DNA from: Escherichia coli
Lineage (GTDB): Bacteria > Pseudomonadota > Gammaproteobacteria > Enterobacterales > Enterobacteriaceae
Reading direction: 5' to 3' (one strand)
Length of the DNA: 64,000 bases
Assembly: GCF_045037415.1 (NCBI RefSeq)
Contig: NZ_CP173438.1
Each line of letters begins with the position of its first letter. Position 1 is the stretch's first letter. The notes beneath the pieces were generated by a model. That model worked only from the letters and a program-made list of their open reading frames with translations. It had not been told where the DNA came from and searched no databases. The position numbers and the translations under genes are program-made. Shown piece by piece: positions 1 through 64,000 of this stretch.

Positions 1-3000
1 GTCTGGGAGATGCCCCAGACCGGTTTGAGCAGATTACGCCGGGCGAGGAAGTTATCCTGCTCAAAGCCCAGCGCGCTGGTAAAGACGACGGGCATCGGAA
101 CGGCTGGCACGTTTTGCCGTTGCGCCAGTTGACGCATCACGCGGATGGCTGACACATCGCGGTGGTTGAGGTTCTGGCTCAGCCGCTGCTGTAGTGACTG
201 CGCGCTGTGCAGCCAGCTTTCGCCGGGATGCCAGCTCAGCAGCATCAGCGAGGTGAAATCGCCCAGAATCTGGTTGATTTGCGGGTGCAGCGGTCGCCTG
301 TCGAAAAGCGTAAGGTTAAGCGTGAACTCAGGCTGTGCACTCCATGCAGAGAGAACCGTTGACCACACCGACAACAGTACGGCCGACGGGGTGAGATGGG
401 CGTCAGCCGCCCGTTTTTTCAGCCGATGCCAGCGCGTGCTGTCCAGTGCGCCGTTCAGGCGGGCGAAGCGCGGTGTTTCAACCTCCTGAGGCAAGCAGCG
501 CAGCGGCAACGCAGGCGCCGGAGGAATATCATCAAGCTGCGCCTGCCACCATGCCAGAGAATCTGGATTGGGCGACTGTAGCGAGGGTTGTTGCAGATAA
601 TCCCTGAAGGTGACGGGCAGCGGCGGAAGCAGCTGTTGCGGGTAGCGGTAGCCGTGCTCCAGCTCCGCCAACAGAATCTGCATGCTCAGCCCGTCAAGTA
701 ACAGGTTATCCAGACACAGCCACAGGCGGGCGGGCATCCCGTCAACGTAACCGACCTGGAGATCGAATACCGGCCAGACTTCGGGGTTGAGTACCTGATG
801 GGCCAGTTTTTCGCGCACCTGCAACGCCTCTTCAGGCGTATGGAGGATGTGTGCGGGTATTACCCAGCGAGGCGTCTGTTCGAGCACCTGTTGCTGTCCA
901 TCACGCACGACGGCGCGTAGCATATCGTGGCGGGCGATTAATCGGTTCCAGACCGTCTCCAACCGGGTGAGATCCAGATCGGCAATTTCAAATTCAACAA
1001 AGAAATGTGAGCCGACGCCGCCCAGGGCAAAGCCCGGCTGACGCCCCACTAGGTAAGCCTGCTGCACGTCGGTAAGCGCAAAGGGCTGGTAGCGATCTTC
1101 AGGGGAGTGGACGAATGGTTGTTCGACCGGGACGTCGGTTTTCCGCAGCGTGGCGGCAAAATCCGCCAGCCGGGGATGATTAAACAGGTCGCTTAATTGC
1201 GCTTCATAACCTGCCTGATGAAGTTGCCCGGTCAGACGGGTCGCCAGCAGGCTATCGCCGCCTTGCTGGAAGAAGTCGGTTTCTCTGGTGACATTGCCAG
1301 TTGATAAGAGTTGCTGCCAGAGGGCGGCAACCTGTTTTTCAATGTCGCCCTGGGGTAAATCCGCTTCGGCCGGGTTTTCCGCTTCAGGGGTATGACGACG
1401 CTTCAGCGCCTGGTAGTCAATTTTCCCGTTAGCCGTCAGCGGTAAGGCGTCGAGGAAGACGATCCGTTGCGGCACCATCCACCCCGGCAGACGCCCGGCG
1501 AGGGCGGCCTGAAGTTGACGGGGATCGCGGCGCACCTGCCTGTCAGGACATTGTACGAGGAAGCGTTGTAACCCCGCGACCTCATCGCCATGCTGACAGT
1601 TGAAGCCGGCCGCGCTAAATAATGCCGCCCAGTCGGCGCTGTTATGCAGCAAGGCCTCCGGCTGCCCATTGGTTAACAGGAGCGTGCTGAGTAGGGCGGA
1701 CGGCGTTAACTGGCGAAACTCCATCACGTAGAGCAGCGCGCCGGGAACGGCAAGCTGTTGTAATGTCGCAAGGAGCCCGGGATCTTCCGGCAGCAGACGA
1801 TGCAGGGCGTTATTAAGCCAGATAATGTCCGCCGAGTGAGCGTGCGCCGCCAGCGTGTCTGCATTCCAGAGGGACAGACGGGCGCCAGGCCAGGGGGCGA
1901 GCCTCTGCCGGGCGCTCAGCAGCATCTCCTGGCTCTGCTCAAGCCCGACATACTCAATCTGTCCGGCGTTGAGCTGTGCTAACAGCGATTCTGCGGCGCG
2001 GCCAGTGCGGGTTCCCACCTCAAGCAGGCGCACCGGGCGCTGTAAGCGCTGTGCAAGCTGTTGGCAAATTGTCGCCAGTTCCTGAATATACGGGGCGCTG
2101 GCCGGATGGTTAAAGGCCAGGCTTTCCGGCGACCACTGCGCGTCGTTCAGTAACGACAGTTCGTTACGGGCACCGCGAAGAATTTGCGATAACGTTAAAT
2201 CATGTCCGCTGAAGTGCGGGTGCTCATCCTCGCGTTCTTCACCAGCGCAGACCTGATAACCTTCAGCAGCGGGCTTCAGTCGCCGTTGTGTCACCAGAAA
2301 TGCTAACCAGCGTTCCACCACGGCCTGCCAGCGCGGCTGGATAGCGAGTGAGTTCATCAGGGGGAGAGGATCGGCGCCAGCGGTGTGACCCGGCTTCAGT
2401 TTTAGCAGGCGATGCTGAAGGAAATCGGCTACCTGTTCTGCGGAGATCTCTGGCGAGATGGCGCAACAGGGCAACGTTCCCGCAAGCGTGTGCCACGCCT
2501 GCGGCAGTGCCGGGTTCCGATGATCGGTAACGCAAAAAGCCTCGCCCTGAGGAACAACGTATGCCGCCAGCGTTTTTTCTTTTTCGCCGATCGCCAGAAC
2601 GGTTGCTTGTTTCACCCCCGCCAGCTGGCTGAGCGCGCTTTCGATTTCGCCCAGCTCGATGCGATATCCTCCGACTTTGACCTGCTTGTCGCGACGACCG
2701 AGGAACTCGATTGTGCCATCTGGCCAGTAGCAGCCGAGATCGCCGGTGCGATACCAGCGCTCGTCCGGGAGCGTCAAAAATTGCTGCTCGCTACGCAGGG
2801 GATCGTTGAAATAGCCTTCCGCGACCCCAATGCCGCCAATCCATAATTCACCCGGCACCCAGTCAGGGCAGTCCCGGCCCTGTTCATCCACCACCCGGTA
2901 GCGTTGGTTGGTTAGCGGAAAACCGTAAGGGATGGAGCGCCAGTGGGCGGGGACGTCGTGAATTTCGCAGGCGTTAGACCAGATAGACGCCTCGGTGGCA

Positions 3001-5567
3001 CCGCCCATCGCGATAAATTGTCCTTGTGGCCGGAAGGCCCGATAACGGGCGGGGAGGTCAAGCCCGATCCAGTCGCCGGAAAGCATCACTGCGCGCAGGT
3101 TTTCCGGCGTGGCGTCGGCGAAACCTTCACACCAGGTCAGCAGCATATCGAACAGCGCCGGGACGCTGTTCCAGAGCGTGACCTGATGGCGCTGGATCAG
3201 CTCACACCATGCGTGAGGATCGCGCCGTTGATTTTCCATCACCATCACCAGCGCGCCGCCCGCGCGCAGTACGCCAAAAATGTCGTAAACCGATAAATCA
3301 AAATGTAGGGCGGAGAGGGCCAGCACCCTGTCATGCGGGCCAACCTGATAGCGGGTATTGATATCGCAACAGGTGTTAAGCGCTCCCCGGTGAGAAATGA
3401 CTACCCCTTTCGGCGTACCGGTAGAGCCGGAGGTGTAGATAATGTAGGCCGGTTGCGTGGGGGCGCGTACTACCGGGTTGGCGATCGGCTCCGCCTCAAT
3501 GGCCTGCTGCCAGGCAAGGACGGGAATATCGTCTGACCCGGCGCTGGCGTCGTGCTGACAAATGAGCACCAGCCGGACGCTGGCGTCAGCGTAGATTTTC
3601 TCGCGCCGTGCGGCAGGCTGATCCAGCGAAACCGGAACGTAAACCGCCCCAGCCAGCAGGACGGCCAGAACCGCAACAAGTTGTCCTGCACCTTTCGACA
3701 TCGTGATAGCCACATTATCGCCGGGCTGAACCCCGCACTCGATTAACCTGCCCGCGCAACGGCGGGCATAGTCTGTCAGCTCATGATAATTCCACTGATA
3801 ACGCATGTCCGTTACCGCCAGCGCCTGCGGCTGTTGCAGAGCGATACGGAAAATGCCTTCATGCAGCAAGCCTTCGGGAATGGGGGCGCCGGTGGCGTTG
3901 ACCCGTTCGCGTATCGCGCGCTGGCTGGCGGGCATCATATCTGCGAACGGCTTTTGCCAGGCGCTTTCGTCATCGCAGAGTTGGTTAATCAACTGGCAGT
4001 AGGTATCGAACAATGTTTCGACTAACGCCGGAGGGAACAGCGCGTCGTTGCTGTCCCATTGTAGCCAGACCTCGCCGTGATGCTCGAACGCCAGATGATC
4101 TATCCAGACCTGCGGCGTTTGCGAGATGCCCCATTCCGGCTCGCCCAACGGCGATTCTGCGCGGCTGCTGTAGAGGGAACGCCCCAGATTGCTGGTAAAT
4201 ACCACCGGGGCGCCGTGGGGGTAGCGCTGCTGGCGTTTGAGTTCACGGAGTAATTCGACGCCGGACCAGTGGCGATGCTCCCAGTCCTCCGTAAACGTGA
4301 GCTGGTTTTTACGCGCCAGGTTGCTGACGGTATCGCCATCGCAGGCGGTATCCAGCAGAAGAATATTGGTGAAGTCGGCAAGCATCGCGCCAACCGCCGG
4401 GTGCAGCGGCTGGCGGTCGAATAAGGTGATGTTAAGCAGCAGACGCGTCAGGCCGCCCCAGCGAGCCAGCACGGCAGAAAAACAGGTCGCCAGTGCCATT
4501 GTCGGCGTCACGCCATACTCGCCGGCCCGGTTGCTAAAGGCGTGCCAGCGTGTTGCCGGGACAATCATGCGGCGTCGGGTATTACGGACTTCACGTAGCG
4601 TGGCGGGTTCGCAGGCCAGCGGCAAGACGGGCGCGGGGGGAAGCGTCGATGCTTTCGCCAGCCAGTAAGCGCGCGCGTCGTCTCTCAGTGGTTGATTGAT
4701 CTTCTGCTGGTGCAGCAAATACGAGCGGAAATCATAGCGGGTGTCGATAGCCGGCAGCGATTCTCCGGCCAGCAGGGCGTTAAGCTCATCGAAGAAAAGC
4801 GTAAAGCTGGAGGCATCCATAATCAGCAGGTCAATATTGACATGGAGGCGGTGGCGATTGTCCGGCAAGAGCGTCAGCTGAAAATCAAACGTTTCGCCGA
4901 TTTCCACGCGTAAAAGACGGTGGCTCAGGCGCTGGCGCAGTGCGTCCAGATAGGCCTGGCGGCTTTCAGCGTCGTTATGGCGTAAATCATGAACGGTGAC
5001 GCCGTTCCAGTAAGGTTGCGGTAGCCAGACCTGCTGCCCGTCGGGGCGAAAGGCGATATGCAGCATTGGGTGGCGTTGCAGCAAGGTCGTGATGGCCTGC
5101 TCCAGCTGCGACGCCGTCAGACAATGGCCTTCAAACTCCTGATACAGGTGGCAACCCACGCCGCCAAGCGTCTGCCCCGGCATGCGGCCCGTCAGGTAGG
5201 CGTGCTGTACTGGCGTCAATGGGAAGGGGGTACTTTCGGTCATGTTCGGCCAGGATGATTCGTCGGGCGGCGTTTCTTCTTCCGCGTTCTCCGGCGACCG
5301 GCTGAGCATTAACTGGTTCCATGCCGCCAGCGTGGGGGCGGCATACAGCTCGCGAAGGGTAAGGCGGTAGCCATTTTTACGAAACCAGTGTAACCATCTC
5401 ATCAATCTTATGGAATCCAGGCCGGCCTGGATCAGGTTGCTCTCTTCATGTAACTGCTGCGGCGTTAAATTCAGTTCCTGTATGAGCCGCTCGCGTAATT
5501 GTTGGTAATCAGCCGCGTGGCGGTTGTCCGGTAACAGCGAATCCTGAGATGGTGCGCCAGAAATCAT
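1..5567 (-). CDS. irp2: Yersiniabactin nonribosomal peptide synthetase HMWP2, N-terminal part; gene continues beyond window start
   Basis: Minus-strand frame open from window edge to ATG at 5567-5565 with GGAGG upstream; N-terminus [17 protein letters not shown]; very GC-rich; carrier-protein and cyclization/adenylation-type motifs recognised by recall; missing from ORF track because no stop lies in the window; synteny with ybtA/ybtPQXS. Confidence 0.85.
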
Positions 5568-5611
5568 TCTTCCTCCTGATGGCACGTCTTACCGAAAAGC
5601 ATTACTCATAT

Positions 5612-5630
5612 GAGAATAATAATTATTAAC
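5612..5630. promoter_or_regulatory. Fur-box-like site in irp2 promoter region (GAGAATAATAATTATTAAC)
   Basis: AT-rich 19-mer resembling Fur consensus GATAATGATAATCATTATC, about 45 bp upstream of irp2 ATG; iron regulation of yersiniabactin genes is established. Confidence 0.5.
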
Positions 5631-5695
5631 AATTGGATGCTACCCGAAACGGGTTTATTTATGCCCGTTTCGGGTTGGTAACAGGCGGAAAGAAC

Positions 5696-5727
5696 AGAGG
5701 CCCTGATGGGGTATCCGGGCCTCTGTC
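5696..5727 (-). terminator. Hairpin downstream of ybtA stop (CAGAGGCCC...GGGCCTCTG), putative terminator
   Basis: 9-bp inverted repeat 30-60 nt past the ybtA stop codon; no strong U-run, so weak. Confidence 0.35.
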
Positions 5728-5757
5728 AGGGAGGAGTTTAGGGGGGCGCGACCCCGG

Positions 5758-6717
5758 TTACATCCCGCGTTTAAAGGTCGAAGGAGTTACGCCAAACTGT
5801 TTCTGGAAGGCGGCAGAGAAATGGCTGGCGTTGGCATAGCCCAGATCGGCCGCCACCGTCATGACGGAGGTATTGCCGTTGGCCAGGCGTCTTCTGGCTT
5901 CCTGCATTCGTTCAGCCTGAAACAGGCCATAGACGCTGTTGTTGAACAGAACGCGGAAGCCTCGCTTAATTTTGAGAACGCTCAGACCGGACTCTCTGGC
6001 CAGCTCCGCGACGCCCGGCGCTTGCGTCAGATCAGCCAGCAGCAGATCCTTCGCCCGCAGCAGTTTCTGGCGTTCCATCGGGGTGAAGTGGCAGGAGAGG
6101 CAACTGGCGTCTTCGCGATGTTCATCCAGCACCAGACTGAGCATGACCAGACTTTGCCCCTGCAACCATAGCGTCGACGGCTTTTGTTCATGACTGAAGC
6201 CGCTGTGCATGCGCATCAGCGCGTGACGCAAGGCCTGAGCCGTTAAGTGGGTTTCAGCATTACAACGGTGCTGCTGGCAACAGCAGTGGGAGTCGATCTT
6301 ATTCTTAATGACCGCGCTAATATCCGGCACCCACAGCGCGAGGGTTTCAGGGCTGAAGGAGAGGGTAATGCTCTCGAATCGGCCACAATAGGAGGCGCTG
6401 CCGCGACAGTCTGGCGTATGGGTAATGTAATGGCGATTGCGCGCAAGCTCCCAGTCGGTGTGACGCCGGAGTCCCTGAATCGCAAAGCGCGATGTGCCTT
6501 CCAGGATGCACGAGAAGTTAATCCTGCCCAGATCGTCGTGTAGCTGCAACGTCTCAGGCCGCGCAAAATGGCCCCTCCAGAGCAAAATATCCATACCTTC
6601 CTGCAACGAACAGCGCAGCAGTTCACACTGAGCAGGAATATTGCCATCGTTTGCAGGTTTCCCGACCACCAACTGGTGAATAGAGATTTCAGATTGCGTT
6701 TGCGGTGACTCCGTCAT
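5758..6717 (-). CDS. ybtA: AraC-family transcriptional activator of yersiniabactin genes
   Basis: 319-aa ORF; C-terminal AraC-type HTH region; position between irp2 and divergent ybtP as in the HPI. Confidence 0.9.
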   Translation of the reverse strand: MTESPQTQSEISIHQLVVGKPANDGNIPAQCELLRCSLQEGMDILLWRGHFARPETLQLHDDLGRINFSCILEGTSRFAIQGLRRHTDWELARNRHYITHTPDCRGSASYCGRFESITLSFSPETLALWVPDISAVIKNKIDSHCCCQQHRCNAETHLTAQALRHALMRMHSGFSHEQKPSTLWLQGQSLVMLSLVLDEHREDASCLSCHFTPMERQKLLRAKDLLLADLTQAPGVAELARESGLSVLKIKRGFRVLFNNSVYGLFQAERMQEARRRLANGNTSVMTVAADLGYANASHFSAAFQKQFGVTPSTFKRGM

Positions 6718-6786
6718 GACCTGGTTATCTCCCTGTGGCTTAGACCAATGCGGGTATAAATAGAACCGAATGGGGTAGATGAGTTA

Positions 6787-6807
6787 TTGATAATGGTTAT
6801 TATTCAC
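6787..6807. promoter_or_regulatory. Fur-box-like site in ybtA/ybtP divergent promoter region (TTGATAATGGTTATTATTCAC)
   Basis: Match to Fur consensus in the 166-bp intergenic region between divergent ybtA and ybtP. Confidence 0.5.
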
Positions 6808-6883
6808 ATTAATTCTCAGAACGCCACCCTGAATTGTCGTTTTTGGCGTCCGTAAAAATTCATCAGGAAATTCAGTTACTCCC

Positions 6884-8686
6884 ATGTCATCTCAATCATC
6901 CAATACTGAATCGCTGTCCCGATTTCCTCTTTGGCAGGTGATTACACCGGTTCGCAGGAAGGTTATTTTAGCTATGGCGCTGGCGGGGCTGGCGGCATTA
7001 ACCAGCCTGGGGGCGCTCCTTTTTCTGGCGTGGAGCCTGCGTGACATTCGCGCGACGCCTGACGCTATTCCGGCCTGGCCGCTGGGCGGCGTGATCGGCT
7101 GCGTGGTCTTAACTTTTGTTCTGCGCTTACAGGCGTTCAACACCTCTCATTACGCGGCTTTTCATCTGGAGAACATTCTGCGCAGCAGGTTAGCCCGTAA
7201 AGCATTGCAGCTTCCGCCTGGCGTGTTACAGCAAATGGGCAGCGGGTCAGTGGCGAAAGTGATGCTGGATGACGTGAAGTCGTTACATATTTTTGTGGCC
7301 GACAGCACGCCGCTCTATGCCCGCGCGATCATCATGCCGCTGGCGACAATCGTTATCTTGTTCTGGCTGGACTGGCGGCTGGCAATCGCGACGCTGGGGG
7401 TACTGGCGTTTGGATCGGTTGTTCTCGTGCTCGCCCGCCAGCGTTCGGAAGATATGGCTCAGCGTTATCATAAGGCGCGCGAGCAGGTTAGCGCGGCGGT
7501 TATTGAGTTCGTGCAGGCCATGCCCGTGGTGAGAACGTTTGATAGCGGCAGCACCAGTTTTTTGCGCTATCAACGCGCCCTTGAAGAGTGGGTCGATGTG
7601 CTCAAAACCTGGTATCGCAAAGCCGGTTTTTCAGCGCGTTTTTCCTTCTCGATTCTGAATCCTCTCCCGACCCTGTTTGTCCTGATCTGGTCGGGATACG
7701 GCCTGTTGCACTATGGCAGTTTCGATTTTATCGCGTGGGTGGCCGTTTTACTGCTGGGCAGCGGAATGGCCGAAGCCGTAATGCCAATGATGATGCTCAA
7801 TAACCTGGTCGCGCAAACGCGTTTAAGCATTCAGCGTATTTATCAGGTTCTCGCGATGCCGGAGTTATCGCTGCCGCAGTCTGACCAGCAGCCGCAAGAG
7901 GCGAGCATTACCTTTGAGCAGGTGAGCTTTCATTATCCGCAAGCGCGTACTGGCGCCGCGTTGCAGGAGGTGAGCTTTCATGTGCCTGCCGGGCAAATTG
8001 TGGCGCTGGTCGGGCCAAGCGGCGCCGGAAAAAGCACCGTGGTGCGCTTGCTGCTGCGTTACGCCGACCCGGACAAAGGCCATATCCGTATTGGCGGCGT
8101 GGATCTGCGTGATATGCAGACGGACACCCTGATGAAGCAACTCTCGTTTGTGTTTCAGGACAACTTCCTTTTTGCCGACACGATAGCCAATAACATTCGT
8201 CTGGGCGCGCCGGATACGCCGCTGGAGGCGGTTATAGCGGCGGCCAGAGTGGCGCAGGCCCATGATTTTATTAGCGCTCTGCCAGAAGGTTACAACACTC
8301 GAGTCGGGGAACGTGGGGTATTTCTCTCCGGCGGCCAGCGGCAGCGCATTACTATCGCCCGGGCGCTTTTGCAGGATCGCCCCATCCTGGTGCTCGATGA
8401 GGCGACGGCGTTTGCTGACCCGGAAAACGAAGCGGCGCTTATCAAGGCGCTCGCGGCGGCCATGCGTGGCCGGACGGTCATCATGGTCGCGCATCGTCTC
8501 TCAATGGTGACTCAGGCCGATGTGATATTGCTGTTTTCCGACGGACAGCTCAGGGAAATGGGGAACCATACGCAACTGTTGGCGCAGGGCGGCCTGTATC
8601 AACGGCTCTGGCAACACTATCAGCAGGCGCAGCATTGGGTGCCGGGTGGAACACAGGAAGAGGTGATGGAAAATGAAAGACAATAA
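6884..8686 (+). CDS. ybtP: ABC transporter permease/ATPase fusion (yersiniabactin transport)
   Basis: 600-aa ORF; N-terminal transmembrane region then Walker A GPSGAGKST, ABC signature LSGGQRQR, Walker B ILVLDEAT. Confidence 0.9.
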   Translation: MSSQSSNTESLSRFPLWQVITPVRRKVILAMALAGLAALTSLGALLFLAWSLRDIRATPDAIPAWPLGGVIGCVVLTFVLRLQAFNTSHYAAFHLENILRSRLARKALQLPPGVLQQMGSGSVAKVMLDDVKSLHIFVADSTPLYARAIIMPLATIVILFWLDWRLAIATLGVLAFGSVVLVLARQRSEDMAQRYHKAREQVSAAVIEFVQAMPVVRTFDSGSTSFLRYQRALEEWVDVLKTWYRKAGFSARFSFSILNPLPTLFVLIWSGYGLLHYGSFDFIAWVAVLLLGSGMAEAVMPMMMLNNLVAQTRLSIQRIYQVLAMPELSLPQSDQQPQEASITFEQVSFHYPQARTGAALQEVSFHVPAGQIVALVGPSGAGKSTVVRLLLRYADPDKGHIRIGGVDLRDMQTDTLMKQLSFVFQDNFLFADTIANNIRLGAPDTPLEAVIAAARVAQAHDFISALPEGYNTRVGERGVFLSGGQRQRITIARALLQDRPILVLDEATAFADPENEAALIKALAAAMRGRTVIMVAHRLSMVTQADVILLFSDGQLREMGNHTQLLAQGGLYQRLWQHYQQAQHWVPGGTQEEVMENERQ

Positions 8687-10475
8687 TCCTGCGGATAACC
8701 TGGCCTGGCGCGTCATCTGGCGCCAGCTTATCTCCAGCGTTGGCAGTCAGGCCAGGATGCTGCGACGCAGTATGCTGGCGCTGTTGCTGGCGGCATTCAT
8801 GCAGGGGATCGCCTTTGCCTGTCTTTATCCGATCATTGATGCGCTGTTACGGGGAGACGCGCCGCAACTTCTTAACTGGGCTATGGCCTTCAGCGTCGCC
8901 GCAATTGTGACGCTGGTGCTACGCTGGTATGGCCTGGGCTTTGAATACCGTGGTCATCTGGCGCAGGCTACCCATGAGTTGCGCCTGCGACTTGGCGAGC
9001 AGTTACGCCGCGTGCCGCTGGAGAAGCTCCAGCGCGGCAGGGCGGGTGAAATGAACGCCTTGCTGCTGGGCAGCGTGGATGAAAACCTCAATTATGTTAT
9101 TGCGATAGCCAATATTTTGCTGCTCACCATTGTCACGCCGCTGACGGCGTCGCTGGCGACATTGTGGATAGACTGGCGGCTGGGGCTGGTGATGTTGCTG
9201 ATCTTCCCTCTGCTGGTGCCGTTTTATTACTGGCGCCGCCCGGCGATGCGGCGACAAATGCAGACGCTGGGGGAAGCGCACCAGCGTCTGAGCGGCGATA
9301 TCGTTGAATTTGCTCAGGGGATGATGGTATTGCGCACCTGCGGCAGCGATGCCGATAAAAGCCGGGCGCTGCTGGCGCATTTCAATGCGCTGGAAAACTT
9401 ACAGACCCGCACTCACCGTCAGGGCGCTGGCGCGACGATGCTGATCGCCAGCGTCGTGGAGTTGGGCCTACAGGTGGTGGTGTTATCCGGGATCGTCTGG
9501 GTAGTGACGGGCACTCTGAACCTCGCCTTTTTGATTGCCGCCGTCGCGATGATTATGCGCTTCGCAGAACCGATGGCGATGTTTATCAGCTACACCTCGG
9601 TTGTGGAACTGATCGCCAGCGCCCTGCAAAGGATTGAGCAGTTTATGGCGATAGCACCGCTTCCCGTCGCAGAGCAAAGCGAGATGCCGGAACGTTACGA
9701 TATCCGCTTTGACAACGTCAGCTATCGCTACGAAGAAGGTGACGGCCACGCGCTTAATCATGTTTCTTTGACGTTCCCGGCAGCCAGTATGAGCGCGCTG
9801 GTGGGTGCCTCCGGCGCAGGCAAAACTACCGTCACCAAACTGTTAATGCGCTATGCCGATCCGCAGCAAGGGCAGATTTCTATTGGCGGCGTCGATATTC
9901 GCCGCCTGACGCCGGAACAGCTCAATAGCCTGATTTCTGTTGTTTTCCAGGATGTCTGGCTGTTTGATGACACGCTGCTGGCGAATATCCGTATCGCGCG
10001 CCCACAGGCGACGCGGCAGGAGGTAGAAGAGGCCGCCCGCGCGGCGCAGTGCCTTGAGTTTATTTCCCGTCTTCCGCAAGGCTGGCTGACGCCAATGGGA
10101 GAGATGGGCGGCCAGCTATCGGGCGGCGAGCGCCAGCGGATTTCCATTGCCAGAGCGTTATTGAAAAACGCGCCGGTCGTTATTCTCGATGAACCGACTG
10201 CCGCGCTGGATATTGAAAGCGAGCTGGCGGTGCAAAAAGCGATCGATAACCTGGTTTACAACCGGACGGTGATTATCATCGCTCACCGTTTATCCACCAT
10301 CGCCGGGGCCGGAAACATTCTGGTGATGGAAGAGGGACAGGTGGTTGAGCAGGGTACTCATGCGCAATTGCTCTCACATCATGGACGTTATCAGGCGCTG
10401 TGGCAGGCGCAAATGGCCGCGCGCGTGTGGCGCGACGACGGGGTTTCCGCGTCTGGAGAGTGGGGGCATGAGTGA
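8673..10475 (+). CDS. ybtQ: ABC transporter permease/ATPase fusion (yersiniabactin transport)
   Basis: 600-aa ORF overlapping ybtP end; Walker A GASGAGKTT, signature LSGGERQR, Walker B VILDEPT. Confidence 0.9.
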   Translation: MKDNNPADNLAWRVIWRQLISSVGSQARMLRRSMLALLLAAFMQGIAFACLYPIIDALLRGDAPQLLNWAMAFSVAAIVTLVLRWYGLGFEYRGHLAQATHELRLRLGEQLRRVPLEKLQRGRAGEMNALLLGSVDENLNYVIAIANILLLTIVTPLTASLATLWIDWRLGLVMLLIFPLLVPFYYWRRPAMRRQMQTLGEAHQRLSGDIVEFAQGMMVLRTCGSDADKSRALLAHFNALENLQTRTHRQGAGATMLIASVVELGLQVVVLSGIVWVVTGTLNLAFLIAAVAMIMRFAEPMAMFISYTSVVELIASALQRIEQFMAIAPLPVAEQSEMPERYDIRFDNVSYRYEEGDGHALNHVSLTFPAASMSALVGASGAGKTTVTKLLMRYADPQQGQISIGGVDIRRLTPEQLNSLISVVFQDVWLFDDTLLANIRIARPQATRQEVEEAARAAQCLEFISRLPQGWLTPMGEMGGQLSGGERQRISIARALLKNAPVVILDEPTAALDIESELAVQKAIDNLVYNRTVIIIAHRLSTIAGAGNILVMEEGQVVEQGTHAQLLSHHGRYQALWQAQMAARVWRDDGVSASGEWGHE

Positions 10476-11748
10476 TGTTCAGTCGAATGTGAAACCGCTG
10501 ACGTTGACGACCGGGCGGGTGATTTTTGCTATTGCCGGCGTCTATGTGACGCAGAGTCTGGTATCGGCGCTGTCTATGCAGTCCTTACCCGCGCTGGTGC
10601 GCGCTGCTGGCGGTTCGCTGGCGCTTGCCGGTGCGACAACCCTGTTTATGCTGCCCTGGGCGCTGAAGTTTATTTGGGCGCCGTGGATCGAGCGCTGGCG
10701 GCTTCCGCCCGGTAGCCAGGAACGCCGTTCCCGCATGTTAATCCTGCGTGGTCAGGTCGCGCTAGCGGCGATCCTGACTATTGCCGCAGCGATTGGCTGG
10801 TTTGGGCGAGAAGGGGGATTCCCCGATACGCAAATCGTCGCGTTATTTGTTCTGTTTATGGTGGCAGGCACGGTCGCCTCCACCATTGATATCGCCAGCG
10901 ACGGCTTTTGTGTCGATCAACTGACCCGCACGGGTTACGGCTGGGGAAACAGCGTGCAGGTCGGCGGCAGCTATCTGGGAATGATGTGCGGCGGCGGGGT
11001 GTTCATGATGCTGTCGGCGGCATCCGGCTGGCCTGTCGCCATGCTGATGATGGCGGTGCTGATTATGGCGCTGTCACTCCCGCTGTGGCGCATTACGGAG
11101 CCGACGCGAACAGCGACTATCCCGCATGTTCCGGCGTTAGGTTATGCGCTAAGGAGGAAGCAGGCGCGCCTGGGCTTACTGCTGGTATTGATGCTGAATT
11201 CAGGCATGCGGTTTGTGCTGCCTCTTCTGGCACCGCTGTTGTTGGATCATGGGTTGAGCATGTCCGCATTGGGCGCGCTGTTCAGCGGCGGCAATATTGC
11301 AGCGGGCATAGCAGGAACGCTGGCCGGCGGATTGCTGATGAAATACACCTCACCCGGCAGAGCGCTGTTGACGGCTTATGGCGTCCAGGGGATCGCGCTG
11401 CTGGCGGTGGTGATGACGCTCATGATGGCGCCGGGTCATCTGCTGCTGCAGATTCTCCAGTGTCTGGTCATTGTCCAGTCCATTTCGCTGGCCTGCGCGC
11501 TGGTCTGTCTTTACGCCACGCTGATGTCGCTTTCATCGCCTTTGCAGGCCGGTGTCGACTTCACCCTCTTTCAATGTACTGATGCGGCAATCGCCATTCT
11601 GGCAGGCGTTATCGGTGGCGTTGTTGCTCAACATTTTGGCTATGCGGCCTGCTTCCTGTTTGCCGGGGCATTCACGTTGCTGGCGGCGTGGGTTGCTTAT
11701 ATCCGGCTGCATTCGGCAAGAGAACTGATGACAAGCGCAATTGATTGA
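10468..11748 (+). CDS. ybtX: MFS-type membrane protein of the yersiniabactin locus
   Basis: Polytopic hydrophobic protein; start chosen at ATG 10468 (MSDVQSNVK), which overlaps the ybtQ stop and gives 426 aa; the track ORF starting at 10345 is an upstream extension. Confidence 0.8.
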   Translation: MSDVQSNVKPLTLTTGRVIFAIAGVYVTQSLVSALSMQSLPALVRAAGGSLALAGATTLFMLPWALKFIWAPWIERWRLPPGSQERRSRMLILRGQVALAAILTIAAAIGWFGREGGFPDTQIVALFVLFMVAGTVASTIDIASDGFCVDQLTRTGYGWGNSVQVGGSYLGMMCGGGVFMMLSAASGWPVAMLMMAVLIMALSLPLWRITEPTRTATIPHVPALGYALRRKQARLGLLLVLMLNSGMRFVLPLLAPLLLDHGLSMSALGALFSGGNIAAGIAGTLAGGLLMKYTSPGRALLTAYGVQGIALLAVVMTLMMAPGHLLLQILQCLVIVQSISLACALVCLYATLMSLSSPLQAGVDFTLFQCTDAAIAILAGVIGGVVAQHFGYAACFLFAGAFTLLAAWVAYIRLHSARELMTSAID

Positions 11749-11775
11749 TCCGCGAATAACACAGAGAGGTAAGGG

Positions 11776-13080
11776 ATGAAAATCAGTGAATTTCTACATC
11801 TGGCGTTACCAGAGGAACAATGGCTACCGACGATTTCTGGCGTTTTACGCCAGTTCGCAGAAGAAGAGTGTTATGTCTATGAGCGTCAACCCTGTTGGTA
11901 TTTAGGCAAAGGGTGCCAGGCACGGCTGCACATTAATGCCGACGGAACGCAGGCGACATTTATTGATGATGCCGGGGAGCAAAAATGGGCGGTGGATTCC
12001 ATTGCCGACTGCGCGCGTCGTTTTATGGCGCATCCTCAGGTGAAAGGACGTCGGGTATATGGACAGGTTGGGTTCAACTTTGCGGCGCATGCGCGGGGGA
12101 TTGCCTTTAACGCCGGGGAGTGGCCGCTGCTGACGTTAACCGTTCCCCGTGAAGAACTTATTTTTGAAAAGGGAAATGTCACCGTTTATGCGGACTCCGC
12201 CGACGGGTGCCGACGTTTGTGCGAGTGGGTAAAAGAGGCCGGTACAACGACGCAGAACGCACCACTGGCGGTGGATACCGCCCTCAATGGTGAGGCATAT
12301 AAACAACAGGTTGCGCGCGCCGTTGCGGAGATCCGCCGTGGCGAGTATGTCAAAGTGATTGTCTCGCGCGCCATTCCCCTGCCATCGCGGATTGATATGC
12401 CCGCCACGCTGTTATACGGGCGGCAGGCAAACACGCCTGTGCGCTCGTTTATGTTCCGTCAGGAAGGACGCGAAGCGCTGGGCTTTAGCCCAGAACTGGT
12501 GATGTCAGTGACGGGCAATAAAGTGGTCACTGAACCGCTTGCGGGCACCCGCGATCGCATGGGAAACCCGGAGCATAATAAGGCGAAAGAGGCAGAACTG
12601 CTGCACGACAGTAAAGAGGTGCTTGAGCATATCCTTTCTGTCAAAGAAGCTATTGCTGAACTGGAGGCCGTTTGCCAGCCGGGCAGCGTGGTGGTTGAAG
12701 ATTTAATGTCGGTTCGCCAGCGCGGCAGCGTTCAGCATCTGGGGTCTGGCGTGAGCGGTCAGCTTGCGGAAAACAAGGATGCCTGGGATGCGTTTACCGT
12801 GCTGTTTCCGTCGATTACCGCCTCAGGTATCCCTAAAAATGCTGCTCTGAACGCGATTATGCAAATTGAGAAGACGCCGCGAGAGCTTTATTCCGGCGCA
12901 ATCCTGCTGCTGGACGATACGCGCTTTGATGCGGCGCTAGTTCTGCGTTCCGTATTTCAGGATAGCCAGCGCTGCTGGATACAGGCGGGGGCGGGAATCA
13001 TCGCGCAATCTACGCCGGAACGCGAACTGACAGAAACCCGGGAGAAATTAGCGAGCATTGCGCCCTATTTAATGGTGTAG
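11776..13080 (+). CDS. ybtS: Salicylate synthase (chorismate-utilising enzyme)
   Basis: 434-aa ORF with RBS; chorismate-binding fold motifs (anthranilate/isochorismate synthase family); last gene of ybtPQXS operon. Confidence 0.9.
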   Translation: MKISEFLHLALPEEQWLPTISGVLRQFAEEECYVYERQPCWYLGKGCQARLHINADGTQATFIDDAGEQKWAVDSIADCARRFMAHPQVKGRRVYGQVGFNFAAHARGIAFNAGEWPLLTLTVPREELIFEKGNVTVYADSADGCRRLCEWVKEAGTTTQNAPLAVDTALNGEAYKQQVARAVAEIRRGEYVKVIVSRAIPLPSRIDMPATLLYGRQANTPVRSFMFRQEGREALGFSPELVMSVTGNKVVTEPLAGTRDRMGNPEHNKAKEAELLHDSKEVLEHILSVKEAIAELEAVCQPGSVVVEDLMSVRQRGSVQHLGSGVSGQLAENKDAWDAFTVLFPSITASGIPKNAALNAIMQIEKTPRELYSGAILLLDDTRFDAALVLRSVFQDSQRCWIQAGAGIIAQSTPERELTETREKLASIAPYLMV

Positions 13081-13273
13081 GAGTAACTGTTTTCTAACCT
13101 CACAACCAGACTGTCCAAAGACAATTGAGTCGCTCTTTGATTCCTCTGTGACTCTATTGTCTTCTTTTGGGATAAAATAGGTGTTTTTCGTCATGAAGTT
13201 GATAAAAGTCTATATAGAACCACCTCTTGTGGAGGTGGTGGTAATTTGCCAGAGTGTGGGATTCGTTAGTATA

Positions 13274-14536
13274 CTATGGGATAAACTTATTTTTACCAAT
13301 TGTATAAGGCGGTGCATAAGATTCTCGGCATGCTTCCAGATAATCCGACCACCACTGCATCATCGCTTTGCGGGCTTCCAGGTGCTCTGCCTTATGAATA
13401 TAAGCCATGCGCACGGTATTGCGCTCCTGATGACTCATCTGGCGTTCTACTGCGTCCTTTGCCCATAAACCCGATTCCATCAGCGCACTGCATGCCATTG
13501 CCCGGAAGCCGTGACCGCAGATATCCTTTTTCGTGTCGTAACCCATCACCCGCAGTGCCTTATTGACCGTGTTTTCACACATTGGCTTATACGGGTTATG
13601 GTCGCCGGGGAAGATCAGTTCATTATTACCGGTGATATCCTTAATCTGTTTCAGAATGGCGATGGACTGTTCTGAGAGGGGGACGATATGCGGCATTCGC
13701 ATTTTTGCCCCGCGGCCGGAATAACGCACGCCAATAATGGGTTCTCGCGTCGCGGGTATCGTCCAGACTCGGTTTGTGAAATCAATCTCTGACCAGCGGG
13801 CGAAACGCAGTTCACTGGAGCGAATGAACACATGCAGCATCAGCAGAACGGCATGCCGGGTCAGTTCACGGCCCTGATGATATGCCCCAATACGTTCAAG
13901 CAGTTCAGGCAGCCGCTCCAGCGGCAGGGCAGGATAGTGCCGTCTGACAGGAGGTGTGGTCACGCCGCCAAGGTTTGCTGCAGGGTTCGTATCGATTAAC
14001 TCCTGATGGACCGCATGGCGCATTATGTTACTCAGGTGCTGCCGTGTGCGGGACGCAACCTCCAGCAGACCTTTTTCCTCGATCCCTTTCAGCAGGTCAA
14101 TGAAATGACGGGGTTTAAGTTCTGATACAGGTAGGTTCCCGATGACCGGAAAGATGTGATTGTTCAGGCTGGCAAGCAGACGGTCGGCGGTGTTCTGCGA
14201 CCATTTCCTGTTACTTTTATGCCACGCCAGCGCCACGTTTTTAAAAACTTTCTCCGGTGTTCGTGAGCCACGTACAGCAGCCCGCTGCTGTACCGGGTTG
14301 ATATTCAGCGCCAGCATTTTACGGATACCTTCACGTTGCTGTCGCGCATCAGACAGGGAGATGGCTGGATAGGTACCCAGCGCAATGCGGGATTCTTTAC
14401 CGCTAATACGGTATTTGAGATACCAGTGGCGGGAGCCACCCGGCTTGACCCGCAGATACAGACCGTGAGAATCGGAGACTTTAAAGGGTTTATCAGAAGG
14501 CTTGAGGGTGCGGATTTTTGCGCTGGTAAGGGACAT
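13274..14536 (-). CDS. intB: P4-like tyrosine integrase of the HPI
   Basis: 420-aa ORF adjacent to tRNA-Asn; tyrosine recombinase C-terminal catalytic region; HPI synteny. Confidence 0.85.
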   Translation of the reverse strand: MSLTSAKIRTLKPSDKPFKVSDSHGLYLRVKPGGSRHWYLKYRISGKESRIALGTYPAISLSDARQQREGIRKMLALNINPVQQRAAVRGSRTPEKVFKNVALAWHKSNRKWSQNTADRLLASLNNHIFPVIGNLPVSELKPRHFIDLLKGIEEKGLLEVASRTRQHLSNIMRHAVHQELIDTNPAANLGGVTTPPVRRHYPALPLERLPELLERIGAYHQGRELTRHAVLLMLHVFIRSSELRFARWSEIDFTNRVWTIPATREPIIGVRYSGRGAKMRMPHIVPLSEQSIAILKQIKDITGNNELIFPGDHNPYKPMCENTVNKALRVMGYDTKKDICGHGFRAMACSALMESGLWAKDAVERQMSHQERNTVRMAYIHKAEHLEARKAMMQWWSDYLEACRESYAPPYTIGKNKFIP

Positions 14537-14697
14537 ATGGGGGTCACTCCATTATCGAACTAACCTGACCCCAGATTTGACCACCAATTTTTCCCGATGC
14601 GTAGGGTAAAATCAAAATGCACTGAGAAGAGTTTTCACACTAACCTGTTGAATCAACATCAGATAAAGATTCGCAAGGATGCATGAAAACAGAAAAT

Positions 14698-14773
14698 TGG
14701 CTCCTCTGACTGGACTCGAACCAGTGACATACGGATTAACAGTCCGCCGTTCTACCGACTGAACTACAGAGGA
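14698..14773 (-). tRNA. asnT: tRNA-Asn (GTT anticodon)
   Basis: 76-nt exact reverse complement of the E. coli tRNA-Asn sequence as recalled, ending CCA; assignment to the asnT copy is inferred from adjacent mtfA. Confidence 0.9.
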
Positions 14774-14873
14774 ATCGTGAGAACGGGGCGCATATTACTT
14801 AGCGGTACCTTGTCTGTCAACACTAAATTTCATAAGCCATTTCAATTGGTTAATTAATCTGCAAAGTTGTTAA

Positions 14874-15671
14874 TTAATGAACATTCGTCGCCGAAAACGA
14901 GTCTGTATCATTAGCGTGATGCAGTCTCTGCAAAGGATCTTGTTGATAAAATTGACAGAAACGTTGCCACAATGAAGGGAAACGAGGAGCAAAAAGTTCT
15001 GGGGCGCTAAAGAAATATTCAGAAAGTACGGCAAAACATTCAGCAGGATCACTGGCAGCATAAGCATCAATGCTCGCCGCATTCTCACCAACTAATTCGA
15101 TTTCTTCCTGAATGTTGTTCATTGCAGCATGAAGATCGTGTTCCCAGCCAGCAACCTCACGCAACGAAATAAAGGGAACTCCGCTGGCGCGATCGCCGTT
15201 ACGGGTGTCCAGCTTATGAGCGACTTCATGAATAATCAGGTTAAAACCAGAAGCATCAAAAGAATCTTGTATATCCAACCAGTTCAAAACGATAGGCCCT
15301 TGCTGCCAGCTCTGACCTGACTGAACAATACGTTGGTTATGCACCAGACCGATATCGTCTTCCCATTCATCATCGACCACAAATGGCGCAGGATAAATTA
15401 AGATTTCATGAAAACCATCCAGCCATTCCAGTCCTAACTCCAGAACGGGCAGGCAAAATAGAAGTGCTATCCGGCAGCTTCTTAATGAATTCAGCTCAAA
15501 GCCCTGTAAAGGAACAAGCCGTTTTTGCTGTAAAAAACGTTCGGCAAGAGCGACCAATTTGCTTTGTTCCTGTTCTGTCAGACACGTTAAAAGGGGGATC
15601 GATAGTGCTTCCTGCCAGGGAAGGGCAGTTTGATGTGCTGATTCTTGTACTTTCCAGGGCCACTTAATCAT
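14874..15671 (-). CDS. mtfA: Mlc titration factor A (zinc-dependent peptidase family)
   Basis: Start chosen at MIKWPWK (265 aa); HEVAH zinc-binding motif present; the track ORF to 15710 is a 13-codon upstream extension. Confidence 0.85.
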
Positions 15672-15764
15672 CGTTTTGCTCGCAAACTCGTCACTTGAAC
15701 AAAATTGCACGGACAGGGACTGTTAAAATGCCAAATTTCCTGGCATCATGGCAACCATCTGAAC

Positions 15765-15855
15765 GGAGAGATGCCGGAGCGGCTGAACGGACCGGTTCTC
15801 GAAAACCGGAGTGGGGGCAACTCCACCGGGGGTTCAAATCCCCCTCTCTCCGCCA
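15765..15855 (+). tRNA. serU: tRNA-Ser (CGA anticodon region), serU-like, 3' part rebuilt from prophage attachment site
   Basis: 91 nt, GGAGAGA acceptor stem pairing with TCTCTCC, long variable arm, ends CCA; differs from canonical serU as recalled by one extra T in the anticodon loop and a compensatory G/C pair in the variable arm. Confidence 0.75.
15793..15855 (+). repeat. attL core: 63-bp direct repeat (tRNA-Ser 3' segment, phage-type variable arm)
   Basis: Identical to 55886-55948 except two positions (GTGGGGG/CTCCACC here versus GTAGGGG/CTCTACC at attR); identity ends exactly at CCA. Confidence 0.7.
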
Positions 15856-15900
15856 AAATTCAATCACTTACACATCATTAAGTCAGTGACAAAAATCACA

Positions 15901-15933
15901 CTTGGAATTACTTGGAATATTTTCTTGGAATAT
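15901..15933. repeat. Three direct repeats of CTTGGAAT(A/T)T, putative integrase arm-type binding sites
   Basis: CTTGGAATTA, CTTGGAATAT, CTTGGAATAT within 33 bp next to attL core, overlapping int 3' end; related copies at 55774-55783 and inverted at 55838-55846. Confidence 0.45.
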
Positions 15934-16933
15934 TTTCAGGTAACGGGACATCAAGTGTTGGTGAAACTTTAACCTTCCTGTCATAGATTAGCACTTGCCC
16001 CTCGGTTTTGTGACCAGAGAAAAGTTGCTTATCCCGGCTGCTTCCTTCATAGTCTGAAATTCCTTTCGCCTTCAGATCATGAAAGGTGAAGTCGGTTAAA
16101 ATACCTGAAATTTTGCCTGCGCGATTTCTTGCTTCTACCCACATTTCGTTAAAGCCTTTGTACATATATCGGTTGCCATATTGATTGCTGATTACATAGA
16201 CGGATGCTGGTAACTGTTTTGCTTTTTCGATCGCCGCCTGTAATCGTGGACTCCATGCTTTTATCTGTTTTTTCCCTGTTTTCCCTTGCTGGATAAAGAT
16301 CCCGTCGTTTCCAATCTGCTCCCATTTCAGTGATAACACATCGGAAACCCTCGCTGCACACAGATAGGCAATTTCCATTGCGATAAAAACAGGAAGAGGT
16401 GCAACGCTTAATACTGCCTGGTATTCTTTGTCGGTTACATATCGTTCGCGGTTTTTGGCCTTGAATTTACTTACACCTGCACATGGGTTAGCCTTCACGT
16501 ACCCTCGCTCATATCCCCAACTGTAAACGCGGGACATACTGCTTTTTTCATGGTTGGCTTGCGTTTTGCTCTGTTCCCCTCTTTTGTCCATGTATCGACG
16601 GATGTGTTCTGGTTTTATGGAATCCGCTGGTACCTTACCGAATACGGCAAGCAACTTTTTTTGATGTTGCAGATAATCTTTTTGTGTTCTTGGGCTAAGG
16701 TCACTGTAACAGGCGCTGGCGAGGAATTTTTCCCACAAGCGACCGAATGTCATTGCACGATCGCGATTATTTACAGTTTCCTCATACTTTTTCCATAAAG
16801 CAGCTAAACCATCCTTGATGGCGGTTAGTGTTACAGATTCTCTGGATGTTGGTTTCCATACATAACTATATTTATTTGGGTATACATTTGGAGGTAATTT
16901 TTCGTGTTCAGGATTTTTCCTTCGTCTTCCCAT
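15908..16933 (-). CDS. int: Phage tyrosine integrase
   Basis: 341-aa ORF next to attL/tRNA; C-terminal recombinase-type region (candidate HxxR and Tyr motifs). Confidence 0.9.
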   Translation of the reverse strand: MGRRRKNPEHEKLPPNVYPNKYSYVWKPTSRESVTLTAIKDGLAALWKKYEETVNNRDRAMTFGRLWEKFLASACYSDLSPRTQKDYLQHQKKLLAVFGKVPADSIKPEHIRRYMDKRGEQSKTQANHEKSSMSRVYSWGYERGYVKANPCAGVSKFKAKNRERYVTDKEYQAVLSVAPLPVFIAMEIAYLCAARVSDVLSLKWEQIGNDGIFIQQGKTGKKQIKAWSPRLQAAIEKAKQLPASVYVISNQYGNRYMYKGFNEMWVEARNRAGKISGILTDFTFHDLKAKGISDYEGSSRDKQLFSGHKTEGQVLIYDRKVKVSPTLDVPLPENIPRKYSK

Positions 16934-17136
16934 CAGATCGCACCAAAATTCGGCTCTACCTCGCGTGGTGGTAAAGTTTTATTGCAGGTAAATAGATCCC
17001 GGCTGACAATCGGTTTGCCACTACGATTGGTATAGAACGGAAGCCCGTTTTCCATTAACCATTTTCGCTGGTGACTTGCATATTTGCAGCCCGTTAATAT
17101 TAGCAATTCATCTTTGGTTAAAAATAAGCTGCTCAT
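16933..17136 (-). CDS. Putative excisionase / small DNA-binding protein
   Basis: 67-aa ORF immediately upstream of and coupled to int; position typical of xis; no motif confirmed. Confidence 0.45.
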   Translation of the reverse strand: MSSLFLTKDELLILTGCKYASHQRKWLMENGLPFYTNRSGKPIVSRDLFTCNKTLPPREVEPNFGAI

Positions 17137-17194
17137 AGCTATATCTCATAACCGCCGCTAACTATATGCGGTTAGCGGCGATCAGGGTTGAACA

Positions 17195-19669
17195 TTAAAA
17201 ATCAGCCTGACTCGGGATCAGTTTTTGCCAGATAGCTGAAACGTATTTTGCCTGGTAACGGGCGTCATCAAGTGCATTATGGCGCTCACCTTCGAATGGA
17301 ATAGCCGTTCTGGCATCGAAGTCTATGGCTTTCCCCAGCTCAACGATTGTGCGTACATCGCGATCGTTGTAGTAACGCCACGGGCAGGGGATCCCCTGCC
17401 GTTCGTATGAACGGCGCAAAATTGTGTTGTCGAAGTTGGCTCCATTTCCCCAGACCTGAACAAAAAATTCACCGGAGTTTTCGTCGATAAATTCCCGCAA
17501 TTGTAACAGTGCATCATCTAACGGGATTTCATCGGTCATAATGGCAGATTGCGCTTCGCGTGATTGCTTAAGCCACCATTTAATGGTGCCACGATCAATG
17601 ACTCCGCCAGCAGTATCCATATCGATGGTCTTACTAAATTCCGGCCCCATATCTCCGGTTTGCGGATCGAAAAATATTGCACCTATTGAGATAAGCGGGG
17701 CATCGGGATTTTTTCCCATGGTTTCAAGGTCGATCATCATGTGGTGCCACATTCTGCTGGTGGATGTGATTTTATGATGACCGTTCATGGTAATTAAGGG
17801 ATTTGCCGTCCCGCCAGCTTCATTATCGCTGGTGTGATGCTGATTACCGCCAGCGTTCTCTTTGTGCGGATATTCAACACGTTCCATTTCCTCCGGATCA
17901 TTTTCCTGAACTTCAACCTGATTCTCTTCATTGAATGTTTCCTGGTATGTTGCGTCACCCATCACCGCGCCACAATCAGGGCAGTTGCCGCCGCCGGTCT
18001 GACCGCAGGCGGTGCAGACTTTTTCCGGTTCCTGTTGCGCTACTGGTTCAGGTTGTTTCGTTTCTGGCTCGTTTTGTAACGCATTTGGGCTGTTTTGTTC
18101 CGCTTTCTGGCCGTTCTGTTCCGTTTCTTGCTGGTTCTGATTCACTGAATCGCGGGTTTCAATCCCCTTCACCCATTTCGGATCATTCGGGTCGCTAATC
18201 CCTGCAACAAATTCACCACGTGATACAGCAAGCAACTTATTGGCGTCAGGCTGGCTGATATTGGCTGCCTGCATAATTTTGTTTACTTCGTCAGCGGTAA
18301 CTTTTATCGGCTCTGGTTGTGCGATCGTGTCAGATGCACCAGTATTTTGTTGTGAACCTGAGTACGTGCCGTTTTTACGTGCGAAGTATTCCTCTTTTGT
18401 GATTTCCGTAGCTCCCAGGGCCAGTGCTTTTTCCAGACCAGAAAGTTTGTTTGCGCGACCGTATTTTTCGCCGTCCTTATCGGTGAAAAGGAAGTAGAAC
18501 GGTCCCTCACGCTCTACAGATGGTTCGTCTTCCACTTCGCATTCGGTTTTTTCGTTGTCCGGCATTGCCGTTTCCACTGCATCAGTTTCTGGTACTGGTG
18601 ACGGGAGAGTACCAGCTGTGCCCTGATTTGTTCCTTCGTCATCTTCAAACACGCCCTTGGTAGTCAGGTATTCAGTGATGTATTTGTTCAGTGCTACGGG
18701 ATCTTTGTGAATGTCGATCGGACGCTCACGGACAAGGCCAAAAATAGTCTGACGGTCGTAGCGAACGGCATCGGGTTGTTTGCGCATTGATGCGGAAATG
18801 CGCTTCCAGTCTTCGCGATCTTTGTCGATAACTTCATTTTTTGCCCAGCGATGGATGCTGCCGTCAATGTTTCCGGTATCAATATCGCCAGGCCAGAGAG
18901 CGTAGGCCAGTTCTTCATCCAGCGTTTTCCATGTCTGCTTGTATTCGCGACAAATGGCGGCAGTGACTGGGTTGATTTTTCCTGCTGAGTTTTCAGTGTT
19001 CTGTTGATTGACTCTGGCGCTGGCGAGATCAACAACAGACGTGTATTTTCCAGTCTCTTTGCGCTCTGCGTCCTGCCGTTTTTTCCAGTTACGTAATTCA
19101 GCCTGAATTTCGGGCCATTTGGCACCCGGATTACATTTGTGTTTAACCCATCCGATAGCGAACAGTTTGCGTTCCGGATACATAGCGTTAATTTCAGGCG
19201 TTTTCATCAGTGCTTCAACGATATGCCCGTCAAAGGTAGCAACGTCTTCCTGCAGTAATTCCTGCGCGTCAATCGCCATATCAACGGTGATGTTTTCACA
19301 TGTACCGAACTTAACCAGGACCGCGTTCTGTACTTCAAGGGACAGCTTGTCAAAATTGACGTTCATCGGATCGGATTCTGGTTCGACCGGAATAAAGGAA
19401 GCGGATTCCTCATCCCAGCGGTTTTCCTGCATATATTCAGCATCCCAGGAATCGAGGGCAGGGCGGGGTATACCGGGTTTATCCTCGCAAACAAGAAATT
19501 TATAAGCGCAGTCCTGAGCAGCCGGATAATGTTCCAGGAATTGCCAGTGAAATTTTGCGCGGGCGCGACGTTCATCACCGGCTTCAATGGCAGTGGCTAC
19601 AGCGACGGCACCTTCTTCCTTTATTGCCTGTTCGTCCGGAATGGCGGCGCAAATAAAGACTTTACTCAT
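17195..19669 (-). CDS. Large phage exonuclease (C-terminal DnaQ-like 3'-5' exonuclease domain, Cys-rich zinc-finger-like segment)
   Basis: 824-aa ORF; C-terminal region with exonuclease-type acidic motifs (MIDLETMG ... HNALDDA); CTACGQTGGGNCPDCG Cys cluster; resembles exodeoxyribonuclease VIII-like prophage proteins. Confidence 0.7.
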   Translation of the reverse strand: MSKVFICAAIPDEQAIKEEGAVAVATAIEAGDERRARAKFHWQFLEHYPAAQDCAYKFLVCEDKPGIPRPALDSWDAEYMQENRWDEESASFIPVEPESDPMNVNFDKLSLEVQNAVLVKFGTCENITVDMAIDAQELLQEDVATFDGHIVEALMKTPEINAMYPERKLFAIGWVKHKCNPGAKWPEIQAELRNWKKRQDAERKETGKYTSVVDLASARVNQQNTENSAGKINPVTAAICREYKQTWKTLDEELAYALWPGDIDTGNIDGSIHRWAKNEVIDKDREDWKRISASMRKQPDAVRYDRQTIFGLVRERPIDIHKDPVALNKYITEYLTTKGVFEDDEGTNQGTAGTLPSPVPETDAVETAMPDNEKTECEVEDEPSVEREGPFYFLFTDKDGEKYGRANKLSGLEKALALGATEITKEEYFARKNGTYSGSQQNTGASDTIAQPEPIKVTADEVNKIMQAANISQPDANKLLAVSRGEFVAGISDPNDPKWVKGIETRDSVNQNQQETEQNGQKAEQNSPNALQNEPETKQPEPVAQQEPEKVCTACGQTGGGNCPDCGAVMGDATYQETFNEENQVEVQENDPEEMERVEYPHKENAGGNQHHTSDNEAGGTANPLITMNGHHKITSTSRMWHHMMIDLETMGKNPDAPLISIGAIFFDPQTGDMGPEFSKTIDMDTAGGVIDRGTIKWWLKQSREAQSAIMTDEIPLDDALLQLREFIDENSGEFFVQVWGNGANFDNTILRRSYERQGIPCPWRYYNDRDVRTIVELGKAIDFDARTAIPFEGERHNALDDARYQAKYVSAIWQKLIPSQADF

Positions 19670-19748
19670 TTTGTTTTACCTCATTACAGATTTAAGGGTG
19701 AACAAATCCCTGCCATTGCTGGCATATAAAAATGAAACTGGATATTAA

Positions 19749-19958
19749 TTACGGCGCTGTTTTTAATCCTGCCGGGATTTCGTTATTGTCCATGTGAATA
19801 ACTTTATCGACCGGATAACAGTTGCCGGGAATTTTCTGTTCCGCTGCGGCAGCCATGCATTCTTTCATTGAGTTGTACATGCCGGTGATTGCATCAAGCG
19901 ACTCACCAGTATTGAGATATACAGTCAGAATGAGTATGAATAATGTGTTCATCGCCAC
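19749..19958 (-). CDS. Small hypothetical protein with N-terminal hydrophobic segment (AT-rich)
   Basis: 69-aa ORF, low GC, hydrophobic N-terminus LFILILTVYL; no family assigned. Confidence 0.35.
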   Translation of the reverse strand: MAMNTLFILILTVYLNTGESLDAITGMYNSMKECMAAAAEQKIPGNCYPVDKVIHMDNNEIPAGLKTAP

Positions 19959-20137
19959 TCTCCGAAAATACCGAGTTTAAGAAGGGCAATTCTGGAGAGT
20001 ATGGAATTGTCATTCAGCAGGTAGGGTTCATATTTTCTCATATTGATTGCATCCTCGGTGAAATCCCTGTTACTGAGCAGAACACCAATATTAAAGCACC
20101 CGTCAGACGTATTAACGTTTGGTAGTGACGTTTCCAT
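19949..20137 (-). CDS. Small hypothetical protein (AT-rich)
   Basis: 62-aa ORF in AT-rich stretch between exonuclease and rha; no family assigned. Confidence 0.3.
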   Translation of the reverse strand: METSLPNVNTSDGCFNIGVLLSNRDFTEDAINMRKYEPYLLNDNSILSRIALLKLGIFGEWR

Positions 20138-20147
20138 TATCGCGTCC

Positions 20148-20705
20148 TCAACAATGAATTTTTAGCAATTGCTCCACAGTCATATTTTTAATTGCGCTCC
20201 GGTTTACAAGAGTCCATCCTTGTTTCTCCAGATAAAACCGGAAGGTATCCAGGGTGCAGACCATTGCGCCGTCAGGAACGGTTTCAGTGAATTTGATATT
20301 GCCGTGTTCGTCGAGACGGATAACCAGGGTGCGTCCGTCCCCGTGAATCATTTTGTCGGGAGACGGGGCGTTATTCTGGCGCAGTTCTTCCTCCATGCGA
20401 TCGAACTCAGCGATGTAGGCTTCTTTGAAAGTTGCGGCTTTTTTACCTGTGAACCCCATCACCAGGAAAACGAAGCCGTTTTTGGTGATTTGGTACATTG
20501 GGAGTTTGCGCCCGGTTGAGTCGGTGTATTCGCTCGACACAAAATTGTGCTCAGTGAATTTTGCTGAACAGTCCAGATTGCGAATTTTATCCAACACTCG
20601 TTCGTGGCGTTTGCCAAAGAACTCGGCGATCGCAACAGACGTAGTGACAGCGCGACCATTTTCGATGGTTACGTCAGGGTGAGAAAGGGTAAGGATAGTA
20701 GCCAT
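20148..20705 (-). CDS. Rha-family phage regulatory protein (antirepressor-like)
   Basis: Rha-type N-terminal motif VTTSVAIAEFFGKRHERVLDKIRNL; start set at the internal ATG preceded by GGAGG (20705) rather than the track start at 21002. Confidence 0.6.
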   Translation of the reverse strand: MATILTLSHPDVTIENGRAVTTSVAIAEFFGKRHERVLDKIRNLDCSAKFTEHNFVSSEYTDSTGRKLPMYQITKNGFVFLVMGFTGKKAATFKEAYIAEFDRMEEELRQNNAPSPDKMIHGDGRTLVIRLDEHGNIKFTETVPDGAMVCTLDTFRFYLEKQGWTLVNRSAIKNMTVEQLLKIHC

Positions 20706-20873
20706 GATGGCAGCCTCCGCGATGAATTTGATTAACTCACCACCGAGGTTTTCCACGACCATAAGGGTGGTGAGACGTACAGGGGTGGAAATACCGGTCA
20801 TCACGGAACCCGGCCAGCCTTGCGGCTGCCCTGCACGCCCCACCATAATGCGAATGTGGCTGTGCTTAACGCA

Positions 20874-20898
20874 TAAAAAAACCGCCTGAGCGCGGTTA
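20874..20898 (-). terminator. Rho-independent terminator (minus strand) upstream of rha
   Basis: On minus strand AACCGC-GCTCAG-GCGGTT followed by TTTTTTTAT. Confidence 0.45.
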
Positions 20899-21540
20899 TG
20901 CGCCGTGAATGATTTCGGGTTTCCACGCCCGGCACCCGTTTTATGAGGTGCAGGTGCACTATAATTCCACCCGTTCTGGTTTTCAATAGCTACATTCAAC
21001 ATTTTCTCTACCTTTCATCACCGAAGTGAACTTTGTTGATGCGGTGCCTGGTGCCTCCAGGTGACGTTAACCAGTTAACAATTAACGCCGGATACAGAGA
21101 ATCCACCCATAACACTGTTTTTGGTTTTAACTGTTCCGCGTGCGCTTAGCCGCATTCACCGCATCACAAAATTCACTTTAAAAAGGGCGGCAGAGCAGTC
21201 ACGGAGTAGAACTGATACCGCCAAAAGTCACCAGAAAATTGATAACAGAGGGCGTTGCAGCGGGGTTGTCACTTAAGCGTATGGTCAACCTGACAACCCG
21301 GTGTCCTCAACGGGGGAAGGAATAACCCCGCCATACTTACCGCCGCGCCATTTCGCGGATTGCCACAACCGGAAGCGCACGGTCGACGAAAATTTAACGA
21401 CTACCTACAGAGAGACGAACTTCGCCGTGCGCTTTCGCGTTATGCCCTGACTTTTCAGGGATATATCCTTTTCAGTAAACTGTCAGTGCCGGATTCTTAT
21501 CCGTGTCCGGCGCACGCACTCTACCTCACCTGTGAATAAA

Positions 21541-21927
21541 TTAATGATTAATTGATATTTTGTTGTTTGATTCAACTTTCCCATCGGATGTGTGATGCTT
21601 TAAATCACAGGAATTAATACTGCTTGCTGTAAAATGATTTTCAAGGGGAGCTATTCGAATCCCTTTCTTTTTCATTAACAAGCCAAATCCTTTATTAATG
21701 ATGTCCATTAATTCCAGGAAGTATTTTTCATGTAAATCCTGGTTATCAGAGAGCTGCTTCTCTTCGCACAGACCGATAAAGGCACGACGAACGTTACCGG
21801 ATATAGTATCGATGGTTTCTTTTTCTACGGTACTCAGGTCAAGAGTCGCCAGTTGGGAACGAACTATATTCGCTGCCATTTCCTGGAATGGTACTGGTAA
21901 ATCTTTAAATTCCATCGTCAACCTCAT
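21541..21927 (-). CDS. Hypothetical phage early protein
   Basis: 128-aa ORF in early-left operon, coupled by one-base overlap to the upstream ORF; no family assigned. Confidence 0.4.
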   Translation of the reverse strand: MRLTMEFKDLPVPFQEMAANIVRSQLATLDLSTVEKETIDTISGNVRRAFIGLCEEKQLSDNQDLHEKYFLELMDIINKGFGLLMKKKGIRIAPLENHFTASSINSCDLKHHTSDGKVESNNKISINH

Positions 21928-22133
21928 CAGTCAGTGTTTCTGGTTAACCAGCGACGCGCGCCAGCTTCAGTTTTAAACGTTTTGCTTCTGGTATACGTCA
22001 TCGCGGTAAACGTGCCGTCCTGGTTGGGAAACACGCCGCATACCAGAGATTCGTTGTTGCCAAGATCGATAGTATCCATGCTGACCTCATTTCCCCTTAA
22101 CGCCAGGGTAGCGGAACTGTTTGCTGAGAACAC
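21927..22133 (-). CDS. Hypothetical phage early protein
   Basis: 68-aa ORF, first gene leftward of the immunity region. Confidence 0.35.
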   Translation of the reverse strand: MFSANSSATLALRGNEVSMDTIDLGNNESLVCGVFPNQDGTFTAMTYTRSKTFKTEAGARRWLTRNTD

Positions 22134-22158
22134 CGTGCGGTGTCTTGATGAGTAGAAT

Positions 22159-22172
22159 TTAGAATAATCTAA
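22159..22172. promoter_or_regulatory. Putative operator TTAGAATAATCTAA (TTAG-N6-CTAA palindrome), left operator
   Basis: Same 14-bp palindromic pattern as two sites in the repressor/cro intergenic region. Confidence 0.4.
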
Positions 22173-22286
22173 GAATTGTGGTCAAGCTTTTTGTGTAGAA
22201 AAACCTAAGTTTTTTTGATGTAAAAAACACAATCATTTGAAAGTTTGTGCTTTTTATTACAGAGAGTGGCGAAAAAAAAGGGGGGG

Positions 22287-22694
22287 TTATTTATTTGCGC
22301 TTCTTTTGCGAGCTTTGAGTAGTTCTTCAAAAAGTTTGTTGAAATTCTCAACTCGAGCACGCATCTCTGACAACAGAGCCTTTTGCTCTGACTCAGGCAG
22401 TGCGTCGAACAGTTGAAGCAACTCTTTTTGATCTTCTGTCAGATTAACTGGCTGATTATCTGGGATCGGTTCGCCTGGTTGCTTATCTTCATCTCCAAAA
22501 AGAAGCCAAGTCGGCGAGCACTGAAGCGCCTGGCTCAGTGCGAATAATCTCTTCCCCGCTGGCTGTGTTTCATCTCTTTCCCATTGAGAAATTGTTACGT
22601 GAGCCACTTTGACCAGCTTACCTAATGCGGCCTGAGACAGTTTTAATTTTTTACGCCTGTATAAGAGGCGAGCACCGAAGGTTTCGTTTTTCAT
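22287..22694 (-). CDS. Phage repressor, XRE/CI-type helix-turn-helix
   Basis: 135-aa ORF; N-terminal HTH SQAALGKLVKVAHVTISQWERDETQP; divergent from a Cro-like gene. Confidence 0.75.
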   Translation of the reverse strand: MKNETFGARLLYRRKKLKLSQAALGKLVKVAHVTISQWERDETQPAGKRLFALSQALQCSPTWLLFGDEDKQPGEPIPDNQPVNLTEDQKELLQLFDALPESEQKALLSEMRARVENFNKLFEELLKARKRSANK

Positions 22695-22695
22695 A

Positions 22696-22709
22696 TTAGG
22701 TAATTCTAA
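22696..22709. promoter_or_regulatory. Putative operator TTAGGTAATTCTAA abutting repressor start codon
   Basis: TTAG-N6-CTAA palindrome; a TTGACT -35-like hexamer follows at 22716-22721. Confidence 0.4.
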
Positions 22710-22746
22710 TTTTTCTTGACTTAGGTTTCTCTACGATCTAGTTTCC

Positions 22747-22760
22747 TTAGGAAAATCTAA
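22747..22760. promoter_or_regulatory. Putative operator TTAGGAAAATCTAA just upstream of cro RBS
   Basis: Third TTAG-N6-CTAA palindrome, immediately 5' of GGAG and ATG 22771. Confidence 0.4.
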
Positions 22761-22770
22761 GGAGTTCGAT

Positions 22771-22998
22771 ATGTTGAAAATTGATGCTATAGCGTTTTTT
22801 GGCAGCAAAACAAAGCTTGCCAATGCCGCAGGAGTTAGGCTGGCAAGCGTTGCTGCATGGGGGAAACTGGTTCCTGAAGGTCGCGCGATGCGTCTACAGG
22901 AGGCATCCGGCGGGGAACTTCAGTACGACCCCAAAGTTTATGACGAATATCGTAAGGCAAAGCGGGCGGGGCGGTTGAACAATGAAAATCACCCCTGA
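22771..22998 (+). CDS. Cro-like / YdaS-like small DNA-binding protein
   Basis: 75-aa ORF divergent from repressor with GGAG RBS; first gene of rightward early operon. Confidence 0.6.
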   Translation: MLKIDAIAFFGSKTKLANAAGVRLASVAAWGKLVPEGRAMRLQEASGGELQYDPKVYDEYRKAKRAGRLNNENHP

Positions 22999-23533
22999 AC
23001 AGGTTTGTGAGGCTCTGGATGCCTGGGTATGTCGACCAGGAATGACACAGGAGCAAGCGACGATATTAATCACGGAAGCATTCTGGGCTCTGAAAGAACG
23101 CCCGAACATCGATGTTCAACGCGTCACGTTTAATGATGGCGAGGTTGATCAACGGGCGCTGGGCGTTAACCGGGTGAAGATATTCGAACGCTGGAAAGCT
23201 ATCGACACCAGGGATAAGCGGAAAAAATTCACGGCGCTGATTCCGGCAATTATGGAGGCTATCCGAATTAGTGATTTCAGGTTGTATCGTGAGATCAGTG
23301 ATGGAAAAAGCATTACGTACATGATCGCCGGATTAAACAAAGAATATGGCGATGTGGTGGAGTCCGGGTTGCTTTTTGCGGATCCAGCTGTTGTGGAACG
23401 TGAGACTGACGAGCTTATAGAAAAAGCTATTGCTTTCAAGCATGCGTATCGTCAGCAATATCAATATTACTTTGCAGATAAACAAATGTCTGCCAGGGGT
23501 TTGTATGAGTATCGATGCACTACGATGGGCTAA
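22982..23533 (+). CDS. YdaT-like / CII-position regulatory protein
   Basis: 183-aa ORF overlapping cro-like stop; position equivalent to lambda cII or Rac ydaT; family assignment by recall only. Confidence 0.45.
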   Translation: MKITPEQVCEALDAWVCRPGMTQEQATILITEAFWALKERPNIDVQRVTFNDGEVDQRALGVNRVKIFERWKAIDTRDKRKKFTALIPAIMEAIRISDFRLYREISDGKSITYMIAGLNKEYGDVVESGLLFADPAVVERETDELIEKAIAFKHAYRQQYQYYFADKQMSARGLYEYRCTTMG

Positions 23534-24545
23534 AAAGGTGAAAACCGGCAGTTCATCCAGTAAGTCTGTATTGACCTGGCTTGCTGATATGTGCGGTGCC
23601 GATTTGTGTGCATACCCGTCTGTATCTGCACTGGCAGAAGTAACGGAACTAAACAAAAAGACTGTGCAGGACAGCTTACGACACCTGATGGAGATTGGGT
23701 TAATTGTTGATACCGGTGAGAGAAAAGGCAGAACAAAGCAAATTGTGGTGTACCGACTTATCGGTGTAGAAGAAAGTGTTGCCGAGCCTGAATACACCCA
23801 AAAACGGGAGTCTTTAAAGGTGGGTAAAATTGGTGCTGTTAATAAAAACAGTACCGAAAATGGTTATGTTTCAGCACAAAACAGACCCAAAAATGGAACT
23901 CTTAGCTGCATGGAAAATAACCAAAGACACCCAAATTTTCCATCAAAGACACCCAAAAACGGATCACGGAACCCAAAGGAACCCAAAGATCTAAACCCCA
24001 CACATAACGCACGCGAGAGTGCTCCGACCAGTGAGCAGGAAGTTTTGTCGTTACAGGCAGCACCCCTTGTATTCCTGGATGGCCTGAGCGAACCCATCGG
24101 AAAATTTCCGATGACCGATAGCTGGTATCCGTCACGGGATTTTCGACGACGGGCTGCGTTGTGGGGGATGGCTTTGCCGGAGACAGAATTTACACCTGCT
24201 GAACTTGCCGCCTTCCGGGACTACTGGGCAGCGGAGGGGAAAGTGTTTACGCAGATTCAGTGGGAGCAGAAATTCGCCCGTCACGTAAATCACGTCAGGG
24301 CGCAGGTTAAACCAGTCAGCAAGGGGGTAAACCATGCAGCAGCACCAGGTGGCACCGCATCACGGGCAGTTCAGGAAATTCGGGCAGCACGTGAGCAGTG
24401 GGAACGTGAAAACGGATTTATCAGCGACGGAAACAGTCTGGAAGCTGTGGGAACTCATGGGGGAGGTTTATTCGAACCGCTGGACCCAGAAGAACGGGGC
24501 CGCACCTTCGAAGCTCTGGATTGCACAGATTGGCGCGATGACTGA
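23505..24545 (+). CDS. Phage replication initiation protein (N-terminal winged-helix DNA-binding domain)
   Basis: Start chosen at MSIDALRWAKK; N-terminal domain typical of phage replication O-like/primosomal proteins; position after cro/cII-like genes. Confidence 0.55.
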   Translation: MSIDALRWAKKVKTGSSSSKSVLTWLADMCGADLCAYPSVSALAEVTELNKKTVQDSLRHLMEIGLIVDTGERKGRTKQIVVYRLIGVEESVAEPEYTQKRESLKVGKIGAVNKNSTENGYVSAQNRPKNGTLSCMENNQRHPNFPSKTPKNGSRNPKEPKDLNPTHNARESAPTSEQEVLSLQAAPLVFLDGLSEPIGKFPMTDSWYPSRDFRRRAALWGMALPETEFTPAELAAFRDYWAAEGKVFTQIQWEQKFARHVNHVRAQVKPVSKGVNHAAAPGGTASRAVQEIRAAREQWERENGFISDGNSLEAVGTHGGGLFEPLDPEERGRTFEALDCTDWRDD

Positions 24546-24999
24546 GCAGCAAATCCGACAGGTCTGCCGCCAGTGCATGGACCGCTGCCGGGCGGGTGAA
24601 ACATGGCCTCCGGACCTGGCTGAGTTTGTGGCGCTGATTTCAGAAAGCGGGGCCAATCCATTTGGCCTGACGGTGGATGCTGTGATGGAGGAGTACCGCC
24701 GCTGGCGTGATGAGTCCTGGCGATATGACGGAAGCGACAAATATCCGTGGCCTCAGCCTGTGCTGTACCACATCTGCCTCGAAATGCGTACCAGAGGGAT
24801 TGAGCGCCAGATGACGCAGGGTGAGTTAAAACGACTTGCGGAACGGCAACTGACGAAATGGGCAAAGCATGTTGGTAACGGGATGAGTGTTCCGCCAGTG
24901 CGACGACAACTGGAAGGGGCGAAACACCCGCAAGGGCCAACGCCAATTGAACGGCTGAAACAGGAATACGAACGCCGGAAGGCAGCTGGTTTTATTTGA
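24538..24999 (+). CDS. Hypothetical protein, possibly replication-associated
   Basis: ATG 24538 overlaps upstream stop (ATGACTGA coupling); Cys-rich segment CRQCMDRCRAGE; the longer track ORF from 24334 overlaps the previous gene out of frame. Confidence 0.4.
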   Translation: MTEQQIRQVCRQCMDRCRAGETWPPDLAEFVALISESGANPFGLTVDAVMEEYRRWRDESWRYDGSDKYPWPQPVLYHICLEMRTRGIERQMTQGELKRLAERQLTKWAKHVGNGMSVPPVRRQLEGAKHPQGPTPIERLKQEYERRKAAGFI

Positions 25000-25032
25000 A
25001 TCTGAGAAACGATTTTGTCGGAGGAAATTTTA

Positions 25033-25803
25033 ATGGAAACCGTATTTGACGCACTGAAAGCAATGGGAAAAGCCACATCGGTAGAACTGGCCGCGCGACT
25101 TGATATCAGTCGTGAAGAGGTTCTCAACGAGCTGTGGGAACTCAAAAGAAATGGCGTCGTTGATAAAACTGGTCACACCTGGTTTCTGGCTGGCGAAGGT
25201 GAATCCCGGGTAACCGAAGAGCGGCCAGTAAAATCTGAAGCACAGGATATGCTGACCGGGGAGGTCGAACAAAAAGTTACCGCAGACATGATGATTGAGT
25301 TTATCGGTCAGGATGGTGCTAAAACGTGTGAGGAACTGGCGGGTAAGTTCGGCGTCAGTACTCGCAAGGTTGCCTCCACGCTGGCGGTGGTAACCGCAAC
25401 GGGGCGGCTGGCACGCGTTAATCAGAACGGTAAATTTCGTTACTGCATGCCGGGCGATAATTTACCAGCAGAGCCGAAAGCCGCGCTGGTAACGGAAAGT
25501 GATGGTAAGGCCTTTCCTCAGCCAGCAGGTGCTGCGTTACCAGTCCGGGAAGCCGCAACACAGGAAGAAATTAAAACAGAAACTGTGGCGGACATTGTGC
25601 AGCCGTTGCCATCGTTTACCGAAACGCAAGCAGATGAGCTGATTTTTCCGTCCCTTCGCAGGGCAAACCTGGCGCTGCGCAGGGCGAAAAGTGATGTTCA
25701 GAAGTGGGAGCGAGTCTGCGCCGCGCTGCGGGAGCTGAACAAGCACCAGGATATTGTTCGACAGATTGTCGATTCATCCGGTCGTATTGTGTCGGAAAAG
25801 TGA
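25033..25803 (+). CDS. Hypothetical phage protein with N-terminal winged-helix-like segment
   Basis: ATG 25033 with GGAGGA 8 nt upstream; track start 25015 is an alternative TTG. Confidence 0.45.
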
Positions 25804-25818
25804 TTGCCGGAGACGCTT

Positions 25819-26211
25819 ATGGCAAAAGTATTTACACCAGAAGAGCGGGAAGAAGTGAAGGCGCGCATTGTGGAATTCGTGCGCCTGAGCGGACGAGAAA
25901 CTTTTCGACAACTGGCAGATAAAACGGGTGTCAGTAAGACCGCTATTCGTCGTTTATCTGGTGCGCTTGCGGCCAGTGGTGATGTCTGGCTCTCTGGTTG
26001 CGGGGTATTTCCATCAGAGCAGGCGTATCGCGTATGGCGTAAGACACCGGAGAAGGCTGCTGACCCGACACTGATTCGAAAGTTACCTGACGGAGAAATA
26101 CGTCGTTACAACAGACGGCAGAACATAATTTGTCGTGAGTGCCGCCAGAGCGAAGTTATGCAGCGTGTGCTGGCGTTCTATCGGGGAAACTTTCAGGAGG
26201 TGATGGAGTGA
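25819..26211 (+). CDS. Hypothetical phage protein
   Basis: ORF starting MAKVFTPEE with GGAGA RBS. Confidence 0.4.
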   Translation: MAKVFTPEEREEVKARIVEFVRLSGRETFRQLADKTGVSKTAIRRLSGALAASGDVWLSGCGVFPSEQAYRVWRKTPEKAADPTLIRKLPDGEIRRYNRRQNIICRECRQSEVMQRVLAFYRGNFQEVME

Positions 26212-26504
26212 GGGTCAGAGTTTATATTGCCGGTCCAATGACGGGATATGAAAATTTCAACCGTGAGGCGTTTCACAAGGCGGAAGAGGAACTGAAACGG
26301 GAAGGGCATACCGTCTTAAACCCGGCAGTACTTCCGGACGGGCTGACACAGCCGCACTACATGGATATTTGCATGGCAATGATTCGTTGTGTGGATGCGA
26401 TTTACATGCTGAATGGCTGGCAGCGGTCAGCGGGCGCTAAGGCAGAGCTGGCACTGGCGGAGAAACTGGGGCATGCAGTGATTTATCAGGAGGTGGCTCA
26501 ATGA
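26208..26504 (+). CDS. DUF4406-like protein (nucleoside 2-deoxyribosyltransferase-like fold)
   Basis: GTG start with AGGAGG 7 nt upstream; motif VYIAGPMTG typical of this family by recall. Confidence 0.45.
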   Translation: MRVRVYIAGPMTGYENFNREAFHKAEEELKREGHTVLNPAVLPDGLTQPHYMDICMAMIRCVDAIYMLNGWQRSAGAKAELALAEKLGHAVIYQEVAQ

Positions 26505-26962
26505 GAGAGGTTAACTATGAGGCGCTTCGTGAGGCAGCACAAAACTATCAGTCGACGCTGGCGTGGTATCAGGCTATCCCGGACAGCCCAAATGCTGAAC
26601 GGGATTGTGATGCGGCTCTTGCTGCGTTTAAGCGTCACATCCGTCATCGGGAAGCGGATATTATCGCTGATTTGCTGGATGGACTGGAAGAAGCAAAATC
26701 ACAACTCAAAGAGCAGCGTGAGTATTACGAAGGCGTTATCTCTGATGGGAGCAAGCGTATTGCTGAACTGGAAGCGCGGGAAGTTCAATTACCGACTCGC
26801 TACGACCTTCGATATGGACACCCGATAAATGCAGATGAGCGACATGTCATGATACCTAAAGAAAATGGCAGTTGGCTTTACCTGATTGACCTAGAACACG
26901 CATTACGCGTCTCTGGCATTCGCATCAAAGGAGAGGAGCATGGAAATAAAACCAGAGGATGA
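26501..26962 (+). CDS. Hypothetical phage protein
   Basis: 153-aa ORF, translationally coupled. Confidence 0.4.
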   Translation: MREVNYEALREAAQNYQSTLAWYQAIPDSPNAERDCDAALAAFKRHIRHREADIIADLLDGLEEAKSQLKEQREYYEGVISDGSKRIAELEAREVQLPTRYDLRYGHPINADERHVMIPKENGSWLYLIDLEHALRVSGIRIKGEEHGNKTRG

Positions 26963-27296
26963 GTTAAGCAATATCGTTTTATTTCCGGTAAAAGAGGATG
27001 ACCCTCGTAATCAGGTTAATTTTCTTTATGAGCCATCGGAAAGACCATATTGTCATCACGCCTCTGTCCGGGTTGACGAAAAAGAGCGTCAGGTCCGCTG
27101 TAAAATCTGCGGTGCAGTTGTGGAGCCATTTGACTGGATGCTCTCTGTGGCGAAAAGAGAAACCAGACTGGCAGATGATGTAAGGCACTTGCGCCAGGAG
27201 GAGCGGGAAAGGCGAAAAAATATAGAAAAGCTAATTCAGATTGAGCGTAACGCGAAAGCGCGGATACGCAGGGCGACAAAATCCAGAACTGAATAA
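26940..27296 (+). CDS. Hypothetical phage protein with CxxC pair
   Basis: 118-aa ORF; CHH...CKICG possible zinc ribbon. Confidence 0.4.
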   Translation: MEIKPEDELSNIVLFPVKEDDPRNQVNFLYEPSERPYCHHASVRVDEKERQVRCKICGAVVEPFDWMLSVAKRETRLADDVRHLRQEERERRKNIEKLIQIERNAKARIRRATKSRTE

Positions 27297-27389
27297 TTAA
27301 ATTTAGCTCTGTTAAAAATTTAATCCTTAACCGGAGGGATTTCTGCACCCTCAGAACATCAGGAGGCCGCCCGAAAGGGCGGTAGTTAA

Positions 27390-27572
27390 ATGCGAAAGTT
27401 TAAAATAATTATTGAAACGGGAATAGCCGGTGGAGATTTCGAGAATGAATTCGAAGTGGATGATGATGCGACGCCTGATGAAATACATGACGAAGCAAAA
27501 GATATTTTCTTTAACTACTGCAATTACTCATATCACGAAATAAAAGACGAAGAGGAAGAGCAAAATGGCTGA
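27390..27572 (+). CDS. Small acidic hypothetical protein
   Basis: 60-aa ORF preceded by AGGAGG and a GC hairpin. Confidence 0.3.
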   Translation: MRKFKIIIETGIAGGDFENEFEVDDDATPDEIHDEAKDIFFNYCNYSYHEIKDEEEEQNG

Positions 27573-27741
27573 TTTTGGTTCAACTAAATACAACGTCAGT
27601 TTTGAAGCATGGCATGAACTGTTAATGGACTATGCAGAGTTACGTGGTGGCAGTGCTGCTGATGCTGAAGCATGGCGTGATGATTATGAAGCAGGAAAAA
27701 CTCCGGTCGAAGCATATTGTGATGAGTGGGGCGATGAATGA
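27565..27741 (+). CDS. Small hypothetical protein (58 aa, below track cutoff)
   Basis: ATG 27565 to TGA 27739-27741, coupled to neighbours on both sides. Confidence 0.3.
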   Translation: MADFGSTKYNVSFEAWHELLMDYAELRGGSAADAEAWRDDYEAGKTPVEAYCDEWGDE

Positions 27742-28253
27742 GCGAGATTAATTATCAGGAAGGGCATGAAACGGCAGGGCAGGCAAAACCAGTTGCATGG
27801 CGATATCGCTACGTGAAAAAAGACGTTACAGACTTTCAGGGGAAGCCGTGGGCTGGTGACTGGAAATATGTACCGACAAAAGAGGATTGTAACGACAGGC
27901 CGAACTATGAAATTCAGGCCTTATTCATCGGCCCGCCAGTCCCGGTGACATCAGAAGGACTGGTTAAAGCCGTGCGCTTTTATGAACAGGTAAAGCGTGA
28001 GAATCCGCCAGTCGAAACAGGAGCATGGAAGGATGCTGTTGACTGGGTGCTCAGAGAGGCCTGCTGCGCTGCCATTCTGGGTAAAGCCGACAATCCACCA
28101 GCATCCGGCAATCAGGTTAGCGAATTAACAATGTGGGTTAAACGACTGGTCAGTCAACTGAAAAAAGCTCAGCCGGACTGCAAATTACCGGAGAAGGCGA
28201 TGGATTACCTGAAACGAAATGGACTGATAAGCGTGGAGGATGTTTTACGATGA
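27738..28253 (+). CDS. Hypothetical phage protein
   Basis: 171-aa ORF. Confidence 0.4.
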   Translation: MSEINYQEGHETAGQAKPVAWRYRYVKKDVTDFQGKPWAGDWKYVPTKEDCNDRPNYEIQALFIGPPVPVTSEGLVKAVRFYEQVKRENPPVETGAWKDAVDWVLREACCAAILGKADNPPASGNQVSELTMWVKRLVSQLKKAQPDCKLPEKAMDYLKRNGLISVEDVLR

Positions 28254-28373
28254 ATATTTAGACTAAAGAGTTTGTAACGCTATGTAAGTGATTTTTTCTG
28301 GTTTAGATATTTATATGTCCGGCCAAATTGAGGTGTGTTTAAATGTTATTGCACATTGATTGTAGGGGGAATA

Positions 28374-28553
28374 ATGAAAAACGCATTGCAGTTTTTGTTT
28401 GTTGCGTTCTGGTTGTTCGCATCATGTATGCCCATCATCTTCACAGCAAGGTATATGGAAAAAATTGATGTTTTGATATTAATGTTTGGACATATAAATG
28501 CCCTTTTTTTAGGGGTGTTCATGGCGGTCATGTGCATTGAATACTGGCGGTAA
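28374..28553 (+). CDS. Small hydrophobic membrane protein (AT-rich moron)
   Basis: About 59 aa with two hydrophobic segments; low GC. Confidence 0.3.
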   Translation: MKNALQFLFVAFWLFASCMPIIFTARYMEKIDVLILMFGHINALFLGVFMAVMCIEYWR

Positions 28554-28755
28554 ATACAGCGAACGCCATTGGTTTAGTTGGATATTTACTGTGCCGGACA
28601 AAAACGGTTTGCGGGGAAATCTTAGTTAAGTAGAATAACTGCGGGTGCTTGAGGCTATCTGTCTCAGGCATGAACACCAAAAGGCAGATAGAGAAAAGCC
28701 CCAGTTAACATTACGCGTCCTGCAAGACGCTTAACATTAATCTGAGGCCATATCT

Positions 28756-28815
28756 ATGCGACACATAGAGATTAGCCTCTTACGGACCGAAAGGTCAAGG
28801 AGAAGCAGGCTATGA
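28756..28815 (+). other. Short leader ORF (19 codons) ending in TGA overlapping the hok-like start; mok-like coupling frame
   Basis: ATG 28756, stop TGA 28813-28815 overlapping ATG 28812. Confidence 0.3.
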
Positions 28816-28967
28816 AGCAGCAAAAGGCGATGTTAATCGCCCTGATCGTCATCTGTTTAACCGTCATAGTGACGGCACTGGTAACGAGGAAAGACCTCTG
28901 CGAGGTACGAATCCGAACCGGCCAGACGGAGGTCGCTGTCTTCACAGCTTACGAACCTGAGGAGTAA
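28812..28967 (+). CDS. hok: Hok/Gef-family type I toxin (51 aa)
   Basis: MKQQKAMLIALIVICLTVIVTALVTRKDLCEVRIRTGQTEVAVFTAYEPEE: single TM helix plus conserved C-terminal Hok motif; GGAGAAG RBS region. Confidence 0.85.
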   Translation: MKQQKAMLIALIVICLTVIVTALVTRKDLCEVRIRTGQTEVAVFTAYEPEE

Positions 28968-29035
28968 AGAACCCGGCGAGGGATAAATCCCTCGCCACCT
29001 CTGATGTGGCAGGCATCCTCAACGCACCCGCACTT

Positions 29036-29060
29036 AACCCGCTTCGGCGGGTTTTTGTTT
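29036..29060 (+). terminator. Rho-independent terminator after hok-like gene (UUCG tetraloop)
   Basis: CCCGC-TTCG-GCGGG followed by TTTTTGTTTTTATTTT. Confidence 0.6.
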
Positions 29061-29183
29061 TTATTTTCAACGCGTTTGAAGTTCTGGACGGTGCCGGAAT
29101 AGAATCAAAAATACTTAAGTAGCGCGCAGGGATAAGAGGGATGGTCCCTTAAAGGGGAGAGCTAATTATCCGGAAGGATTCTG

Positions 29184-29435
29184 ATGATGAACATCGAAGA
29201 ACTGCGTAAAATTTTTTGTGAAGATGGCCTCTATGCTGTGTGCGTTGAAAATGGAAATATTGTTAGTCATTACCGCATTGTGTGTTTGCAAAAAAATGGG
29301 GCTGCGTTAATTAATTTTGTGGATGCCCGAGTGACGGACGGATTTATCTTGCGCGACGGTGAGTTTGTCACTTCATTACAGGTATTGAAAGAGATCGGAA
29401 TAAAAGCTGGGTTTTCTGCTTTTTCAGAAGAATAA
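29184..29435 (+). CDS. Hypothetical protein
   Basis: 83-aa ORF. Confidence 0.4.
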   Translation: MMNIEELRKIFCEDGLYAVCVENGNIVSHYRIVCLQKNGAALINFVDARVTDGFILRDGEFVTSLQVLKEIGIKAGFSAFSEE

Positions 29436-29501
29436 ACTCATCTACAATCTTGCGCGGGGCTGAACTCCCGCTGAGTAACACCGTGCCACCGGAGAAAACC
29501 G

Positions 29502-29780
29502 ATGGCACGCAACGCAAAATATTACAAACATGATAATTCGACCGTTCTTGCCCACACGCACGAGCGGTATTCTCACGCATTTAAGTCAGACTGGTACCAG
29601 CATCCCCCATGCACTGAAGAACAGGCCGAATGGCTCATTCAGTGTTACCGCAGGCGCGGATGCGAGGTTAAAAAAGCCCTTAGCCTCGACTACCGTCACT
29701 GGATAATCTCCGTCAGGCTTCCTTACTCCGAACGCCCACCGCGTCTGTCCCGCACATTCCAGCAACGCATCTGGAGGTAA
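29502..29780 (+). CDS. Hypothetical protein
   Basis: 92-aa ORF. Confidence 0.4.
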   Translation: MARNAKYYKHDNSTVLAHTHERYSHAFKSDWYQHPPCTEEQAEWLIQCYRRRGCEVKKALSLDYRHWIISVRLPYSERPPRLSRTFQQRIWR

Positions 29781-29781
29781 C

Positions 29782-49109: not shown

Positions 49110-50185
49110 ACGACAATGTCACGCTACGGGTAAATGGCCGGGAGTGGAATGGCTGGACATCGGTGCGCATCGGTGCCGGTATTGAACGGCTGGCGCGGGA
49201 TTTCAGTGTGGAGATCACCCGCCAGTGGCCGGGTGATGAGGGTATCACCACGCTTCAGCCGCGCATTAAAAACGGTTCAAAAGTGGAAGTGCTGATTGGT
49301 GATGAGCTGGTGATCACCGGCTGGGTGGAGGCGACTCCCGTTCATTACGATGCCCGTTCGGTCAGCACCGGTATTGCCGGACGTAGTCTGACGGCTGACC
49401 TGATTGACTGTGCAGCCGAACCGACACAGTTTAACGGACGCTCGCTGGTGCAGATTGCGCAGGCGCTTGCTGCGCCTTTCGGCATTGAGGTGGTGAACAG
49501 CGGTGCGCCATCGGGTGTTATTCCTGATGTTCAGCCTGATCACGGTGAAACGGTGATTGAGGTAATCAACAAAATACTCGGTCAGCAGCAGGCACTGGCT
49601 TACGACGACCCGCACGGCAGGCTGGTGATTGGCGGTATTGGCTCAACGCGGGCACATACCGCGCTGGTACTTGGGGAAAATATCCTTTCCTGTGATACGG
49701 AGAAGAGTATCCGGGAGCGGTTTTCTGTTTACCAGGTGGCGGGGCAGCGTGCCGGAAACGACGATGATTTCGGTGAGGCCACCACCACCGCGCTGCGGGC
49801 CCGCACAGAGGACGCATTTATTGCCCGTTACCGTCCGATGTATATCAGGCAGACAGGGCAGGCTACGGGGGCAGGCTGTATTGCGCGTGCTGACTTTGAA
49901 GCCCGACAACGGGCGGCGCGGACGGATGAAACCACCTATGTGGTGCAGGGCTGGCGACAGGGTAACGGTACGCTGTGGCAGCCCAACCAGCGGGTGATTG
50001 TCTTTGATCCGGTCTGTGGTTTTGACAATACCGAACTGCTTGTCTCGGAAGTCACGTTTACTCAGGACCAGAACGGCACCCTGACGGAAATCCGTGTCGG
50101 CCCGCCTGATGCTTATCTGCCTGAACCCGAAGACCCCGGCGCGCGGAAAAAGAAAAAAGCCAGAGTACAGGAGGACCCGTTCTGA
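49106..50185 (+). CDS. Mu P-like tail/baseplate hub protein
   Basis: 359 aa. Confidence 0.65.
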   Translation: MNDNVTLRVNGREWNGWTSVRIGAGIERLARDFSVEITRQWPGDEGITTLQPRIKNGSKVEVLIGDELVITGWVEATPVHYDARSVSTGIAGRSLTADLIDCAAEPTQFNGRSLVQIAQALAAPFGIEVVNSGAPSGVIPDVQPDHGETVIEVINKILGQQQALAYDDPHGRLVIGGIGSTRAHTALVLGENILSCDTEKSIRERFSVYQVAGQRAGNDDDFGEATTTALRARTEDAFIARYRPMYIRQTGQATGAGCIARADFEARQRAARTDETTYVVQGWRQGNGTLWQPNQRVIVFDPVCGFDNTELLVSEVTFTQDQNGTLTEIRVGPPDAYLPEPEDPGARKKKKARVQEDPF

Positions 50186-50733
50186 TGAGGGCGATTGAAG
50201 CCATGCAGCGACAACTACTCGGCCTGATTGGGCGGGCCGTGGTGAAAAGCATCAGTGCCGCCACGAAATGTCAGACCGTGGATGTGTCCCTGATTGCCGG
50301 TGAACCCAAAGCCGGGGTTGAACATCTTGAACCCTACGGTTTTACCGCAAGGGCAAACAGCGGTGCGGAAGCGGTGGTGTTGTTTCCGGATGGCGACCGT
50401 TCTCATGCGGTGGTTGTTACGGTGTCGGACCGGCGCTACCGCCTGAAAGGACTGCAGACGGGTGAGGTGGCTGTCTATGACGATCAGGGGCAGTCCGTGA
50501 CGCTGACCCGGGAGGGGATCGTGGTGGACGGTGCAGGTAAAACGATCACGTTTCGCAATTCACCTAAAGCACGTTTTGAAATGGACCTGGAAGTGACAGG
50601 ACAGGTGAAAGACCTGTGCGACTCCGGCGGCACCACCATGTCAGCGATGCGGCTTGCCTATAACGGGCATCGTCACAGAGAGAACGGTCAGGGCAGTAAC
50701 ACCGACAAACCGGATAAAGCGATGGAGGCATGA
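50185..50733 (+). CDS. Baseplate assembly protein V-like (spike)
   Basis: 182 aa. Confidence 0.6.
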   Translation: MRAIEAMQRQLLGLIGRAVVKSISAATKCQTVDVSLIAGEPKAGVEHLEPYGFTARANSGAEAVVLFPDGDRSHAVVVTVSDRRYRLKGLQTGEVAVYDDQGQSVTLTREGIVVDGAGKTITFRNSPKARFEMDLEVTGQVKDLCDSGGTTMSAMRLAYNGHRHRENGQGSNTDKPDKAMEA

Positions 50734-51158
50734 TGGAACTGTGGCTGACGGTGAACGGTAAACGCACCTGCGCCAGCGCACCGCTGGATCCGCTGACCCG
50801 CGCCGTGGTGATTTCCCTGTTTACCTGGCGGCGGGCGGAGCCTGATGACAACGCCGACGTCCCGATGGGATGGTGGGGGGATACCTGGCCTGCGGTACAG
50901 AATGACCGTTACGGCTCCCGGCTGTGGCTGCTTCAGCGCAGCAAACTGACCAATCAGCTGGTGCAGACGGTAAGGGGGTATATCCGCGAATGCCTGCAAT
51001 GGATGATTGATGACGGCGTGGTGTCCCGTATTGATCTGGATATCCGCCGCACCGGGATTAATGAACTGGGTAACAGTATCACTCTCTGGCGTCGTGACGG
51101 ACCGGTAATGATTTCTTTTGATGATCTGTGGAGTGCGATAACGCATGGCGGACAGTGA
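50730..51158 (+). CDS. Baseplate protein (Mu gp46 / GPW-like)
   Basis: 142 aa. Confidence 0.6.
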   Translation: MMELWLTVNGKRTCASAPLDPLTRAVVISLFTWRRAEPDDNADVPMGWWGDTWPAVQNDRYGSRLWLLQRSKLTNQLVQTVRGYIRECLQWMIDDGVVSRIDLDIRRTGINELGNSITLWRRDGPVMISFDDLWSAITHGGQ

Positions 51159-52203
51159 ATTTCAGCGCCCGACGCTGGCAGAAAATATCAGTATGCTCCG
51201 TAACGATTTATTCGCCAGGCTGGACGTCAGCGACACGCTCCGGCGCATGGATGAAGACGTGCGGGCAAAGGTGTATGCGGCGGCGCTGCATACGGTTTAT
51301 GGGTACATCGATTATCTGGCAATGAATATGCTGCCTGACCTGTGCGATGAGTCCTGGCTGGCACGACATGCTGCGATGAAACGGTGTCCGCGCAAGGGGG
51401 CCACGGCTGCCAGCGGGTATATGCGCTGGGAAGGTGTCAGCGATGGCCTGAAGGTGACTGCCGGGAGCGTGATTCAGCGCGATGACCTGGTTCAGTACAC
51501 GGCAACTGCCGATGCAACCAGCTCCGGTGGTGTCCTGCGTGCGCCGATCACTTGCTCAACTACAGGCGCGGTCGGTAACGCTGACGACGGTACGGCATTA
51601 ATCCTGGTCACGCCGGTGAATGGTCTGCCGTCTTCCGGTGTTGCAGATACCCTGACTGGCGGATTCGATACTGAAGATCTGGAAACGTGGCGCGCCCGCG
51701 TCATTGAGCGGTATTACTGGACGCCGCAGGGCGGGGCTGACGGGGACTATGTCGTCTGGGCTAAAGAAGTGCCCGGCATTACCCGCGCATGGACATACCG
51801 TCACTGGATGGGAACGGGAACTGTCGGTGTGATGATTGCCAGCAGTGACCTGATTAATCCCATTCCGGAAGAATCAACGGAAACGGCGGCAAGACAACAT
51901 ATCGGGCCACTGGCCCCGGTGGCAGGCTCTGATTTATATGTATTCAGGCCGGTGGCGCATAAAGTGGATTTTCATATCCGCGTGACGCCGGACACACCGG
52001 AAATACGGGCTGCCATCACCGCCGAGTTGCGTTCGTTCCTGCTGCGTGATGGTTATCCGCAGGGAGAACTGAAGGTGTCGCGTATCAGTGAAGCGATTTC
52101 CGGTGCGAACGGGGAATACAGCCATCAGTTGCTTGCACCGGCAGACAATATCTCCATTGCAAAAAATGAACTGGCGGTACTGGGGACGATTTCATGGACG
52201 TGA
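51145..52203 (+). CDS. Baseplate J-like protein
   Basis: 352 aa. Confidence 0.75.
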
Positions 52204-52778
52204 CAAACGATGATTACATCCGTCTGTTGTCGGCACTGTTGCCCCCCGGTCCGGCGTGGTCATCCAGCGATCCAGCGATTGCCGGTGCGGCACCGTCATT
52301 AACCCGCGTTCATCAGCGTGCGGATGCCCTGATGCGGGAGCTGGATCCGCGCACCACCACTGAACTGATAAACCGCTGGGAGCGTCTGTGCGGCCTGCCG
52401 GATGAATGTATTCCGGCGGGAACGCAGACCCTTCGCCAGCGTCAGCAACGGCTGGATGCGAAGGTTAATCTGGCGGGCGGCATCAATGAGGATTTTTACC
52501 TTGCACAGCTTGCTGCCCTGGGCAGACCAGACGCCACCATCACGCGATACGACAAAAGCACGTTCACCTGCTCATCGGCCTGTACTGACGCAGTGAATGC
52601 GACGGAATGGCGGTATTACTGGCAGGTCAACATGCCAGCCGCCACCAACACCACCTGGATGACATGTGGCGATCCCTGTGATTCCGCACTGCGTATCTGG
52701 GGCGATACCGTTGTCGAGTGCGTGCTTAACAAACTCTGCCCTTCGCATACCTACGTAATTTTCAAATATCCGGAGTAA
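52194..52778 (+). CDS. Tail protein, DUF2313/YmfQ-like (Mu gp48-like)
   Basis: 194 aa. Confidence 0.6.
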
Positions 52779-52781
52779 TCC

Positions 52782-55157
52782 ATGCATCGTATAGACACGA
52801 AAACCGCGCAGAAGGATAAGTTCGGCGCGGGTAAGAACGGTTTTACCCGTGGTAACCCCCAGACCGGCACGCCTGCCACCGATCTGGATGATGACTACTT
52901 TGACATGTTGCAGGAAGAACTTTGCAGCGTGGTGGAGGCCTCCGGTGCCAGTCTGGAGAAGGCGCGGCACGACCAGCTGCTTACCGCGCTTCGTGCGCTG
53001 CTGTTAAGCCGCAAAAATCCGTTTGGCGATATCAAATCGGATGGCACGGTAGAACGCGCTCTTGAAAATCTGGGGTTACAGGATGTAAAAGCTGGTTCAT
53101 TGAACAATCTGTACACTAACCATTCCCGTAGTGTCTTAATGGAATTGCCGTTATTATTCCCAGACTACGATACGGTGCTGGCTGCTCAGTCTGGTGCGGA
53201 ATATATGTATCCACAGGGATTTGTGGTGACAGGAGAAAAAATCTATCTGAGTTATACCGTTGAGCCAAAGCAGACACGGAACGTTATAGTTCAGTACACA
53301 ACATCCGGCGAATATGAGGGATATTATTATGTCGATAATGGAGGTCGTGGCGTTGTCAGCGAAGGCCTTGTGGTGACAACGGATTACGGTGGATTACGTT
53401 TGTTCATGTCAGGAGAAAATGGATTACTGAAACAGTTTTCGCTTGATGGGGCAATTTCTGGTTCAGTATTGCCGTTAATTGATGAACATGATGTCGGTGT
53501 TTACAACCAGTTCAGCTATCGTAAAAACCGCTGGGTGGTTGAACAGTCAGCGCCGGAAGTGGGAGGCCTGATCACCCGCACAGTATTTGCGGTGTATGAT
53601 TTTCAGTTTCGTCGGACAGGGACATTCACATTACCGTTGCATGATTCCGGATATATCACGGAAAGCACAGACAGCTATGCAAGACGCTTCACAAAACGTC
53701 AGGGAATTGCTGTGGGAGACGATTATATTGCCTGTTCTTATGGTGGCTATTTTAATACCGGGGCATCAGCCGGATTTAACCAGTTTCAGGGGGTTAAGGT
53801 CTTTTCTCCGGATGGAGTAAAGCAGCAGGAATCCATTCTTCATCCCCAAAAAATGATAGATGTGCTTACCAGGCAGGGTTTTACACCTTCGCGCATTGAG
53901 AACGAAGGAATTTGTATTTCTGACGACGGCGGCAGTATATATTCGCTTTATATCTTTCTGGAGCGTGGGTTACCACAGGCTTATCAGAAAGGAATTGTTC
54001 TGATGAAAGAGTTCAGTACTGGCAGAGATGCTATTGATTTTCGTCAGGCAGCCTGGTTGTACACGGGGTTTGATGTGTCTCATGCCAGTATTGGAACATT
54101 TCCCCGTAGTGCCCAGGGGTTGGTAAACCCGGTGTTGGGGACGGTATTCACATCCCTGTCTGAAATTCTGGCATATATGCGTTCTGTGAGTCAGAAATGG
54201 TTTTGTCTGCATACAACCACGACACCGATTAAAGATCTGAGTGGAAATGACATTCCTGCTGACAATTATGTGTTCATCAAGAATGCTAATAACCAGACAT
54301 TCTATATAACGCAGGAGTCAGCTGAAGGTGGAATAAAATATAAAGCTGTCACTACAGACAGCGGAGAATATGGTTTTCAGCGACAAAGAGAGGCAATCTG
54401 GTCCAATGTTATCACCATCGCACAAAAGAGCGATGGTGAGGATCAGTTTAATCGTATTATCGCTGCCTCGAAAAGTGGTTCAGGTAAAAATCAGGATAAA
54501 ATACTGGTAGTTGACCAACAGGCATCAGAGGGGAATAACACGCTGGTAATTGGCGGTGGTTCATCTGTGTTCAGGTCAGCGACAGTGATTGATTTTGCAA
54601 CGAATCAGGATGCAAATGCCACAGGAGGAGAAAAGAGATGGCGCATAGATTCATCAGGAAATCTCCGCCCTTATACAGATAATACGTATTCGATCGGTTA
54701 TGCCTCATGGCGACCCGCACAGGTTTATTCAGCTACGGGAAGTATCAGTACATCAGACCGGACTCATAAACAGGACGAAACAATTCTGTCGGATGCAGAA
54801 AAAAGGGTTGCCAGAAAGCTGCTCGGGTATATCTGTCGGTTCCGTTTCAGAGATGCAGTGTCCAGCAAAGGGAACGCAGCCAGATGGCATGTAGGAGTGA
54901 TTGCTCAGGACGTACAGAAGGTCTTCTCTGAGGAAGGGCTGGACGCTTTTGATTACGGTATTTTGTGTCGTGATGAATATCCGGCGGAATATGAAGTGGT
55001 TTACGGGACTCGTATGGAGCTTGGTCCTGACGGACTCCTTACAATGGAAGAATACGATACCGGAGAGCGCAAGCTGGTCAGGGAGGCTGGTGAAATAATG
55101 TCTGTAAGGAATGATGAGCTGCATTATTTCATGCTGGCATCGCTGTCTGGCCAGTGA
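52782..55157 (+). CDS. Tail fiber protein with C-terminal intramolecular chaperone (peptidase S74-like) domain
   Basis: 791 aa; conserved N-terminus, AT-rich variable central part, C-terminal S-D-R-T-H-K motif (about 54750-54770) and downstream conserved block typical of self-cleaving chaperone domains. Confidence 0.75.
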
Positions 55158-55773
55158 ATAATATTAATGTAAGGAGCGATATAAGCTCCTTACATCATGC
55201 ATTTTATGCTGCGATTATGCGTTCTCCTGTTGTTTGTTGCTGAGAGTGAAACACCGGAAACATACTGGTGGATTGAAATGTTCTGTGTGGCAGCGTATGA
55301 ATATGTCGTGGTAGGGTGGATAAAAAATGCCCGTGATGATCCGGGCAACATAGCAGTATGCATTTTTCTATTGTGAACTGATGCATTATACAAGTAATGC
55401 TGTTATTGAGGAAAGTTTAAAGAAGCGGCTCTTCTCCGCCTGTAAAGTTTGGTCATTATTGCTTTATATATAAGTTCCACCAGTAGGCGATCATCTATGA
55501 TGTTGGCATATCGACTTTGTATAAGAGGTTTCCGGTCGGAGATAAATGAAACCGTAGCACGTCGTATGCAAGAACGTGCCACGGCTGGCTGGCGAACTTT
55601 CGATAGTGCGAGTATTGAATGATTTCCAGCTGTTACTGATTTTATATAACTGCAGTGGAATTATTCAACACACAGGCAAAACGGAATAAGCTGAGAAAAA
55701 AAAGCGTGCTTTCCCAATCTGGGGTAAATCACATCTGAATGACACCTGAAAACAGGTGGTGGCCTCAAGAAGG

Positions 55774-55846
55774 CTTGGAATATTCTTCTTTAATGTTATG
55801 TAATTTATTGATTTTTCGTGTACGATTTTAAGACATTTATTCCAAG
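55774..55846. repeat. Integrase arm-type site copies at right prophage end (CTTGGAATAT at 55774-55783; inverted TATTCCAAG at 55838-55846)
   Basis: Same decamer as the triple repeat next to attL. Confidence 0.4.
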
Positions 55847-55885
55847 AAAAATTTTTAACTCTTTGATTTTTCGACTCTGTATCAT

Positions 55886-55948
55886 CGGTTCTCGAAAACC
55901 GGAGTAGGGGCAACTCTACCGGGGGTTCAAATCCCCCTCTCTCCGCCA
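55886..55948 (+). repeat. attR core: 63-bp direct repeat carrying the host-type tRNA-Ser 3' segment
   Basis: Matches 15793-15855 with two mismatches; variable arm here matches canonical serU as recalled. Confidence 0.7.
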
Positions 55949-56493
55949 CTTTATCAATGACTTATCTCCCGACTTCCCGCCTTGCTTTTCCTAAACAGAA
56001 CAATCGTAGGATATTCTTGAAGGGTTAGATCGTCACTGTTTTCTGTTCGATACTGTGACATTCAGCACTTGATTCGCTATGGGTCTGACAGGAAGGTTTC
56101 GAGCGAAAATCTACAGTTATTCAGTCGTTTTCTTATCGGTCACCATTATTCTTTTAGACATTGATCCTATGAAACTGCCGCAAAGTTGCTGGCGGGAACT
56201 GAAGTTGCGTAGAGAAGGGGTCAATAATTGAGCCAAAAAAGGAACGCGGCCGTCAGATTAAAGCCGCGGGACAAAGTCCATAATTTCCAAGAGTTGTTGA
56301 ATTTCCCAGCTTTTTTGAAAGCCTTTGTATCATACTAACAAGTAAAAAAGGTTTAAACACCAAAATTAACCTATATTTCTGGTTAGCTTTACCATGACAG
56401 ATGACTTGCTCCTGGAGACATTTGCGCTGCCAGTCTGTATGGCTGAGTTGTGTATTTATTGTTCGCCTTTTTCTCAGTTTTTTTCTACAGACA

Positions 56494-56529
56494 TAATAAA
56501 AAAGACACGACTCAAGTATGAGCGTGTCT
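56494..56529 (-). terminator. Putative rho-independent terminator downstream of zinT
   Basis: On minus strand AGACACG...CGTGTCT hairpin followed by UUUUUUAUUAU. Confidence 0.4.
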
Positions 56530-56617
56530 GAGTTTGTCTTACTTATTTGTCTTGGTAAATTATTGTTGTTACTACCAGGCACTGTTCTGTTAAATAACTG
56601 AAGTCAGCGCAAAAAAA

Positions 56618-57268
56618 TCAATGAGACATCATCTCCTCGACCACTTCTTCGCTACTCAACTGATAGGGATAATACGTTGGCCAGTTTTCCATTTCATTCA
56701 ATAAAGATTGCTGGGAATCATTACCCATAAAAATGTGAAAATGAGATGATTTTCGTGGTGCAATTATATGATCGCTAAATTGTATATATTTAGGGGCTTT
56801 GCTTTCAGGATCTTTACATTCGAATAAGTAACGAACGCCTTTCTTGCCTGATTTATAGGTGAGTATTTTGTATCCATCGTAATCATATTTACAGGATGTT
56901 GTTTCATTATTTCTATGGAATTCGACAATGCCGTCCTCAATGCCAATCATTTCGATATCTGTCGCATAACCTTTGCGATAATAATCTTTAATTTCAGCAA
57001 ATGTTTTGGTTTTATCTGCATCCGCTTTCTTCTGAAAGACGGGGTCAAGTTTGCCACTTTGCAGTAAAGGGTAAACGGATTGCCAGACTCCATCCCAGTC
57101 ACTGAGCGTTCGGTTTTGTACATTGGTATCATCAAAAACACCATTAGCAGCTTTTTGTTCGACCTCTGTTAAGGGTTTGCCGTGTGAGTGATGACCATGC
57201 GAAAAGGCAGGAGCGCTAACAATAAAGACACCTAAAGCAACAGCCAGTTTATGAAGACGAATCGCCAA
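56618..57268 (-). CDS. zinT: Zinc/cadmium-binding periplasmic protein ZinT
   Basis: 216 aa; signal peptide then His-rich HGHHSHG motif; near-identical to E. coli ZinT as recalled. Confidence 0.9.
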
Positions 57269-57300
57269 AACAATTTCCTCCAGAGTTAATGTACATGATG

Positions 57301-57322
57301 TGTAATGTTATATTGTAACATA
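57301..57322. promoter_or_regulatory. Zur-box-like palindrome upstream of zinT (TGTAATGTTATATTGTAACATA)
   Basis: Imperfect palindrome resembling Zur consensus 33-54 bp upstream of zinT start. Confidence 0.4.
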
Positions 57323-57477
57323 TGAAAAAATGCAACAACTCATTAGGAAATGAGAGCATGGTATTCTCAGGTGTATTGAACTATCTTATTGAAATAAAAT
57401 AAATTATTCTGGTGATGAAAGGTTGATGACAAACGAAACATAACTTGATGCGATCTGTGTGGGCCGGATAGGGCGCT

Positions 57478-58910
<1,433 letters not shown>

Positions 58911-58961
58911 GCTCGCGCCGCATCCGGCCGGGATAACGCGAAGTTTGTCGGCAATATGAAG

Positions 58962-59597
58962 TTATAGAGATAATTTGTTGTGGGCCTGCTTGCGTAACCG
59001 GTTGAAAAGGGAAAGCAACTTCTTATACCGTAAGGCTAAAAGCAGTACAGCCAGCCCAGCGTAGATGAGTGGCTGCGGTGAAATAATCTTCACTGACCAC
59101 AGATAATGTATTGGGGTCAGGATCGCGACAAGATAGACGAAGTTATGCAACTGTTGCCAGTGTTTGCCGAGTTTTCGCTGCATCGACTGGGTTGAAGTGA
59201 ACGCTAAAGCAAGCAAAATAACCCAGCTGATAATTCCTAACGTTAAATAAGGCCGGGTAATTAACTCCTTACCTAATAACGCCAGATTATTCACGCCCAA
59301 CTCCAGCAATGCGTAACTGGTTAAATGCAGTGTCGCCCAGGCAAAGCACCATAAGCCTAACAGGCGGCGAGTGCGTATCAATAACGGCTGTTTTGCGTAG
59401 CGTGCCAGAGGTGTGATTAACAAGGCCGCAAGCAAAAATTTCAGTGCAGTGCGACCGGTAAAATGCTGAATATCTTTCACCGGATCGGCACCTAGTCCAC
59501 CGTGATTGATCGCCCAGACCAGCCAGAGAAACGGCAACAATCCGGCAAGATGCAGGCAAACTTTCAGCCATATCACCTGTTTTGCTGTCAGGCGCAT
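58962..59597 (-). CDS. msrQ: Methionine sulfoxide reductase heme-binding subunit MsrQ
   Basis: 211-aa polytopic membrane protein; directly downstream of msrP. Confidence 0.9.
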
Positions 59598-60608
<1,011 letters not shown>

Positions 60609-60710
60609 TCACACTTTTTTGTCGTTAGCCAACAAGAGCCGTTTACTGTTAATCTGTCAGGGAGTCACCTCCCTAACAGTAGCAGAGATCAGCTTTTACA
60701 TATTTACGCA

Positions 60711-61124
60711 TTAACTGCCACGATAGGTTGAATACCCATATTGGCTGAGTAACAAAGGCACATGATAATGCTCGTTCACTTTATTAATATGAAATTCAAC
60801 GGGGATCTCAGGGAAGAAACTTTCAAGATTTTGTTTCTTGAAATAGTCCCCGGTTTTAAATACGACACGGTAATCGCCAGTAGTCGCAGTTTGCTCGGGC
60901 CACAGTGCCTTAATTCGTCCATCCTTATCTGTTTTGGCGGTATTAAGTTGTAACCAGCCGTTATCCGCTTTCTTTTCAAGAGTGACTGTCACGTCGGCAG
61001 CGGGTTTTCCTGTTTGCTGGTTCAAAATGTGCACGCTAAGAATGTTTTGTTGTGCGGCATAAACCAAAGAAGGTAATGAAAATGCTGCCGTTGCTACCGA
61101 GAGTACTAAATAACGCTTTAACAT
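60711..61124 (-). CDS. hiuH: 5-hydroxyisourate hydrolase (transthyretin-like)
   Basis: 137 aa with signal peptide; C-terminal YRGS motif typical of HIU hydrolases. Confidence 0.85.
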
Positions 61125-61193
61125 GTTTATATCCTTGTCATGTGAATGAGTTTTGAGGATAGCGAAAAAACGTCCAGGGTAACCTTACAGCAG

Positions 61194-61211
61194 CATTACA
61201 ATTTTGTAATG
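61194..61211. promoter_or_regulatory. Palindrome CATTACA-ATTT-TGTAATG in hiuH/hprR intergenic region (HprR/CusR-type box candidate)
   Basis: Perfect 7-bp inverted repeat with 4-bp spacer between divergent hiuH and hprR. Confidence 0.45.
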
Positions 61212-61256
61212 AACCAGGTTGTTTCTATAACATATGATTTATGGCATATTATTTTC

Positions 61257-61928
61257 ATGAAGATTCTACTTATTGAAGATAATCAAAGGACCCAGGAATG
61301 GGTAACGCAGGGGCTTTCCGAAGCGGGTTATGTCATTGATGCCGTTTCTGATGGCAGAGATGGGCTTTATCTTGCGCTGAAGGATGATTATGCATTGATC
61401 ATTCTGGATATTATGCTTCCGGGTATGGATGGCTGGCAGATCTTACAAACGTTAAGAACGGCAAAGCAAACTCCTGTTATTTGCCTTACAGCAAGGGATT
61501 CTGTCGATGACAGAGTCAGAGGGCTGGACAGTGGAGCAAATGATTATCTGGTAAAACCTTTTTCATTTTCTGAGTTGCTGGCAAGGGTTCGGGCACAATT
61601 AAGGCAACATCACGCTTTGAATTCAACATTAGAAATCAGTGGCTTAAAAATGGACTCTGTCAGTCAAAGTGTGAGCAGGGACAATATCAGTATTACACTG
61701 ACGCGCAAGGAGTTTCAGTTACTTTGGCTACTGGCCTCCAGAGCTGGCGAGATTATACCCAGAACGGTTATTGCGAGTGAAATTTGGGGAATCAACTTTG
61801 ATAGTGATACCAATACGGTGGATGTCGCCATTCGCAGGCTCCGCGCAAAAGTTGATGATCCTTTTCCTGAAAAGCTAATCGCCACAATCCGGGGGATGGG
61901 CTATTCATTCGTAGCGGTAAAAAAATAA
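61257..61928 (+). CDS. hprR: Two-component response regulator (OmpR family)
   Basis: Start at MKILLIEDN (223 aa); receiver domain and winged-helix output; the track ORF from 61146 is an upstream extension. Confidence 0.85.
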   Translation: MKILLIEDNQRTQEWVTQGLSEAGYVIDAVSDGRDGLYLALKDDYALIILDIMLPGMDGWQILQTLRTAKQTPVICLTARDSVDDRVRGLDSGANDYLVKPFSFSELLARVRAQLRQHHALNSTLEISGLKMDSVSQSVSRDNISITLTRKEFQLLWLLASRAGEIIPRTVIASEIWGINFDSDTNTVDVAIRRLRAKVDDPFPEKLIATIRGMGYSFVAVKK

Positions 61929-63286
61929 TGAAAAGATTATCTATAACCGTCCGTTTAACCTTGCTTTTTATATTTCTGCTGTCTGTTGCTGGCGCTGGAA
62001 TTGTATGGACTCTCTATAATGGCCTGGCAAGTGAGTTGAAATGGCGCGATGATACAACACTCATTAACCGGACAGCGCAGATCAAGCAGTTGTTAATTGA
62101 TGGGGTAAATCCAGATACATTACCTGTCTATTTTAACCGGATGATGGATGTTAGTCAGGATATCTTGATCATTCATGGTGATGGCATCAATAAAATTGTT
62201 AACCGGACAAATGTCAGTGATGACATGTTAAATAACATACCTGCTAGTGAGACAATCAGCGCAGCAGGCATTTACAGAAGCATTATTAATGATACAGAGA
62301 TAGATGCTTTACGAATTAACATTGATGAAGTTTCGCCATCATTAACGGTTACTGTGGCTAAATTGGCTTCAGCCAGACATAATATGCTTGAACAGTATAA
62401 AATTAATAGCATTATAATTTGCATTGTCGTCATTGTATTGTGCTCATTATTAAGTCCGTTGTTAATCAGAACGGGGTTGCGAGAGATCAAAAAGTTGAGT
62501 GGCGTAACGGAAGCGCTGAATTATAACGATAGCCGAGTGCCGGTTGAGGTTAACGCATTACCGAGAGAACTAAAACCTCTTGGGCAGGCGTTGAATAAAA
62601 TGCATCATGCTTTAGTCAAAGATTTTGAGCGCCTTAGTCAATTTGCTGACGATCTCGCTCATGAACTTAGAACGCCAATTAATGCATTACTGGGTCAGAA
62701 TCAGGTTACGCTCAGTCAAACCAGAAGTATCGCTGAATATCAAAAAACAATTGCCGGAAACATCGAAGAGCTGGAAAATATTTCGCGGTTAACAGAGAAT
62801 ATACTGTTTCTTGCCAGGGCAGACAAAAACAATGTTTTGGTGAAACTGGATTCGCTTTCTCTCAATAAGGAAGTTGAAAATCTTTTGGACTATCTTGAAT
62901 ATCTTTCAGACGAGAAAGAGATTTGCTTTAAGGTCAAGTGCAATCAACAAATCTTTGCGGATAAAATTTTACTGCAACGAATGTTATCGAATCTTATTGT
63001 TAACGCCATTCGATATTCACCAGAAAAATCGCGTATTCATATAACCAGTTTTCTTGATGCCAACGGTTCTCTTAATATTGATATCGCCAGTCCTGGAACG
63101 AAAATTAATGAGCCTGAAAAACTCTTCCGTAGATTTTGGCGGGGAGATAATTCGCGTCATTCCGTAGGTCAGGGACTTGGCCTTTCTTTAGTCAAAGCGA
63201 TTGCCGAATTACATGGAGGAAGTGCTACGTATCACTATCTCAGTAAGCATAACGTGTTCCGAATTACGTTACCGCAAAGAAATTAA
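61928..63286 (+). CDS. hprS: Two-component sensor histidine kinase
   Basis: 452 aa; two TM segments, H-box LAHELRTP, ATPase motifs. Confidence 0.85.
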   Translation: MKRLSITVRLTLLFIFLLSVAGAGIVWTLYNGLASELKWRDDTTLINRTAQIKQLLIDGVNPDTLPVYFNRMMDVSQDILIIHGDGINKIVNRTNVSDDMLNNIPASETISAAGIYRSIINDTEIDALRINIDEVSPSLTVTVAKLASARHNMLEQYKINSIIICIVVIVLCSLLSPLLIRTGLREIKKLSGVTEALNYNDSRVPVEVNALPRELKPLGQALNKMHHALVKDFERLSQFADDLAHELRTPINALLGQNQVTLSQTRSIAEYQKTIAGNIEELENISRLTENILFLARADKNNVLVKLDSLSLNKEVENLLDYLEYLSDEKEICFKVKCNQQIFADKILLQRMLSNLIVNAIRYSPEKSRIHITSFLDANGSLNIDIASPGTKINEPEKLFRRFWRGDNSRHSVGQGLGLSLVKAIAELHGGSATYHYLSKHNVFRITLPQRN

Positions 63287-63320
63287 CATCGGGCTTCAGT
63301 ACGCCATAAGTTAACCGTGA

Positions 63321-63358
63321 AAAAACGCAGCCACGTCGTGAGTATTAACGTGGCTGCG
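63321..63358 (-). terminator. Hairpin terminator between convergent hprS and hchA
   Basis: CGCAGCCACG...CGTGGCTGCG 10-bp stem flanked by A-run on plus strand. Confidence 0.45.
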
Positions 63359-63393
63359 ATTGATTATGCGCTTACATTACAATGTAACAGGGA

Positions 63394-64000
63394 TTAACTC
63401 GCGTAAGCTGCCAGCATTTCCTGCGCCGCCAGTTTACCCAACGCATTCGCTGCAAAAGGACTGTCGCCGGTGAGAAGTTTACGGTCCTTATGTACTCGCC
63501 CGGTGATGTCGTCATTAATGATGTTCATGCCCATTTTCTTCAACTCTTCGCCGAAGTACCAGGTGAGATGACCCGGCATATAGCCAATATCTGGCGTTTG
63601 TTTGTCTGCGGCGTCTGGGAATGCGCAAATAGAATAACCATTCAGTGGGTTATCGCTGTGGCGAAGTGCCAGAAAAGCTGCCGGACCGTGGCAAAGGGAG
63701 ATAACAAAACGGTCATTTTTGATTGCCCACTGTAAAGCGGCAGCCACGTCCTGGCTTTCTGGTAAACCAATAAGTGCGCCATGCCCACCAGGAACAAAGA
63801 TTGCTGCATATTCGCTATCAGCGTTGAGGCTGGCGACAACATCCGCGAGTTTCTTCGGATTACGGAATAACGATTTATGCTGTTCAAAGAATGGCATTAC
63901 TTTTTCATCTTTGTGCGGCATAGCCCAGTATTCAAACTTGGTCATCAGACCGGAAATGGTCGCCACTTCGAATTCGAAACCTGCAGCATGGAGATGATAC
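63394..64000 (-). CDS. hchA: Hsp31 glyoxalase/chaperone, C-terminal part; start lies beyond window end
   Basis: Minus-strand frame open to window edge; DJ-1/PfpI-type region with catalytic Cys context (ISLCHGPAAF). Confidence 0.8.
   Translation of the reverse strand, partial: YHLHAAGFEFEVATISGLMTKFEYWAMPHKDEKVMPFFEQHKSLFRNPKKLADVVASLNADSEYAAIFVPGGHGALIGLPESQDVAAALQWAIKNDRFVISLCHGPAAFLALRHSDNPLNGYSICAFPDAADKQTPDIGYMPGHLTWYFGEELKKMGMNIINDDITGRVHKDRKLLTGDSPFAANALGKLAAQEMLAAYAS

Follow-up and report, generated by a model that had tools for sequence, protein, structure and literature searches.

What became of yodB at the serU-zinT locus of this Escherichia coli strain, and was the prophage that occupies serU involved? 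The stretch analyzed here (the window, 64,000 nucleotides) carries an AT-rich segment between the right end of the prophage and zinT. The earlier note, expecting a cytochrome b561-like gene at this place as in K-12, proposed that yodB may have been lost or replaced when the element was acquired.

An AT-rich spacer between a prophage end and zinT

The features that frame the segment are as follows.

13274-14536, minus strand: integrase of the yersiniabactin island (HPI)
14698-14773, minus strand: asnT
about 14874-15671, minus strand: mtfA
15765-15855, plus strand: serU, forming attL, rebuilt with a phage-supplied 3′ part; 91 nt, with one extra T in the anticodon loop
between attL and attR: prophage of about 40 kb
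55887-55949, plus strand: attR, the displaced original 3′ 63 nt of the tRNA-Ser gene serU, matching the 3′ part of K-12 serU
55950-56617: the queried spacer (668 bp), between attR and zinT
56618-57268, minus strand: zinT, the right-hand border of the spacer
57478-58910: IS1397
58962-59597, minus strand: msrQ

Base 55949 is the final A of the tRNA CCA end, so that the spacer begins at 55950. Its G+C content is 39.5%, against 50.9% for the whole window, and only 4.8% of the 669-bp windows in the 64 kb are equally AT-rich. Together with the missing annotation and the spurious ORFs described below, this bears out the initial description of about 670 bp of AT-rich DNA, devoid of a credible ORF, next to the 3′ end of zinT. 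On the prophage side of attR, the last large gene (52782-55157) encodes a 791-residue product, which we take to be a tail fibre or tailspike; from that gene to attR, the DNA is AT-rich over about 700 bp and contains short ORFs only.

Comparison with K-12

Inspection of K-12 MG1655 (NC_000913.3, 2041375-2043557) confirmed the gene order zinT-yodB-serU given in the note. K-12 carries yodB exactly at this place and the window is without it, as had been surmised. Alignment of the window with the reference zinT-serU region returned two matches, at 55890-56395 with the K-12 yodB-serU spacer (96.2% identity) and at 56618-57341, comprising zinT and 73 bp upstream (97.4% identity). Between these matches, 222 bp in the window stand against 995 bp, including yodB, in K-12, and the spacer thus falls into two parts.

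55950-56395, no strand: shared part, common to yodB-free and yodB-carrying E. coli, equivalent to K-12 NC_000913.3 2043021-2043467 between yodB and serU
56396-56617, no strand: haplotype-specific 222 bp, in place of the 995-bp yodB segment of K-12 and collinear with the Escherichia albertii spacer

The two loci therefore have the same flanking genes in the same orientation, with zinT about 97-98% and the 446 bp beside serU 96% identical, and they share the hairpin of the zinT terminator. They differ in that the K-12 locus carries, from the zinT stop codon onward, 995 bp with the cytochrome b561 family gene yodB, and a hairpin that is not followed by a T-run. The zinT genes themselves diverge by about 2%, and the sequences become unalignable exactly from the stop codon. 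Beyond it, the window and K-12 versions have in common only a 27-nt hairpin about 90 to 100 nt past the zinT stop codon. These junctions, like the absence of yodB, are read directly from the alignment. Recombination tracts reaching into zinT were also considered; this idea was rejected, as the mismatches are spread evenly across the gene.

A yodB remnant detectable by translated search would have spoken against loss or replacement of the gene, and none was found. The best tblastn match of K-12 YodB (176 residues, PF01292) over the whole window had an E value of 0.12 and lay elsewhere, and the region 55800-56700 yielded chance fragments only. At the DNA level, blastn with a word size of 7 found no match to the 995-bp K-12 segment (L001, 4027-5021) anywhere in the window.

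The prophage did not remove yodB

Replacement is thus real, in the sense that 222 bp stand where K-12 has 995 bp. The proposed link to the prophage did not hold, since the junction lies 446 bp from attR. We regard as negligible the chance that acquisition of the serU prophage entailed the deletion or replacement of yodB. The gene is indeed absent and a prophage end is 446 bp away, but the junction at 56395/56396 is separated from attR by conserved chromosomal DNA over that whole distance; because the missing DNA does not abut the attachment site, the arrangement is not that of a prophage-caused deletion.

Genomes with an unoccupied serU already refute the idea. We queried a set of 5426 complete E. 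coli genomes with a synthetic empty site, in which an intact serU was fused directly to the yodB-free spacer, and this query matched full length in 1479 of them. In SK1144 (NZ_AP018784.2), where serU is unoccupied, the 669 bp recur at 100% identity; the same IS1397 is present by zinT as well. HUSEC2011 (O104:H4) and F404, which matched the empty-site query at 98.4% and 97.2%, respectively, likewise combine an empty serU with the absence of yodB. All three resemble the window in having no yodB and nothing annotated between serU and zinT, and SK1144 in addition in carrying IS1397 and the yersiniabactin island, but their serU is unoccupied whereas that of the window holds the prophage of about 40 kb. 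F404 differs further from the window in that it has no yersiniabactin island.

Conversely, there are lysogens that keep yodB, and the yodB-free change is not confined to lysogens. The O157 strain AR-0428 shows, in order, a serU prophage with a similar att repeat, attR, the shared spacer, an intact yodB and zinT. Such an occupied site beside a K-12-type spacer was seen in about 5 of 40 evenly sampled records of the empty-site query, AR-0428 being the confirmed case. The Stx1d prophage of the STEC strain RM8082 is reported to have the layout serU-prophage-yodB (PMC9729726), and yodB forms the end of the SerU-LTIIb phage entry in GenBank. Independence of the yodB-free state from the prophage is thus a matter of direct observation. 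As for the prophage itself, it integrated by site-specific recombination within serU, which only shifted the original 3′ end of this gene to 55887-55949 and cost the chromosome no DNA.

Across the survey set, the yodB-free spacer was present at a query coverage of at least 80% in 2281 of the 5426 genomes, and the yodB segment in 3114. As an accessory gene, yodB is missing from about 42% of complete E. coli genomes. The spacer query as a whole had a median of one match per genome. With the 669-bp query, the best 30 full-length records listed were all 100% identical; they represent 29 genomes, two records belonging to one strain. The spacer is an ordinary, common allele of the intergenic region, already sequenced and left without annotation. 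We consider it very likely that 55950-56617 is the native, noncoding chromosomal serU-zinT spacer in the yodB-free form of about 42% of complete E. coli genomes, and that the lack of yodB is unrelated to the prophage.

Side observations on the serU alleles and IS1397

The serU gene at attL is unusual. It measures 91 nt, an additional T expanding the anticodon loop to 8 nt (TCTCGAAA versus CTCGAAA), and ARAGORN cannot name the tRNA; SK1144, HUSEC2011, K-12 and E. albertii have a normal 90-nt serU. An exact match to the 91-nt allele was found in just 10 of 5425 records, all of them “Esc” strains of one project, among which the window is not found. Roughly 1100 records match it at 98.9%, a value that fits a normal loop combined with the phage-type variable arm. 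The TT is found in attR too, a feature not predicted by a simple single crossover. The 91-nt gene could be a real tRNA gene, possibly defective or frameshifting, the product of mismatched-crossover repair, or a sequencing error.

attL (15793-15855) and attR form a repeat with two mismatches, which occupy mutually pairing positions of the variable arm. With the 3′ half of serU supplied by the phage, an A-T pair of this arm becomes G-C (15813/15824 versus 55907/55918); the change being compensatory, the tRNA arm of the lysogen would be slightly different and still paired.

IS1397, a member of the IS3 family, is 1433 bp long. It is inserted in a palindromic REP unit of the zinT-msrQ interval and has apparently duplicated 3 bp of its target. 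Its transposase is one fused 452-residue ORF in the window, where RefSeq annotates a programmed frameshift. An IS1397-family transposase also lies between zinT and msrQ in SK1144 and is absent there in HUSEC2011 and F404.

Predicted terminators of the minus strand

Two structures in the spacer resemble transcription stops.

56492-56529, minus strand: predicted intrinsic terminator of zinT, starting 89 nt after the stop codon
56233-56268, minus strand (that of zinT and yodB): second terminator-like hairpin, with a G+C-rich 7-bp stem at 56245-56268 followed by UUCCUUUUUU

The first consists of the hairpin AGACACGCUCAUACUUGAGUCGUGUCU at 56503-56529, with an 11-bp stem and one bulge, and the U-tract UUUUUAUUAU at 56492-56502. 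The 61-nt stretch that contains it folds with −17.9 kcal/mol (z = −3.5). E. albertii keeps the hairpin and the T-run with changed stem bases, and F404 keeps the stem, with one change in the bulge and one in the loop. K-12 keeps the hairpin (12 plus 7 identical bases) and lacks the T-run. The structure has the features of an intrinsic terminator, and termination of zinT transcripts is predicted at this point. A simple promoter and terminator scan gave chance-level counts and missed this terminator, probably owing to the bulge.

The fold of the second hairpin is not exceptional (z = −1.6 for its 61-nt stretch). It lies within about 112 bp (56236-56347) that are present in both E. coli haplotypes and absent from E. 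albertii, and a weak promoter-like site is located there as well, at 56357-56329. The second hairpin may stop read-through toward the convergent serU, or end yodB transcripts in K-12-type strains. As we picture it, the spacer would encode nothing; its recognizable elements would be minus-strand transcription stops, the second of which would shield the convergent serU.

Coding potential

None of the 30 full-length matches listed carries a RefSeq annotation in the spacer, nor do SK1144, HUSEC2011 and F404. The longest ORF was nevertheless examined as a gene candidate.

56253-56582, minus strand: ORF of 109 residues with a GTG start, judged spurious

A hidden gene, whether this ORF, a 50-residue ORF at 56079-56231 or a small RNA, is a very improbable reading of the spacer. 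The 109-residue ORF is longer than the longest ORF in 98.8% of shuffled sequences (1.2% reach that length) and is intact in HUSEC2011 and F404. However, it has no match in Pfam, nor have the 50- and 35-residue ORFs of the spacer, and no Shine-Dalgarno sequence precedes it by reading of the sequence. It runs across the zinT terminator and is broken by the K-12 replacement as well as by indels in E. albertii. Comparison with F404 gave 9 nonsynonymous and 4 synonymous differences, even over the codon positions, against 4 and 10 in zinT. The ORF was rejected as a gene on the grounds of the missing Pfam match, the terminator within it, its disruption in K-12 and E. albertii, and these neutral-like substitutions. 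A 35-residue ORF in the conserved 145 bp by serU was likewise rejected, its start codon being lost in E. albertii.

The small RNA would be a minus-strand transcript that starts from the promoter-like site (56357-56329) and ends with the hairpin (56245-56268), and the presence of a promoter-like hexamer pair upstream of a terminator-like hairpin speaks for it. Promoter-like sites are at chance level, though, with 6 found and 4.2 ± 1.8 expected. The candidate stretch is missing in E. albertii, and its fold is unremarkable (z = −0.8). A search of Rfam 15 at E ≤ 1 returned only subthreshold tRNA-like fragments, lying on or starting in the tRNA fragment (55894-56029).

The yodB-free arrangement is probably the older one

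Other species were surveyed by an outgroup scan with one genome per species containing ZinT, which returned 80 loci. YodB was encoded within 5 kb of zinT in none of the 77 non-E. coli loci fetched. The two genes were found side by side only in two contigs labelled as Bacillota and Bacteroides metagenome-assembled genomes, whose ZinT is 99% identical to that of the window; these contigs were taken to be E. coli DNA.

E. albertii NBRC 107761 lacks yodB, its zinT being separated from serU by a 567-bp spacer. The K-12 junction is spanned by a blastn match (85 bp at 75%, window 56346-56429), and identity counted from the alignment is about 77% over 39 bp that include the window-specific side. E. 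albertii thus possesses window-specific sequence that K-12 lacks, at 64 to 77% identity. At both K-12 junctions, its spacer is observed to run collinear with that of the window, and it shares the terminator including the T-run; it differs in being only 64 to 84% identical and in lacking the approximately 112 bp that hold the second hairpin. Nine further contigs encoding the same ZinT protein as E. albertii share its gene neighborhood. The 145 bp of spacer adjacent to serU are also kept in both E. albertii and Escherichia sp. MOD1-EC7003, according to outgroup blastn and alignment.

As E. albertii is yodB-free at this locus, this state is probably the older one and the K-12 type a later replacement of about 1 kb, a polarity that we favor with reasonable confidence and that has E. 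albertii as its sole informative outgroup. All Escherichia ZinT proteins fall in one 90% cluster, and only two non-E. coli Escherichia species were retrieved. The other one, MOD1-EC7003, carries a larger deletion that removes both junctions; about 153 bp separate its zinT from what remains of serU, a stretch of 14 nt. In K-12-like strains, the 222 bp of spacer would have given way to a segment of about 1 kb, which starts at the zinT stop codon and comprises yodB with its own upstream region. As a hairpin is retained inside otherwise unalignable sequence, the K-12 segment appears to be in part a very diverged homologue and not a simple insertion.

The same retained hairpin, homologous to that of the zinT terminator, could be cited for the opposite polarity, namely, that yodB was present in the ancestor of E. 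coli and that the yodB-free spacer arose by an old, prophage-unrelated deletion or replacement and then spread by recombination. The likeness to E. albertii would then reflect interspecies exchange or an older shared polymorphism. Chromosomal yodB-like genes at other loci in Salmonella and Citrobacter, and the strong tie of the yodB-free form to a mobile island that spreads by recombination (see below), point in the same direction. An identity of 64 to 77% with E. albertii nonetheless fits vertical descent and not recent transfer, no other enterobacterium examined has yodB beside zinT, and F404 is yodB-free without the island. We consider an ancestral yodB unlikely.

MOD1-EC7003 and its relatives (L002 and L100-L103) share the order zinT, about 153 bp, 14-nt serU remnant and then an island. 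This island has genes for a P4-type integrase and for a protein that combines Cap4-nuclease with pentapeptide-repeat domains, and it may be a defence island at serU.

Prophage-borne relatives of YodB

The closest relatives of YodB outside E. coli are 72 to 77% identical to it. In four of the five clusters of relatives checked, the gene belongs to lambdoid prophages, in which it has the holin-lysozyme-Rz genes on one side and the terminase genes on the other and is read from the opposite strand; these prophages are found in contigs of Citrobacter portucalensis, Salmonella and Hafnia and in metagenome contigs. The remaining cluster (a Citrobacter species) lies on the chromosome, with a Bor homologue nearby. 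Salmonella also has a more distant form, 65% identical, at a different chromosomal locus. Among the loci retrieved, L082-L090 and L097-L099 have such b561 genes in lambdoid prophages with two different packaging modules.

In phage lambda, bor lies between the lysis and packaging genes. The non-E. coli prophage relatives of YodB occupy the same position, in opposite orientation, as accessory (“moron”) genes of the bor type. Unlike these, K-12 yodB has no surrounding phage genes, and 446 bp of old chromosomal sequence lie between it and the serU attachment site. At the DNA level, K-12 resembles the prophage copies (71%) from 88 bp upstream of yodB to near its 3′ end, an extent that fits a self-contained yodB cassette.

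When YodB was compared by tblastn with isolated phages, the only matches were the flanking yodB fragment in SerU-LTIIb and distant ones in Acinetobacter, so the prophage link comes from genome and metagenome contigs only. A comparison of about 100 enterobacterial loci for the source of the K-12 yodB flanks matched only E. coli-derived contigs. The location of the nearest relatives points to a possible phage-related origin of K-12 yodB.

Association with the yersiniabactin island

On its left side, the window includes the right end of the yersiniabactin island, whose integrase lies beside asnT, about 1 kb from serU. In SK1144, the sequence from the integrase to asnT is identical to that of the window, and ybtS lies just beyond the integrase. 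We gauged the link between island and yodB with a chimeric query made of the island integrase and the K-12 yodB segment, combined with the count of the yodB segment. At least one part was present in 5241 genomes, and only 394 had both parts joined, about 243 of which appear to carry a different integrase, roughly 75 to 80% identical. By estimates from identity bands and evenly sampled rows rather than per-genome tables, which are also confounded by shared ancestry, the island integrase occurs in about 2000 of 2312 yodB-free genomes (roughly 87%) and in about 150 of 3114 yodB-carrying genomes (roughly 5%). These figures suggest that island integrase and yodB are almost mutually exclusive across the 5426 genomes.

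The yersiniabactin island is described as spreading in E. coli by homologous recombination together with flanking DNA that includes yeeI, i.e., mtfA (PMC2606025). A similar pairing is on record for ST410, in which B5/H24RxC is fyuA positive and yodB negative and B4/H24RxC is yodB positive and fyuA negative, the island having likely been introduced by recombination according to the authors (PMC10786849). There, gain of the island goes with absence of yodB. That study differs from the present analysis in that yodB serves as a PCR marker only, and the spacer and its history are not described. The yodB-free spacer also exists without the island, as F404 shows.

We infer that the yodB-free spacer has spread together with the neighboring yersiniabactin island. 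We give an even chance to the full scenario in which yodB is recent and possibly phage derived, the yodB-free spacer is ancestral and travels with the island, and gain of the island erases yodB in recipients.

Implications

If this scenario is true, hitchhiking of the spacer with the island would explain the near mutual exclusion of integrase and yodB. The presence or absence of yodB is a handy marker for recombinational import of the asnT-serU-zinT region with the island, and it has already been used in this way in ST410. The locus also calls for caution in a more general sense, in that the lack of a K-12 gene beside a mobile element cannot be taken as evidence of its removal by that element. 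Finally, YodB is a cytochrome b561 paralogue that is dispensable in major extraintestinal pathogenic lineages and whose nearest relatives are prophage borne, both of which are relevant to studies of its function.
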